64,000 bases of DNA from Candidatus Yonathbacteria bacterium. Lineage in GTDB: Bacteria > Patescibacteriota > Minisyncoccia > Phycocordibacterales > JACNGX01. The notes beneath the pieces are model-generated. The model was not told the origin of the DNA, searched no databases, and saw only the letters and a list, made by a program, of their open reading frames with translations. Position numbers and translations under genes: made by a program. The stretch covers positions 203,769 to 267,768 of the forward strand of contig JAAXWR010000001.1 in NCBI GenBank assembly GCA_013334825.1. The letters are read 5' to 3'. How positions within the stretch are numbered: position 1 is the first letter of the stretch; every line of letters begins with the position of its first letter. Below, in pieces: positions 1 through 64,000 of the stretch.

Positions 1-96
1 TCTTTTCTCCTTATGATACGCAAGAGAAGTACGTTTATTTCATGTGTTGTTATACAGAGAATGATGCAGACTTTACAGGAGAAAATATAGTAGGTG

Positions 97-882
97 TTAT
101 TCCTCTGTAGGTTCAGAAAATGGCGGCATGTTGCGTCGCTCTTCATCACGAAAAGGAATAAATGCATCTTGTCTTTCAGGACGAATATGTTCAGCATAGA
201 TGATAGTATCTTTGGATACACCAAAAACAACTACGCGATCATCTTCTTTGAGCGTGTATCCTTTGGGTATGCGAGTATCATTCGCTATATACACAGTCAT
301 GGATGCTCCGTCAACGCGCTCGAGTGTAAACGATGAAGCGTCGGTTACCTGCGTAATAACCCCTGGATGGATTTCTGCGTTTTCAGGAAGGGGAAATGGA
401 CCATAAAGAGGGACCCCCGCGGGAAATGCTCCTTCGCGCGTAGCACGGTACATTATGCCATGCATTCCCGTGTGTCCCACAACAAATGTCGCAAGTGCCG
501 CAAACCCAACAATACTTGCGAGGGAATACATAAGAGGTTGTTTGTATGCGAATGCGTATTGACGGACTAATATTTCAAGAATGATAACAAAGATGATAAC
601 TGATCCAACAAGAATCCATGGCAATGAAAGAAAGAGAAGTCCCATTCCTCGCATACCAACATCGGGAGCAAACCACATGCCATTTTGACGGAGAAGAAAA
701 TGGATGAGACTTGCAACGTATACAATACCAATTGATACAATGAATACACCAAGTGCAACGAGAATTGCACGGAATACAAAATGCCACCGTGGCTTCATGC
801 GGGTCTTCCCTGAACGTATTGCTGAAAGGACATTGTCCGTTACAGATGGATTTGTATCAGTTTGTGTCATGGCGTGTTTCAT
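97..882 (-). CDS. multi-pass membrane protein downstream of ECF sigma factor; putative anti-sigma factor
   Basis: Internal start MKHAMTQTD of the 97..1032 ORF. Overlaps the sigma factor stop by ~25 nt. Predicted TM helices and a C-terminal soluble domain. The position is typical of anti-sigma partners. Confidence 0.4.
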   Translation of the reverse strand: MKHAMTQTDTNPSVTDNVLSAIRSGKTRMKPRWHFVFRAILVALGVFIVSIGIVYVASLIHFLLRQNGMWFAPDVGMRGMGLLFLSLPWILVGSVIIFVIILEILVRQYAFAYKQPLMYSLASIVGFAALATFVVGHTGMHGIMYRATREGAFPAGVPLYGPFPLPENAEIHPGVITQVTDASSFTLERVDGASMTVYIANDTRIPKGYTLKEDDRVVVFGVSKDTIIYAEHIRPERQDAFIPFRDEERRNMPPFSEPTEE

Positions 883-1426
883 ATTGAGCGAGTAATTGTT
901 TTTTTGCGCGGGTGATACGTACACCGACAGTAGAAACGGGAATATGAAGAATGTCCGCAATTGCTTTATAATCCATATCTTCGTAGTAGTAAAGAATAAG
1001 TGGCGCGCGATATTTTGGATCAAGGGTATCAAGGTGTTTCTCTAATTCTTGCGCGATTTCTTCTCTGAGAATATCTCCGTCGGCAGTTTCTTTGGCGACA
1101 GGGTGAGGAAACAATGTGTCGGGGTCAAAAGGTATGACAGGTTCACGTGTCCGTTTGCGGATAAGTGATATGAATGCATTGTGCGCGATACGATATATCC
1201 AAGGAGAAAACGCACGTCTTGAGTCGTAACTTTGTATATGCTCGTATGCTTTAATAAAAACATCTTGAAGTACGTCGTCTATGTCGTCTCTATTTGCGAC
1301 AAATTTGCGTCCATATCGGGCGAGTTTTGGTTCATATCGTTTAATAAGCACGGCAAACGCTTCGGCGTCTCCATGCTGTACCGCGCGCGCGGCGTCTTCA
1401 TCACTTGGTGAGATGTGTTGCTCCAT
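857..1426 (-). CDS. RNA polymerase ECF-type sigma-70 family factor
   Basis: 189 aa with sigma region 2 and 4 signatures (DDIDDVLQDVFIKAYE..., C-terminal helix-turn-helix ...IADILHIPVSTVGVRITRAKKQL). Confidence 0.8.
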   Translation of the reverse strand: MEQHISPSDEDAARAVQHGDAEAFAVLIKRYEPKLARYGRKFVANRDDIDDVLQDVFIKAYEHIQSYDSRRAFSPWIYRIAHNAFISLIRKRTREPVIPFDPDTLFPHPVAKETADGDILREEIAQELEKHLDTLDPKYRAPLILYYYEDMDYKAIADILHIPVSTVGVRITRAKKQLLAQYETRHDTN

Positions 1427-1492
1427 GTGCTGATAGTGATAGTACGCATAAAAGCGTAATTTCTTACACGAACTCTGGTATAAGGGTTCTCA

Positions 1493-2188
1493 TTATCGTC
1501 GAGAGGTATGTGTACGAACTTGGGTATCTGTGTCAATATTTCCATCAGAGAGAGTGATGATACGGTCAGCTTCGGGAACACGTGAGAGTTCGTGGGTAAC
1601 CATAATAATGGTTTGTCCTGCTTCATGAAGAGTACGAAATACACTCATGACGGTATCAGCCGTTTGTGAATCAAGATTTGCCGTTGGTTCATCTGCAAAG
1701 AGAACAGATGGATTGTTGCCGATTGCGCGTGCGATAGATACCCGTTGTTGTTGTCCGCCAGAAAGTTGAGAGGGAAGGTTGCATGTTTTGTCCGCAAGCC
1801 CTACACGTGCAAGCGCGTCTTCGGCAAGTGCACGTGACTCAGTGAAGGAACGTCCTTCCATGAGGAGTGGCACAATAACATTTTCTAAAGCGGAGAGTTC
1901 AGGGAGAAGCGCATAGTCTTGAAAGACATAACCAAAAGTGACAAGACGGACGCGAGTACGTTCTTTCTCCGACATGGTGTCAGTACGTATACCATCAATG
2001 GTTATTGTTCCTGATGTTGGTTCATCAAGAAGTCCCATATGATAAAGAAGTGTACTTTTACCTGCACCTGAACGACCAGTAATGATGACATATTCACCAT
2101 CAGCAATATCGAGCGAGACACTCCGCAGTGCGTGTGTTTCCACGGAGCCAGTGACAAATGTTTTTTTGAGATTATGTACGGAAATCAT
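1493..2188 (-). CDS. ABC transporter ATP-binding protein (MacB/LolD/FtsE-like)
   Basis: Walker [13 protein letters not shown] signature [14 protein letters not shown], Walker B FADEPT. Confidence 0.85.
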
Positions 2189-2245
2189 AATGTAGGAGAT
2201 TAGGAGATGAGTATAGAGAGTTTGTGGCGTGAGGAAGAAGTGACG

Positions 2246-3514
2246 TTATCGTCCGAGAATTGAATCAAGAATATTTTTTCCTACAATAATACGTGCAGGG
2301 ATGTAGCCAGCAATAATGGTAACAAGAATAATGATACCAATACGCATGAGTGTAAGATCAATTGGTGCGACCAGTATGCCGTCAGAGAAGGGGAAGTCGA
2401 TGGGGTTGGCGTCTATATACGGTTTGAGAAGTCCAAAAAGTATCGCAGACCCAACAAGAGAACCAGCGATAGCATAAAAAAGAGATTGGAGAATATATGA
2501 GAAGGTAATTGCTGAAGGAGAGATGCCTATCCCTTGAAGAATACCAATATATTTACGACGGGTCACGGCATTGATGAAAATAACAATAAATACGGTGATA
2601 GATGCGACAGCAATACCAATTGAGCCGATGACACCACCGAGAATATCAAATGTAGAACCAATATCTTTGAAAAATTGTCCCTGAGACTCTTCCCATGTCT
2701 CGATTTTTGCACATGAACAAATATCAACAGCGCGGAGCTCTTCTTTGATATATGTGGGATCAGTACCAGGAACAAGAAGAGCAGCGATTTCATTTGCATC
2801 TTTTTGTTGACGTCCAAGCATTTGACGCAGTATTGTTTCATTGATATAGACACGTTGAGAGACCGCGCTTATTTTGCTTTTTACAACACCGCGAATGATG
2901 AATTCACGCATGACACCGTTTACTTTGATACGAATAGTATCGCCAACATCAATTGCTGAAAGTGTGTCCGAACCAGGAACATTACGAACGTATGCTTCGA
3001 GAAGATTCGAGCCGACAAGTGCTCCGTTTACATCATTTGGTTCAAGGTATGCCCCCGCGACAAGACGTTCCGAAAGGTGTGTTACCGCGTCTTCATCTTG
3101 TGGGTTGATGCCTGAAACAACTGACGCCACAGATTCAGTATTTTCTGAGATGTCTATCTTGGTGCGGTAGTTTGCTTCGATTGTCGCTCCCGCAAGCATG
3201 CGGGATGTTGTCGCGACAACTTCAGGAAATGACTCAAGAACTTTTTCAACACGCGTAGTGTCTTCGATGAAATTTTTTGATTCAAGATTTGAAAGAAGTA
3301 TATCTCCCGAGTATTGCGCGCGATAGGCATTCGATGACCCCGCGACAAGACCGCTCAAAATACCACTCACAAAGACAAGATTGAGAAATGTGAGTGTCAT
3401 GATAAAGACGATAAGCACCGTCGTCCACACATTAGCACGTTTGAGGGCACGAAAAGCGAGGAAGTTACTTACCCGAAATATTTCATAATATCCAGCTGAT
3501 TGTTTGGACTGCAT
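2246..3514 (-). CDS. ABC transporter permease, FtsX/MacB-like, with large periplasmic loop
   Basis: Lies upstream of and co-oriented with the ABC ATPase. N-terminal TM, long extracytoplasmic domain, three C-terminal TM helices. Start probably MQSKQ... inside the 2246..3619 ORF. Confidence 0.7.
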   Translation of the reverse strand: MQSKQSAGYYEIFRVSNFLAFRALKRANVWTTVLIVFIMTLTFLNLVFVSGILSGLVAGSSNAYRAQYSGDILLSNLESKNFIEDTTRVEKVLESFPEVVATTSRMLAGATIEANYRTKIDISENTESVASVVSGINPQDEDAVTHLSERLVAGAYLEPNDVNGALVGSNLLEAYVRNVPGSDTLSAIDVGDTIRIKVNGVMREFIIRGVVKSKISAVSQRVYINETILRQMLGRQQKDANEIAALLVPGTDPTYIKEELRAVDICSCAKIETWEESQGQFFKDIGSTFDILGGVIGSIGIAVASITVFIVIFINAVTRRKYIGILQGIGISPSAITFSYILQSLFYAIAGSLVGSAILFGLLKPYIDANPIDFPFSDGILVAPIDLTLMRIGIIILVTIIAGYIPARIIVGKNILDSILGR

Positions 3515-3635
3515 AAGAGTATTGTAACATAGATGAGTTTTATGTACCGAGTTGTGAACATATTTTATCGTATATATGAAAGAAAAACGACCACGGCACC
3601 CCTTCGGGGCGCCGTGCAATATTCGTATTATTTTT

Positions 3636-4970
3636 TTAACGTTTATCGTGAATCGTTTTTGTCACATGTGTCGCGGGAACAAAGGTGAGTGCTTTCCCGC
3701 GTTTGCTACTACGACCAGTACGGCCGATACGGTGAACATAATCTTCGAATGTGCTTGGCAGATCATAGTTGATCACATGAGACACATCATCGACGTGAAT
3801 ACCACGCGCGGCAACATCGGTTGCAACAAGGACTGTCGAGTGCCCGCGTTTGAATGCATCAAGTGCACGTGTGCGTTGTCCGTGGCTTTTGTTGCCATGA
3901 ATTGATTCAGCTTTGATACCATAGGTGCCGAGTTGTTTGGCGAGCTTTTCCACACTGTGCTTCATAGCACCAAAGATGATAACGCGACTGTATTCTTTTT
4001 TACCGAGAAGCTCAAGAAGCGTTTCAAATTTCGTATCAGGATGATACGCAATGACATCTTGTTCTATCCCATCTGCGGTATCTTTCTTTTTTACCGAGAT
4101 TGTTACCGGATGTTTAAGAAAATCACTGACCATACGTTTTGCTTCTTCGGGCATTGTTGCTGAGAAGAACAATGTTTCGCGGCTTGCGGGGGTAGCGCCA
4201 AGAATGGCGCGCATGTCATGGATAAATCCCATATCAAGCATGCGGTCTGCTTCATCAAGGACGACAGTCGTTACGCGCTTCGGCGCAAAGTTTCCGCGTT
4301 TGAGAAGGTCGAGAACACGTCCAGGTGTACCGATAACAAAATGATTGACGCGCGCAAGTGCGTGAATTTGTGGATTGATGTTGACACCACCGACGCAGAT
4401 AACAGAAAAGAGTCCCATACCACGTGTGATGCGGCGGAATTCTTGGTCAATTTGTGCGGCAAGTTCACGTGTAGGTGCGAGAATAAGTGTTTGGCGATGT
4501 GGTTCGCGCAACGTCTTATCAATAAGAGGAATGAGAAATGCCGCAGTTTTTCCCGTGCCTGTTTCGGCGATACCCACAACATCGTGTCCCGCGAGAATCT
4601 CGGGAATAATCTTGTCTTGGATAGGGGACGGAGTTTCAATACCCATAGATGTGATTGCTTGGACGATACGTATATCAACACCAAAGGTACCAAAGGTATG
4701 TGTCGGTACGTATGCTTCTTCAGGAGTTTCTGTTTGACTCTTTGGATTTGTATTGATAAAGCGAGACGGATTGAACGTTGGCAATGCTGGCTTTCTTCCA
4801 TATCCACCACGTCCGCCGGTATGTTCCGAGCGGTGCGCGCGAAAATTGCCACTTTGCGCGGGGCGGGCATGAGAAGAATATGCGCCAGGTCTTTTGCCTG
4901 GGCGTGAGGACGCAGAGCGTCCGTTTCGTGAGGATCCAGATTGTCCGTATCCTCGAGAGTGTGTTTGCAT
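3636..4970 (-). CDS. DEAD-box ATP-dependent RNA helicase with RG-rich C-terminal tail
   Basis: Q-motif region, AETGTGKT, VLDEADRMLDMGF, SAT, HRIGRTGR motifs. C-terminus rich in RGG/RSG. Confidence 0.85.
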   Translation of the reverse strand: MQTHSRGYGQSGSSRNGRSASSRPGKRPGAYSSHARPAQSGNFRAHRSEHTGGRGGYGRKPALPTFNPSRFINTNPKSQTETPEEAYVPTHTFGTFGVDIRIVQAITSMGIETPSPIQDKIIPEILAGHDVVGIAETGTGKTAAFLIPLIDKTLREPHRQTLILAPTRELAAQIDQEFRRITRGMGLFSVICVGGVNINPQIHALARVNHFVIGTPGRVLDLLKRGNFAPKRVTTVVLDEADRMLDMGFIHDMRAILGATPASRETLFFSATMPEEAKRMVSDFLKHPVTISVKKKDTADGIEQDVIAYHPDTKFETLLELLGKKEYSRVIIFGAMKHSVEKLAKQLGTYGIKAESIHGNKSHGQRTRALDAFKRGHSTVLVATDVAARGIHVDDVSHVINYDLPSTFEDYVHRIGRTGRSSKRGKALTFVPATHVTKTIHDKR

Positions 4971-5265
4971 GATATACTAGTATTTAAGGACGCATACTAT
5001 TGTAATGCGTTCTGGGCTGTGCAGGTGATAAATCAAACGTTACTCACCATTACGAAAGGAAGCGTCTGCGGCTTCCGAGCCCTACACGAGAATCAAAAGC
5101 GTGTATACATGATAGCATATTTTTATTTTTAAGTCAAATCATGGGCACAAAGACAATGTTGCGATGCCTCAATATTTTTTGATCTTGCAATACCTCAGGG
5201 TGTTTGATTCTATAAAAAGGAATTGATACACTATCTATATCCCACTAGTCCTTGTAATTTATATT

Positions 5266-5745
5266 ATGAATACTCGACCACTTATTATTACATCTATTCT
5301 TATTGTTATTCTTGCTGTCATTCTTTTCATCATATGGGGTGTGTTTATTCGTTATCGAGGAATAACAGGAGATGTTGCTATGCTTGCCGAACGTGTAACA
5401 GTATCTTCAGATTCAGATACACACACAATGTCTTCTTCTGAAAACATGGCACTTTCAGTTGGAGAATATAAAACAATAGATGGACTTATTATTACACTAA
5501 CAGATATTCGTTCAGACGATAGATGTCCTATCGATGCTGTGTGTATGCAAGCAGGTAAGATACAGGTTTCTGCAACACTTGCGACAGAAGAAGAATTTCG
5601 TTCAGTGGGATTTTCTTTCCCGGGGACGCCACTTATCTTTGAAGGATATAGAGTTTCTATAAAAGACGTGTTTCCGTTGCGTACATCAGGGAATGTCCCC
5701 GCTTCAGGAGATTATCGCATTGCCTTTTCAGTGGAAAAATTATAA
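5266..5745 (+). CDS. hypothetical membrane-anchored protein
   Basis: 159 aa with an N-terminal TM helix (ILIVILAVILFIIWGVFI). No recognised domain. Confidence 0.45.
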   Translation: MNTRPLIITSILIVILAVILFIIWGVFIRYRGITGDVAMLAERVTVSSDSDTHTMSSSENMALSVGEYKTIDGLIITLTDIRSDDRCPIDAVCMQAGKIQVSATLATEEEFRSVGFSFPGTPLIFEGYRVSIKDVFPLRTSGNVPASGDYRIAFSVEKL

Positions 5746-6076
5746 TGAAAATGTTGGAAGATTAAATGTATTAAGATTTTATTTTTGCAGTATTGCAAAA
5801 GTATTTCATCATGTTGTTTTGTTCAATGTAACGAAGATCATTGAGATATTTTCAACCATTTTCGTGGGGGGCGATTCTTTCAGGGAAGCGTTTGTATGAA
5901 TCGTGGCTATGCACAGATTTTTACGCATGATGACAGAAATTGCGTACATTGAAAAAAGGGAGATGATGCAGAGTGAATCATAACCGGCGTATACGCCGTT
6001 TTCTTGTTTGTATATATGGTAGAGAATTGTTACACTAAAAGTATCAGTATTACTCCTCATTTATTGACATACGTGT

Positions 6077-6970
6077 ATGGAAAGAAAAAATATTATTATT
6101 GTCAGTATTATTACTCTCGTTGTTGTGTCTGGTACCATATTTTATTTTGATAGTTTGATACCTTCGGTTGATACAGAGACACCAATAGCCAATGTCACCG
6201 CGACATACTTTTATTGTACGGAGGGCATTGTCGCTGTGACGTTTGGTGATACTACTGCAGACGTTATTTTTCCAGATCAGCGTGTTCTCACGATGACACA
6301 AGGAGTGTCCGGTTCTGGTGCACGATATGAGAATGGCGATGTTGTTTTTTGGAATAAAGGCGACGGTGCCTTTGTCACGGAAAACGATGAGATGATTTAT
6401 AGTAATTGTATCACTGCGACGGTAACGCCGGAGGGAGGCGATATGCGCCATGTCGTTGATGCTTCACAGATGTTTGAATTTTCATATCCGGCCCCAGCTA
6501 TATTATCGGGTGGGGAACTTGGATATACGGAGACGTGGCGACAGCAGACAACAACGCTCGGTATGGTGCTTGCAAAAGTTTCTATTCCGCGGACGTTCGA
6601 ACCTGATACAAATTTTAGTGAAGCGATACTTACTATCGGAACAAGTGCCGATCCTGATGCGGTGAAGACGTGCGTGACGGATGCGGGAGGTGCACAAGTG
6701 GAAAAGAGTCAAATGACGATAGGGAGCACACCGTTCACTGTCCTTTCCTATAGTGATGCGGGTGCGGGGAACTATTATGATACGACGAGTTATCGTACGG
6801 TGCGTGATGGACAGTGTTATGCAATCGAATACACTATTCATACGACCAATATTGATAATTATCCCAGAGAATCGGGTATTACAGTTTTTGATAGGAACAA
6901 GATAACTGCTGTTCTCGAAGGTATCGTGAGGAGTTTCATCTTTTTACCGGATGATAAAAAATTGAATTAG
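6077..6970 (+). CDS. membrane-anchored protein with MliC-like (lysozyme inhibitor) domain
   Basis: N-terminal TM. Segment YFYCTEG...LTMTQGVSGSGARYENGDVVFWNKGDGAFV...YSNC matches the MliC signature (C...SGARY...FW.KG...C). Confidence 0.55.
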   Translation: MERKNIIIVSIITLVVVSGTIFYFDSLIPSVDTETPIANVTATYFYCTEGIVAVTFGDTTADVIFPDQRVLTMTQGVSGSGARYENGDVVFWNKGDGAFVTENDEMIYSNCITATVTPEGGDMRHVVDASQMFEFSYPAPAILSGGELGYTETWRQQTTTLGMVLAKVSIPRTFEPDTNFSEAILTIGTSADPDAVKTCVTDAGGAQVEKSQMTIGSTPFTVLSYSDAGAGNYYDTTSYRTVRDGQCYAIEYTIHTTNIDNYPRESGITVFDRNKITAVLEGIVRSFIFLPDDKKLN

Positions 6971-6996
6971 AATAATAATACGGAGCATGCTTCGTG

Positions 6997-7027
6997 AAAA
7001 ACATCTGGCATATCCAGATGTTTTTCG
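6997..7027 (+). terminator. hairpin terminator after the MliC-like gene
   Basis: aaaaacatctggcatatccagatgttttt. Confidence 0.5.
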
Positions 7028-7356
7028 TACAGTATGGCAGATATGTTCTGTGATACACTATGTATATGAGTAAAATGACATGGTTATACGTGGGTATTTA
7101 TTGGCATGGTGCTTGCTGTTCTTGTGATGGTGACACACGTGTTCGAGGCGAAATCAAAGCGGCATAACAAACGATTGATACAGACCAACTAAGTGATACG
7201 TATTACAATTATACGCATCATTCTCTAGTTTCGTATAGGACACATTGTCGGTCATCGATACAGTGTTGTTCGTAAAAAAGTCGAATACGTTTAGAGATCC
7301 TTATGCCATATAAAATGCTATTTTATTCCGTATTAAATAATTTATAATGTAAATGC

Positions 7357-7947
7357 ATGATTTCTCCAGATTTTAATATAGTATACGCATTTTTTTCAAT
7401 GGCATGCATTATTGCGGGGGCTGTTCCGTATGTGCGTGATATGCTTAAGGGGAAGACGAAACCCCACACCTATTCGTGGTTTGTTTGGTTTCTCACCACG
7501 GGTATTGCCACAATAGGTTCGTGGTATGGAGGGGGAGGTTGGGGAGCAGTTTCGATGATTGTGTTTTCTGGTATTATAGGTTTGAATTTCGTTCTCTCTC
7601 TCCGCTTTGGGACGCGTGATATTACCCGCACTGACACAGTCGCTCTTATCGTTGCTCTCTTTGCAATAGTTCTTTGGATTGTACTTGATGATCCTCTTTG
7701 GTCAGTACTTTTGGCTACCGCAATTGATATCATTGGGTATATTCCGACAATACGAAAGACATGGTTTGACCCATCGTCCGAAACACCGTCCGCGTGGCTC
7801 CTTTCGATTATCGGAGACATGTTCGCGCTTCTCGCATTGTCAGCATATAATGTGCTTACGGTTACGTATCTTGTCGCTATTATTATTGTCAATATTATTG
7901 TATTTTTGATAGCTATTATGGGAAAGAAAACTGTTTCCGCAACGTAA
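7357..7947 (+). CDS. hypothetical polytopic membrane protein
   Basis: 196 aa with ~6 hydrophobic helices. No recognised motif. Confidence 0.45.
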   Translation: MISPDFNIVYAFFSMACIIAGAVPYVRDMLKGKTKPHTYSWFVWFLTTGIATIGSWYGGGGWGAVSMIVFSGIIGLNFVLSLRFGTRDITRTDTVALIVALFAIVLWIVLDDPLWSVLLATAIDIIGYIPTIRKTWFDPSSETPSAWLLSIIGDMFALLALSAYNVLTVTYLVAIIIVNIIVFLIAIMGKKTVSAT

Positions 7948-8007
7948 TCATTGTTCTTTTTGTTTTTCGTTTATCATTTTAATTTTTTTTATTTTTCTTT
8001 TCATTGT

Positions 8008-8463
8008 ATGTCCACATGTCTCTTTTGCGGTATTGTACAGGGTACGATTCCCGCGCATAAAGTTTGGGAAGACGAGAAGCATCTTGCCTTTCTTTCCATC
8101 TTTCCCAATACCGAAGGAGTAACGGTTGTTATTCCCAAAGCTCATTATGGAAGTTACGCATTTGCACTTCCTGATGATGTACTCTCTTCTCTTGTGCTTG
8201 CGACGAAAAAAGTCGCGCATATCCTTGATGAGAAACTTTCTGATGTCGGACGTACAGCAATGGTGTTTGAAGGATTTGGCGTTGATCATATACATGCGAA
8301 ACTCTTCCCGATGCACGGAACGGCAAATATGGCAGAGTGGAAGCCAATCGAGTCTTCTCTCGAAACATATTTCAACATATATCCCGGATATATTTCATCG
8401 CATGACGCAGAACGAGCCGATGATACGGAGCTCGCTCTTCTTGCAGAGCGACTATGTTCATAA
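8008..8463 (+). CDS. HIT-family (histidine triad-like) protein
   Basis: CLFCGIVQG...HYGSY...VDHIHAKLFP resembles the HIT nucleotide-binding fold. Start taken at MSTCLFCG inside the 7951..8463 ORF. Confidence 0.5.
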   Translation: MSTCLFCGIVQGTIPAHKVWEDEKHLAFLSIFPNTEGVTVVIPKAHYGSYAFALPDDVLSSLVLATKKVAHILDEKLSDVGRTAMVFEGFGVDHIHAKLFPMHGTANMAEWKPIESSLETYFNIYPGYISSHDAERADDTELALLAERLCS

Positions 8464-8520
8464 AAGAGGATTGTAGTATATTCTGGTATTGATATCGTCT
8501 ATGATGTATACTCACGTAAT

Positions 8521-8967
8521 ATGAAATCATTACACTATTGGAATAGTGTTCTTGCGCTTTCTCTCGCGGGGACAGTGTTTGCCGGATATCTTGCTGGCAC
8601 AAAGCTTATTACTGGTTCGTGCGCATTATCAGAACCATGCCCATATGTTCTTGGGTATCCCGCATGTTGGTATGGATTTGGGATGTTTGCCATGATGTTC
8701 ATCATATCATTACGAGGACGTTTTATATCGATGAAAAAAACAACGATGTGTCGTCTTGGTATGCGCGTGATATCTTTCATCGGCATATTATTTGCAGGTA
8801 CTCTTGTTGCGAAGGAAATTCCTATGATATTCAGTCCTTTTGGTCCCTCATACGCCATGGGACTTCCTTCATGTGCGTATGGACTCCTGTTTTATATTGC
8901 CATTGCAGTACTTTCGTTTGTCCGAGAAGACACCGCACGCGATGTCGTTGATACTGCTCTCGTATAG
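8521..8967 (+). CDS. hypothetical membrane protein (Cys-containing loop)
   Basis: 148 aa, ~4 TM helices, CALSEPCPY loop. Confidence 0.4.
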   Translation: MKSLHYWNSVLALSLAGTVFAGYLAGTKLITGSCALSEPCPYVLGYPACWYGFGMFAMMFIISLRGRFISMKKTTMCRLGMRVISFIGILFAGTLVAKEIPMIFSPFGPSYAMGLPSCAYGLLFYIAIAVLSFVREDTARDVVDTALV

Positions 8968-8982
8968 GAGTAATCTTTTGAT

Positions 8983-10185
8983 ATGCACAACAGAACATTT
9001 TCATATATCCCACAAAAAGGATTTGCCGCATTGTCATGGGGGCGCATCCTCTTGACGCTTGCCGAGACAATGGTTGGCATCTTTTTGCCGATTTTCTTGT
9101 ATGAATTGTTTGATAACAATATCTTTTTCGCACTGCTCTTTTTTGTGTTGATGCATGGCGTGTACGGTATTCTTGTGCCCGTGGGGGCAATGATACTCGA
9201 CAAATATGGGTCGCGTCTTCCACTTCTCGTGGGAGTATCACTTTCGGGTGCGTTCATCGGGTCGCTTTATGGCGTGCAGGCGTTTGCGGATGTGCGTGGC
9301 GTGTTTTTTCTTGCACTTGCTTTTGTGACGACTGTTGGTTTTCGCGTTTTCTTTTGGATGCCGTTTCATGTTGATTTTGCGACACATACAGATACAGCAA
9401 TACGTGGTAAGGAAGTTGGACTGATGGAAGCAGGGCTGACTATTGTTGGGACACTTGCACCACTTATCGCAGGATACCTTATCGCATGGTATGGATATGG
9501 CATGCTCTTTCTCGCATCGATTGGTGTTATCGTAGTAACATTTATACCATTTTTGTTTGTCCCCGAAAGAGATATTACCTTTTCATGGGGATATATTGGG
9601 TCGTTCAAGAAATTATGCACGCGTGAAAATAGAAATCTCGCGCTTTCCAGTGGTCTTATGGGAATAGAAAATGTTATTGGTGCTGTTGTGTGGCCACTCT
9701 TTATTTTCATGCTTCTTGAGGGTGATTATGCTCAGGTTGGGTTTATCTCTTCTCTCATTGTTATTGCCACGGTGGTCACAGAACTTTTTACTGGAGATTC
9801 ACTTGATCGATACTCAAAAAAAAGTGTATTGCGTTTCTGGACAGTTTTTTCAGCACTGGGATGGTTTATCAAAATTTTTGTCGCGACAGCATTTCAAATA
9901 TTTGCCGTCGGTGCGTATCATGGTATTGTGCGTTCGCTTGCGGGCGTTTCGTACGAAGCATTTTTTTATGAACTTGCTGCGGATGGGGGACAGTACGTAG
10001 ATGAATACACAGTTATTCGTGAAATGGCAATTCAATTTGCAAAAGTAATTGCGCTCCTCGTCGTCATGGTGATTATCCTCTTTTTCCATATTAAATGGGC
10101 ATTTCTCGTCGGACTCATGAGCGCGCTTGTTCTCAATGGTGTGCTCGCTATAAGTAGTAGGGAGAGGGAGGTAGGAAAGAGGTGA
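8983..10185 (+). CDS. MFS transporter
   Basis: 400 aa, ~12 TM. 3' end runs into repeat R1. Confidence 0.7.
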   Translation: MHNRTFSYIPQKGFAALSWGRILLTLAETMVGIFLPIFLYELFDNNIFFALLFFVLMHGVYGILVPVGAMILDKYGSRLPLLVGVSLSGAFIGSLYGVQAFADVRGVFFLALAFVTTVGFRVFFWMPFHVDFATHTDTAIRGKEVGLMEAGLTIVGTLAPLIAGYLIAWYGYGMLFLASIGVIVVTFIPFLFVPERDITFSWGYIGSFKKLCTRENRNLALSSGLMGIENVIGAVVWPLFIFMLLEGDYAQVGFISSLIVIATVVTELFTGDSLDRYSKKSVLRFWTVFSALGWFIKIFVATAFQIFAVGAYHGIVRSLAGVSYEAFFYELAADGGQYVDEYTVIREMAIQFAKVIALLVVMVIILFFHIKWAFLVGLMSALVLNGVLAISSREREVGKR

Positions 10186-10545
10186 TAGGGACGGGAGAAC
10201 ACTCGAATCAAGAATCACGAAGCACGAATCAAGAATTAAGGGTTACGAAGTACGAACTTATACGAACATACGAAACTGGACGGGATGAAGGGTTATGAAA
10301 TATGAACTTGTACGCCTGCCCCGCACCCTATGTGGTGCATGGTGTTGGGGAATATACGGAATGTACGAATACGACTTCTTTTCTTTTGTCGTTTACCGTT
10401 TATAGTTTTCGTCTTCATATTTCATATTTCTATTTTCGTATTTCATCGTCTATAGTTTTTTCTTTTTATAGTTTATCGTTTATAGTTTCTTCGTCATTCG
10501 TAGGTTCGTACGTATTCGTTATTCGTAACTTTTCTTGAAACTCGT
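10160..10545. repeat. mosaic intergenic repeat R1
   Basis: Shares modules with 30138-30640, 33455-33870, 61182-61320 (reverse complement) and 62640-63176: (a)ggaaataggtgagaggtgatagg, gaatcaagaattaagggttacgaagtacgaacttatacgaacatacgaa (34/34 identical at 62925), cctgccccgcaccctacgtggtgca, and tacgaatacgac...cgtcttcatatttcatatttctattttcgtatttcat. ORF 10302..10538 is a reading-frame artefact. Confidence 0.8.
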
Positions 10546-10633
10546 TTATGGCTAGCGTAAAAAGCAAATCTATTGTATAGTGTCTCTATAAAGCGCTACG
10601 CGCTTTTTCTTTACCCTTTCTTTTCCGTTTTTT

Positions 10634-12424
10634 ATGGATATTCGCAACATCGCCATCATCGCGCACGTGGACCACGGCAAGACAACCTTGACCGACATGT
10701 TGCTTCGTCAAAATGATGCCATCGCCGAAGGTGCATCTATGGACTCAAACACGCTTGAGCGTGAACGTGGTATCACCATTTATTCCAAAAATGCTTCGCT
10801 GATGTATCAGGGAACAAAAATCAATATCGTGGATACGCCGGGGCACGCGGACTTCGGTTCAGAAGTGGAGCGTGTCCTTCGTTCTATTGACTCGGTGCTT
10901 CTCATTGTGGATGCCCAAGAAGGTCCGATGCCACAAACGCGTTTCGTCTTGAAAAAGTCTCTTGAACTTGGGCTCCGTCCTATTGTCGTGATAAACAAAA
11001 TAGACAAACCTGCCGCTGACCCCGCGCGCGCGGAAAGTTTGGTGTTTGACTTGTTTGTAGAACTCGGTGCCGATGATGTGCAGGCGGACTTTCCTATTGT
11101 GTATGCCGATGGACGTTCTGGTATTGCCAAGATTGCACTTACGGATGAAAGTACCACACTCAATCCACTTCTCGATACTATTCTCGCGCATGTTCCTGTT
11201 GCATCGTCGGCAGAGAAAGAAGCACTTCCGCTTCGTTTTCAACCCTTTAATCTTGGCTATGACAACTTTATGGGACGTCTCGCTATTAGCCGTATTTATG
11301 AAGGGACAATATCTGTCGGTATGACTGTGCATGTGAAAAATAGTGCCGGAGAAACACGTCAAGGAAAAATCACAAAATTGTTTATTTTTAAAGGTTTGGG
11401 AAAAGAAGAAGCACAGTCCGCTGTCGCGGGTGATATTGTCATGGTTGCGGGTATTCCCGATATCGATATTGGAGAGACGGTGTTGTCCGACCCGTCGGGG
11501 GACATTTTGCCAGTGATTTCTGTTGATGAGCCGACAATCGCGCTTGATTTTCTGGTAAATGATTCACCGTTTGCGGGACGTGAAGGAAAGTTTGTGACGT
11601 CGCGTCAAATCCGCGAATACTTGGAACGCGAACTGGAAGTAAACGTGGGACTTCGCGTATCGTTTGACCGCAATGACGCGTTTCGTGTCCTTGGTCGAGG
11701 AGAATTGCATATCGCAATCCTCCTTGAAAATATGCGTCGTGCTGGGTATGAGGTGCAGGTATCCAATCCAGAAGTCATTACGAAAGAGGAGAATGGCAAA
11801 ACGATTGAACCATTTGAAGAAGTTATTGTCGATACGCCGGAAGCGTATCAAGGAACAATCATTGAGCGCCTCGGTATGCGCGGATTTGTCATTACACATA
11901 TTGATGCGGAACGTGAAGGTGTGCGACTGACACTCGAAGGTCCTACGCGAGGTATCCTTGGGTATCGCAATCAGTTTGTGATTGATACGAGAGGAGAGGG
12001 GATTCTCGCGACACGTTTTATCGGTTTCAAGCGTTTTACTGGAGAAGTGCGCAAGCGTGCCGTTGGTTCCATGACATCCATGGCATCGGGTAAGGTGCTG
12101 GGATATTCATTGTGGAATCTGCAAGACCGAGGAACACTGTATATCGGACCGGGTGCCGAAGTATATGAAGGTATGGTTATTGGCGATACGTCTAAGGGTG
12201 AAGAAATGTTTGTGAACCCGACAAAAGGAAAGCAACTCACCAACGTGCGCGCGTCGGGAACCGATGAAGCAATCAACCTTGTTCCGCCACTTGAGCTTTC
12301 CATTGAACGCGGACTTGAAGTGATGGCGGATGACGAGCTTCTTGAAGTAACACCAAAGAGTGTCCGTCTGCGTAAACGCTACTTGACGGAGAATGATAGG
12401 ACGAAAGCGAGAAAGACAAAATAA
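10634..12424 (+). CDS. typA: translational GTPase TypA/BipA
   Basis: [25 protein letters not shown] motifs. 596 aa, EF-G-like domain order. Confidence 0.9.
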
Positions 12425-12477
12425 CGCGGACACGCGCGGAACAGACGCGGAAATTTGCTGAATGAGATATCACGCGT

Positions 12478-12505
12478 GGAGGGTCGCTCACGCGACCCCC
12501 TCCCG
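12478..12505 (+). terminator. hairpin after typA
   Basis: ggagggtcgctcacgcgaccccctcc. Confidence 0.5.
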
Positions 12506-12534
12506 TAATCTAGTCTCTCATATAACACAACCAT

Positions 12535-12566
12535 AGCGCGGGTTTTCCTTTTGGAAAACCCGCGCT
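12535..12566. terminator. perfect 32-nt palindrome/hairpin
   Basis: agcgcgggttttcc tttt ggaaaacccgcgct. Contains cgggttttcctttt, which recurs at 13321. Confidence 0.5.
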
Positions 12567-12637
12567 ATGCTCGTCTGTACAAAAAATATCACAGGATAAG
12601 CATTTTTTGATATGGTAGGGGAGAATCATAGAATAGA

Positions 12638-12666
12638 TTGACTTTTGTGTCAAAAGGTGATATAAT
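12638..12666 (+). promoter_or_regulatory. consensus sigma70-type promoter (TTGACT-17-TATAAT)
   Basis: ttgact tttgtgtcaaaaggtga tataat. The -35 box sits in the inverted repeat ttgac...gtcaa. Followed by the consensus SD aggagg 6 nt before the ATG at 12713. Confidence 0.7.
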
Positions 12667-12712
12667 TATACAAGGTTGATTCAAAAAAATAAATTTAAAC
12701 CGAGGAGGTTTT

Positions 12713-13276
12713 ATGTCCATTCAGTTTCGTTTCGCGCTCAAGAGTGAGGGTAACAACCCTTATCTCTCCATCTACGAAGAGCAGACTCCGGCAGAGGCGA
12801 CGGAACGTCTCGTCAACGCCGAGTTCTGCTATGGTTCCCGTGTCACGAAGGTGACTGATACCGTCCTGGTACTCAGGACAACGTATATGGGGCGCCATGA
12901 AATCGCCGTCTTCCAGGGACCGGCTGAGGAAATGAAAAAACTCGTCGCTCTGGCGACCATCTTCCCCAGGGCGATTGAGGTCTATCACGAGAGCGAGGAG
13001 TATATCGCAGCTCTTGCCGAGAAGGTCGAGGCCGCCGCCGGTCTTGTCTTCAAGGGTGTTCCGAAAGAGCTCGCCCTTCTCGTCCCTGTCAATTCCGAGG
13101 GGTGGCAAGTGCTTCAGAGGTCGCTTCTCTCCGTCTTCGGTGCCACCGAAGAGGAGATGAATCTTTGCGTCGCGCAGAAGATGGCACATAAGACCGTCTG
13201 TGCCATCTGCGAGATGGTGGAAGAAGGTATTTTCGCGTCTTTCACCGAAGCATTCGCCTACGCCAAGGCTTCCTGA
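12713..13276 (+). CDS. hypothetical acidic protein; high-GC, C/G-ending codon bias atypical for this window
   Basis: 187 aa. Consensus promoter and SD upstream, UUCG-tetraloop terminator downstream. No recognised family. Confidence 0.6.
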   Translation: MSIQFRFALKSEGNNPYLSIYEEQTPAEATERLVNAEFCYGSRVTKVTDTVLVLRTTYMGRHEIAVFQGPAEEMKKLVALATIFPRAIEVYHESEEYIAALAEKVEAAAGLVFKGVPKELALLVPVNSEGWQVLQRSLLSVFGATEEEMNLCVAQKMAHKTVCAICEMVEEGIFASFTEAFAYAKAS

Positions 13277-13304
13277 AGTTCTTTTTTAGGGTGACAGCCA
13301 CCCG

Positions 13305-13336
13305 CCCGCCGATTCGTCGGCGGGTTTTCCTTTTTT
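13305..13336 (+). terminator. intrinsic terminator (UUCG tetraloop hairpin + T-run)
   Basis: cccgccga ttcg tcggcggg ttttcctttttt. Shares the 14 nt cgggttttcctttt with 12538-12551. Confidence 0.7.
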
Positions 13337-13439
13337 GAGTTGGATATTGAGTCATTGAGGTATTGTTTGAACATTGTACATTGGGCATTATCAAACCGCT
13401 GGCGCATTGCTCAATTTTGTTGTATAGTAAAGCGCATCT

Positions 13440-14699
13440 ATGGATACACAAGATAAGAAACATGATGAGCATTTTGATGTTGTTGTTATCGGAGGCGGTG
13501 CCTCCGGTCTTTTTGCTGCTGGACGCGCGGCTGAGCGGGGCAAAAAGGTGCTCGTATTAGAGAAAAACCGCACGCTTGGGGAGAAGCTTCTTCTCACGGG
13601 TGGTGGCAGATGCAATATCACGAATGCCACATATGATACACGGGAGTTTCTCGCGCATTTGGGCAAGGGGACTGAACCGCTCTTTTCTGCCTTTGCGCAA
13701 TTTGATGTTGCAAAGACGTTCGCTTTTTTTGAACGCCGTGGACTGTCGCTCGTCGTTGAAGCGCGTGGACGTGCGTTCCCCGCATCGCAAAACGCGGGAG
13801 ATGTGCTCAAGGTGATTGAGTCGTATGCACGTGAAGGAGGAGCAATCATTCGTGTCAAAACAAAAGTAACGCGCATACTCGAGAAAAAGGGTCGTGTCGT
13901 GGGTGTAGAAACGGCAAAAAGTGTTATTGGCGCGGATGCCGTGATTGTCGCCACAGGTGGGCTCTCACATCCAGAGACGGGTTCTACCGGTGATGGGTTT
14001 ACGTTCTTGCGTGACCTGGGACATAGTGTGGAGGACCCTGCTGCTGATCTTGTGCCGATTGAAGTGCACGACGCATGGGTCAAGGCGCTTTCGGGCACGT
14101 CACTTTCGTTTATGAAAATGACCGTATATGCAAATGGCAAGAAAGCATTTGCGAAAAAAGGAAAAGTGCTCTTTACGCACTTTGGATTGTCGGGACCGCT
14201 TGTCTTGAATGCCGCACGTGCCATCGGGACACTCCTTGCGCAAGGGCGAGTAACTATTGCTATTGATGCATACCCTGATACGGATATTGGTGCTCTCGAA
14301 AAAGATATTATCCGCGTCTTTGATCAGGCGAAAAATAAAATGATAAAAAATGTTGCTGACGATATCATGCCCCATGGTATGGCAGAAGTTTTCCCGCTCC
14401 TCTTCCCGCACATTCCCCTTGATAAAAAGGTGCACAGTATTACCAAAGAAGAACGACGTCTCATTGTTGATACACTGAAAGCGCTTCCCGTTTCTGTTGT
14501 TGGTCTCATGGGTATGGACCGCGCCATTGTTTCTGATGGTGGTGTTCCTCTTGATGAAATTGATACGAAATATATGCGTTCGCGCTTGTACCCCAATCTG
14601 TATGTGACAGGGGATATGATTCATGTGAATCGCCAGTCAGGTGGATATTCGCTCCAAATTGCATGGACAAGTGGCTATGTTGCCGGCTCGGCGGCATAA
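13440..14699 (+). CDS. HI0933-family NAD(P)/FAD-dependent flavoprotein
   Basis: VVVIGGGASGLFAAGRAAERGKKVLVLEKN...GGGRCNITN, 419 aa. Confidence 0.8.
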   Translation: MDTQDKKHDEHFDVVVIGGGASGLFAAGRAAERGKKVLVLEKNRTLGEKLLLTGGGRCNITNATYDTREFLAHLGKGTEPLFSAFAQFDVAKTFAFFERRGLSLVVEARGRAFPASQNAGDVLKVIESYAREGGAIIRVKTKVTRILEKKGRVVGVETAKSVIGADAVIVATGGLSHPETGSTGDGFTFLRDLGHSVEDPAADLVPIEVHDAWVKALSGTSLSFMKMTVYANGKKAFAKKGKVLFTHFGLSGPLVLNAARAIGTLLAQGRVTIAIDAYPDTDIGALEKDIIRVFDQAKNKMIKNVADDIMPHGMAEVFPLLFPHIPLDKKVHSITKEERRLIVDTLKALPVSVVGLMGMDRAIVSDGGVPLDEIDTKYMRSRLYPNLYVTGDMIHVNRQSGGYSLQIAWTSGYVAGSAA

Positions 14700-14701
14700 T
14701 A

Positions 14702-14728
14702 AAAACCCGTCATGATGACGGGTTTCTG
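14702..14728. terminator. bidirectional hairpin
   Basis: aaaaacccgtcatgatgacgggttt. Confidence 0.5.
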
Positions 14729-14964
14729 AGGGTTATTGTGGCCACCATGTATAAGGGCACACAAAAGAGTACTGAAACACCATACACTGTGGAGATATTT
14801 CCTGTTGCCACTATCACGGCAACTCCCGCACCGGTGAAGGCGGTGATGGTTGCGAAAAAAAGATATACCCAGATATTCCTTTCTCTCCACGTCGTGTAAT
14901 ATAACACGATGAGAGAAAAAGATGCTGCCCATAGCATGAACAAAATTCCTGCGAGGTTTTCCAT
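14710..14964 (-). CDS. possible small membrane protein
   Basis: 84 aa, 2-3 hydrophobic helices. The stop lies inside the terminator hairpin. Confidence 0.25.
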   Translation of the reverse strand: MENLAGILFMLWAASFSLIVLYYTTWRERNIWVYLFFATITAFTGAGVAVIVATGNISTVYGVSVLFCVPLYMVATITLRNPSS

Positions 14965-15089
14965 GGCACGATGATTTTTTTATTATTGTAAGCGACGAAG
15001 AACAATATTTCTTATGTATCATAGATAGTAAGCAATGTCAATCACTATCAAGGAACTCGCACATTGTCTTTATGTGATATGATTTTTAT

Positions 15090-16187
15090 ATGAATATCTT
15101 ACTCTCAATATATAAACTTCCATATCTTTTTTCTGCAAGTATCGTTATTGTAGGTCTCTGTACTGCCGTGCCTCTCGCATACGCGGAGACGGCAACATAT
15201 ATGCGTATGCGCGTCGATGATGTTGTCCATGAGACGCGCGAAGCTATTTCGGGGACGGACACGTATCGTACGGTGCAGACGCTGTCGGCGACTGTTCTCG
15301 ATGGAGAGAGACACGGTGAACGTATAGAGATTGAAAATGATAGGATACCCCTCGTGGAAGGAGATGTCTTTTTTGCAAAAGTAGTAACTGCTGGTGAAGG
15401 AGAGATGATTTCTGTATATGACGCGGACAGAACACGTGTACTCGGTATGCTCGGTATTGTATTTGTCGCGATGACACTTCTTTTTGGTGGCAAACAAGGT
15501 GCGCGGTCACTTGGCTCTCTTTTTGTTAGTATTGCGGTCATTGCATTTGTGTTGTTGCCTCTCTTGTCTCTCGGTTTTCCTCCTGTACCAACAGCGACTG
15601 GTATTGGCGTAGGAATGCTCTTTGTTGCAATATTTCTTACGCATGGATGGAATAAGGGTTCTGTCGTTGCATTTGGGGGAACGGCGCTCGCCGTTGTGCT
15701 TACAGGGATTATCGCATGGTTTGTTCTTGGCGTGGGCATGTTCACAGGGCTTTCTTCTGATGAGTCACTTTCTATTGCTTTGGGTACAACGGGGCATATT
15801 GATCTTGCGGGCATACTTCTTGCTTCTGTTATTATCGGCGCACTCGGTGTGCTTGATGATGTGGGTATTACGCAAGTATCTGTCACGCGCGAACTTTGCG
15901 CGATGGGGGGACGCACACGTCGCGAGGTGTACCAAAGCGCGATGAAGGTCGGTAAAGACCATATCGGCGCGCTCATCAATACACTTGTTCTTGCGTATAC
16001 AGCATCAGCGTTACCACTCCTTCTTCTCTTCACACTTTCGCATGAAATGCCCGCAATCGTTCTTATCAATGGTGAAGCAATAGCCGAAGAGATTGTGCGC
16101 GCTCTTGCGGGAAGTGTCGGTCTTATTGTGGCAGTTCCTCTGACGACATATGTCGCGGTGAGGACGTTTTTTGTGTCTCAACGTTGA
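15090..16187 (+). CDS. YibE/F-like family membrane protein
   Basis: Signal or TM, then an extracytoplasmic domain, then ~7 TM. Composition and length resemble YibE/F. Confidence 0.55.
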   Translation: MNILLSIYKLPYLFSASIVIVGLCTAVPLAYAETATYMRMRVDDVVHETREAISGTDTYRTVQTLSATVLDGERHGERIEIENDRIPLVEGDVFFAKVVTAGEGEMISVYDADRTRVLGMLGIVFVAMTLLFGGKQGARSLGSLFVSIAVIAFVLLPLLSLGFPPVPTATGIGVGMLFVAIFLTHGWNKGSVVAFGGTALAVVLTGIIAWFVLGVGMFTGLSSDESLSIALGTTGHIDLAGILLASVIIGALGVLDDVGITQVSVTRELCAMGGRTRREVYQSAMKVGKDHIGALINTLVLAYTASALPLLLLFTLSHEMPAIVLINGEAIAEEIVRALAGSVGLIVAVPLTTYVAVRTFFVSQR

Positions 16188-16546
16188 TACACTTGTCTCT
16201 TATATACTCTATCCGTTATACTATACACATGATGGAACAAGCACACACAGAAGAGCAGACAAGTGTACCAGAGCAACAGGCAAGCCATGTTGCGCCTATT
16301 GATGTGAATCCTCCGTTGCAAGCGTCGGCATCTTCTATTCCAGTACTTCCTGCTGTCTCTGCCAATAGAGAGCGTTTTATGAAGGTTGCGTATCCAGTGT
16401 TCGCGGGTGTACCCACTGCCATCATCATTTTGTTTTCCTTTGATTTTGGTGAGACATACCGGACTGTGTTGGAAAAAGTACTTTCGCCCATTATCACGGG
16501 AGTTACGTCTGGTTTTATCCTCTATATTCTTGGTTTGAAGCGATAA
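16184..16546 (+). CDS. small hypothetical membrane protein
   Basis: 120 aa with two C-terminal TM helices. Overlaps the upstream gene's stop. Confidence 0.35.
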   Translation: MIHLSLIYSIRYTIHMMEQAHTEEQTSVPEQQASHVAPIDVNPPLQASASSIPVLPAVSANRERFMKVAYPVFAGVPTAIIILFSFDFGETYRTVLEKVLSPIITGVTSGFILYILGLKR

Positions 16547-16552
16547 CGAATA

Positions 16553-16590
16553 TAAAAACAAGCGCGCGTGAGCGCGCTTGTTTTTATATG
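16553..16590. terminator. bidirectional hairpin terminator
   Basis: aaaaacaagcgcgcgtgagcgcgcttgttttt. Confidence 0.6.
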
Positions 16591-16597
16591 GGGATAA

Positions 16598-17788
16598 TTA
16601 CTTTGTATCCTTGAGGAAGAGTGTGACGGGAAGTCCTATAACGACAAGCATGATACCGAGGACAAGAAAGAGTGATGAGAATGGAAGAAATACGAGCGTA
16701 AGAGATGCAAGCATTGGACCGATGATATACGCGAGTGAATTAGTATTTCTAAAGAAGCCAATGATATGGGTATCATCAGAATGGATATGTTTAAAGAAAT
16801 ATGTTTCTGACATGGTCTCGACGATACTTGCGCCGATACGGGTTGCCGCAAATATGAGAATCCACCGAAAGAGTTCCGTTCCTACGTCCATGGTTGAGAT
16901 AAATGCAGTGGAAACTCCCATAATAAGAAATCCGAGGAAAAGAAGTTCCTTCTCTCCCCAATGTTTGTCAGCGATGTGCCCAGCAGGAAGAGCGAGGAGA
17001 ACGAAGGGAATGAGCATCACGGTAAAGATAATACCGATATCATTCCATGCGAGACCTATGACATTGTGGAGATAGAGAGGACTGTAAATGACCATCCACG
17101 TGTAGAAAAAACGCAAGAGTAGATTGACGATGAAAATAAGAAACACATCTTTTTTTTGCGCAACTTCCTTGAATGTTGTAAGAAATTGGATGCGTTCATA
17201 CACCGGGTCTTTGAAGTTTCGCATGTAGGTGAGAAGAAGGAAGGTTACAGAAAAAACAGTTACCGTTGTAAGCGAAAATATTTTCCAATAATCACCATTA
17301 GTGAGAATAGATCCAGTGATAAATGGAGAAATGAGAAAAGCAATATTCGTGAGTGTGAGAAATGCGCCACGAATACTTCCCGTGCGCGCGTCAGAAGAAA
17401 AGCGTTCTATGAATACATCTTGCGTGAAAAACATGACATTGATACATGCCATGTACAAGATAAATGAGATAAAGATAATAAGGGGAACAGAAGAGAAAGC
17501 AAGGGAAAGCGTGAGCATGGCGATGCATGCTGAAAGCAAAAAAGCGACGGGATAATTACCAAAGCGTGACAGTATACGAGGAATGAGTGTGATGAGGATG
17601 AAAGAAAGAATAGCTCCCGCAACATAGAGTAAGCCCACCGTGCGCTCAATGGCAAATCTTGTCAAAAATGTTGACATGACATAGGTAGGCAATGCCACGG
17701 TAAGGGAGAAGACAAATTGGATAAGGTATAATCCTCTAAATATTTCTGTTTTACGGGCGTCTTCTTTTGCAACAGGGGGGACAACAAG
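16598..17788 (-). CDS. MFS transporter
   Basis: ~12 TM. Start probably MLVVPP... inside the 16598..17890 ORF. Confidence 0.65.
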   Translation of the reverse strand, partial: LVVPPVAKEDARKTEIFRGLYLIQFVFSLTVALPTYVMSTFLTRFAIERTVGLLYVAGAILSFILITLIPRILSRFGNYPVAFLLSACIAMLTLSLAFSSVPLIIFISFILYMACINVMFFTQDVFIERFSSDARTGSIRGAFLTLTNIAFLISPFITGSILTNGDYWKIFSLTTVTVFSVTFLLLTYMRNFKDPVYERIQFLTTFKEVAQKKDVFLIFIVNLLLRFFYTWMVIYSPLYLHNVIGLAWNDIGIIFTVMLIPFVLLALPAGHIADKHWGEKELLFLGFLIMGVSTAFISTMDVGTELFRWILIFAATRIGASIVETMSETYFFKHIHSDDTHIIGFFRNTNSLAYIIGPMLASLTLVFLPFSSLFLVLGIMLVVIGLPVTLFLKDTK

Positions 17789-18037
17789 CATAGTGTGTAT
17801 AGTATAGCAGAAAACGTGCATTATGGAACATAAACGAGTTCGTAGTTCGTAGTTCTTAGTTCGTAGAGTGAACTGGTGAGTTTGAAACATGTTATGTCCC
17901 TTGTTTGGTACGGGATTATCAGCATGTCATGAGCCCACATCGCTTGTATGCACCCCACGTGGTGGATGTTTACTTTATTATGTTGAATACCTGAATACTG
18001 TGGAGTGGAAAAACAAAAAAGCGCAGAGTATGCGCTT

Positions 18038-18400
18038 TTAAAATACAGGACACATGCCAAGATATATCATCATATCCCGTATTCTTTCCGGACAACCTTT
18101 TATCGTAAATGTTTCTCTTTTTCTGTTTTCTGTTTCATATATTTTTTTGCAAAGAAACACTTCTTTCAGCGTGGAATCCGGGACCCAGCTTACTCGAAAG
18201 GCACCGTCTTTTTGTGCGTAATCGACGATCTCTGAGTTTGTCGCTTGGTTATTTGCACTGAAAAGAAAGATATGAAAACCTGAGCCATCTTTGTATTTTT
18301 CAATACCGACGACTCTTCCTAACCAAACTTCTGCTTCACAAAAAGAAGGAAGTCCGTGTAAACTGGAAATACTTGATAAGGTTTCAGCGATAGTTGGCAT
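18038..18400 (-). CDS. hypothetical protein
   Basis: Internal start MPTIAETL of the 135-aa ORF. No motif recognised. Confidence 0.3.
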   Translation of the reverse strand: MPTIAETLSSISSLHGLPSFCEAEVWLGRVVGIEKYKDGSGFHIFLFSANNQATNSEIVDYAQKDGAFRVSWVPDSTLKEVFLCKKIYETENRKRETFTIKGCPERIRDMMIYLGMCPVF

Positions 18401-18603
18401 GGTATAAGTATTTATTGGTGTTGAGAGGACGGCGGATAACCGCATGAGAAAATAGCATATTTGTATAGAATAGTCAATTGGTTTCGTATGTGAATACAGC
18501 GCGATGGGAATGAACCAGTCGCGCTGTATTTTTATGAATCAAGTTTTATACAGGGGAGACAAGACAAAAAATCGTCTGTATCTTCCACATGTTATTCTTG
18601 GCG

Positions 18604-20679
18604 CTAGACGCCGAGAAGTACTGGTATGACAATTGGTCGTTTTGCTGTTTTTTGCAAGAGGTAGCGACCGATGTCGTCCGCGACTTTGTCTTTGACGAAT
18701 TCAAAGTTAATCGGATGCATGCCGACGAGCGCGTCTTCGATTGTGCGTTTGGTGAGATTGCGTGTCTCGCGGAGAAGGTCTTGGGAATCGCGCAGATAGA
18801 CAAAACCACGTGAGATGATGTCAGGTGACTTGCGTAGACGTCCCGTATTCATATCAACGAGTGCCACAACCATAAGGATGCCGTCTTGGGCGAGCATCTG
18901 ACGGTCGCGTATGACGACTTCCTGGGTTTCACCGATAGAAAATCCGTCTACCATAACAACGCTTGCAGGTGCTTTTTCTTTTTGAATGGTTAGTCCTTTT
19001 GCGCCCATATCGATGATAGTACCGTTATCAGGGATGATGATATGGTCTTTGGGGAATCCATTCAAGTCCGTTACTGTTTGTGCATGTACACGAAGCATGG
19101 AGTGATATCCATATGCGGGCATGAAGTATGTTGCACCAACCTGTTTGTTGATCCATGCAAGTTCACCTGCATTTCCATGTCCTGTCGAGTGAACATCAGA
19201 CACACGATAGTGAATGATACGCACATCATGACGGTAGAGATTGTCTTTGAGTTTCTGAACAGAGATTTCATTTCCCGGAATGATAGAGGACGACAAGACG
19301 ATGGTGTCTTTGGGTGTAAAGCGAATGTATTTGTGTGTCTTGTTTGCGACACGCATGAGGACTGCAAATTCTTCACCTTGCGCTCCTGTCGCGAGTATCA
19401 TGATTTTACTCGAGGGATATTTTTCCATTTCTTCAAGGGGAATAATTGTCTCGGGTTTGACACTGAGAAGCCCTGCTTTTTTGGCAATTTCAATATTGGA
19501 TTTGATACTGCGTCCATCGACGACGACCTTTTTCCCATGCTTTTCGGCAAGTTGAATGAGTTTGACGAGACGTGCGAACTGTGAGGCGAATGTACCTATA
19601 ATGAGACGGTCAGGTACCGTCTTGATAATTTCTTCAAGATTTTTGTGAATTTGTTCTTCGGTGATAGAAAATCCTGGACGTTCAACGTTTGTTGAGTCAG
19701 CAATAAAGAGCAAATTGTTTTGTTTGCCAATATGCGACCAGACTTTTTTTTCACGCTCTACGGGGTCGCCATCTTCATGATCGAGTTTAAGATCTCCCGT
19801 AATGACAATATTGCCGTGTTTTGTTTTTATTGAAGCGCCCATTGAATCGGGAATAGAGTGTGTGACAGGGAAAAACTCAAGCGACGTTTTACCCAGGGTG
19901 ATAGTCTGACCCGGTTCTACAAGTTTAATATTGAGCGCGGGCATATGAGGGAACTCTTCTTGGCGTTTGCGAATCATGAGCTCTGTGAGCGCGCGAGTAT
20001 ATATGGGAGGGTTACCAATGCGGGGCATGATATAGGGGATGCCACCGATGTGGTCGAGGTGTCCGTGCGTGATAACTACGCCACGGATACGCTCTTTGCG
20101 TTCTTCAAGATATTTGGTATTGGGCAAGATATAATCGATGCCGGGAGATTCATCTTCGGTGAATTGAAAGCCAACGTCAAAGATAATGATATCTTCGCCG
20201 TATTCAACGATAATCATATTTTTACCGACTTCCTCAACGCCACCCAAAGGAATGACGCGGACATTATCTCCTACAGGAGGAAGTCCGAGTGTTACCTTGG
20301 GACCTTTTGCAGGGAGGATAGGGTGGGGTGATGGGCGTTTGTCGGCACGCATGCGCGAAGGACCACTTTTACGTGTAGGTGCTCCTGTGGGGCGAGGCGT
20401 TCTTGTCACAGGAACATGCGCTGGACGACGGGTTGGTGTGCTTGTGTGTGTGGTATGCGCGACACGGACGGGAATATGTCGCGTATGCGAAGGGGTGACT
20501 CGGCTCGTAGGCACGCTCGGGCGTGACACTGGACGTGCCGAAGAGTGCAGAGGTCGTACTGTGCCTTGCGTGGGAGTGTTACCAAGGACAGGGCGTCGAG
20601 ATGACGAAGTGTGTCCAGGGGTGTTTGTCGGTGGTACCCGACGAAACGTAGGTTTTCGATGTTGTTCTGGTGTGTTCAT
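18604..20679 (-). CDS. rnj: ribonuclease J (beta-CASP metallo-beta-lactamase) with ~150-aa Pro/Thr/Arg-rich N-terminal extension
   Basis: HGHLDHIGG (HxHxDH) motif, beta-CASP and C-terminal domains, 691 aa. Confidence 0.85.
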   Translation of the reverse strand: MNTPEQHRKPTFRRVPPTNTPGHTSSSRRPVLGNTPTQGTVRPLHSSARPVSRPSVPTSRVTPSHTRHIPVRVAHTTHTSTPTRRPAHVPVTRTPRPTGAPTRKSGPSRMRADKRPSPHPILPAKGPKVTLGLPPVGDNVRVIPLGGVEEVGKNMIIVEYGEDIIIFDVGFQFTEDESPGIDYILPNTKYLEERKERIRGVVITHGHLDHIGGIPYIMPRIGNPPIYTRALTELMIRKRQEEFPHMPALNIKLVEPGQTITLGKTSLEFFPVTHSIPDSMGASIKTKHGNIVITGDLKLDHEDGDPVEREKKVWSHIGKQNNLLFIADSTNVERPGFSITEEQIHKNLEEIIKTVPDRLIIGTFASQFARLVKLIQLAEKHGKKVVVDGRSIKSNIEIAKKAGLLSVKPETIIPLEEMEKYPSSKIMILATGAQGEEFAVLMRVANKTHKYIRFTPKDTIVLSSSIIPGNEISVQKLKDNLYRHDVRIIHYRVSDVHSTGHGNAGELAWINKQVGATYFMPAYGYHSMLRVHAQTVTDLNGFPKDHIIIPDNGTIIDMGAKGLTIQKEKAPASVVMVDGFSIGETQEVVIRDRQMLAQDGILMVVALVDMNTGRLRKSPDIISRGFVYLRDSQDLLRETRNLTKRTIEDALVGMHPINFEFVKDKVADDIGRYLLQKTAKRPIVIPVLLGV

Positions 20680-20915
20680 ACAGAATGTGATTAATGTGTG
20701 TATACAACGGTAAGGATTGTTGTATGCAACGATGAAGTGTCATCGCAAATAATAATAATGGTATTGAACGTATATATGATCGATACAAAGCGATATGTAT
20801 ATCGGCTTCCCCGAGAGGGGGACAAGGTATCAAGTATGTTTGTTCGGACACCATGACAGGGCGCATCATGTGTGATGAGGAACGCCATGCTATGGGGTAC
20901 GAAATGCAGTAAGAA

Positions 20916-22694
20916 TTATTGGGTTGTTTTTTCTTTTTCAATAAATATCGGCCAGACATGATCAGTCTCGATATGCCATGAGAGAATGCCACTAAATCGT
21001 TCTGCCGCGGTCACTGCGGAACCGATTGAAACACCGAGCATGTGTTTTGGAAGTCCATAAATAAAATCAGGAGCATAGAGAAATACCGCTGGTGTATCGT
21101 CCGTAATTTCAGCCACGAGTTTGTTGTATGCAGTGAGGCGTTCTTCGGTGTTTGATGAACTGCGAGATGTCTCCAAGAGTTTGTCCGTGGCAACATTTGC
21201 ATACATGGCGATATTGAGTCCTGGATCATTGCGCTGAGAAGAATGCCAGAACGCAAAGAGATCAGTATCACGACCAACGATTTCTCCAAAGAGAAGTGCG
21301 TCATAGTCGCGGGGACGAATGACTGATTGGTTGAGTTCATTTGCGTCAAACACTTTAAGTGTGACAGGAACACCAAGTGCTGTCCAATCTTCGACCAAGA
21401 TGTCGGCGACTGACTTGAGCTCAGGAACATTGGCAGTTGCAAGGGAAAATGAAAGTGTCGTTCCATCGTGTTTCCATGTGCCACTTCCATCGTCGTTCGG
21501 TGACCATGTCCACCCCGCGTCTTCAAGTATTGTACGAGCACGCGCAAGACGTTCTTCACGAGAAATGGTATCTGTGGATTCTGGCGCAACATATCCGAGT
21601 GAGCCAGGAGGGATGGGCCCATGAAGAACAGATCCGTATCCGAAAAGTACTTCATCAACAATACGTTCTTTTTCGGTGGCGATATCAAGTGCTTCACGAA
21701 CAGAAGCATCTGTGAACACAGTTGCTTTATCTTGATTGAAAAACACACCAAAGACACGAGGAAGTGGCGCGTGTTCAATGCGAATACCTTCAAGGGTAAG
21801 CTTTTGAGCAATAGAAGGTGTGATAGCATTTATTCCCTCGATTTCTCCTTTTGAAAACGCATCAACGAGGGTGTCTTCATCGCGATAAAAACGTATACGA
21901 ATATGAGAAAGATATGGTTCACCTGTTGCGTAATCATCAAATGCACGGAGATCATAATAGAGCGGAATACCGCTTCCGTCGCGTCGTGTTCCTGTTACCC
22001 GATACGGACCCGAACCGATTGGTGTTGTGTTGTATGCGCTAAAGCTAAATTCTTCTGCGGTGATTTCCCCCCATATATGTTCGGGAAGAATACCCAGTGT
22101 AGTGTTTTCCAGAAAAGGTGCGTACGGGCGGGGTAGTACGAAAACAATAGTATGTTCATCTTGCGCGGTTACTTCTACACCATCCCAGTTGGCGCGTTTG
22201 GGACTTTTGAGCATACTATCTTGCGCTTTTGTTACGGTGAAAACAATGTCATCAGCAGTTATTGGCTCACCGTCATGGAAACGGAGATCTTCACGGAGAA
22301 TAAAGGTATAGGTAAGTCCATCATTTGAAATACTATATGAAGAGGCGAGATCAGGTATAAACTCTCCCGAAGGAAGCGCCCGCATGAGTCCCGCGTATAC
22401 CAAAGCGGTCATGTCGCGATCCGCGTCAGAAATAGCAAGAAGTGGATTGATAAAACGAGGAGTGCCAATGACACCTTCTGTATATGATCCCCCTTTTGCG
22501 GGGATGACAACCATATGTGCATTATTCACACGATACAGAAAGAGTGTTGTGCTTATAATGAATATCCACAGAAGCGCAAAAAAGATAACACGTTCGGTGT
22601 GTGAAAAAGACGCGACGATGCGCGATATGTGTGAGGAGAACGTCCTGAATGGACGAAAAAAAGAATCGAATGACATTGCAATTGACACGGACAT
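20916..22694 (-). CDS. ABC transporter substrate-binding protein, family 5 (peptide/nickel type); no adjacent permease genes
   Basis: 592 aa, N-terminal TM/signal, family-5 solute-binding fold. Confidence 0.7.
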   Translation of the reverse strand: MSVSIAMSFDSFFRPFRTFSSHISRIVASFSHTERVIFFALLWIFIISTTLFLYRVNNAHMVVIPAKGGSYTEGVIGTPRFINPLLAISDADRDMTALVYAGLMRALPSGEFIPDLASSYSISNDGLTYTFILREDLRFHDGEPITADDIVFTVTKAQDSMLKSPKRANWDGVEVTAQDEHTIVFVLPRPYAPFLENTTLGILPEHIWGEITAEEFSFSAYNTTPIGSGPYRVTGTRRDGSGIPLYYDLRAFDDYATGEPYLSHIRIRFYRDEDTLVDAFSKGEIEGINAITPSIAQKLTLEGIRIEHAPLPRVFGVFFNQDKATVFTDASVREALDIATEKERIVDEVLFGYGSVLHGPIPPGSLGYVAPESTDTISREERLARARTILEDAGWTWSPNDDGSGTWKHDGTTLSFSLATANVPELKSVADILVEDWTALGVPVTLKVFDANELNQSVIRPRDYDALLFGEIVGRDTDLFAFWHSSQRNDPGLNIAMYANVATDKLLETSRSSSNTEERLTAYNKLVAEITDDTPAVFLYAPDFIYGLPKHMLGVSIGSAVTAAERFSGILSWHIETDHVWPIFIEKEKTTQ

Positions 22695-22726
22695 GACAAA
22701 ATCATGCCGAGAAAGAGAGATGTGCG

Positions 22727-22957
22727 CTAGACGACCAGCGAGAGGAATACGGAGACTGCAAAGAGTACGCCGATAATGATAGTAGCGTAAAAGAGTGTTT
22801 TTTCGGCACCACGGCGCTCATGAAAACCGCTCATGCTGTCAGCACCACCAAATGCACCACCTAAACCAGCTCCTGTTTGTTGAAGGAGTATGGCAATGAC
22901 GAGCAGTGTGGCGAGGACGGCTTGCGCCCAGGGCAGAATGTCTCCGAGAAATTCCAT
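22727..22957 (-). CDS. secG: preprotein translocase subunit SecG
   Basis: LLQQTGAGLGGAFGG...FHERRGAEKTL...IIIGVLF pattern, two TM. Confidence 0.6.
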   Translation of the reverse strand: MEFLGDILPWAQAVLATLLVIAILLQQTGAGLGGAFGGADSMSGFHERRGAEKTLFYATIIIGVLFAVSVFLSLVV

Positions 22958-23029
22958 TGCTGTAGAGTATACCATAGTACGATTTTTACGCAATGGGAAT
23001 GTGAAAATCCGATGGTTAAAAGATTTTTA

Positions 23030-23057
23030 TTGACGTATCATTGTTTCGCGATATAAT
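23030..23057 (+). promoter_or_regulatory. sigma70-type promoter upstream of groES (TTGACG-16-TATAAT)
   Basis: ttgacg tatcattgtttcgcga tataat. No CIRCE element seen. Confidence 0.55.
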
Positions 23058-23094
23058 TTGAACGCATTATTAGTAATATATTTTTTTAAACGAT

Positions 23095-23421
23095 ATGGCT
23101 ACAAAGAAACAATCGGCGGAAAAAACCGCAATTATCCCACTCGGAGATAGAGTGCTTGTCAAACCTCTTGATCCGAATGAACACAAGACGACTGCGTCTG
23201 GTATTATCATCCCTGATACGATTGATCGTGAACGTCCTGAACAGGGTACTGTTATCGCAGTTGGCGAAGGACGTTTGACGGATGAAGGAAAACGGCTACC
23301 GCTTTCTGTAAAAAAAGGTGATGTTATTATCTTCTCAAAATATGGACCAGATGAGGTGAAAGTTGATGGAGAGGAATATTATATTATTGGAGAAGCGAAT
23401 ATACTTGCAGTGCTGAGATAA
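23095..23421 (+). CDS. groES: co-chaperonin GroES
   Basis: IIPLGDRVLVKP...GIIIPDT...GTVIAVGEG. Confidence 0.9.
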   Translation: MATKKQSAEKTAIIPLGDRVLVKPLDPNEHKTTASGIIIPDTIDRERPEQGTVIAVGEGRLTDEGKRLPLSVKKGDVIIFSKYGPDEVKVDGEEYYIIGEANILAVLR

Positions 23422-23532
23422 ATGTCTTGATCAATGAGAAAAATTTGTTCGCACATAGTGAAGTAATATGGGTATCATATGTATAAAAATGTAAACACAA
23501 TATTTTTTTATTCTTCAATTCTTTATTCTTAA

Positions 23533-25203
<1,671 letters not shown>

Positions 25204-25245
25204 CACGAAATAAAAATCACAGAGATATTGGTAAAAAAGAATAGA

Positions 25246-25283
25246 AAAAGCGCGGCGGGGAAGTCTCCCCGCCGCGCTTTTTT
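25246..25283 (+). terminator. intrinsic terminator after groEL
   Basis: aaaaagcgcggcggggaagtctccccgccgcgctttttt. Confidence 0.7.
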
Positions 25284-25322
25284 CGCAAAAAAAAAGAGAC
25301 CCCGAAGGGTCTATTGTATGCA

Positions 25323-25913
25323 TCAATCGTGTACGCCGATGCCGTATGGATGTATGTCATCCATATTGAGAATATTATCTCCAAAAAGCGCGAAGGCATC
25401 ATCTTCATCGGGAGTCTCTCTTTTTTGCATATCGGACGATAGCATCGTCACGCAAAAGATGAAACCACGGGGATTGTCTCCTTTGCCGAATAGAGATTTT
25501 TCTGCCTTTTCAATGGGTGAGTCAGCAGAAATCTCAAATACCTGCAAAGGCAGTTTCGTTCCCTCGACGATAAAAAAAGTCGGCTCGTCAAAAGAAAGGA
25601 TATTTTTTGAGAGAAGATGTGTGGCGTTTGCTTTTTCGGCAAGCATCTGACGAATCGTCAGACCTGGGGTGATAGCAAATGCCTTGCAGAGAAATGTTCG
25701 GACGGAATCATCCTCCAAACTTTTCTCAAACGCCCCGTATGCCTTGTTATAGGCATCGTCTCCCGAGAACGTTTCTTTTCTCAGGCAGGGAACTGTGGCA
25801 TTTGGGTCCTCACCAAGGACAAGGAGCATGAACATATCCCTGTTCTCTGAAGGGAGCATACCGCTTCCATGAAGGAAGATAAGTGTTTCAACTGTTGATG
25901 ACATAAAAATCAT
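25323..25913 (-). CDS. hypothetical protein
   Basis: 196 aa, no recognised motif. Confidence 0.35.
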   Translation of the reverse strand: MIFMSSTVETLIFLHGSGMLPSENRDMFMLLVLGEDPNATVPCLRKETFSGDDAYNKAYGAFEKSLEDDSVRTFLCKAFAITPGLTIRQMLAEKANATHLLSKNILSFDEPTFFIVEGTKLPLQVFEISADSPIEKAEKSLFGKGDNPRGFIFCVTMLSSDMQKRETPDEDDAFALFGDNILNMDDIHPYGIGVHD

Positions 25914-26049
25914 TTTTTAAGAAAAATTATGAATGAAAAAAGAACAATAACGAGTAAATATAATACAACATATATTTATAATACGCAAGTGCATCGTTTT
26001 GTATTAACACACTTGCAAAAAGACTGGAATAACCGATACAATAGGGGTA

Positions 26050-26345
26050 TGTCTGACATTACTTTAGAATCGCTCAATGAGCGTTTGGAACGTATTGAGC
26101 AACTCGCAGAACGTTCTTTTGAAACTATTGATAGAAAACTTACTGCCATGGAAGAAGCAGAACGTGCCGATATTCCTGCGATGGCAGAAGAAGTGCGTAT
26201 GGCGATTGAAAACGTACGCCGTGACACAGAAGGAAATCTTAGATATATCTATGACAAGTTTGAAAGAGAGTGGAATGCACTTGAGTCAACTGTTGAACGT
26301 ATGAATACAGCCGTTGATCGCATTGATGAGAAATTGAGCAGATAA
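26050..26345 (+). CDS. hypothetical small coiled-coil protein
   Basis: Internal start MSDITLESLNERLERIEQL...; heptad-like charged repeats. Confidence 0.3.
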
Positions 26346-26388
26346 TTTAATTTTTCTCAAAGGATGTATATGTGCAACACATCATGCA

Positions 26389-26425
26389 TCATAAAGGCGC
26401 GCGACCTTCTGGTCGCGCGCCTTTA
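26389..26425. terminator. bidirectional hairpin
   Basis: cataaaggcgcgcgaccttctggtcgcgcgcctttatg. Confidence 0.55.
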
Positions 26426-26480
26426 TGATGCATGTCGGATGCATGTGTATGAAAATCTTCACGATAGTTTCGTATAAAGT

Positions 26481-27095
26481 TTACGAGATAAAGGGTACGA
26501 ACAAGTATCCAGGATATTCGTGTCGTTCGTATCGTTCGTCCGTATGTTTTACTAATAGGACAATAGATTCTCCCACAGGAACAACAAGTCGTCCACCATT
26601 GGCAAGTTGCGCAGTCCACACTTCAGGAATATGTGTGACTGTCGCTGCGCCGATGATACGGTCGTAGGGTGCATGTTCAGGGAGTCCATGTTCCGCGCTT
26701 TTGGCAAGTATCATCGTACGGCCTTCAGTGATATATCCGTAGGTGTTGATGTTTTGTACTGCGGTTTCGGCAAGTTCCTTTACAATCTCCATGCCGTACA
26801 CGTTGCCGTACTGTCCCACAATGTGTGACAGAAGCGCGGTTTGCCACCCCGATCCAGAGCCAATGTCGAGTATTGTTTGTTCCGCGTCTGGTTGTAAGAG
26901 TTCCAACATAAACGCGACAGTTTCTGGTTGGGAGATTGTTTGTCCGTGTCCAATGGTAAGAGGATAATTTTGATATGCTTCAAGCTTTTTGTCCGCAGGA
27001 ACAAAATGCGCACGGTCGATTGCTTCGAACGCTTCAATGATATGGGGAGTCTTCAACACGCCTCGTTCTTTGAGTTGGGTGATGAGATGTTGCAT
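26481..27095 (-). CDS. pcm: protein-L-isoaspartate O-methyltransferase
   Basis: ISQPETVAFMLELL, DIGSGSGWQTALL, RLVVPVG motifs. Confidence 0.8.
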   Translation of the reverse strand: MQHLITQLKERGVLKTPHIIEAFEAIDRAHFVPADKKLEAYQNYPLTIGHGQTISQPETVAFMLELLQPDAEQTILDIGSGSGWQTALLSHIVGQYGNVYGMEIVKELAETAVQNINTYGYITEGRTMILAKSAEHGLPEHAPYDRIIGAATVTHIPEVWTAQLANGGRLVVPVGESIVLLVKHTDERYERHEYPGYLFVPFIS

Positions 27096-27218
27096 AGTAA
27101 CATTTCAAATATCAAAAACTAAACAATAGTAAAAATATTTTTTCAAAGACAGTATTTTTGATATTGTTTTTTGAATATTTGAATTTGTTTGTGTTTTGTT
27201 TTTTGAATATTGGAATTT

Positions 27219-27674
27219 TTAAACAAAAGATTCTTCAATTGCTTTGCGTACATCCGCGCCTCCCGCTCTACCTTTGAGCTCGAACATCACTGCTCCCATA
27301 AGTTTGTTCATGTCTGTTTTGTCTACAATGCCAAGTGCTGACTTTTTTGCTTCAACGGTGGCAACAATTTCGTCGTATGAAAGTTGTGCAGGGAGATAGG
27401 TTTCAAGAATGGTTCGTTCCGTGTCCTCGTTTTCTGCAAGTTCCGGACGCCCACCTGCGCGAAACTGATCCGCGGCTTCTTTTCGTTGTTTTGCAAGGCG
27501 CGTGAGCACCGTCATGACCATGTCATCGTCAGGTGCATCGGTGGGACGTTTCTTTTGCGCGACAAGTTCATTGGTGAGTGCGGAAATAACCGACCGGATG
27601 GTAGTCAGGCGTGTTTCTTCCTTGGCACGCATTGCGTCTTTGAGATCTTCTTTGAGTTGTAAATAAAGAGACAT
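27219..27674 (-). CDS. GatB/YqeY domain protein
   Basis: N-terminal LKEDLKDAMRAKEETRLTTIR... YqeY signature, 151 aa. Confidence 0.8.
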   Translation of the reverse strand: MSLYLQLKEDLKDAMRAKEETRLTTIRSVISALTNELVAQKKRPTDAPDDDMVMTVLTRLAKQRKEAADQFRAGGRPELAENEDTERTILETYLPAQLSYDEIVATVEAKKSALGIVDKTDMNKLMGAVMFELKGRAGGADVRKAIEESFV

Positions 27675-27752
27675 AAGAAAATGATAATCAATAATATTTT
27701 TAGTATATCAGAAATAGTAAAAAAGGGGAGAAACAGGGCAGTTGAGAAACGC

Positions 27753-27781
27753 TTGACAAAATATTTCTCTTGGTATATAAT
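27753..27781 (+). promoter_or_regulatory. perfect consensus sigma70 promoter (TTGACA-17-TATAAT) with no obvious protein-coding target
   Basis: ttgaca aaatatttctcttggta tataat. ~550 nt downstream before alaS contains only short or poor ORFs and several hairpins. Confidence 0.5.
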
Positions 27782-28358
27782 AGTAAAAGAAATTGAGTCT
27801 TGCCGTAAGGAATAGAAACACAATTCGGTATGATATTCCACTTGTTGGAATGTGCCCTTTTGTCTGGTCTTATGATTAAAGAGTCCAGAATGTTCGTATT
27901 CCTTACGCGCATCTTTTGCAATACTTGATATACCTTCTGTCGGGGTATCAAGATCATAGACAGAGATTTCTTCTAAAGACGCCAACGGTTTTTGGGGGAT
28001 ATGTAAAGGACAGTTGGTTCTCTTGCAATACGATTCGCGGTACGCAAGAGAAATGACAGCGATATACTTTGGGGTTGCACCTACCCCAAAGAAGAACTCA
28101 AAGGTGTTACCCCGGGTTTTATACTCGGGGTTATGTTATTTGCTTGCCCAGAAACGCTATATTGCATATACTGCATACCATAAGAGTTTATTATAAAAAG
28201 TATGTTGAAATGACGTGTGTTGTGTAGCACTTTTTTTTAATGTTAATATTTAATTTCCCCATTCTCGTCTACCCTAATACCCTATAAGCTATTTCCTAAC
28301 CTCCTCATGTACTTATATACTAACCTCCTAACATACTAACCTCCTAACCTCCTACCTT

Positions 28359-30137
28359 ATGCTTTCTCGCGATATTCGATCCACATTTCTCAAATTTTTT
28401 GAAAAGAGGGGACATGCGATTGTTCCATCTGCTCCGCTCGTACCCGAAAATGACCCATCGGTACTTTTTAATACTGCGGGCATGCAACCGCTCGTTCCGT
28501 ATCTCATGGGACAACCCTATCCGACTGGCGCAAAGCGTATTGCAAATATTCAAAAATGTGTGCGTACCCAAGACATTGAAGAAGTCGGTGACAAAACGCA
28601 CGATACATTTTTTGAAATGCTCGGTAACTGGTCGCTCGGTGATTATTTTAAAGAAGATGCGATTGCGTGGAGTTATACGCTCTTGACGAACAAGGAGGAA
28701 GGGTTTGGACTTGATCCCGCACGTTTGTACGTGACGGTTTTTGCGGGAAATGCTGATGCGCCGCGTGACGACGAAGCTGCCGCGATATGGAAAAAGCTCG
28801 GTGTGCCTGAACACCGTATCTATTTCCTTGAGGACAACTGGTGGAGTCCGGGTGATAATGGTCCATGTGGTCCTGACTCGGAAATGTTTTATGATATTAC
28901 ACCCGAAGGATTGGGTGATATGACATTTGAGCAATTCAAAGTTGCCGATGATGCGCAAAAAATTGTTGAAATATGGAATGATGTGTTTATGGAATATGAA
29001 AAAAAGGATGGTAAGGTCATTGGTAAGCTTGCGCAAAAGAACGTGGACACTGGTGCGGGACTTGAACGTCTTGCTATGGCGCTTCAGGGGACTGATAGTA
29101 TTTTCACAACGGATTTATTTGATTCGATTATTGCTGCGGTCCATGAACGTGCGTCGATGTTTGATGTGCGTGCTGAGCGTATCATTGCCGACCATATCCG
29201 CACTGCAGTCTTTCTTATTGCAGATGGTGTTCGTCCATCAAATACCGATCAAGGATATATTTTGCGTCGGTTAATACGTCGCGCAGTACGGTATGCTGAC
29301 ACGATTCTTTTGGAAACGGATGCATTGGGAAGTGTCGCAGAAGCGGTTGCCGATGAATATATAAATGTATATCCGAATGTCATCGCGCAAAAAGACGTGA
29401 TTCTTGATGAAATCCGTAAGGAAGAAGAGAAGTTTCGTATGACACTCGCGCAGGGAATGCGAGAGTTTGAAAAAATTATTGGACGTGCAGAGAGTGGTGT
29501 CATCTCTGGAAACGAAGCGTTTACTCTTTTTTCATCGTATGGTTTCCCGTTTGAAATGACGAAAGAAATTGCTCTTGAACGTGGATTATCTATTGATGAA
29601 GAAACATATACTCAAGAAATGAATAAACACCGTGTATTGTCTCGTGCTGGCGCGGAACAAAAATTTAAAGGAGGACTTGCCGACACGAGTGAGAAAACGA
29701 CGGCACTGCATACCGCGACGCATTTGCTTCTTGCGGGGCTGCGCAAAGAACTTGGTAACCATATACATCAGGCGGGTTCCAATATCACTGAAGAACGCTT
29801 ACGTTTTGACTTTACGCATCCGGAAAAAGTGGAGCGTGAGGTACTCGACCGTATCGAAGCGTATGTGAATGACGTTATTCGTGCGGATGTCGAAGTGCGT
29901 ATGGAAGAGATGAAAAAAGAAGAAGCGAAAGCTGCTGGAGTCGAAGGAAGTTTCTGGGAAAAATATCCCGATGTTGTGCGTGTATATAGTATTGTGGGCA
30001 GTGATGGTACAGTGTACTCTCGTGAACTTTGTGGCGGTCCACATGTGACACACACCGGTACGCTTGGCAGGTTTACTATTCAAAAAGAAGAATCATCATC
30101 GGCAGGTGTACGTCGTATCAAAGCGGTACTTGTGTGA
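28359..30137 (+). CDS. alaS: alanine--tRNA ligase, short form (catalytic + editing domains, no C-Ala domain)
   Basis: N-terminal class II AlaRS motifs. Editing-domain HxxxH (HTATHLL) and CxxxH (CGGPHV). The ORF ends 20 aa later. Confidence 0.85.
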   Translation: MLSRDIRSTFLKFFEKRGHAIVPSAPLVPENDPSVLFNTAGMQPLVPYLMGQPYPTGAKRIANIQKCVRTQDIEEVGDKTHDTFFEMLGNWSLGDYFKEDAIAWSYTLLTNKEEGFGLDPARLYVTVFAGNADAPRDDEAAAIWKKLGVPEHRIYFLEDNWWSPGDNGPCGPDSEMFYDITPEGLGDMTFEQFKVADDAQKIVEIWNDVFMEYEKKDGKVIGKLAQKNVDTGAGLERLAMALQGTDSIFTTDLFDSIIAAVHERASMFDVRAERIIADHIRTAVFLIADGVRPSNTDQGYILRRLIRRAVRYADTILLETDALGSVAEAVADEYINVYPNVIAQKDVILDEIRKEEEKFRMTLAQGMREFEKIIGRAESGVISGNEAFTLFSSYGFPFEMTKEIALERGLSIDEETYTQEMNKHRVLSRAGAEQKFKGGLADTSEKTTALHTATHLLLAGLRKELGNHIHQAGSNITEERLRFDFTHPEKVEREVLDRIEAYVNDVIRADVEVRMEEMKKEEAKAAGVEGSFWEKYPDVVRVYSIVGSDGTVYSRELCGGPHVTHTGTLGRFTIQKEESSSAGVRRIKAVLV

Positions 30138-30640
30138 TTAACAAGAGGAGACAGGAAACGCAAGTGATAGAAAGAGAAAAAACAAGTGTGAGCATGGATA
30201 TGTTCACGCTTGTTTTTTGTCGTTCATCATTTCACCATGAGGATAGATCGTACTGAGTTACGAGATTTAAGTGTCGAAAGACAACAGAACGAGTTTCAAG
30301 TTGGCAGTTTCAAGTTTCAAGAACGCTTACGGATAACGAATACATACGCATGTACGAATACGACTCATTTTCTTTTATCGTTTATAGTTTTCGTCTTCAT
30401 ATTTCATATTTCTATTTTCTTATTTCATCGTCTACCGTTTTTCTTCGTCATTCGTATATTCCCAAGCACCATGCACCACGTAGGGTGCATGGCACGCTTG
30501 ATTCGAGTGTTCGTCCCTATAACCTATCACCTATAACCTCTTTCCTACATTCGTCCGTCCCTCTAACCTCTTTCCTAATCCCACCTTCTTTCCCCACGTA
30601 CGAGTAGTACAAAACGTATCATGTACGGTATACTATAGTT
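30138..30640. repeat. mosaic intergenic repeat R2
   Basis: Contains tacgaatacgactcattttcttttatcgtttatagttttcgtcttcatatttcatatttctatttt (as in R1) and pyrimidine modules cctataacctatcacctataacctctttcctac. ORFs 30210..30536 and 30350..30607 are artefacts. Confidence 0.8.
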
Positions 30641-30642
30641 AC

Positions 30643-31863
30643 ATGTCTCTCTTTCGTCATCATGTAAAACAAAAAGCACGTCTCATTCATGTGTATGACA
30701 TTGGGAGTGCTTCTGTTGGTGGTGCAGTAGTGCTTCTTGAGCATGGGAAGAAAGCTCGCATCATGTATACGGTTCGCCGCGATGTATTTATGCGAGAGAC
30801 TCCTGATGCGAAGCGTTTTCGTGACGAAATTCTCACCGCTCTTTCTGGTGTTGTTGAAGATATAGCAAAACATGCTCCAGCGCATATTCGTTTTACGAAA
30901 CATGCACTGCTACGTCCAGAGAAAGCTTTTTTTATGTTAGCGTCTCCCTGGTACGCGTCACAGACAAGACATGTGCATGTCTCATTTAAACGCCCGACAC
31001 GCATTCGCCAAATAGATCTTGAAGAACGAGCAGAACGAGAATATCAGGATTTTCTCAAATCTCCTGAGGTTCTTGCTTTGGGAGATACTTCTCATACGTT
31101 ATTTGATCGGCGTATTATTCAAGTATCTGTAAATGGTTATGAGACTTCTGTTCCTGAAGGGAAAGAAGCAACAACACTTGATATGAGTATTGTATTTTCT
31201 ATCATTCCTTCAGATGCTGCGACTCGTATGAAAGAAATATGTGAACGTGCTTTTTCTTCGGTGGAGATTGTATTTCAAACATTTTCACTTGCTACGTTTG
31301 ATATTGTGAGAAATAAAGAACCAAATCTTTCAGAATGTATGTTGCTCGATGTGTCAGGGGAAGTATCTGAAGCATCTTTTGTTCGAGAAGGAGTGTTGTG
31401 GGAGACGGTGTCATTTCCTGTTGGGAAACTTACGCTTGTGCGTCGTATCGCCGAACTTCTCGGGAGTACTCCCGATGAAGCATTATCGTCATTGCGTATG
31501 TATGCGGAAAATGGATTTTCTCGTGAAGAAAAAATGCGTATTGGAAAAGCAGTAGAAACAGCAGCGGAATCATGGATGCGTGCTTTGCGTCATGCTGTTT
31601 CAGTTTCTGTCCCTGAAGAACAAATGCCTTCATCTGTGCGCCTTGCGTCCGATGCCGATGTTCTCTCATGGCTGCGTAGTGTTTTGGAACATGAAGAAAT
31701 GTCTCCGCAGGCTGTCGATATGCTCTATGTTCATGATCTTTGCGATATGTCTTCTGGTATCACATATGATTCATTTCTTGTTGTTGGTTCTGCTTTTTCT
31801 GCGCGTATATGCAATGAAAACAATCCACATCGTTTTTCGCATACACAAGGACGACGCTCGTGA
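30643..31863 (+). CDS. divergent actin-like ATPase (FtsA/PilM-like, ASKHA fold)
   Basis: Phosphate-1-like IHVYDIGSASVGGAVV and phosphate-2/adenosine-like LLDVSGEVSEASFVREGVL...FPVGKLTLVRRIAELLG. 406 aa. Confidence 0.5.
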   Translation: MSLFRHHVKQKARLIHVYDIGSASVGGAVVLLEHGKKARIMYTVRRDVFMRETPDAKRFRDEILTALSGVVEDIAKHAPAHIRFTKHALLRPEKAFFMLASPWYASQTRHVHVSFKRPTRIRQIDLEERAEREYQDFLKSPEVLALGDTSHTLFDRRIIQVSVNGYETSVPEGKEATTLDMSIVFSIIPSDAATRMKEICERAFSSVEIVFQTFSLATFDIVRNKEPNLSECMLLDVSGEVSEASFVREGVLWETVSFPVGKLTLVRRIAELLGSTPDEALSSLRMYAENGFSREEKMRIGKAVETAAESWMRALRHAVSVSVPEEQMPSSVRLASDADVLSWLRSVLEHEEMSPQAVDMLYVHDLCDMSSGITYDSFLVVGSAFSARICNENNPHRFSHTQGRRS

Positions 31864-31922
31864 TATACTAATACATACCGTTTCCAATATTTTATTATCT
31901 CTTTTTCATCTTTATATTTTTT

Positions 31923-33452
31923 ATGCCACGAAAATCTATGAACGACATCCGAACGACGCGTAATGTTCGGATGAAAAAAACATCATCTGTGCATTCTGAG
32001 ACAGAGTCTGCTTCTCCCAAAGAGCATACCTCATTTGATGTTCGTTCGTCACACGAAGAATCTCCAAAGAATAGTGAATTTTTCGCATATGTAAAAGAAG
32101 GGAAAAAACGCACACCTTCATCCTTGCGTTCTCATGCTCCGCGTAAAGCACCCGTTTCTCCACGAAAACGTTCTCTTGTTGATGTCTCAGATGTGGACGC
32201 TATTGATAAAGAAGACGCGACAGTCTCTGAGAGTATGTCTCGTCCTTCTGCTCCTCAGCCGATTGAGTGGACTCGTCCAGGTGTGCGAACATCAGGAGGA
32301 AAAGGTATTTGGTGGATTGCGGCTGTTGCAGTATTTGTTTTTGTTATTATGTTGATGAATGTGTTTGCGGGGGCGACAGTTACCCTTGTTCCCAAGCAGG
32401 AAAATACATTTATTGAGGGAAACTTTACTGCTATGCGTGGGGGAAGTGCAGATAGTCAAGATTCGATTGGATTTGAAGTGATGGATGTTGTCGCAGAAGA
32501 ATCTATTGAAATCCTCGCAACAGAAGAACGTGAGTCTGAGCGTCGCGCGTCTGGAACAATCGTCATTTACAATACATATAGTACAAACGAGCAACGGCTT
32601 GTGAAAAAAACACGTTTTGAGGATCCCGCGGGACATATTTATCGTATCAATGAATCTGTTGTGATACCAGGTATGCGTACCGAAGGAGGAGAAACGATTC
32701 CAGGTTCTGTCGAAGTAACCGTTTCTGCTGATGAACCAGGAACTGATTTTAATATTGCACTTGTTGATTTTACTATTCCTGGATTTAAAGGTTCTCCTCA
32801 ATACGACAAGATGTATGCACGTTCAAAGACGCCGATGACAGGAGGATTTGTTGGACTTGAAAAGGTTGCTTCTGAATCTGAAGTAATCGCAGCACAACAA
32901 GAATTGGAAAAGAAACTTTCCGAAAAACTTTTATCTGACGCACGGAGTCAGACACCAGCAGGATCAATTCTTGCAGAATATGCGACAACACATACATTTG
33001 AACATCTTGACCCTGTTCCATCCGATGATAATAAAAATGTTATCGTTACCGTTCGCGGCACACTCCATGCAATGGTATTTGATGGGGGAGAAATGGCACG
33101 ATTTATCGCTCGTCGATCTGTCGCATCTTATGATGATAAAGATGTCTATTTTTCGGATGTATCAAAACTTTCAATAGGTATCGTTCCTGAGGAAAATGGA
33201 GAAGCTGTGATTGATGATACTGTTACCATATCTCTCGGAGGTACACCACACATTGTATGGACTGTTGATAAGAAAGAAGTCCTGTCGGCAATTGTTGGGC
33301 GTTCCAAAAAGGAGTTTGATGAGACGATGAAGAAGTTTCCCGCCATTGCGTCCGCGCAGGCATCAATGCACCCATTTTGGAAAGGGGAGTTTCCTGAAGA
33401 CGCGAAAGATATCTCTGTTGTGCAAATTGTTGATGGAAAAGAAGTGAAGTGA
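31923..33452 (+). CDS. bitopic membrane protein: disordered basic/Ser-Pro-rich cytoplasmic N-terminus, one TM, large extracytoplasmic domain
   Basis: TM at IWWIAAVAVFVFVIMLMNVFAG (~aa 137-158). 509 aa. No recognised domain. Confidence 0.5.
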   Translation: MPRKSMNDIRTTRNVRMKKTSSVHSETESASPKEHTSFDVRSSHEESPKNSEFFAYVKEGKKRTPSSLRSHAPRKAPVSPRKRSLVDVSDVDAIDKEDATVSESMSRPSAPQPIEWTRPGVRTSGGKGIWWIAAVAVFVFVIMLMNVFAGATVTLVPKQENTFIEGNFTAMRGGSADSQDSIGFEVMDVVAEESIEILATEERESERRASGTIVIYNTYSTNEQRLVKKTRFEDPAGHIYRINESVVIPGMRTEGGETIPGSVEVTVSADEPGTDFNIALVDFTIPGFKGSPQYDKMYARSKTPMTGGFVGLEKVASESEVIAAQQELEKKLSEKLLSDARSQTPAGSILAEYATTHTFEHLDPVPSDDNKNVIVTVRGTLHAMVFDGGEMARFIARRSVASYDDKDVYFSDVSKLSIGIVPEENGEAVIDDTVTISLGGTPHIVWTVDKKEVLSAIVGRSKKEFDETMKKFPAIASAQASMHPFWKGEFPEDAKDISVVQIVDGKEVK

Positions 33453-33454
33453 AT

Positions 33455-33870
33455 GTAGGAAATAGGTGAGAGGTGATAGGCACGAATGCTCGAATCAAGC
33501 GTGCCCTGCACCCTACATGGCGTGCTGTGCATCCTACGTGGTGCACAGTGCAGGGAATCACGAAGTACGAAGCAAGAATACGAAAGATGAATTAAGAAAT
33601 ATGAACGTAGGAAATAGGTGAGAGGTGATAGGTTATAGAGACGGACGAGATGAAAGGTTACGAAATACGAACTTGTACACCTGCCCCGTACCCTACGTGG
33701 CGTGCTGTGCATCCATGTGGCTTGCTGTGCATCCCACGTGGTGCACAGTGCAGGGTGCTGGGGAATCTACGAATGATATATAACACGTGTGGAAGAGACT
33801 TTTTATTCGTATATTCGTGCGTATTCGTTATTCGTAAGCACTCGTTATTCGTAAGCGTTCTCGTAACTCA
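33455..33870. repeat. mosaic intergenic repeat R3
   Basis: Two copies of gtaggaaataggtgagaggtgatagg and cc(c)tgcaccctacgtggcgtgctgtgcatcc...cacgtggtgcacagtgcaggg inverted repeats, plus ggttacgaaatacgaacttgtac. ORF 33146..33712(-) is an artefact. Confidence 0.8.
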
Positions 33871-33947
33871 GTAACGTCTGTCATCCCGAACATGATGTTA
33901 GGTATGGGTCCGAAGACGCCACTCTGTATTGTGGTATAAAAAAACAT

Positions 33948-34030
33948 CCCCCCGGCTAAGCACCGGGAGGGATGAAAGTGCGAGGTCCCCCTCCTCGCAC
34001 TGAGCTCCGCGGGAGCGGAGCGATTCAAAT
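33948..34030 (+). other. three consecutive GC-rich hairpins upstream of infA
   Basis: catccc-cccggctaagcaccggga-gggatg; agtgcgagg-tccccc-cctcgcact; gctccgc-ggga-gcggagc. Confidence 0.4.
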
Positions 34031-34132
34031 TCGTACAATGTCTACCCAGCATCATACACGAGCCAGTGGTGGTGTCAAGCGCACAAATGCTTGCATTCTT
34101 TTCGTGTCTCTGGTATGATATGCGTCATTGTA

Positions 34133-34354
34133 ATGTCGAAAGACGAAATACAAAAGGATCAGACAGTCATCGCCGTTGTGGACGAGTCTTTGCCGAATGC
34201 GGAATTCCGTATTGCCTTTGAAAACGGGGATACGGGCATTGCCTACCTTTCGGGAAAAATGCGGTTGCACCGCATCAAGGTGCTTGTCGGTGACAAAGTG
34301 CAAGTCGTCGTAGATCCGTACGGCGGTAAAGGACGCATTATGCGTCGTCTTTAA
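34133..34354 (+). CDS. infA: translation initiation factor IF-1
   Basis: AEFRIAFENGDTGIAYLSGKMRLHRIKVLVGDKVQVVVDPYGGKGRI. Confidence 0.85.
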   Translation: MSKDEIQKDQTVIAVVDESLPNAEFRIAFENGDTGIAYLSGKMRLHRIKVLVGDKVQVVVDPYGGKGRIMRRL

Positions 34355-34378
34355 ACGGATATTCATCATTCATCATTT

Positions 34379-34492
34379 ATGAAGGTCAAATCCTCGGTCA
34401 AAAAAGTATGCGCAAAATGCAAATCGATCCGTCGCAAGGGTCGTATCTGTGTTGTGTGTGAAAATCCGCGCCACAAACAGCGCCAAGGCTAA
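34379..34492 (+). CDS. rpmJ: 50S ribosomal protein L36
   Basis: [37 protein letters not shown] (37 aa). Below the ORF-track length cutoff. Confidence 0.85.
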
Positions 34493-34533
34493 TATATTCA
34501 TCCTTTTCTTACTAACCTCCTCATTTACTATTT

Positions 34534-34911
34534 ATGCGTATCGCAGGTATCACTATCCCAGAGAATAAGCGTATCGAAATCGGACTTACCGCCGTGTATG
34601 GTATTGGTCGTCCGCTCGCACACGTCATTCTTGATGAAGCAAAAGTCGCCTACGACAAAAAACCAAAAGATATCACACCAGAACAAGAAAATATCATCCG
34701 TGAAATCGTTACTCGTCTTGCGACAGAAGGAGACTTGAAACGAGAAGTTGCGGGAAATATCAAACGTCTCAAGGATATCCAGTCGTATCGCGGAAGTCGT
34801 CACGCAAAAAGCCTTCCTTCACGTGGACAGCGCACCAAAACAAATGCGCGCACGCGTAAAGGTCCACGCAAGACGATGGGTTCCGGAAAGAAGAAGGTGG
34901 AAAAGAAGTAA
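34534..34911 (+). CDS. rpsM: 30S ribosomal protein S13
   Basis: MRIAGITIPENKRIEIGLTAVYGIGR... Confidence 0.9.
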   Translation: MRIAGITIPENKRIEIGLTAVYGIGRPLAHVILDEAKVAYDKKPKDITPEQENIIREIVTRLATEGDLKREVAGNIKRLKDIQSYRGSRHAKSLPSRGQRTKTNARTRKGPRKTMGSGKKKVEKK

Positions 34912-35024
34912 TCCTTGTATATTCCCGCTTTCCGTGGTACCATCCTGAAACCGTGCATATGAGATGCATGCAGACCACATTACCAGCATTTTTCATTCGA
35001 TACCCAGTATCATTTTAAGTTCCT

Positions 35025-35459
35025 ATGGGCAAGAAACGTGTAGCACAAAAGAAAGGCGCAGGCATGGACCAAGGACTTCGTTCTCGTTCATTGTCTCGTG
35101 TCCCCAAGAAAAAGGTCGCCACAGGTGTTCTTCATGTTGAGGCGACATACAACAATACGCGTTTGACACTTACCGATCAATCGGGCAAAGTGCTTGCGTG
35201 GTCATCGTCTGGTTCTCTCGGATTTAAGGGTGCCAAAAAGGGAACACCCTTTGCGGCAGCAAAAATCGGTGAAGTACTCGGTGAAAAAGCTGGCATCATG
35301 GGTATGCGTGAAGTGTCTGTTGTTGTGAAGGGTGTCGGTATGGGTCGTGAAGCAGGTATCCGCGCCTTTACAGCCAAAGGAATTGACATCACAACAATTT
35401 CCGACCGTACACCTGTTCCACACAATGGTCCGAAGCCCCGTAAACCTCGTCGCGTCTAA
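35025..35459 (+). CDS. rpsK: 30S ribosomal protein S11
   Basis: ...GFKGAKKGTPFAAA...ITDRTPVPHNGPKPRKPRRV. Confidence 0.9.
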   Translation: MGKKRVAQKKGAGMDQGLRSRSLSRVPKKKVATGVLHVEATYNNTRLTLTDQSGKVLAWSSSGSLGFKGAKKGTPFAAAKIGEVLGEKAGIMGMREVSVVVKGVGMGREAGIRAFTAKGIDITTISDRTPVPHNGPKPRKPRRV

Positions 35460-35485
35460 TCATTTTCTTATTATTACCACTCATT

Positions 35486-36115
35486 ATGTTGGATTCCAAG
35501 TGTAAAATCTGTCGTCGTGCAGGCGAAAAACTTTTCCTGAAAGGGGAGAAGTGCTACTCCGCAAAGTGTACGCTGAGCAAAAAGCCGTACCCACCGGGTC
35601 TTCTTCAATCTGAACGAAAGCACCGCTCAAACTTGACGGATTATGGACGTCAGATGAAAGAGAAGCAGAAAGCGCGCAATACGTACGGTCTTCGCGAGCG
35701 TCAGTTTTCGGGATACGTTGCTGAAGCGATGGAACGCACAGGAAGTCCGACGGAACTCCTCTATACATTCCTTGAATCACGTCTCGACAATACCGTGTTT
35801 CGTTCTGGATTTACATTGTCTCGTTCGCTTGCTCGCCAAATGGTTTCTCATGGTCATATCACGATCAACGGTCGCAAGATGGACATCCCGTCCTATCGTG
35901 TAAAGAAAGGCGATGTTATCGGTGTTCGTGAAGGAAGCAAAGGAAGTCCATTGTTTGCCGAACTTTCGGGAAAATTGGAAAAGCACACCGCCCCGACATG
36001 GATTGCCCTCGATGCCAAGAAATCCCAAGCGACAATTGTGGGTGTCCCCGCTGTTGTTGAAGCGACAGACGCGGGATTGGACTTGCAGGCCGTTATCGGA
36101 TATTACAGCCGATAA
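35486..36115 (+). CDS. rpsD: 30S ribosomal protein S4
   Basis: CKICRRAGEKLFLKGEKCYSAKC zinc-ribbon N-terminus and S4 domain. Confidence 0.9.
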   Translation: MLDSKCKICRRAGEKLFLKGEKCYSAKCTLSKKPYPPGLLQSERKHRSNLTDYGRQMKEKQKARNTYGLRERQFSGYVAEAMERTGSPTELLYTFLESRLDNTVFRSGFTLSRSLARQMVSHGHITINGRKMDIPSYRVKKGDVIGVREGSKGSPLFAELSGKLEKHTAPTWIALDAKKSQATIVGVPAVVEATDAGLDLQAVIGYYSR

Positions 36116-36204
36116 GGTCAGAGAAGCTTGAGAACGCTCGTTGCCCACAGGATATCGTTGCAGAAAAGTCCGTTTTATGTTATAAAGAAACGGCATATTT
36201 GCAA

Positions 36205-36262
36205 GCCGGACGCAACGCCTCCCCACAAGGGGGGGGGCGAGCGCACGTCTTTGTTTTTTATT
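36205..36262 (+). terminator. hairpin with G9 homopolymer followed by T-run between rpsD and rpoA
   Basis: cgcctcccc acaa ggggggggcg ...tctttgttttttatt. Confidence 0.45.
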
Positions 36263-36315
36263 ATAGGCGCGGGCAATGACCCGGATAGTTTCATTATCCC
36301 TTTTATCATACGCAT

Positions 36316-37281
36316 ATGCTTGATCACAGCGTTGTACTTCCTTCCCAGCCACGAGTCGTCTCTGAAGATGCCGTCAAAGGTATCTACGAAATCGACGGGC
36401 TGTATATCGGATATGGCCATACGCTTGGCAACTCTCTTCGCCGTATCATTTTATCATCCATCCCTGGATGGGCTGTTACGTCGGTCAAGATAGACGGTGT
36501 TCCGCACGAGTTCTCTACGATTGATGGTGTCAAAGAAGACATCATCACACTCCTTCTCAATCTTAAACGCGTTCGTTTTGTTGCCGAAGGTAATGAAATG
36601 CAGACATTTACCTGTACGGTCAAAGGACCGAAAAAGGTTACCGCAGGAGACTTGAATGTTCCTGGTCAAGTACGTATTTTGAATCCAGAACAATATATTG
36701 CTGAAATTACCAGCAAAACAAATCTTGAAATGGAGATTACGCTTGAAAAAGGTTTGGGTTATGTCCCCAAGGAAGTACATCAACGTGGCAAGGTAGATAT
36801 TGGCACCATCGCGCTTGATGCATCCTTTACGCCGATTCGCCGTGCCAATTATGAAGTTGAAAACATGCGTGTCGGAGACAAGACGGATTACAACCGCCTT
36901 CGTATCGTTATCGAAACCGACGGTACACTCACTCCGCGTGAAGCACTTGAGTCATCCATTGACACCATGATTCGTCAGCTCAAGGCAGTTGTTGGTTTTA
37001 AAGAAGATGAACCAGAAGAAGAAGTTATTGTATCAAAGAAAGAAAAAGAAGTTGTTGCCGAAGAAGATACAGACACTGACGTACTCAAAACACGCATCGA
37101 GTCACTCGAAGAACTCTCTTCACGCACAGTCAATCTTCTTCTCAGTGCCAATATCCGCACTGTTGGTGGTCTTGTTCGCAAAAAGGGAGAAGACCTTCTG
37201 GACATCGAAGGACTTGGCGACAAGAGCGTGCAGGAAGTTCGTCGCGCACTTGGCAATTTTGGCTTGACGCTCAAGCAATAA
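36316..37281 (+). CDS. rpoA: DNA-directed RNA polymerase subunit alpha
   Basis: N-terminal dimerisation domain and C-terminal domain (…LEELSSRTVNLLLSANIRTVGGL...). Confidence 0.9.
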   Translation: MLDHSVVLPSQPRVVSEDAVKGIYEIDGLYIGYGHTLGNSLRRIILSSIPGWAVTSVKIDGVPHEFSTIDGVKEDIITLLLNLKRVRFVAEGNEMQTFTCTVKGPKKVTAGDLNVPGQVRILNPEQYIAEITSKTNLEMEITLEKGLGYVPKEVHQRGKVDIGTIALDASFTPIRRANYEVENMRVGDKTDYNRLRIVIETDGTLTPREALESSIDTMIRQLKAVVGFKEDEPEEEVIVSKKEKEVVAEEDTDTDVLKTRIESLEELSSRTVNLLLSANIRTVGGLVRKKGEDLLDIEGLGDKSVQEVRRALGNFGLTLKQ

Positions 37282-37317
37282 TCCGTACACTGTAAGGACC
37301 CACATTCATTCACTACT

Positions 37318-37668
37318 ATGAAGCACCACGACGCAAACAGAAAACTTGGACGTTCCCGCGACGGACGCCGCGCCCTTCTCAAGGGTCTTGCCGTATCGCT
37401 TATTCGCGATGGTAAAATCACCACAACTGAGGCGAAAGCCAAAGAACTCCGCCCGTTCGTGGAGAAGTTTATTACGCACGCCAAAAAGGGCGGTATGGTA
37501 TCGCGTCGTCTTCTTGTCGCGCGTCTTGGGTCTGAAATAGGAGCCGAGAAGCTTGTCAAAGATATTGCGCCACGCTATATGGACAGAGACGGCGGATATA
37601 CCCGTATCATCAAACTTGTCCCGCGCGCAAGTGATGCGAGCCCGATGGCAGTTATTGAATTTGTTTAA
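37318..37668 (+). CDS. rplQ: 50S ribosomal protein L17
   Basis: MKHHDANRKLGRSRDGRRALLKGLAVSLI... Confidence 0.9.
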   Translation: MKHHDANRKLGRSRDGRRALLKGLAVSLIRDGKITTTEAKAKELRPFVEKFITHAKKGGMVSRRLLVARLGSEIGAEKLVKDIAPRYMDRDGGYTRIIKLVPRASDASPMAVIEFV

Positions 37669-37695
37669 TCGTTATTATTATTTAGGTACGCAATC

Positions 37696-38040
37696 ATGGA
37701 ACACACGATCGACGCACAAGGAAAGAGTATGGGACGAGTCGCCACTGAGGCGGCGAGCATTCTCATGGGTAAGAACACAACGTCTTTTGCCCGTCATATC
37801 GCGCCCGACGTAACCGTGCGTATCGTAAACGCGTCCAAAGCCGCTGTTTCCGACAAGAAAAAGGGTGAAAAGGTATACACACGATATTCCGGATACCCAG
37901 GTGGACTCAAAGGAGAAACCCTGGCGCATTTATTGGGACGCAAGGGATATGCTGAAGCATTTCGCCGAGCAATCAAGGGTATGCTTCCCAAGAACAAGTT
38001 GCAACCTCTGATGTTGAAACGTCTCACCGTTGAAGAGTAA
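37696..38040 (+). CDS. rplM: 50S ribosomal protein L13 (short, 114 aa)
   Basis: ...GKSMGRVATEAASILMGKN...YTRYSGYPGGLK... Confidence 0.85.
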   Translation: MEHTIDAQGKSMGRVATEAASILMGKNTTSFARHIAPDVTVRIVNASKAAVSDKKKGEKVYTRYSGYPGGLKGETLAHLLGRKGYAEAFRRAIKGMLPKNKLQPLMLKRLTVEE

Positions 38041-38126
38041 TCGGTTACGAAGTACGAACTCATACGAATACGTACTTCATTCATTTTTTTAATTTCCTAA
38101 TCTCCTAATATATTAATCTCCTTACT

Positions 38127-38534
38127 ATGTCCGCAACTGCAACCACAAAGAAATACATTGAAGCCGTTGGACGTCGCAAAACGGCGATTGCTCGTGTGCG
38201 TATCACCGAAGGGGGAAATGGTTTTGTCGTGAATGAACGAGCATTGGCTGAATATTTCCCGACCGAGTCACTTCAAAATACCGCACTTGAAGCGCTTACT
38301 GTGACAAATCAAAAAGGCACGTTTGGCGTTTCGGCAAAGGTTGTCGGTGGTGGTGTGAGCGCGCAAGCAGAAGCCATCCGTCACGCATTGGCACGTTCTC
38401 TTGTGAAGTATGATGAAGAGCTTCGCAAAGAATTGAAACCTGTTGGATTTATGAAGCGTGATCCACGCAGTGTGGAACGCAAAAAATTCGGACTCAAGAA
38501 AGCACGCCGTGCTTCCCAGTGGTCTAAACGCTAA
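38127..38534 (+). CDS. rpsI: 30S ribosomal protein S9
   Basis: ...GGGVSAQAEAIRHALARSL...KKARRASQWSKR. Confidence 0.9.
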   Translation: MSATATTKKYIEAVGRRKTAIARVRITEGGNGFVVNERALAEYFPTESLQNTALEALTVTNQKGTFGVSAKVVGGGVSAQAEAIRHALARSLVKYDEELRKELKPVGFMKRDPRSVERKKFGLKKARRASQWSKR

Positions 38535-38542
38535 TTTCTATA

Positions 38543-38582
38543 CAACACACAACACCACCTTCGGGTGGTGTTGTGTGTTGTA
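38543..38582 (+). terminator. strong hairpin terminator after rpsI
   Basis: acaacacacaacaccaccttcgggtggtgttgtgtgttgt. Confidence 0.7.
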
Positions 38583-38679
38583 TATATGGCACAGTGTATG
38601 TATTATCGCTTTTTCTCCAAAAGGTAAGTTTGGTGAGGGTGTGCGTCCTACATTCAAGCTTGAACTCGGGCGTAATGTA

Positions 38680-38708
38680 TTGACTTTTTATGCTACATAT
38701 GCTATGAT
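38680..38708 (+). promoter_or_regulatory. sigma70-type promoter (TTGACT-17-TATGAT)
   Basis: ttgact ttttatgctacatatgc tatgat. 49 nt upstream of the 38757 ATG. Confidence 0.55.
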
Positions 38709-38756
38709 ATACAGAGAGTAAAATATTCAAAAAAGAAAACATCAAAACATCAAAAA

Positions 38757-38930
38757 ATGAAAAAGATAATTGTTGTAAAACGGTCTAACGGTGGTTACTT
38801 TGCCTACGTGGCGAGTGACAATAACATCTTCGCCTCCGGCGTCTCTCCGTACGAGGCAGTGGGGGCGTTGGTCGACGCATACCCCACGATTTTCCAGGTT
38901 GAGGAGGTTGTACTCCCCGATGACCGTTAG
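38757..38930 (+). CDS. small (57 aa) higher-GC protein, HicB/UPF0150-like fold suspected
   Basis: MKKIIVVKRSNGGYFAYVASDNNIFASGVSPYEAVGALVDAY.... Own promoter; terminator hairpin 38945-38975. No HicA partner adjacent. Confidence 0.3.
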   Translation: MKKIIVVKRSNGGYFAYVASDNNIFASGVSPYEAVGALVDAYPTIFQVEEVVLPDDR

Positions 38931-39279
38931 TCAACCTTCTTTTGTACACAAAAGCGCCCCCAAGGGCGCTTTTACTTATGGTAGAAGCAAAAGACTGCCA
39001 CCATAAAACCCCACAGTGAAATTCGTCCGGCTCAAAAACTTATATAAAACTGAGGTTTTGTATAGTATAACGATACTATGGACATAATTATAGATATATG
39101 CTATAATATGTAAATATTATCTTGTCCTTTTTAATAAAATCAAAGCAATAACTTCTCGAGTTCCAACATGAGTAGCACAGTGGACGTTGCTGGAATGTTC
39201 AGTGTGCTGCCCATGTCGGGTATGCTCTGGTGCGGGGAACGCACATCATCACGCCGCAGGGCGTAAAACGGAGAATATT

Positions 39280-40005
39280 ATGGAAATCAAGATGCGTCGC
39301 AAGGGCGAAGTCATCACAAAAGACGGCTTTGAAAACCGTTCTGTTCCTACGGCTATTATGCCGCCGAATGGTCTGACCGGCATTGATCTTACCAGTTACT
39401 CTGTCATTTTCGCCACGTTTGGACGTGGTGGGTATGAAAAGGCAAAGGCGCTTCATGAAAAAGCTCCCGGAGCCATCGTCGTATACAAGTACGAGTGGCG
39501 CAACGGATGGGGCGAGGGAGTTCTCCTTCCCGAACGGTTCAATTCAAGCCGTGTACGCTTTTATAAGAGCGCCAAGCAGGCTCTTGCCGAAGAAAAGGAA
39601 GCCAAGAAAAATGCCATGGAGGCACTTCGGCGAGAGATAGCTGAGGCAATTCCGGGCATTATTGCACGGATGGCGTACACCAACGAAGCTGTGGAGATTC
39701 ATCCCAACCAGGAGGTGTACAGTAGTCGCAGTGCGTGGGTCGTATATGCGACTGCTCTTGAAGAAGCAAAAGAGGAGGTTGCAAAAATGCGCCCAATCTG
39801 GGAGGAGTGGAATGCGAGGGGACTTGAAGTATTCCATCGGCATTCCGAGAAAAAAAATCCTGGATATGGAAGTATTGCATTAATCATCGGAAACTCCGAG
39901 GACGAGGCCGAGATTAATGTCGATCACAACACCCAGGCGTGGGCGAGTCTCAGAAAAGAGGGAGAAAACTGGATTGAAGTTGGTTTTCGCGTACGTGGGT
40001 GTTGA
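39280..40005 (+). CDS. hypothetical protein (242 aa), higher GC than flanks
   Basis: ATG preceded by ggag. Ends 7 nt before terminator 40017-40043. No recognised family. Confidence 0.5.
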   Translation: MEIKMRRKGEVITKDGFENRSVPTAIMPPNGLTGIDLTSYSVIFATFGRGGYEKAKALHEKAPGAIVVYKYEWRNGWGEGVLLPERFNSSRVRFYKSAKQALAEEKEAKKNAMEALRREIAEAIPGIIARMAYTNEAVEIHPNQEVYSSRSAWVVYATALEEAKEEVAKMRPIWEEWNARGLEVFHRHSEKKNPGYGSIALIIGNSEDEAEINVDHNTQAWASLRKEGENWIEVGFRVRGC

Positions 40006-40016
40006 TAATTGTAAAT

Positions 40017-40043
40017 GGCGCCGGTTTCCCCGGCGCTTTTTTT
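40017..40043 (+). terminator. intrinsic terminator
   Basis: ggcgccggtttccccggcgcttttttt. Confidence 0.7.
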
Positions 40044-40278
40044 ATGCGTATTTCGCCCCCAAAACCCGTCTCGTAGGACTGAAGCGAAGGCTTCAAGAAC
40101 CATTGATTCGAATTAAGAATCAAGAATCATGAATTAAGAATGATGAAGTAAGGATGAGACGACGGCATCATGTGTTCATGGCTATAAGTATTTTGTTTGT
40201 ACGTATACTATTTTTATGCCCTTGTGGATACGCTTGTTTGATCCCAAGCCCTCATACTGTTAGAATGACTATATTAGG

Positions 40279-41268
40279 TTGTCTACTTTTTGTCTTATGA
40301 CTTTTACACAAAGAATGGAAAAAATACAAAAAGATTTCAATGTCAATGCAATTTATGCAAAGAATATTGTTTTGCGTATACAAGAGAAAAATGAGGAAAA
40401 TTTTTGGAAGCAAGTGAATATTGCAATAATGCAAAAGCCAAAACCGTTTGTAAAATGGGTTGGTGGGAAACGTCAACTACTTAAACAATTTCGAGATATG
40501 GGCCTGTACCCTCCCGTTGAGTTTAATCCCGAGAAGAACAGATATTTTGAACCTTTTGTTGGAGGTGGTGCAGTTTTTTTTGATTTATTGCCACAAAAAG
40601 CATTTCTTTCTGACATGAACAGTGAACTCATTACAACATATAACGTTATAAAGAATGATGTTGAAAAACTTATTATGTCTCTCAAGAAACATAAACATGA
40701 AAAAGAATATTATTATTCAATACGTGAGAAGGATCCTAGTACAATGACCGATGTGGCAGTCGCTTCAAGATTTATTTATCTAAATAGAACTGGATTTAAT
40801 GGAATGTATCGCGTGAATAAGTCTGGGAAATACAATGTTCCTTTTGGGAAAAACAAGAACCCACTTATTTGTGATGAGACGAATCTAAGAAGAGTATCAG
40901 AAACATTGAAGCATGTGGAAATTGCAAGAGACGATTATAAAAATGTTTTGAAAAAAGCAAAAAAAGGAGATTTTATTTATTTTGATCCCCCATATCATCC
41001 AGTGAACAAAACCGCAGCTTTTACTTCGTATACCCCTGACGGTTTTAGGGAAAAAGAACAAATCGAGTTGAGAGATACTTTTTTGAAACTTCACAAAAGA
41101 GGCTGTTTTGTTATGCTTTCAAACTCAGACGCACCGTTTATTAACAAGATATATTCTGAGGTAAAGAATGATGGAATAGCGATTCATAAAGTTCAAGCAG
41201 GAAGGGCTATTAATTCAAAAGGGAACAGACGAGGAAAGATTTTTGAGGTTTTAATTACTAATTATTAA
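40279..41268 (+). CDS. Dam-family DNA N6-adenine methyltransferase, DpnM/M.MboIA-like (GATC-type)
   Basis: KPFVKWVGGKRQLL, YFEPFVGGGAVFFDL, YLNRTGFNGMYRVN, FIYFDPPYHP motifs. Closely resembles S. pneumoniae DpnM by recall. Start may be at M-51 (40429). Low GC. Confidence 0.85.
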   Translation: MSTFCLMTFTQRMEKIQKDFNVNAIYAKNIVLRIQEKNEENFWKQVNIAIMQKPKPFVKWVGGKRQLLKQFRDMGLYPPVEFNPEKNRYFEPFVGGGAVFFDLLPQKAFLSDMNSELITTYNVIKNDVEKLIMSLKKHKHEKEYYYSIREKDPSTMTDVAVASRFIYLNRTGFNGMYRVNKSGKYNVPFGKNKNPLICDETNLRRVSETLKHVEIARDDYKNVLKKAKKGDFIYFDPPYHPVNKTAAFTSYTPDGFREKEQIELRDTFLKLHKRGCFVMLSNSDAPFINKIYSEVKNDGIAIHKVQAGRAINSKGNRRGKIFEVLITNY

Positions 41269-41281
41269 TCATCTAAAAATC

Positions 41282-43015
41282 ATGAATAATATAAAAAAAT
41301 TTATAGATACAAATCCCTACACGTATTCAACCCTTTGTGATAGATACAAAAGATTTTCTATGCCATTAAACCAGCGCCCTTACGCTTGGAAAATTTCAAA
41401 CATTTCCGAACTATGGAGTGCCATTCTTGAAAACGAAGAAGGTTATTTTGTAGGAAATCTCGTATGTCTAGATCCTTCCGATGAGAGTAATGGTACCCTG
41501 GTTGTTGTAGATGGCCAACAAAGGTTAACAACCATATCGCTTATACTTATTGCCATTAAAGATATTCTTATCGAATGCAATGATGGGACTAAAAAAACAA
41601 CCCAACTTATAAATTGGTTAACTAACAGTTTACTTTGGCAAGATCCCAAGACATACGAATATTTTCCAAGATTGATCCACAGTAAAGAAAATTTGCTTGA
41701 GGCGTATAAAAATATCTTAGAAAATGGAAACGAAATTCCAAAAAATATTGACGATAATCAAATGCGTTATTATTCGAATATTAGATATATAAAATCTCTC
41801 ATAAAGAAAGAAATTAAAGCAAAATCTGATGATCAGATTGAAAAGCTTATACAAAAGATTTTATCCCTACAGTTTATAGCGATTGTGGTAAATTCAGAAA
41901 ATGATATTTACGATTTGTTTGAAGGTTTAAACTCAACAGGGTTAGGTCTTTCCGTTGCTGATCTGTTAAAGAATTCAGTTCTAAAATTTGCCCGAAAAGG
42001 AAGAGCAAGAGAAGAAATAGAGGCGGATTGGATCCAAATGGAGTCATATTTTGAAGCAACAAAAACATCCCTGTTCCCTAAATTCCTAAGACATTACTAT
42101 ATTTCTGAGAATGGTCTTATTTCTTCTTCTCGACTTTTTAAAACTCTAAAGAAAGAAAAAATTGAGAATAAACAAACTCAAGAAGTTGTTGCGTTTGTGA
42201 AAGAGCTGTTGGAGAATGCGCAGATATATATGGGGTTAAGATTTGATGAATATGAAAGCAATCTTAACCTACTTGTTCGCGATAGGGAGAGTAAAAAGAT
42301 AATTAGAACTTTTGAATATGTAGGAAGTGTTGATCAAGTTTATGCGGTGTTGTTGGCTTTTTATAACAAAAAAAGGCATGACCCTGATTATAAACCGAGC
42401 TCTTTTAAGCGAGACATTCGTCAACTCCTTAAATTTGTTATATTGGCAAGATTTGTAAGTATCAACCCTTCGGAGTATGAAAAAATATTTGGTGATATGT
42501 GCGAAATATCCACAGAATATTCAGGGGTAAAATATGAAAAAGAGATAGGACAACATTTTAAGAAATTGTTTAATTTAGTTAATAAAAAAGATGAATTTGT
42601 GAGTAATTTCTCAAACGAAATAGAATATGGAAGAGATTCAAAACTCATAGAATATCTTTTGCAAGAAGTGATGCGAGAATATTCAAAAGAAGATCGCGGA
42701 ATAACAGTATTGAACCCAAATATCGAGCATATTTTACCAAGATCTCCAAAAAAATGGGGATTGGATAAAGAAGATATAGGTTCTTATGTTAATAAAATAG
42801 GCAATCTCACAATTCTTCATGATCTAGACAATAATGATGCCGGGAATGAAACTTTTGAAGAAAAGATGAAGAAAGTTTATTCTGTTTCGAAATTTAGATT
42901 TAATAATGATATAAGTAAATATGAAGAAGTTTTTGTCGAGAATCCTTCACTGGCAATTGAACAGAGAGGGAAAGATATTTCCACTTTTGTTTTTAGTTTT
43001 TTAAAGTCAATCTAG
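41282..43015 (+). CDS. GmrSD-family protein: N-terminal DUF262 (ParB-like, DGQQR) + C-terminal DUF1524 (His-Me/HNH-like) domains
   Basis: VVVDGQQRLTTISLIL near the N-terminus; NIEHILPRSP...IGNLTILHDLDNN near the C-terminus. 577 aa. Confidence 0.75.
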   Translation: MNNIKKFIDTNPYTYSTLCDRYKRFSMPLNQRPYAWKISNISELWSAILENEEGYFVGNLVCLDPSDESNGTLVVVDGQQRLTTISLILIAIKDILIECNDGTKKTTQLINWLTNSLLWQDPKTYEYFPRLIHSKENLLEAYKNILENGNEIPKNIDDNQMRYYSNIRYIKSLIKKEIKAKSDDQIEKLIQKILSLQFIAIVVNSENDIYDLFEGLNSTGLGLSVADLLKNSVLKFARKGRAREEIEADWIQMESYFEATKTSLFPKFLRHYYISENGLISSSRLFKTLKKEKIENKQTQEVVAFVKELLENAQIYMGLRFDEYESNLNLLVRDRESKKIIRTFEYVGSVDQVYAVLLAFYNKKRHDPDYKPSSFKRDIRQLLKFVILARFVSINPSEYEKIFGDMCEISTEYSGVKYEKEIGQHFKKLFNLVNKKDEFVSNFSNEIEYGRDSKLIEYLLQEVMREYSKEDRGITVLNPNIEHILPRSPKKWGLDKEDIGSYVNKIGNLTILHDLDNNDAGNETFEEKMKKVYSVSKFRFNNDISKYEEVFVENPSLAIEQRGKDISTFVFSFLKSI

Positions 43016-43058
43016 TTCCTGGTTCTCAAATTTATTAACAACATATCACATTAACTCT

Positions 43059-43925
43059 ATGGAAAATAGTAAGTTTTTAGTCTTTAAAAATACACGAAAA
43101 AACTCAATAAAGACTTGGGAGTATTTTGTGAATTGGGATAAGGTATTCAAGAATAAGAGAGAAGTGGAAATAGCTCTTAATAAAATGAATTATCTTCTCG
43201 GAAAAGAAAATTTAAAAGAAGAGTTTTTCTTATTATTGAAATCAGAACCAGATATTATAAAAACTTTCCCCATTCTTTTGGCGGTAAGAGAGCAAAAATT
43301 AGAGATTTATGATAAAAAAGAAAAGACATCGAGGTTTTTTGATTTTTCTAGTATTGATAATATGGAAGATCCAGAAGAATATTTTGAATTTTTTGAAAAT
43401 ACCGGTCTTACCAATATTTTTAAAAAAGATGGTGTAAAAAACCTTGTCGATTATGTTATGGGCGTAGAAGTTGGTCTTGAAAGTAATGGGAGAAAAAATC
43501 GAGGAGGTCAACTCATGGAGGTGATAACTGAAGAGTATATAAAGCAGTATTCAGAAGCAAATCATTTTTCTTATTTAGCACAAGCCACTGCGAAAGGTAT
43601 TTATGAAAGATGGGGTATAAATATTTCTGTAGATAAGTCAGAAAGAAGTTTTGATTTTGCTGTATATAATCCATTAAAAAATAAAATAAAATTGTTCGAA
43701 GTAAACTTTTATAATGGAGGAGGTTCAAAATTAAAAGCGGTTTGTGGAGAATTTAAAGGTCTTTTTGATTATCTAAAAGCACAAGGTGTTGAATTTGTTT
43801 GGATTACTGACGGTATGGGTTGGAATAATACGACAAGACCCCTTGAGGAGGTATATAACCATAACGATAATATCTTCAATCTATCAATGCTCGAAGAAGG
43901 GGTCCTCAACTCTCTTAAATGGTAG
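43059..43925 (+). CDS. type II restriction endonuclease, DpnII/MboI family (GATC)
   Basis: 288 aa, same length as R.DpnII. Motifs NLVDYVMGVEVGLESNGRKNRGG, EVNFYNGGGSKL, FVWITDGMGW match R.DpnII by recall. Confidence 0.75.
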   Translation: MENSKFLVFKNTRKNSIKTWEYFVNWDKVFKNKREVEIALNKMNYLLGKENLKEEFFLLLKSEPDIIKTFPILLAVREQKLEIYDKKEKTSRFFDFSSIDNMEDPEEYFEFFENTGLTNIFKKDGVKNLVDYVMGVEVGLESNGRKNRGGQLMEVITEEYIKQYSEANHFSYLAQATAKGIYERWGINISVDKSERSFDFAVYNPLKNKIKLFEVNFYNGGGSKLKAVCGEFKGLFDYLKAQGVEFVWITDGMGWNNTTRPLEEVYNHNDNIFNLSMLEEGVLNSLKW

Positions 43926-43937
43926 TATATTTTTTGT

Positions 43938-44690
43938 ATGAAATTTGGTCCAGACACATTTGATTTAGAATGTACAACCGTATGGGCTTTTCCTCGACGT
44001 GGTAATTGGGCTACACATACGTCAGATTGGCGTGGGAATTGGTCTCCTGAAGTGGTGCGCAATCTCATTTTACGATATTCCGAAGAGGGAGATATTTTAC
44101 TCGATCCAATGATTGGTGGGGGAACAACAGCAATCGAAGCAAAGATTTTGAATAGAAACATTATTTGTTCAGATGTGAATGATATCGCTATTGAACGGAC
44201 GAAGAATTGTCTTGTGTTTGATGTAGAGAATAATTCTTGGCAAAAGGTCTTGAAAAGAGACGCTAGAGATCTTAATAAAGCAAAAAATGAGAGTGTTGAT
44301 TTTATTCTCACTCATCCTCCATATGCCGATATTATAAAATATAGCGATGGTAAGATAGAAGAAGATCTTTCAAATATTCATAATATAGATTCCTTCGTCG
44401 ATGAAATGGAAAAAGTGGCAACGGAGCTTCATAGGGTTTTGAAGAAAGACAAATACTGCGCAATTTTAATCGGAGATACTCGTAGAAATAAAATGTATCA
44501 GCCTTTAGCTTTTAAGGTAATGGATAGATTTTTGAAAACAGGTTTTCAATTGAAAGAAGATATTATCAAACGACAATTTAATTGTCAGGCGACAGGTTTT
44601 TGGGTGAATAAATCAAAAGAAAATAATTTTCTCCTTATTATGCACGAACATCTCTTTGTGTTTCAAAAAGTTGGTGGAGACGCTCATTGA
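43938..44690 (+). CDS. second DNA methyltransferase (N6-adenine/N4-cytosine, ParB-like methylase family) of the R-M operon
   Basis: AdoMet motif I LDPMIGGGTTAIEA and motif IV ILTHPPYADI. Its last 7 codons and stop lie inside repeat copy 1. Confidence 0.75.
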   Translation: MKFGPDTFDLECTTVWAFPRRGNWATHTSDWRGNWSPEVVRNLILRYSEEGDILLDPMIGGGTTAIEAKILNRNIICSDVNDIAIERTKNCLVFDVENNSWQKVLKRDARDLNKAKNESVDFILTHPPYADIIKYSDGKIEEDLSNIHNIDSFVDEMEKVATELHRVLKKDKYCAILIGDTRRNKMYQPLAFKVMDRFLKTGFQLKEDIIKRQFNCQATGFWVNKSKENNFLLIMHEHLFVFQKVGGDAH

Positions 44691-44835
44691 CGACGAGTTT
44701 TTCTGGAATGAAGACACGGGGCACTATGAGCCGAATGATTTTACGGATTGCTTTGAGCATACCGGCAACGTGAGGTGCGCGCAGTGCGGGGAAGCGTGGA
44801 CCGGATTGTAGAGCAAACAAAAAAGCGCCGTCTAG
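44669..44835 (+). repeat. Zn-ribbon-encoding repeat, copy 1 (fused to methylase 3' end; no own start codon)
   Basis: ~95% identical to copy 3. Encodes ...LVETLIDDEFFWNEDTGHYEPNDFTDCFEHTGNVRCAQCGEAWTGL* (frame 44671..44811), then hairpin aaaaaagcgccgtctaggcgcttt. Confidence 0.8.
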
Positions 44836-44850
44836 GCGCTTTCGGCTCCT
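44826..44850. terminator. bidirectional hairpin terminator between convergent genes
   Basis: aaaaagcgccgtctaggcgctttcgg, with a T-run on the minus strand. Confidence 0.5.
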
Positions 44851-45230
44851 TAAGGTTTTTTTTCGTTGCAGAGAACACCATTAAGAATGGTGAAACCGAG
44901 AGCTTGACGAATCATGTCGTAATGTTTTGGAGTCGCTATTATTTTGTAGTACAGAGGTTCCCCTTCATAGAGGTTGTTGGGGGTGGCATTGTAGACAGAC
45001 ACCAACTGGGGGAACGGACAATGGGTCCCAGTTATTTTAAGTACAAGCTTACTCAGATCAAAACGTTCAATGATCTCAGCGCATCCTTTACTTGAATCTT
45101 CTTTGAGATATTCAACAGTGTTCCCTTCTCGTCTAATAGAGGTGATGATTGTGGTATATTTTTCGATCAACGCCTCAGGATGTTCCTTGTTTTCCATTGT
45201 GGTATGTTTTTTTGTTTCTTGACTCTGCAT
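44850..45230 (-). CDS. hypothetical small protein, paralog family A (C-terminal ...YY.I..P....M......GFT motif)
   Basis: C-terminus EPLYYKIIATPKHYDMIRQALGFTIL aligns with the 46634..46963 and 49479..49760 products. Confidence 0.4.
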   Translation of the reverse strand: MQSQETKKHTTMENKEHPEALIEKYTTIITSIRREGNTVEYLKEDSSKGCAEIIERFDLSKLVLKITGTHCPFPQLVSVYNATPNNLYEGEPLYYKIIATPKHYDMIRQALGFTILNGVLCNEKKP

Positions 45231-45337
45231 ACTTCTCTTGCGATATAGTATGCTTTTGGTCCAACTGTGTCAACAGAGTACGTAAAGTGAGAGTTCTTTA
45301 TTGGTTGGATTGTCGAACAAAAGGAAATCGTCGTGTG

Positions 45338-45378
45338 CGTAGAGCCCCGCACATCTGTCAGATGTGCGGGGCTCTACG
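45338..45378. promoter_or_regulatory. perfect 20-bp inverted repeat (41-bp palindrome) overlapping the ATG of repeat copy 2
   Basis: cgtagagccccgcacatctg t cagatgtgcggggctctacg. Confidence 0.6.
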
Positions 45379-45523
45379 CAAGTTGGTGGAGACGCTCATT
45401 GACGACGAGTTTTTCTGGAATGAAGAGACTGGGCATTATGAACCGAACAAGTTTACGGATTGTTTTGAGCATACTGGCAACGTGAGGTGCACGCAGTGCG
45501 GGGAAGCGTGGACAGGCGCTTGA
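45362..45523 (+). CDS. small Zn-ribbon protein (repeat copy 2), possibly decaying
   Basis: MCGALRKLVETLIDDEFFWNEETGHYEPNKFTDCFEHTGNVRCTQCGEAWTGA. Differences from copies 1 and 3 are mostly synonymous. The longer in-frame 124-aa ORF from 45149 overlaps the upstream minus gene and looks non-protein-like. Confidence 0.3.
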   Translation: MCGALRKLVETLIDDEFFWNEETGHYEPNKFTDCFEHTGNVRCTQCGEAWTGA

Positions 45524-45667
45524 AAAGGAGTCTGCAGAAGAGTTGAAATCTCTCGAAAAGTCCTTGTGTGTCTCGGATGTTGACATATATTATTTTTTAT
45601 GCTACTCTAAAACGAGTAAAAGGAAATTACAGTTTTCATTAATATTCGAATCATTCAAGGAGGCAAC

Positions 45668-45871
45668 ATGGCCACTATTAAAGAGGGAAGTCCGGTATGG
45701 GTGGACGCCAATGGCGTCTGTCACCTGCTTACTTGTGATCACATTAAATCACCTGCCGTTCATGGGTTGGCAGGCGAGAACAGGGACGCCCTATTCTGCC
45801 CTGTTTGTATGGAGGGATACCGCACAATTCCCGATTTCCCGTATGATGAAAGCCAAGAGATTTCAGTGTGA
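45668..45871 (+). CDS. small Cys-rich protein (67 aa), candidate zinc-binding
   Basis: SD aaggagg 6 nt upstream. CHLLTCDH...CPVC. Possible promoter ttgaca-17-tactct at 45578-45606. Confidence 0.45.
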   Translation: MATIKEGSPVWVDANGVCHLLTCDHIKSPAVHGLAGENRDALFCPVCMEGYRTIPDFPYDESQEISV

Positions 45872-46007
45872 AGTCCGCTTTATTCCTCGATGAGGCGATT
45901 CTGTGGGCATTTGCAACGGGTTTGTAAAACCCAGCTTTTCGTGGTCTTGAGAAGGAAAAGAAAGAGATATATCTTAAGTCCACGATCAGGGCTCTTTTCC
46001 CCGGTAT

Positions 46008-46224
46008 CGTGTTTGATTCATTCGTCGAATTTGGACAATTTCTGGAGGCTTTTCTCAAACCCGCCCTCATGGAGGCTTTTCCACATTTCAAGCATGGTCC
46101 TGTCGGAAGTAAAATACTTTCCGAAGAAATGCTTAAGGTCCTTGCACTTCTCGAAACGAACGGTCGGGAATGGAAAGACAATGTAGAGTGGAGGAGGAAG
46201 TTCTCTCAACTGCTGACCCATTGA
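46008..46224 (+). CDS. possible small protein (GTG start), weak
   Basis: 71 aa, helical-looking. No SD. Followed by terminator 46245-46278. Confidence 0.2.
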
Positions 46225-46244
46225 TTGTTTTCGTGTGATGTGAA

Positions 46245-46278
46245 AAACAACCCGCTGCTTGTATAGAGCGGGTTTTTT
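46245..46278 (+). terminator. intrinsic terminator
   Basis: aaacaacccgctgcttgtatagagcgggtttttt. Confidence 0.65.
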
Positions 46279-46454
46279 GTATCGAGAGTTATTTTTCGGA
46301 GATAAAACGACATGTAATTAACATCAATGGGTATTTAGTGCCGGATAGTGTGTTTCAAGAATAGGCACTCATCAAATAGAATAAGAAATCAGTCGAACTT
46401 TATGAGTAAAAGATCAAAGAAAGACATGCCTGCCAACTCTGCGGGGCCGAGCGC

Positions 46455-46640
46455 AAGTTGGTGGAGACGCTCATTGAGGACGAGTTTTTCTGGAATGAAG
46501 ACACGGGGCACTATGAGCCGAATAAGTTTACGGATTGTTTTGAGCATACCGGCAATGTGTGGTGCGCGCAGTGCGGGGAAGCGTGGACCGGATTGTAGAG
46601 CAAACAAAAAAGCGCCCTGCGGGGCGCTTTTGATTACGAG
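46455..46640 (+). pseudogene. Zn-ribbon repeat copy 3; the reading frame has a stop just upstream and no start codon (upstream ATG at 46400 is in another frame)
   Basis: (taa)KIKERHACQLCGAERKLVETLIEDEFFWNEDTGHYEPNKFTDCFEHTGNVWCAQCGEAWTGL*, then terminator aaaagcgccctgcggggcgctttt. Confidence 0.5.
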
Positions 46641-46963
46641 GGAGTTTCAGCCCCTTTTTTATTTTCTTCATCCCCACTGGTCTTTACAGACACATCTGTA
46701 AAGCCGAATACGCTGAGAAGTTTCTCCATGTGCTCTTTGTCGGGGCAGGTGATTGAGTAATATTCAATCTGCCTGTCTTCTTTCTCAGAGACATGAATAT
46801 CGATATAATTCATCGTCTGATCTTTACCTACGCATAGGAATATTTTGTGAAATTCTTGTGGTCTGATGACCACCACCTTTCCAAACTCTATGACGATGAT
46901 TGCCAGAGAGCCGTCGGGAAGGACTTTCACATGTTTGAAATGTCCTGAGATGTCTTTTTTCAT
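46634..46963 (-). CDS. hypothetical small protein, paralog family A
   Basis: 109 aa. ...IEYYSITCPDKEHMEKLLSVFGFTDV motif. Convergent with repeat copy 3 and shares its terminator. Confidence 0.45.
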   Translation of the reverse strand: MKKDISGHFKHVKVLPDGSLAIIVIEFGKVVVIRPQEFHKIFLCVGKDQTMNYIDIHVSEKEDRQIEYYSITCPDKEHMEKLLSVFGFTDVSVKTSGDEENKKGAETPS

Positions 46964-47047
46964 ATTATATAGTGTGACTTAGGTTTTTGATGATCCTTGC
47001 CAAATAATATCATTATTTCAGACAAATGTCAAATTTGCTTCAATAGT

Positions 47048-47131
47048 AATCGTGAAAATGGGCGATTTGGCGTGAATTTGTGCCGATTTTGGGCAATATT
47101 CACGCCAAACTTGCATGTTGCCGTGAATATT
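47048..47131. promoter_or_regulatory. candidate operator: four CGTGAA(T/A) half-sites including 11-bp inverted repeat TTGGCGTGAAT-N20-ATTCACGCCAA
   Basis: 47067-47077 and 47098-47108 are exact reverse complements. Additional cgtgaaaat (47051) and cgtgaatat (47122). Lies in the divergent region between 46963(-) and cca. Confidence 0.45.
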
Positions 47132-47336
47132 TGCTGTTTTGGTGGTATTTGGTGTGTGGAAAATCGTCGCGCGGGTGGATATCTTGGTTGCACGTATCAA
47201 CACCCTCCGCGCGCGGCAAAAGGAGTCTACAAAAGAGCGAGAACCTTTGGGATGCTTCTCGTTAAGGTGTTTTTTAAGAAAGATGTTTTTGTGTTACACT
47301 TTTTATACATTTATTCATTAAATTCATATACGCATT

Positions 47337-49004
47337 ATGAAACAAGAAGGATTTGATTCCGAAGCATATCGAAACGAACTCGTTGCACGTATCAAAAACG
47401 AACCTGATACGAAGACGCGACGCGACATCCTTTCTTGTGCTACACGTACAGAAGAGTATCGTACAGCGGAAATATTTCATCGTGCGGATGCAAAACAACA
47501 GCGCGAACGGCTTTTGAATGGAGGATTTGTTGAAGAGGTAAATGCATTTGAAAAAGTAGTTGATTTTGCGAAACTTGTTGAAGAAGCGGGAGGACAGGCG
47601 CTTCTGGTAGGTGGGTGTGTGCGGGACGAGTTGATGGGTATCCCTCCAAAAGATTATGATATTGAAGTATATAATATTGAGCCAGAACGACTGAGAGAGC
47701 TTGCGTATGCGTTTGGTGATGTGAATGAAGTTGGTGCCGCGTTCGGTATATTGAAAGTTAAAATTGGTGATATTGATCTTGATGTATCATTACCACGTAG
47801 AGAATCGAAGACGGGGAAAGGGCACCGTGATTTTTCAGTGAGCGCTGATCCCACTATGAGTATTGAAGAAGCGGCACGAAGGCGTGATTTCACATTCAAC
47901 ACTCTTGCAAAAGATCCTCTAACCGGAGAAGTCTATGACTATTTCGGCGGCGTTCGGGATATTGAACAGAGGATTCTTAGAGTTGCTGACGAGGAGCGTT
48001 TCCGTGACGATCCACTGAGAGTATTACGCGGTATGCAATTTATTGGGAGATTCGGATTGGGTGTTGATGATTCCACTGCAGCGATAATGCGTGATATGAG
48101 AGGTGAGTTGACACATTTACCGAAGGAGCGCTTGAGAGAAGAGTGGATAAAACTTTTTACACGTTCAAGAAAGCCATCCCTTGGTCTTCAGGCAGCTATG
48201 GAATGGGGTATTTTTCATGAGATGCATCCACAGATTGTTGAGTTGTCACGTACACCACAAGAGCCAGAATGGCATCCTGAAGGAGATGTGTGGGTCCATA
48301 CGCTGATGGTTGTAGATGAAGCAGCCAAGATTGTTGAGAAAGAAAGATTGAAGGGGGATGACGCCCTGCTTGTCATACTCGCTGCGTTTTGTCATGATTT
48401 TGGAAAGCCAAAGACAACGCGTACAGATGGCGATAGGATACAGTCTCCTGGACATGAACAAGCGGGGGTTGAACCGACGGTGAAGTTTCTTTCTGAGATA
48501 GGGATTGAAGGTTCTATGCGTGACTCTGTCGCGCGACTGGTCGCAGAGCATTTGAGACCGTCCATGTTATATATTGAAGAAATGTTAAAAGGAAAAAAAG
48601 TAACCGATGGAGCAATCAAACGTATGGCGACGAGAACGAATCCTGCGACATTACGACATCTTTTATATGTTGCAAAGGCTGATCATCAAGGGAGGGGTCC
48701 GTTTGTTGATCCACGGAATAAAGAAGGATCTTTTATCCCCTCAGATTATCCTGTTGAAGAATGGCTGTTGAAGCGCGCCTCAGACTTGGGTGTTTATGAA
48801 GAAAAACCTCGTCCCATAATTTTTGGAAGAGACCTTGTTGGTTTGGGATTTAATCCAGGGAGATTGTTCGGAGAAATTATTCGTGCGGGGGAAGAGATGC
48901 ACATAAAAGGATTTTCTCGTGAAGAAATATTGCTTTTTATTCATACACACAAGGATTTGTCTCCGGATAATCTTATCGAAGTTTTGAAAAATGCAGAAAT
49001 ATAA
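47337..49004 (+). CDS. cca: CCA-adding tRNA nucleotidyltransferase with HD domain
   Basis: Pol-beta-type head LLVGGCVRDELMG...DYDIEV. HD motif HTLMVVDEA...CHDFGKP. 555 aa. Confidence 0.85.
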   Translation: MKQEGFDSEAYRNELVARIKNEPDTKTRRDILSCATRTEEYRTAEIFHRADAKQQRERLLNGGFVEEVNAFEKVVDFAKLVEEAGGQALLVGGCVRDELMGIPPKDYDIEVYNIEPERLRELAYAFGDVNEVGAAFGILKVKIGDIDLDVSLPRRESKTGKGHRDFSVSADPTMSIEEAARRRDFTFNTLAKDPLTGEVYDYFGGVRDIEQRILRVADEERFRDDPLRVLRGMQFIGRFGLGVDDSTAAIMRDMRGELTHLPKERLREEWIKLFTRSRKPSLGLQAAMEWGIFHEMHPQIVELSRTPQEPEWHPEGDVWVHTLMVVDEAAKIVEKERLKGDDALLVILAAFCHDFGKPKTTRTDGDRIQSPGHEQAGVEPTVKFLSEIGIEGSMRDSVARLVAEHLRPSMLYIEEMLKGKKVTDGAIKRMATRTNPATLRHLLYVAKADHQGRGPFVDPRNKEGSFIPSDYPVEEWLLKRASDLGVYEEKPRPIIFGRDLVGLGFNPGRLFGEIIRAGEEMHIKGFSREEILLFIHTHKDLSPDNLIEVLKNAEI

Positions 49005-49075
49005 GAATATTTGTGATATTGTCTCATATCGGTTTTTTCTTGAAATAAGAAAAGACGTCATGTCGAACAACTTAT

Positions 49076-49270
49076 ATGACCTATAGTATTAACTCAATAA
49101 AAGATTTTTTCCGTAAATCTTCCACAAAGGATCTCCCAGACCCCGTATATGCTTTTTTTATGGAGACGAAATCACGTGACCGAAAACGTGTGTATATGAA
49201 GGCGCTTAGGGGGGCACAACATGATCAGGAAAAGATTTCACGAATGGCAAAAGAAAAAGCGCATGCGTAG
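49076..49270 (+). CDS. possible small basic protein
   Basis: 64 aa, followed by hairpin terminator aaaagcgcatgcgtagcatgcgcttttt (49256-49290). Confidence 0.3.
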   Translation: MTYSINSIKDFFRKSSTKDLPDPVYAFFMETKSRDRKRVYMKALRGAQHDQEKISRMAKEKAHA

Positions 49271-49478
49271 CATGCGCTTTTTCTTTTTGTCGGACATCGG
49301 AACAAGTCCGGGGTCTTCGGAAGTCGAAGCCACTAATACATCTAGTATACATATACTGAAACATTGAATCAAAAATTTATACCAAGGTTTAACCTTGGTA
49401 TAACAAAGGAATATATGGATAGAATTGTAAAACATACAAAAAAGCGCCCATTGGCGCTTTCGGAGGTATGCCTTAACC

Positions 49479-49760
49479 TTACCCCTTTATGTATACTTTA
49501 AAAAACACCGTGAATCCAACTGATTCAAGGATTTTTTTCATCGCTGCCTCGTCGGCACGGACGATGATGGTGTCTTCCCCCAGTTTCAGATTGGGCATAC
49601 GCCAACCTTTTTCGATCGCCCACTCTATTTTTTGTTCAAACACCGTAGGAATGGTTTTTTGAGTCCCGTTTCCAAGAATGAAGACGATTTCATCATTCAT
49701 ATTTCTCCGTGCCCCCAGAATTATATGGGAGGGAATTTCGGCTGACTCTGTTTGTGTGGT
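49479..49760 (-). CDS. hypothetical small protein, paralog family A
   Basis: Start MTTQTESAE inside the 49479..49871 ORF. C-terminus TIIVRADEAAMKKILESVGFTVF aligns with the other two paralogs. Minus-strand terminator 49440-49475. Confidence 0.45.
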   Translation of the reverse strand, partial: TTQTESAEIPSHIILGARRNMNDEIVFILGNGTQKTIPTVFEQKIEWAIEKGWRMPNLKLGEDTIIVRADEAAMKKILESVGFTVFFKVYIKG

Positions 49761-49998
49761 CATCTGTATAATTTTTTTATAGTTTTTTATAGCGAAAATG
49801 TGATGAAACACCGATAGGACAATAGCATAGCGTCTCTTATGTGTCAATGGTTTTGTAGAACATTTTTTCATACACTCACTTGGTGTTACTTTTGTGTTGG
49901 ATTTCGGGAATTTTTGTGTTGTGATACGTGGTTTTATTCGTTCTCTCTGTGTGCGAATTTATGTAATATTCTATTGAGACTTGGTTTGGTGAAAGAAT

Positions 49999-50026
49999 TT
50001 GACAGAGTAGATTTTTGGGTTACAAT
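49999..50026 (+). promoter_or_regulatory. sigma70-type promoter upstream of grpE (TTGACA-16-TACAAT)
   Basis: ttgaca gagtagatttttgggt tacaat. Confidence 0.55.
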
Positions 50027-50035
50027 GGGGAGACT

Positions 50036-50656
50036 ATGAGTACTTACGATGATGATACTATTGATACTTCCACCGAAGACTCGGTGATTCATGAGGATAT
50101 GCATCCTCCCGAGGATAGTGTATCTGATGATGTTGACGTATTGTACGAAGATGAACAGGGTCCGGCTGCTATGAAACGTTTGCGTGAAAAACTTGCGCAA
50201 GCAGTGAAAGAAAAACAAGAATATCTTGATGGGTGGCAACGCGCAAAAGCGGATTTCATCAATTATAAACGTGAACAAGACGCATTGCACGGCAAGATAA
50301 AAGAAGCAGGAAAAGAAGCGATGATACATGATTTGTTATTAGTAGCCGATAGTTTTGAAATGGCATTTGGAAATAAAGAAGCGTGGGAACAAGTGGATGA
50401 AAATTGGCGCCGTGGCGTAGAATACATTTACGCGCAATTTGGCAAAGTGCTTGACGACCATGGAATCACTATCATTGAGCCAATAGGGGAACGTTTTGAC
50501 TCTTCACGCCACACAGCGACAGAAGCGATTCCTGTTGATGACGCGACGAAAGACGATAGTGTCATTGCTGTACTTCAAAAAGGGTATATGATGAATGGTA
50601 AAGTGCTTCGCCCCGCGCGCGTGAAAGTGGGACAGTACGGCACATCTGAGATGTGA
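50036..50656 (+). CDS. grpE: nucleotide exchange factor GrpE
   Basis: ...ADFINYKREQDALHGKIKEAG...GKVLRPARVKV. ATG at 50036 (the listed ORF begins at an in-frame TTG). Confidence 0.85.
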   Translation: MSTYDDDTIDTSTEDSVIHEDMHPPEDSVSDDVDVLYEDEQGPAAMKRLREKLAQAVKEKQEYLDGWQRAKADFINYKREQDALHGKIKEAGKEAMIHDLLLVADSFEMAFGNKEAWEQVDENWRRGVEYIYAQFGKVLDDHGITIIEPIGERFDSSRHTATEAIPVDDATKDDSVIAVLQKGYMMNGKVLRPARVKVGQYGTSEM

Positions 50657-50689
50657 GAGAAGTTGTCAGTTATTGGATTCTTTACGAAG

Positions 50690-50830
50690 TACGAACAATA
50701 TTTTTTAAATCCTAATATCTAAATCCTAAACAATATAAAAATTAAAAATTCAAATGTCCAAAATGTTGTGTGTTAGTTTTTGAATTTTGGTAATTGAAAT
50801 TTGTTTAGAATTTAGGATTTAGTGTTTAGT
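50690..50830. repeat. AT-rich imperfect long inverted repeat upstream of dnaK
   Basis: taaatcctaaacaa...aaaattcaaa...tttgaatttt...ttgtttagaatttaggattta. aaatcctaa-type words repeated. Confidence 0.5.
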
Positions 50831-50900
50831 ATTTATCATGGGACATTGTGATTTATACATCAGATTCTTCATTAATAATCTCTAATTTTTACATACATAT

Positions 50901-52823
50901 ATGAGTAAAATCCTTGGTATCGATCTTGGAACAACAAATTCCGCCATGGCGGTTGTCGAAGGTGGAGAACCGCGTATCATTGAAAACAGTGAAGGTGTGC
51001 GCACTACGCCGTCTGTTATCGCACAAACAAAAACGGGAGAACGTGTGGTGGGTGTTTCTGCCAAACGTCAAGCCGTAACGAATCCAGAAAATACGTTGTT
51101 TGGTATCAAACGTTTGATTGGACATCGCTACGATGACCCAGCGGTACAACGCGACAAGGAAATTGTTTCATTTAAACTGTCTCAAAGCGGTGAAGGTGTC
51201 GCTGTCGCGATGGGTGGAAAAGACTATCGTCCCGAAGAAATTTCCGCGATGATACTTCAAAAACTCAAAGCAGATGCCGAAGCGCGTCTCGGAGAGTCAA
51301 TCACAGAAGCGGTGATTACTGTGCCTGCGTATTTTAATGACGCGCAACGTCAAGCGACCAAAGACGCGGGGAAAATTGCGGGCTTTGATGTTAAACGTAT
51401 CATCAATGAACCGACAGCGGCCGCGCTCGCGTATGGATTTAACAAAAAGAAAAATGAGCAGATTGCTGTGTATGACTTTGGTGGTGGTACCTTTGATATT
51501 TCTATTCTTGAAGTTGGTGATGATGTGATTGAAGTAAAATCTACTGATGGAGACGCACATATGGGAGGTGAGGATATTGATCAAAATATTGTTGCGTGGA
51601 TTGGTGAAGAATTTAAAAAAGAATCAGGCGTAGATATTTTGAAAGACGTGCTCGCACTCCAACGCCTCAAAGAAGCTGCTGAAAAAGCAAAACATGAATT
51701 GTCCTCAGTAACTGAGACTGAAATCAACATTCCGTTTATTACATCGGATGCGTCTGGTCCGCGTCACTTGCTTCTCAAGATGACGCGAACAAAACTCGAA
51801 GAACTCGCGCGCACGTATATTGACCGTTCAATTGAAATCACCAAACGCGCAGTGGAAGCATCGGGCATTCCTGTCGGAAATATCAATGAAATTATCATGG
51901 TGGGTGGACAGACGCGTATGCCCGCGATTGTGGAAGCGGTGAAAGCATTTTTCGGAAAGGAACCAAACCGTTCTATCAATCCAGATGAAGTTGTCGCTCT
52001 TGGTGCCGCTATTCAAGCAGGAATTCTTCAAGGAGATGTGAAAGATATTTTGCTCTTGGATGTGATTCCTTTGTCGCTCGGTATTGAGACAATGGGTGGT
52101 GTTGCGACAAAACTCATTGAAAAAAATACAACCATTCCAGCTTCAAAGTCACAAACATTTTCTACCGCAGCGGATAATCAAACATCTGTGGAGATTCATA
52201 TTGTTCAAGGGGAACGTCCTATGGCATCTGACAATAGAAGTTTGGGCAAATTTATTCTTGACGGTATCCCGCCAGCTCCACGTGGTGTCCCACAGGTGGA
52301 AGTTACCTTTGACATTGATGCGAACGGTATTTTGTCGGTGAAGGCAAAAGACAAGACAAGTGGCAAAGAACAGTCTATTCGTATTGAAGCGAGTTCGGGT
52401 ATTACGGAAGAAGAAATTGCTCGTATGAAAACAGAAGCAGACGCACATGCGGATGAAGATAAAAAACGCAAGGAATCAGCGGAGACAAAAAATATTGCTG
52501 AACAAACTGCTTATACTGCTGAGAAGTCACTCAAAGAATATGCCGATAAAATCCCAGCTGAACTTAAAACAGCAATTGAAGAAAAGATTAAGGCAACACA
52601 TGATGCCGCAGCAGGAACGGATAGTGCATTGATGAAGACTACTACGGAGGCTCTCTCTGCAGAGCTTGGAAAGATCGGAGAACATCTCTCCAAAGCAGGA
52701 CAAGAAGCAAACCAAACACAATCTACTGATGCGTCTCAAACAGCGACACCAGAAGGTGAGGGGACGGTGCATGATGCTGAGTTTACGGAGAAGAAAGAAG
52801 GAGAAGAGGGTGCACAAATATAA
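50901..52823 (+). CDS. dnaK: chaperone DnaK (Hsp70)
   Basis: [29 protein letters not shown]. 640 aa. Confidence 0.95.
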
Positions 52824-52885
52824 CAAGAAAGATTGAAACACGGAATCGTATATAAGTGCCGTCTTGTTTTTGAGCATGAGTTCCC

Positions 52886-52934
52886 AAAAATCGCCCCGCC
52901 CTTTCAGGAGAAAGGGCGGGGCGATTCAGTTTTG
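52886..52934 (+). terminator. strong intrinsic terminator after dnaK
   Basis: aaaaatcgccccgccctttcaggagaaagggcggggcgattcagtttt. Confidence 0.7.
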
Positions 52935-52988
52935 TGATGAAGTGGCGCGGGGATTACATCCCCGCGCCACTTTCGTATCGTATCTTTC

Positions 52989-53033
52989 TTCCGCTAGGTT
53001 AAACCTAACGACGTTAGGTTTAACCTAGCGGAA
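52989..53033. other. perfect 45-bp palindrome
   Basis: ttccgctaggttaaacctaacg a cgttaggtttaacctagcggaa. Preceded by a further hairpin gaagtggcgcggggattacatccccgcgccactt. Confidence 0.7.
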
Positions 53034-53150
53034 GAAACCTAGCAGAAGATTGGATTTTTGTGCGTTCGATACCCTTTACTTTTTTGTACATGTGTGGTAT
53101 GTTCGAGATGGTATTGTCTTCTGAAAACATAATTAATAAAAGAAAAAACT

Positions 53151-53519
53151 ATGTGTGAACAGTTGTTTCCAATTGTCTTTTTCCTATGCACGTTGTGCAT
53201 GGTTGGTGTCATCCTGGCGTCTTTCCTTGTCAGGGTATCGACAAGGGATATGCTTACTTTTGCAATGATAACACAGGCATCACTCCTTGTGTTTCTTGTC
53301 GAATTTCTCGTCTTTTATGACGAGGTTATCGACGTGTCCAGGGAAATGTGGATGCTCCTCTGTAATGGAGTTTTTATAAGCCCCGTTTTGTTCTTTGAGA
53401 TGTTCGGGGCTGTCTTCGGGACACGTGATTGGTTGGTGCCCCTTACGGCAAATATACTCACCGTGGCAGTGCTTGCAGGTGGGTATCTGATTATTCTCAA
53501 AAGAAAGCATGTTGCATAG
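53151..53519 (+). CDS. small hypothetical membrane protein
   Basis: 122 aa, ~4 hydrophobic helices. Confidence 0.4.
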   Translation: MCEQLFPIVFFLCTLCMVGVILASFLVRVSTRDMLTFAMITQASLLVFLVEFLVFYDEVIDVSREMWMLLCNGVFISPVLFFEMFGAVFGTRDWLVPLTANILTVAVLAGGYLIILKRKHVA

Positions 53520-53570
53520 AGCGGTCTTTCGACCGCTTTTTTGTTTGAAAAAATGTGGTATGATGGTGGT

Positions 53571-54641
53571 ATGAAGAAAGACTATTATGACATGTTGGGT
53601 GTTCCCAAGAGTGCTAGTAAAGAAGATATCAAAAAAGCATTTCGTAAACTTGCACACAAATATCATCCTGATAAAAAGGATGGTGATGAGGCAAAGTTTA
53701 AAGAAGTGAATGAAGCATATCAGATTCTTTCTGATGATAAAAAACGCGCAGAGTATGATACGTACGGACAAACATTTGGTGGTGCGGGAGGCGCACAAGG
53801 GTTTGATGGCTTCGGTGGTTTTGGAGGATTTGACCCGTCTAGCGCGGGTGTTGAATTTGATTTGGGCGATATTTTTGATCAATTTTTTGGTGGCGGTGGA
53901 GGTGGTGGTCGTGGCGGAATGCGTCGTGGCAATGATATTTCTATTGGTATCGAAATTCCTTTCACGGAAGCAGTCTTTGGAACAACCCGTACGGTGCTTG
54001 TGACAAAAACTTCTGCATGTTCATCTTGTGAAGGAACAGGAGCAAAAAAAGGTGCAAACATGAAGACGTGTAGTACTTGTAACGGTAAAGGAAAAGTCCA
54101 TGAAGCGCGCCGTTCACCGTTTGGTACGTTTTCAGTTTCTCGTACCTGTGACGTGTGTGGGGGAACGGGACAAATTCCCGAAGAAGTATGCGCGACATGC
54201 AAAGGTGCGGGTGTTGTCCGTGACCGTGAAGAGATTCGCATCGTTGTCCCTGAAGGGATAGAGGATGGCGCGATGATTCGTATGTCAGGAAAAGGCGAGG
54301 CGGTTCCTCGAGGGACGACCGGAGATTTGTATGTGAATGTACGCGTGATGCCTGATAAAACATTCTCACGACAAGGACTTGATCTTGTGATGCATTTACC
54401 CATAAAGCTTTCTGATGCACTCCTCGGTACACATCGTACTGTTGTCACACTGGATGGTGATATTGATGTGACGATTCCCGCGGGCATATCATTTGGAGAA
54501 ACACTCCGTATTCGGGGTAAGGGCGTGCCATCTCGGGGATCTCGCGGTGACCTTCTCATAAAACTCACCATTGAGATGCCGAAAAAACTTTCAAAAAAAG
54601 CAAAAGACCTTATCGAGTCTCTCAAAAAAGAAGGCATGTAG
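53571..54641 (+). CDS. dnaJ: chaperone DnaJ
   Basis: J-domain YHPDK. Gly-rich linker. Four CxxCxGxG zinc-finger repeats ([32 protein letters not shown]). Confidence 0.9.
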
Positions 54642-54642
54642 T

Positions 54643-55368
54643 ATGAGTGATGAACGACGCTCTTTTTCTGACTGGGTATGGACTACTCTGCCATGGATAC
54701 TTCAGGCAATGATATGGATTCCCACAAGAATTATTCTCCGTGTGTTTTTTCGTACTCACATTGAAGGTGTTGAACATCTCAAAGGAATACGTGGTCCTGT
54801 TATCTTTGCGGTGAATCATACAAGTTTTTGGGATCCGATTTTGGTCGCAGGAGCATTACCTTTTTTTTCACGTCGATATCCAATGATGTATGTCGCGCGC
54901 GAACATGCGTATTATCATCGATATGGAAAGTTTTTTCCTATGTTTTTGTTTCAAGCGTGGGGCGCGCACCCTGCACAAGGAGGACTTCGTGACTACGCGG
55001 CATCACTTGCTACGCATGTACATTTTTTGAAACAGGGAAGGAGTTTGTGTGTATTTCCTGAAGGAAAAGTTTCTCGCACCACGGAAGATATTCAACCATT
55101 TAAAGGCGGTATCGGATATTTGGCGTATGAGACAAAAGCTACCGTGGTGCCTGTTATTTTGCATGGCACGTATAACATGACTCTCAAAGGAGTTTTTACA
55201 CGGCGTTATGTTGCTACAATTTCTTTTTGCAGACCTCTCGTTTTTGAAGATTTATTTATTACGAAAGGTGGTGGCACACATTTCTCAGTCGATGATTATA
55301 AAAAAACAGCTGAAGATATTCGTAAGCAGATGTGTATTGTTTTCGAAAAATATAAAAAAGATATATAA
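54643..55368 (+). CDS. plsC: 1-acyl-sn-glycerol-3-phosphate acyltransferase
   Basis: NHTSFWD (NHxSxxD) and FPEGKVS motifs. Start codon overlaps the dnaJ stop. Confidence 0.75.
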   Translation: MSDERRSFSDWVWTTLPWILQAMIWIPTRIILRVFFRTHIEGVEHLKGIRGPVIFAVNHTSFWDPILVAGALPFFSRRYPMMYVAREHAYYHRYGKFFPMFLFQAWGAHPAQGGLRDYAASLATHVHFLKQGRSLCVFPEGKVSRTTEDIQPFKGGIGYLAYETKATVVPVILHGTYNMTLKGVFTRRYVATISFCRPLVFEDLFITKGGGTHFSVDDYKKTAEDIRKQMCIVFEKYKKDI

Positions 55369-55377
55369 TATAGATAT

Positions 55378-57033
55378 ATGTTTTCCACTGATGCTATACG
55401 TGCCATTCTCGGCATAGAAGAGTCTGTGCAACTTACACCACTAGAAATGGCGGATAAATTAAATATTACTTTTTATCCATACTCTGAACATGACGTGAGT
55501 CCACATGTTCTTGCATTCGCAACATTACTAGAGAAGACCCTATTTGAATTAAAAGCAAATATTGTTCCCTATGAGGAATCATTAGAGCATGTTTCTGTGC
55601 GAAAACGTATACGAAGAGTCGTACGTATTTTGATTAATGATATAGGGTATTTTTTCCAACGTATAATTAAAAAAACTCCCTCAATACCATTCATTGGTAT
55701 CGCGGTCATAAAAAGTGCGCTTCGTCCGAAAAGAATAAAAGCGGGCATATCTGTTATTGCTTTAGGAGAGCAAGCAACAGGAAATCTACCCATGGACAAT
55801 ACTTCAAGTTTTCGAAGGAGTTCTGTAATTACCATACTTGATCGTCCAGATAATATAAAAAAAGAGACAGCATTTCAGGAGCATTTTGATACTGCCATGC
55901 ATCTGTTTGCGTATCATATGACGAATATCGTACTTGCTGTCGACGAAAAAGAGTGGATCGTATATAACTTCAATGCATCACATCCTGTGTATCAGATTGA
56001 TGACACTTTTAAAGAACATGTATTATCGGCATTAATACCAAAAATTGTTGCTCCTATCAGGCCGTATCGATTTTCGGAATTTATTGTGACACAAAATGGT
56101 TTTGATCCGCATGACGAATATCATGAACGTTTAGTATATGATTTGACATATAGTGGAACACTTCTTGAAAAAACAGGATTGTATCCACCTGGAAAAAAGA
56201 TTGAAGATCTTCCTTTTCGAAATAAATTTTATGAGTGGATTGGGAAAATACATTTAGATAACCGTAATGGCATGAGCTATGGATTTCTTGCTTTGCAAAT
56301 GCCAGTACAGATTTCTCCAGTGATGAACCATGAGGAAGCAGAAAAGTTTTTTGGGGATTCCATACCACTTGCTGAAGGAAACTTCGTATTTGATACACAT
56401 ATGTATTTTACTTTTTCATTTGATGGAGAATTGTTATATATGAAAATTCCTGATGTGTGGGTTCTCTCTCAGCGTTCTGGTTGTGATAAAACACATATGG
56501 ATCCAGAAAAAGATATTTTAAAAATGGGGCTTATCGATGGGCAGATGCATCTTCGTTCGCCAAAAGGTTTGGAGTTAACAAAAGAATATAAACCTTCTTT
56601 TGATACAAAGGTGATTTTGGCACATGCTGTGGGAAATGCGATTGTTGCTTCTCTTTCGGCATATAAAGGAATAAATAGTCATTTTGTAACTATGATGCGC
56701 ACACAAGGTGTTGCTCTTGCGCATTGGCATGGATATATCAATCCCAATATGATTCCCGAAGGATGGTTTACACATGGTATCCAAAATCCTCATGTTGCGT
56801 GTTCATCACCCCAATCAGCAGTGTACGCTCTTTCGGGAAAACTCGATGTATTTATTGAGGCATTTGCAAAGAAGAAAGAATATAGAGGAGACATTCATAT
56901 CGAACCACACCATGGTACAAATATTATTTTTCCGAGTCTGGTGGAACTTGGTAAATATCTTTCTGGAGATATGCAAGTTGCTGTTTTGGGAAATGCGTAC
57001 CTTTATTTGTATGAACATAATGAGAATCTTTAA
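55378..57033 (+). CDS. hypothetical protein (551 aa), no recognised domain
   Basis: Long uninterrupted ORF co-oriented with dnaJ-plsC. AT-rich codon usage. Confidence 0.5.
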   Translation: MFSTDAIRAILGIEESVQLTPLEMADKLNITFYPYSEHDVSPHVLAFATLLEKTLFELKANIVPYEESLEHVSVRKRIRRVVRILINDIGYFFQRIIKKTPSIPFIGIAVIKSALRPKRIKAGISVIALGEQATGNLPMDNTSSFRRSSVITILDRPDNIKKETAFQEHFDTAMHLFAYHMTNIVLAVDEKEWIVYNFNASHPVYQIDDTFKEHVLSALIPKIVAPIRPYRFSEFIVTQNGFDPHDEYHERLVYDLTYSGTLLEKTGLYPPGKKIEDLPFRNKFYEWIGKIHLDNRNGMSYGFLALQMPVQISPVMNHEEAEKFFGDSIPLAEGNFVFDTHMYFTFSFDGELLYMKIPDVWVLSQRSGCDKTHMDPEKDILKMGLIDGQMHLRSPKGLELTKEYKPSFDTKVILAHAVGNAIVASLSAYKGINSHFVTMMRTQGVALAHWHGYINPNMIPEGWFTHGIQNPHVACSSPQSAVYALSGKLDVFIEAFAKKKEYRGDIHIEPHHGTNIIFPSLVELGKYLSGDMQVAVLGNAYLYLYEHNENL

Positions 57034-57052
57034 ATGGTGTTAGTAACTATTC

Positions 57053-58711
57053 ATGGTTGATTTTTTCCTTACAGATTATTATTCCGTTTCTCTCTTTATT
57101 GGGGGAGTTATCGCCTTGGTATCTGGACTTTTGGTGTTTCTAAATAATAGTAGAGACTCAGTAAATATCTCGTGGGTGTTTTTGAGTATCATTACTTCTA
57201 TCTGGAGCTTTGGGTACCTTATGCTTATAAAGACGGAAGATATCTCAATTGCGACGTTATCAAATATCATATTACATGTCGCGGCATCAATAATTCCTGT
57301 TGCGTATGTGTATTTTGTTCTGAGTATCACCAAGACAACATATATATACAAAAAAATACTGTATGTGATGGTGCCAACGATGATTACCTTTGTAGGTCTT
57401 TCTTTTTCATCTTTTTTGTTGGGAGAAGTTATTCCAAAGTCAGATATTGGATGGTCTTTCTCGTTTGCTCCAGTTGCTGGTCCGGGGTATGTGTTTTTTG
57501 CAGTATATTTTTTTGTTGTAACATTAGCTGGCGCGGTAGTCCTTGGTAATTTTGTTAGAAAAAAGAATTTAGAACATCAGAATAAAATTCGTTTGATATT
57601 TGTACTTGTATCATCGATGGTAGGATTTCTTGGTGGTGGAAGTGTTTTCCCATTAACATTTGGTGTCCTTGTTCCGCCCTATCCTATACTATTGTTTTCC
57701 TTGTATCCTATCATTATCACCTATGCGATTATAAAACACCGTCTCTTTAACATGAAGATTGTTGCCGCTGAGTCGATGACAATTGCGTTATGGATATTAC
57801 TGTTGATGAGAACCCTTTTGTCTGGAGATTCTAGTGATGGTGTGTTGGATGCAGTAGTATTGGCGGTTTCGTTTTTTATTGGTTCATACCTTATTAATAG
57901 TGTTCGTGAAGATGTAAAAACACGCGAAGAAATTGAAGCATTGGTAAAACGTTTACGAGTTGCTAATGAGCATTTGCGCGAACTTGATAAACAAAAAACA
58001 GAATTTGTTTCCATCGCGTCACATCAATTGCGTACACCACTCACTGCTATCAAAGGATATTCTTCGATGATTTTGGATGGCTCGTTTGGTAAGGTATGTG
58101 ATGAAGTAAAAGATCCAGTTATGCGTATTTTCCGATCAAGTGAACGACTTGTTGATACAGTTGAAGATTTTTTGAATGTTGCGCGTATTGAGCAGGGGAG
58201 AATGTCGTACGATATGGAGTATATTGATATGTATCCTTTAGTGAAAGAAATTGTTGAAGAGCTTTTTTATACCGCTCAAGAAAAAGGTGTTTCATTATCA
58301 CTTATTCCGTGTCGTGCACGATGTCTCGCCTTTGCGGATAAAGGAAAAATACGCCAAGTCGTACTTAACCTTGTAGATAATGCAGTGAAATATACACCAT
58401 CGGGAAGTGTCGAGGTGTCAGTCAAGGAAGAGATCCTTGGCAGAAAAACGTTCGTTACATTTACGGTGACTGATACGGGTATTGGTATTCCTGATGCATT
58501 TGTGGGAGAGCTGTTTGGTAAATTTAATCGTGCGGAAAATAGCAGTACGTATCATGCAAATGGTTCGGGCGTTGGTCTCTATGTAGCCAATGAGATTGTA
58601 AAAGCACACCATGGTGTTATTGAAGTGAAATCGGAAGAAGGAAAAGGAACGACGTTTTCTGTTACGCTTCCTGGAAGGGTGCAGACAATAAAAGGATCGA
58701 CAAAAGTATAG
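57053..58711 (+). CDS. sensor histidine kinase with N-terminal 7TM sensor region; no response regulator adjacent
   Basis: H-box FVSIASHQLRTPLTAIKGY, N-box VLNLVDNAVKYT, G-boxes DTGIGIP and GSGVGL. Confidence 0.8.
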   Translation: MVDFFLTDYYSVSLFIGGVIALVSGLLVFLNNSRDSVNISWVFLSIITSIWSFGYLMLIKTEDISIATLSNIILHVAASIIPVAYVYFVLSITKTTYIYKKILYVMVPTMITFVGLSFSSFLLGEVIPKSDIGWSFSFAPVAGPGYVFFAVYFFVVTLAGAVVLGNFVRKKNLEHQNKIRLIFVLVSSMVGFLGGGSVFPLTFGVLVPPYPILLFSLYPIIITYAIIKHRLFNMKIVAAESMTIALWILLLMRTLLSGDSSDGVLDAVVLAVSFFIGSYLINSVREDVKTREEIEALVKRLRVANEHLRELDKQKTEFVSIASHQLRTPLTAIKGYSSMILDGSFGKVCDEVKDPVMRIFRSSERLVDTVEDFLNVARIEQGRMSYDMEYIDMYPLVKEIVEELFYTAQEKGVSLSLIPCRARCLAFADKGKIRQVVLNLVDNAVKYTPSGSVEVSVKEEILGRKTFVTFTVTDTGIGIPDAFVGELFGKFNRAENSSTYHANGSGVGLYVANEIVKAHHGVIEVKSEEGKGTTFSVTLPGRVQTIKGSTKV

Positions 58712-58759
58712 TATAAAATGATACTCGCTCAGCTTTCATTGCTGTGATATAGTATCTCT

Positions 58760-59737
58760 ATGTCATCAGAAACAAAACCAATTGGTCTTTCGGGTGTCAA
58801 GCCGACAGGAAGACCACATATCGGTAATTATTTTGGCGCAATGCGTCAATTTGTTGCTTTGCAGGAGGAATATCGCATGTTTGTGTTTATTGCAGATTTA
58901 CATGGGCTTAATCTTATTCAAGACGCGTCAATGATGCGTGAACTTTCTCTTGGAGTCGCTATTGATTATTTGGCACTTGGCCTTGATCCGTCAAAAACGG
59001 TGCTGTATCGTCAATCGGATATTCCAGAAATTACTGAACTTTCATGGATATTGGGAACGTTGACGACCATGCCGTATCTTATGCGGGCGCATGCTTTTAA
59101 AGACGCCGAAGCAAAAAATAAAGATATCAATGTGGGGACCTTTACCTATCCGGTGCTTATGGCCGCAGACATTTTGATACAAGATGCACAGGTCGTTCCC
59201 GTAGGGAAAGATCAAGAACAACATTTGGAAATTGCTCGTGATATGGCAGCAAAGTTTAATACTACATTTGGAGAAACATTTATCGCGCCGAAGTCTGTTA
59301 TCATGGAGGATGTGGCGACTGTGCCGGGTATCGATGGACGCAAGATGAGTAAGAGTTATGATAACACCATACCACTTTTTGGAAGTGATGATGAGATTGT
59401 AAAAGCAGTTGCTGGTATTGTCACGGATTCTCGTTTACCTGAAGAACCAAAAAATCCTGATGCTGATAATATTTTTGCACTGCATAAACTGTTTAGTACA
59501 TCGGTACTTCCTGATATTGAACGCCGATATCGTGAGGGGGGTATGGGATATAAGGAATCAAAGGATATTCTTCGTGAACACATTCTTGACTTCGTTCGCC
59601 CTCTTCGTGAAAAACGTGAAGCGATTTTAGGAGATGTATCAACCGTCGAGCGTATCCTTGATGAAGGTGGCAAAGTTGCCCGAGAACGTGCAATCATTAA
59701 ACTCGATGATGTCCGTAAAAAAACTGGACTTCGTTAG
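58760..59737 (+). CDS. trpS: tryptophan--tRNA ligase
   Basis: Class I HIGH-like PHIGNYFG and KMSKS motifs. 325 aa. Confidence 0.9.
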   Translation: MSSETKPIGLSGVKPTGRPHIGNYFGAMRQFVALQEEYRMFVFIADLHGLNLIQDASMMRELSLGVAIDYLALGLDPSKTVLYRQSDIPEITELSWILGTLTTMPYLMRAHAFKDAEAKNKDINVGTFTYPVLMAADILIQDAQVVPVGKDQEQHLEIARDMAAKFNTTFGETFIAPKSVIMEDVATVPGIDGRKMSKSYDNTIPLFGSDDEIVKAVAGIVTDSRLPEEPKNPDADNIFALHKLFSTSVLPDIERRYREGGMGYKESKDILREHILDFVRPLREKREAILGDVSTVERILDEGGKVARERAIIKLDDVRKKTGLR

Positions 59738-59786
59738 TTCTTCTTTCCTCACATTTATTATTCTTCATTCTTAATTTATATTCTCC

Positions 59787-61181
59787 ATGACTCGTATTTC
59801 CATTAGTAAACTCCATGCATATATCGGGCAAGAAGTTACTCTTGCTGGTTGGGTACATGTGCGTCGTGATCATGGCAAACTTATTTTTATAGATTTGCGT
59901 GACGCAACGGGTATTGTACAGATGGTTGCACTTCCCAATCATGCGGATGCGCATGCGGTTGCATCATTGGTGCGTTCGGAATGGGTCGTCGAAGTGTCTG
60001 GACTTGTGAATAAGCGTCCAGAAAAAATGGTGAATGCGGATGAAGAAAATGGTGATATTGAGATTGAACTCTTAGGGTTAACAGTGCTTAATGAAGCACA
60101 GACACCGCCGTTTGAACTTACGAATGATACATCGGGCATTGATGAGAACATCCGTCTCAAGTATCGATATCTTGATTTGCGTACTGCGCGAATGCAACGA
60201 AATATTCGTACACGAAGCGCGTTTGTGTCATCGTGTCGTCATTATCTTTTTGATAACGATTTTGTCGAAGTGGAGACACCGCTTCTCACTGAGTCAACGC
60301 CAGAAGGGTCGCGCGACTTTGTTGTGCCATCGCGTCTCAATGCAGGGCATTTTTACGCATTACCCCAATCTCCTCAGCAGTATAAACAATTGCTTATGAC
60401 AGGGGGTATGGAAAAATATTTTCAAATTGCGCGTGCCGTGCGCGATGAAGATTTGCGTGCTGATCGTGGCTTTGAACATACACAGGTAGATATTGAAGCA
60501 TCGTTTGTTTCGGAAGAGGATATACGTTCGCTCGTCGAAGATATGATTATCAAATCGGCTGAATCAGCAGGGAAGACTATCAGACAAAAACCGTTTCCAC
60601 GTATGACCTATGCGGAAGCGATGCAGACGTATGGAGGGGATAAATTTGATATGCGCACAGATGAAGAAAAAGAAGCAGGCATACTTGCGTTCGCATGGGT
60701 TGTTGATTTTCCTATGTTTGAGAAGACTGAAGAAGGAACATGGACGTTTACACACAATCCATTTTCTATGCCAAAATTAGAACATCTTGAGTTACTCATG
60801 AAAGGGGAACGCATTGATGAGATACTTGCGCAACAATATGATCTAGTATGTAATGGATATGAATGTGGTGGAGGAAGTGTTCGTGCGCACAAGCCAGAAA
60901 TTCTTCGCGCAACATACAAGATTATGGGATATACCGATGAAGAAATCGAAGCGAGCGTAGGACATATGCTTGAAGCGTTTTCTTATGGAGCTCCTCCCCA
61001 TGGAGGTATTGCTCTTGGTGTTGAACGTATGACCATGATACTTACGGGAGAAACAGAACTTCGTGAGGTGCAAGCATTTCCCATGACACGCGGAGGACAG
61101 ACCGCAGTGATGAATGCACCGAAACCTCTTACAAATAAACAGTTGGATGAGTTAGGAATAGAAGTGAAAAAGAAAAAATAG
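59787..61181 (+). CDS. aspS: aspartate--tRNA ligase, bacterial-type sequence but lacking the GAD insertion domain (464 aa)
   Basis: YALPQSPQQYKQLLM, QIARAVRDEDLRADRGFEHTQVDIE, GGGSVRAH, and C-terminal motif 3 GIALGVERM. YGGDKFDMR runs straight into WVVDFPMFE with no GAD domain. Confidence 0.85.
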   Translation: MTRISISKLHAYIGQEVTLAGWVHVRRDHGKLIFIDLRDATGIVQMVALPNHADAHAVASLVRSEWVVEVSGLVNKRPEKMVNADEENGDIEIELLGLTVLNEAQTPPFELTNDTSGIDENIRLKYRYLDLRTARMQRNIRTRSAFVSSCRHYLFDNDFVEVETPLLTESTPEGSRDFVVPSRLNAGHFYALPQSPQQYKQLLMTGGMEKYFQIARAVRDEDLRADRGFEHTQVDIEASFVSEEDIRSLVEDMIIKSAESAGKTIRQKPFPRMTYAEAMQTYGGDKFDMRTDEEKEAGILAFAWVVDFPMFEKTEEGTWTFTHNPFSMPKLEHLELLMKGERIDEILAQQYDLVCNGYECGGGSVRAHKPEILRATYKIMGYTDEEIEASVGHMLEAFSYGAPPHGGIALGVERMTMILTGETELREVQAFPMTRGGQTAVMNAPKPLTNKQLDELGIEVKKKK

Positions 61182-61320
61182 AAATGAAAAACTATAAACG
61201 ATGAAATACGAAAATAGAAATATGAAATATGAAGACGAAAACTATAAATGGTAAACGATGAAATACGAAAATAGAAATATGAAATATGAAGACGAAAACT
61301 ATAAACGGTAAAATAAAAGC
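61182..61320. repeat. mosaic repeat R4: two tandem ~62-bp units, reverse complement of a module in R1/R2
   Basis: atgaaatacgaaaatagaaatatgaaatatgaagacgaaaactataaa[ct]ggtaaacg x2. Confidence 0.8.
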
Positions 61321-61321
61321 G

Positions 61322-61370
61322 GGGTTTATGCTCCGCTTTTTTATATACAAAAAGAGCCCGTGAGGGCTCA
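61322..61370. terminator. back-to-back terminators for aspS (+) and 61368..61820 (-)
   Basis: aaagcggggtttatgctccgctttttt and gagccctcacgggctctttttg (minus strand). Confidence 0.6.
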
Positions 61371-61820
61371 ATCCTGAGAGAAGTCGAAGGTGGTATTTTT
61401 TTTCAGAAAACCCTCAACTGTATCACCGTATTTTGCGACAAGGGTATTTCCCGATGGGAGATGCGCGACGCACTCATTTATTCTTTGCGCTCTGTAGACA
61501 ATTGTTTTCGCGATATCCTCCAACGATTCACCAGGTTCTGGTATATACATCCGAAAAGATGCATCTTCCCAGTGTTTAAGGAGTCGAAGTGGTTTATCTC
61601 CAGGAGCAACGAAAATTGCAAGAGGGCCGATTTGACAATACCGCGAACGGTTTTCAACGTTTGCAAGACGCAATGTTTCGTTGAGGATTTCCTCAGCCTC
61701 GTTTTGTTTCAAATGGTGCACTTTTTTGTCTTTACTTTTTATAAAAAGGCCGGAAGGGTCGAGAATCCCTCTTCCAAAACTCCCGTCCCCATACCGTGAG
61801 CAGCGGTTCCGGCCGAACAA
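61368..61820 (-). CDS. hypothetical protein
   Basis: 150 aa, no recognised motif. Terminator downstream. Confidence 0.4.
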   Translation of the reverse strand: MFGRNRCSRYGDGSFGRGILDPSGLFIKSKDKKVHHLKQNEAEEILNETLRLANVENRSRYCQIGPLAIFVAPGDKPLRLLKHWEDASFRMYIPEPGESLEDIAKTIVYRAQRINECVAHLPSGNTLVAKYGDTVEGFLKKNTTFDFSQD

Positions 61821-61898
61821 TTACTGAAATGAATATACATGGTAATACTATGTTGGTCAAGGATAGAGGAGAGTGTCTCTTGGTGTACAATATACTAT

Positions 61899-62630
61899 AT
61901 GGAACAAACTGCGTATCAAGTATGTATGCCTGCGTTTGAAGGACCGCTTGAATTGTTATTGTCTTTGATTGAAAAGCGTAAAGTGTTTGCAAGTGATGTA
62001 TCACTTGCAGATGTGGCGGATGAATATATTGTTCATGTGCGAGGACTTGCTTCGTTTCCTATTGCGGATGCGGCTGGATTTTTGCTCGTGGCGTCTACAT
62101 TGGCACTTATTAAATCACGGTCACTCTTGCCAGGACTTGATATTTCTGATGAAGAGAAAGCCGATATTGTTGATTTGGAAGAACGTCTTGCTACCTATAA
62201 AAAAATCGTCGTTCTTGCTAGTGGTATGCGCGAACGTTTTGGCAAGCATATGTTGTTTGGAAAAACGGGGGAGGGAAAAAGAGAAGTCGTATTCGCTCCT
62301 GATGCGAATCAGAACACACAAAGCCTTTGGGGTGCGATACGAGATGTAATCGGACGATTTCCTGAAGAAAAAGAAGCCCTTCCCGAAGCTGTTGTGCGTA
62401 AGGTGGTGAGTTTGGAAGAAACTATTACGCGTCTTGCCGAACGTGTGGCACGAGGACTTTCAGTGAGTTTTCGTGAGTTTGCAGATGCGCGTTCGCGTGC
62501 CGATGTTGTTGTGGGGTTTTTGGCACTTCTTGAACTTGTGAAACAAGGAGCGATTGATGTGACGCAAGGCGAGCGCTTTGGTGATATCACAATGGAATCA
62601 CTTGATACGGGAGTACCAAGATACGGGTAG
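61899..62630 (+). CDS. scpA: segregation and condensation protein A
   Basis: FEGPLELLLSLIEKRKV...DV.LADVADEY kleisin N-terminus. Start MEQTAYQV inside the 61839..62630 ORF. Confidence 0.8.
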   Translation: MEQTAYQVCMPAFEGPLELLLSLIEKRKVFASDVSLADVADEYIVHVRGLASFPIADAAGFLLVASTLALIKSRSLLPGLDISDEEKADIVDLEERLATYKKIVVLASGMRERFGKHMLFGKTGEGKREVVFAPDANQNTQSLWGAIRDVIGRFPEEKEALPEAVVRKVVSLEETITRLAERVARGLSVSFREFADARSRADVVVGFLALLELVKQGAIDVTQGERFGDITMESLDTGVPRYG

Positions 62631-62639
62631 TCGGTTGCT

Positions 62640-63176
62640 GGTTAAATTGTGCTTCTTTTTCCTTTGCCAAGTCTTTCCATTGTTCTCATGTTGAACTTTT
62701 TACATTGGCGAATCATCAGTGAAGGAAGTGTGCACCAAAGTACCCACACCTACCGTTGCCATCCAGCTCCACTTTTACATATAACGAGTATGCTGAATTA
62801 AAATTAATCTGTTCGTTCATTTTTAGTTTGTCATTCTGGGCTTGACCCAGAATCCACGTCTGAGGTGTTATATATTATTACACGACTACGTGGATCTAAA
62901 ATCATGTTCATGATGATAAAGATTGGTTACGAAGTACGAACTTATACGAACATACGAATACTACTGAACACGAACAACTATATTGGTGAGTTTATGTTCG
63001 TACTCATTCATATTTCGTAACCCTTAATTCTTGATTCGGGTTTCCGTCCTATAACCCATCTCCTCTAACCTCTCTCCTACATTCGTCCGTCTTTATAACC
63101 TATCACCTCTAACCTCTTTCCTCTATCCGTTCGTCCCTATAACCTATTTCCTCTCACCTATCTCCTAAAATATGGT
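62640..63176. repeat. mosaic intergenic repeat R5 splitting scpA from scpB
   Basis: Contains ggttacgaagtacgaacttatacgaacatacgaa (identical to 10242-10275), an internal inverted repeat gttacgaagtacgaac...gttcgtactc...ttcgtaac, and the pyrimidine modules cctataacccatctcctctaacctctctcctac... directly upstream of the scpB ATG. Confidence 0.8.
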
Positions 63177-63839
63177 ATGATAGTATCCATGGAAATGGAA
63201 CAAGAGTCTATTGACGGGCTTATTGAGGCGGTACTCTTCTTTAAAGGAGAGCCGGTTTCTCTTGCTGAACTTGCGAAAACAACACATATGACGCTTACTG
63301 AGATAGAATCTGCGGTGGGTGTGTTGTCTACCCGACTTTCTGGTGGTATTCGTTTGATGCGACAAGATGACATGGTGATGCTTGCAACTGCACCAGAATA
63401 CGCTGTGCATATTGAGTCGTTGATAAAAGAAGAACTTTCAAAAGACCTTGGAAAGGCAGGAGCAGAGACTCTCGCCGTTGTTTTGTATATGGGACCGGTA
63501 ACGCGCGCACGTATTGATCATATTCGTGGAGTTAATTCCACATTTATCTTGCGTAATCTTGCAGCGCGTGGACTTGTTGAAAAAATGCCGCATCCCACCG
63601 ATAGTCGAAGTATGCTCTATCGACCGACACTCGCACTTCTCGCACATCTTGGTGTGTCTGATGCGACACAATTACCGGAGTATCGTACAATTCGTGATGA
63701 AATCGGTGTATTTGAACAACGCGCAGCATCACACATACAGAATGACTCTGAAGAATCACAACACACTCTTACGGATGATGAGGGGCATGGAGATAATGAC
63801 GTATTAGATATGCAGAGTGATATGTATGATGATGAATAG
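63177..63839 (+). CDS. scpB: segregation and condensation protein B
   Basis: IEAVLFFKGEPVSLAELAK... tandem winged-helix; acidic C-terminus. Confidence 0.8.
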   Translation: MIVSMEMEQESIDGLIEAVLFFKGEPVSLAELAKTTHMTLTEIESAVGVLSTRLSGGIRLMRQDDMVMLATAPEYAVHIESLIKEELSKDLGKAGAETLAVVLYMGPVTRARIDHIRGVNSTFILRNLAARGLVEKMPHPTDSRSMLYRPTLALLAHLGVSDATQLPEYRTIRDEIGVFEQRAASHIQNDSEESQHTLTDDEGHGDNDVLDMQSDMYDDE

Positions 63840-63847
63840 GCATATGA

Positions 63848-64000
63848 ATGCTATGACTCAACATAACACACCCCACAATGCGGGTGAAAAAAAGATTCTT
63901 GCTGTGCGTATCATTGCGTACACTCTTTTTGCTATCTCTCTCTATATTACAGTTCCAGCTTTTTTTAATATTGTTGCGTCGCCTCATGTTTTGAGTCAGG
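63848..64000 (+). CDS. 5' end of a membrane protein gene (partial, runs off window)
   Basis: MNAMTQHNTPHNAGEKKILAVRIIAYTLFAISLYITVPAFF... Confidence 0.3.

Follow-up and report, generated by a model that had tools for sequence, protein, structure and literature searches.

A 64,000-nucleotide stretch of DNA from a Candidatus Yonathbacteria MAG (the window, by which we mean the whole of that stretch) carries three direct copies of a short repeat beside a restriction-modification (R-M) island. What does this repeat encode, and why are there three copies of it at this one place?

Three damaged copies of a small gene

A repeat search of the window finds a single three-copy direct family (Table 1), and a 20-mer derived from it has three occurrences in the window where 0.03 would be expected. 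The core common to the three copies is 137 nt long, over which they are 92.0–95.6% identical in pairwise comparison, and all three translate in one frame as KLVETLI(D/E)DEFFWNE(D/E)TGHYEPN(D/K)FTDCFEHTGNV(R/W)C(A/T)QCGEAWTG. Successive copies start 712 and 1075 bp apart and are separated by spacers of 544 and 931 bp. Copy 2 differs from copies 1 and 3 by eight synonymous and four non-synonymous changes (dN/dS 0.09), and copy 1 differs from copy 3 by two synonymous and four non-synonymous changes (dN/dS 0.44). The first-pass annotation of this DNA, made from the letters alone, had described three direct coding copies, a bias toward synonymous differences between copy 2 and the other two, and a CQ(M/L)CGA motif upstream in copies 2 and 3; all of this is borne out. 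No called protein in the protein collection searched corresponds to any of the three copies. We note that the repeats break short-read assemblies of the MAG.

The repeat is the coding body of a gene for a small acidic CxxC...CxxC zinc-ribbon protein of about 67 amino acids, and all three copies of that gene are damaged, copy 1 by truncation, copy 3 by frameshift and copy 2 by alteration. Copy 1 has neither the first CxxC nor a native start. Copy 3, orthologous by position to the single copy present in close relatives, is interrupted in frame by a stop at 46407, and its upstream ATG (46402) is displaced by one frame, as was first reported. Copy 2 contains, within its coding sequence, a palindrome that amounts to a five-codon in-frame insertion and is missing from copies 1 and 3 and from the relative L005; the corresponding RNA hairpin has an MFE of -50.6 kcal/mol (z = -6.3), and its Rfam matches are generic hairpins below threshold. 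This palindrome had been given a length of 41 bp, which we correct to 45 bp (45336–45380), and the ATG at 45362, which had been taken as the start of copy 2, is the internal Met of CQMC, the native N-terminus being at the TTG. Copy 2 could be functional.

A stop codon followed by a hairpin had been claimed for every copy; this is true of copies 1 and 3, and copy 2 is without a terminator-like hairpin. Apart from the palindrome, folding energies are unremarkable at the 5' junctions, stops and downstream flanks of the copies. The 126-aa ORF between copies 1 and 2 has no match in Pfam, PADLOC or NCBIfam, and paralogy among the convergent ORFs that follow copies 1 and 3 and the one at 49479 is not significant.

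Table 1. Features of the repeat locus and the adjoining island, with gene-level extents for the three copies (positions in the window)
Feature	Position	Strand	Remarks
Dam-type (D12 class) N6-adenine methyltransferase, first island gene	40279..41268	+	PF02086, E = 8.5e-61
GmrSD type IV restriction enzyme, inside island	41282..43015	+	PF03235 and PF07510
DpnII-family restriction endonuclease	43059..43925	+	PF04556, E = 2.2e-89
Second (N4/N6) methyltransferase, own stop lost	43938..44690	+	PF01555
Three-copy direct repeat family	44668-44829, 45380-45541, 46455-46616		repeat search of window; sole three-copy direct family
Copy 1, zinc-ribbon codons 21-67 and stop	44668..44811	+	
Terminator-like hairpin after copy 1, common to copy 3	44821..44843	.	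minus-strand score, faces convergent 126-aa ORF
126-aa ORF between copies 1 and 2	44850..45230	-	promoter-like site 45273-45245
Copy 2, full-length paralogue (72 codons if read from TTG 45305; GTG 45335 is another possible start)	45305..45523	+	N-terminal family alignment
Perfect 22+1+22 palindrome inside copy 2, codons RRAPHICQMCGALR	45336..45380	.	45 bp
67-aa Cys/His-rich ORF between copies 2 and 3	45668..45871	+	gene call also in contig L063
71-aa ORF	46009..46224	+	followed by terminator-like site 46255-46271
Copy 3, full-length with 1-nt frameshift	46402..46598	+	lesion between ATG 46402 and His-Ala-Cys codons at 46425
Terminator-like hairpin after copy 3	46608..46631	.	
109-aa convergent ORF	46634..46963	-	gene call also in L020 and L021
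Type I hsdS 3'-end stub, right edge of variable hotspot	47160..47249	+	

The zinc-ribbon protein family

Database searches with the peptide, which the first-pass annotation had proposed, match a conserved family of proteins of about 67 aa that are acidic (pI ~4.8). The 35 homologues are 63–86 aa long with 23 invariant columns, and Cys residues C13, C16, C57 and C60 do not vary in 25 sequences, giving two CxxC knuckles able to chelate one zinc; the picture of a small zinc-ribbon family that has been duplicated and is decaying next to an R-M island therefore stands, the copies here being truncated, frameshifted or altered. The family is small, with 30 clusters (50% identity) in a set of 1.84 billion representatives, and its known range is CPR/Patescibacteria MAGs and two viral contigs, to which a repeat of the viral scan with a more divergent profile added nothing, returning the same contig again. 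It is single-copy in all other loci examined. Searches of Pfam, NCBIfam and PADLOC gave no family match, zinc-ribbon Pfam models match below threshold, no HTH family is found in Pfam or NCBIfam, and fold searches gave no structural neighbour; the AlphaFold2 model (pLDDT 77) contains strands only, so that the protein is predicted to be all-beta. This is an unnamed conserved protein family of modest novelty, and its decay at this locus is of an ordinary kind.

The genes that precede family members in other genomes are informative. Among 43 distinct loci with upstream sequence, 17 have a DpnI gene on the same strand that ends 15–90 nt upstream, and the wider flanks of these DpnI and zinc-ribbon gene pairs differ among genomes. 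Six further loci are preceded by R-M genes of type I or type IIG, by a Schlafen-like helicase that carries an S24 peptidase domain or by the defence candidate PDC-S18; one of these neighbour sets consists of HsdR and DUF4357/RAMA, and the PDC-S18 neighbour (E = 6.5e-110) adjoins a type I system. About 20 of the 43 loci have a housekeeping or unidentified gene upstream (the upstream partners x120 and x155 gave no matches), so the linkage to restriction genes is frequent and not obligatory. At locus L017 both the zinc-ribbon gene and DpnI are pseudogenised. DpnI plus zinc-ribbon gene is the commonest CPR arrangement, and the protein may act as a modulator or partner of the nuclease. Of the several roles suggested at first for the repeat, a link to the R-M system is the best supported, since the intact gene lies directly downstream of restriction genes in many CPR genomes.

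The island, the methylase junction and the hotspot

The DpnII/MboI-type island that ends at copy 1 has a GC content of about 31%, against about 45% in its flanks. The final six codons (VGGDAH) and the stop of its second methylase ORF come from copy 1, read in a different frame. Native homologues of this methylase terminate in ...FVF(Q/K)K followed by 0–3 residues, and the junction between island and copy 1 falls exactly at the methylase's native stop. That copy 1, itself without a start, ends the methylase in another frame was seen correctly in the first-pass annotation, though its contribution is six codons and a stop and not seven codons; programmed frameshifting at this junction, also raised there, is not needed, because the methylase is complete at that point. 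The cluster of this methylase at 90% identity spans several CPR phyla, in one of which it lies beside a serine recombinase, and the DpnII/GmrSD island is best read as newly acquired and horizontally spreading.

The region upstream of cca, in which all this lies, is a defence-island hotspot. Relatives are about 93% identical to the window rightward from 47161, and what they have to the left of that position is another island, a type I/PDC-S18 one of 10 kb, containing a single zinc-ribbon copy; they also carry 58 bp of the hsdS 3' end in duplicate, around PDC-S18, the zinc-ribbon gene and NYN. By tblastn, neither DpnI nor the neighbour genes of the other loci have left remnants between the copies. 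No detached 5' fragment (CQxCG...K) occurs elsewhere in the window, which rules out the splitting of one gene by insertion of the island, and integration into a tRNA or tmRNA gene is ruled out in that the window contains neither.

Origin of the three copies

The three copies are probably relics of restriction-cassette turnover at this hotspot, left by a gene that is often restriction-linked in CPR. The zinc-ribbon gene would normally close a restriction cassette, the DpnI and zinc-ribbon gene type being the commonest; successive cassettes from closely related lineages would each have left this terminal gene behind, and the nuclease genes upstream of it would then have been replaced, with right-hand breakpoints in the 5' portion of that last gene. 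The most recent such event would have brought the DpnII/GmrSD island up to codon 21 of copy 1, its arrival removing the methylase stop, so that the operon would now end in copy 1 and the hairpin that follows it. A DpnI partner could not have persisted here, being incompatible with the GATC methylation expected from the island, and with the nuclease partner gone all three copies would have come to carry lesions, that of copy 2 perhaps being a template-switch-type palindromic insertion with a TTG start. We infer the order of events, and serial acquisition in preference to local duplication. Against serial acquisition, a search for relatives in which a gene of the copy 2 or copy 3 type still follows an intact restriction gene gave none, and this lineage shows no trace of DpnI.

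The spacers and the convergent downstream ORFs have no detectable homology among themselves, though the copies differ by just 4–8%; the upstream junction is different for each copy; and copy 1 is as close to the relative L005 (94.2% identical) as to copy 3 (95.6%). All three points count against two local tandem duplications by unequal crossing-over, in which the spacers would later have been overwritten by small indels with no cassette traffic at all. We regard that history as possible and distinctly the less probable one. With later turnover of the flanks it would fit the grouping of the copies within their lineage, since their identity with one another and with the single copy of the relatives is higher (87–96% overall, 87–94% for the relatives' copy) than with the copies of other CPR lineages (65–77%), and copies 1 and 3 also have in common about 25 nt beyond the stop codon.

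It is very unlikely that the repeats are recombination sites, whether att-type duplications of a gene 3' end or attC-like sites of the integron type, even though direct repeats of 140–190 bp bracket gene-sized segments, the hsdS duplication in relatives is a parallel, and both copy 1 and L070 have a breakpoint near codon 20. The bracketed segments and their immediate neighbourhood contain no integrase, recombinase or IntI, the repeat is a coding sequence under purifying selection and a conserved single-copy gene across CPR, and the least complete copy is leftmost and the most complete rightmost, the opposite of what 3'-end integration gives. An integron cassette array was rejected because there is no recombinase among the local ORFs and the repeats are coding, and the att repeats of an integrative element because the 544- and 931-bp segments are without a recombinase and the most truncated copy is upstream.

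An assembly artefact, the MAG having been mis-joined at the repeats or given too many copies of them, is very improbable. Each copy has private SNPs and unique flanks, the independent short-read contig L063 is 100% identical over 45397–46508 and joins copy 2 to copy 3, contigs L027 and L028 contain the methylase/copy 1 fusion, L020 and L021 reach copy 3 and confirm its right flank, and the fusion protein is represented by two NCBI MAG protein accessions. The suspicion arises from the fact that all short-read contigs break within the repeats (L027 and L028 at the methylase/copy 1 end, L020 and L021 at copy 3) and that no independent contig covers 44715–45396, palindrome included.

There is next to no likelihood that the conserved unit acts as DNA or RNA (a terminator, 3' UTR module or structured RNA) with its reading frame incidental, for although the methylase operon and the convergent ORFs now terminate at the hairpin of copies 1 and 3, the differences cluster at synonymous sites, the protein is 60–90% conserved where the DNA is only 65–77% identical, no Rfam match is above threshold, and the folding energies are those given above.

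Several other candidates were tried and set aside. A structured or known RNA has no Rfam match at gathering thresholds, a permissive scan giving generic hairpins on the palindrome. An IS, transposase, plasmid or phage origin of the repeat found no match, and the early suggestion that it is a remnant of a mobile element's accessory gene did not hold up, no IS, transposase or Rfam family matching it. A DGR TR/VR pair does not agree with the mismatches, which include both transitions and transversions, lie for the most part at third codon positions and are not adenine-specific; no reverse transcriptase domain was found in the ORFs tested between 39187 and 46963.

Comparison with known systems

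Restriction-cassette turnover, our preferred reading, makes this locus similar to other defence-island and polymorphic-cassette hotspots, in which serial replacement leaves truncated copies of flanking genes, and the hsdS stub is a second case of this here. Unlike the usual 3'-end stubs, however, a nearly whole small gene has been kept three times within 2 kb, once fused to a methylase. The locus would be a defence hotspot in a reduced genome that sheds 3' gene stubs with terminators, three of them from the zinc-ribbon gene and one from hsdS.

The C proteins are small proteins encoded in R-M operons that are thought to tune restriction; they are HTH DNA binders, and their genes usually precede or overlap the R gene and have a palindromic C-box operator upstream. 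The zinc-ribbon protein is likewise small and encoded with R-M genes, but its predicted fold is all-beta. It lacks an HTH, is acidic and is encoded downstream of the nuclease gene, and a classical C-protein role, suggested for it at first, is not supported. The one palindrome at this locus lies within the coding sequence of copy 2. In size and in its paired CxxC the zinc-ribbon protein is similar to small anti-restriction or restriction-alleviation zinc ribbons, namely Lar and proteins of ArdC neighbourhoods, and a viral relative is encoded about 200 nt upstream of an ArdC-type gene; it differs from Lar in that the Lar model (PF14354) matches two of 25 members, with a best E = 0.066, far below threshold.

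The closest parallel in gene arrangement is pneumococcal. The DpnI cassette of pneumococcus, consisting of the dpnC endonuclease gene and dpnD, is allelic with the DpnII cassette (dpnM, dpnA and dpnB), so that DpnI-type and DpnII-type GATC systems are alternative cassettes at a variable locus, and the function of dpnD is listed as unknown (PMC4471560). The 17 CPR loci have, in the same way, a small gene directly downstream of DpnI, and the DpnII-type cassette of the window abuts a gene that is elsewhere paired with DpnI, as in the pneumococcal alternation. The likeness has its limits: no DpnI allele, nor any trace of one, was found in the Yonathbacteria lineage, the CPR gene is found behind type I, type IIG and other defence genes as well, and unlike DpnD the CPR protein is a CxxC...CxxC zinc ribbon. 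DpnD/PcfM (PF14207) appears neither for member 1 nor among the 25 Pfam families that matched most members at E <= 1, among the matches listed.

We can tentatively suggest, as a conjecture that is much more likely wrong than right, that the zinc-ribbon protein is a dedicated and hitherto unrecognised partner of restriction nucleases (DpnI-type and others) in CPR and a functional analogue of dpnD, an acidic protein binding the nuclease as a safety catch or modulator, and that its phage relatives may be captured forms that serve as anti-restriction proteins. If this were true, the decay of all three copies would follow from the exchange of a methyl-dependent partner for a GATC-methylating DpnII cassette. 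The family is in any case a testable candidate for a restriction accessory factor, its strongest genomic signal being that in CPR its gene stands next to DpnI and other restriction genes, and it opens a way into the role of the second gene of DpnI cassettes.

Three copies of a zinc-ribbon gene

A repeat search of the window found one three-copy direct repeat family, and a 20-mer taken from the repeat occurs three times where 0.03 occurrences are expected. Over a 137-nt core the copies are 92.0–95.6% identical in pairwise comparison and share the frame KLVETLI(D/E)DEFFWNE...C(A/T)QCGEAWTG, with a first CxxC present upstream in copies 2 and 3. Copy 2 differs from copies 1 and 3 by eight synonymous and four non-synonymous changes (dN/dS 0.09), a synonymous bias that the first-pass annotation had noted and that holds upon alignment; copies 1 and 3 differ from each other by two synonymous and four non-synonymous changes (dN/dS 0.44). 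The repeat matches no Rfam family at threshold and nothing in the plasmid and phage collections searched, so that a known structured RNA or mobile-element origin, earlier considered, is not borne out; a tRNA search of the window found none. Each repeat is thus a copy of one protein-coding gene that is linked to restriction genes, and the main inference of the first-pass annotation, a zinc-ribbon gene family duplicated and decaying beside an R-M island, is supported. All three copies carry lesions.

Features of the variable region (window coordinates)
Feature	Position	Strand	Description
57-aa ORF	38757-38930	+	between rpsI and R-M island; followed by strong hairpin
241-aa ORF	39280-40005	+	between rpsI and R-M island; followed by strong hairpin
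R-M island	40279-44690	+	Dam-type methylase, GmrSD, DpnII, second methylase (5'->3', by Pfam)
GmrSD	41282-43015		type IV enzyme
Copy 1	44668-44811	+	repeat unit 44668-44829
Copy 2	45305-45523	+	repeat unit 45380-45541
Palindrome	45336-45380		perfect, 22+1+22
67-aa ORF	45668-45871	+	Cys/His-rich, CHLLTCDH...CPVC
Copy 3	46402-46598	+	repeat unit 46455-46616
Convergent ORF	46634-46963	-	shared C-terminal motif
hsdS stub	47160-47249		VDILVARINTLRARQ; separately listed as 47139-47260
Terminator-like sequence	49416-49449		34 nt
Convergent ORF	49479-49871	-	shared C-terminal motif

The copy 2 peptide as query retrieved 35 proteins of 63–86 aa (best E 1.7e-31), none identical to copy 2 and none with a Pfam domain. 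The searched collection has no called proteins for copies 1–3, and exact-sequence look-up of the three tested ORFs found all absent. The aligned homologues are about 67 aa long, with the consensus M-x6-FPKHACQxCG(A/S)ERKLVETLIDDEFxWNE-x4-YEPNKFTDxFEHTGNxRCxxCxxxWTG and 23 invariant columns that include both CxxC pairs, and fall into 30 clusters at 50% identity among 1.84 billion representatives. Pfam, NCBIfam and PADLOC models do not match this acidic protein (pI ~4.8), and an unannotated PHROG is a weak match. Its AlphaFold2 model (pLDDT 77) contains strands only and has no significant structural neighbour in PDB or BFVD. All genome matches are in CPR/Patescibacteria MAGs, with two viral contigs in addition; the MAG to which the window belongs is a Candidatus Yonathbacteria.

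Lesions of the individual copies

Copy 1 begins at codon 21, exactly at the end of the low-GC island, and is fused to this incoming island; the identical fusion is present in independent short-read contigs. Homologues of the second methylase terminate in ...FVF(Q/K)K plus 0–3 residues, so the junction cost that methylase only its stop codon, and its tail VGGDAH* is read from copy 1; the frameshifting suggested earlier is not needed. The junction, 44667/44668, falls within ~1 nt of the point where the right arm of the copy 2 palindrome ends on its outer side (45380). An independent 5'-truncated copy in another genome (L070) is broken (at ~655) about three codons from the copy 1 junction; the beginning of the conserved KLVETL block may be a breakage hotspot, or the agreement may be coincidence.

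The frame of copy 2 is open upstream to a TTG at 45305, and the ATG previously taken as its start encodes the Met within CQMC. The N-terminal stretch of copy 2, (L/M)DCRTKGN...APHIC, can be aligned to the family MDxxTKxFPxHAC except for a five-residue insertion, which coincides with the palindrome, first described as 41 bp. As RNA the palindrome would form a hairpin with an MFE of -50.6 kcal/mol (z = -6.3). The native sequence in the close relative L005 (GCTCCGCAC...TGTGGGGCC) is already a quasi-palindrome, and fold-back or template switching, by which one arm was copied from the other, is a reasonable origin. No independent contigs were found over 44715-45396, palindrome included, which is the main caveat to this structure.

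The copy 3 ATG lies 23 nt upstream of the His-Ala-Cys codons, and restoring one base yields a product of 65 aa, alignable with the family over its whole length. The frameshift is also present in the independent contig L063 (100% identical over 45397-46508). Copy 3 occupies the position of the relatives' single zinc-ribbon gene, with homology beginning only at the His-Ala-Cys codons, so its 5' end also differs from theirs. Between copies 2 and 3 the 67-aa ORF has no match in any library searched, although an independent contig also carries a gene call for it. The two convergent ORFs share the motif D.xxM.K(L/I)L..(F/V)GFT (BLASTP E = 0.018) and received no family assignment.

A stop codon followed by a terminator-like hairpin is common to copies 1 and 3; copy 2 departs from these five bases ahead of its stop and has no such hairpin, contrary to the report of one after every copy. 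The terminator-like sequence at 49416-49449 is 82% identical to this region of copies 1 and 3 and sits in a part of the backbone that the relatives share; convergent evolution of terminators, or else a very ancient remnant, is the probable explanation.

A variable defence locus

Close relatives (L005, L056, L072-L075) match the window at ~93% identity to the right of 47161, a stretch that includes cca, grpE and dnaK. To the left their island is a different one and encodes, in order, HsdR, Fic, HsdM, AAA ATPase, HsdS, the PADLOC defence candidate PDC-S18, one zinc-ribbon protein and NYN, and the locus is thus a variable defence hotspot. The hsdS stub, from the 3' end of a type I gene, lies directly upstream of cca; in the relatives it and the end of the full hsdS form a 58-bp direct repeat (L056 4756-4813, 7133-7190) with PDC-S18, the zinc-ribbon gene and NYN between its copies. 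The hotspot thus shows duplication of a gene's 3' end a second time. The 57-aa and 241-aa ORFs may also belong to the variable region.

An island methylase belongs to a 90%-identity cluster spanning Staskawiczbacteria and Gracilibacteria, and one of the genomes concerned has it next to a large serine recombinase; this indicates that the island is a recent horizontal arrival. In a Staskawiczbacteria contig (L065 3435-8299) the protein between the two homologous methylases is DUF6996/DUF6997 in DpnII's place, and the large serine recombinase beside the cassette suggests that it is mobile and has exchanged its nuclease. GmrSD lies inside an MboI/DpnII-type operon of order M1, GmrSD, R, M2; the closest non-CPR homologue, from Fusobacterium (L064), reads M1, R, an unannotated 272-aa ORF (2666-3484) that may be Mrr-like by sequence, M2.

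Linkage to DpnI

The zinc-ribbon gene is single-copy in every other locus examined (5–10 kb each side). Among 43 distinct loci having upstream sequence, DpnI is the nearest upstream gene in 17, on the same strand and ending 15–90 nt away. Since the wider flanks of this pair vary (PemK and TrmD in L022, MgsA and CobA in L023, an M24 peptidase in L015), the two genes behave as a unit. Elsewhere the gene is preceded by HsdR with a DUF4357/RAMA protein (L008), a type IIG Eco57I/MmeI-like enzyme (L019), a Schlafen-like helicase with an S24 peptidase domain (L001, L047) and, in the close relatives, PDC-S18 (E = 6.5e-110), which adjoins a type I system with Fic and AAA ATPase genes; in about 20 loci the upstream gene is housekeeping or without identification. 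Of the viral relatives, one is part of a RecT/YqaJ/SNF2 module (L026) and the other adjoins an ArdC-type gene (L025). Zinc-ribbon pseudogenes occur in L017, L019, L052 and L062. In L017 (93-1413, a Parcubacteria MAG) both genes of the pair are pseudogenised: DpnI is broken into two ORFs of 98 and 136 aa, and the zinc-ribbon gene has an in-frame stop.

Origin of the copies and comparison with known systems

The favoured reading is that the copies are the remains of successive cassettes, each with the zinc-ribbon gene as its terminal gene. Such a history would account for spacers that are unrelated, for 5' junctions that differ from copy to copy and for the 4–8% divergence between copies, which is comparable to that from the relatives. 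Local duplication with spacer turnover is a serious rival, as the copies group within the lineage in the way it would give. Decay of the copies would follow from the nuclease partner having been lost. The Dam/DpnII cassette methylates GATC, the site that DpnI cuts when methylated, so the two systems cannot coexist; no DpnI trace was found in the window's lineage. The zinc-ribbon protein would have a putative role in modulating or binding the nuclease; because it is acidic and has no HTH, it is unlikely to bind DNA as C proteins do.

The family and its DpnI linkage appear to be undescribed, a literature search having found nothing on the family. C proteins, Lar, DGRs, integron cassettes and att repeats were considered, and in each case one or more of the defining features is missing here. 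The closest parallel is offered by the pneumococcal DpnI cassette, which consists of dpnC and dpnD (the latter's function is listed as unknown) and is allelic with the DpnII cassette (PMC4471560). Among the Pfam matches listed for the zinc-ribbon family (E ≤ 1) none is to DpnD/PcfM; its gene matches dpnD in position. The type of event, paralogue decay in a defence hotspot, is ordinary.
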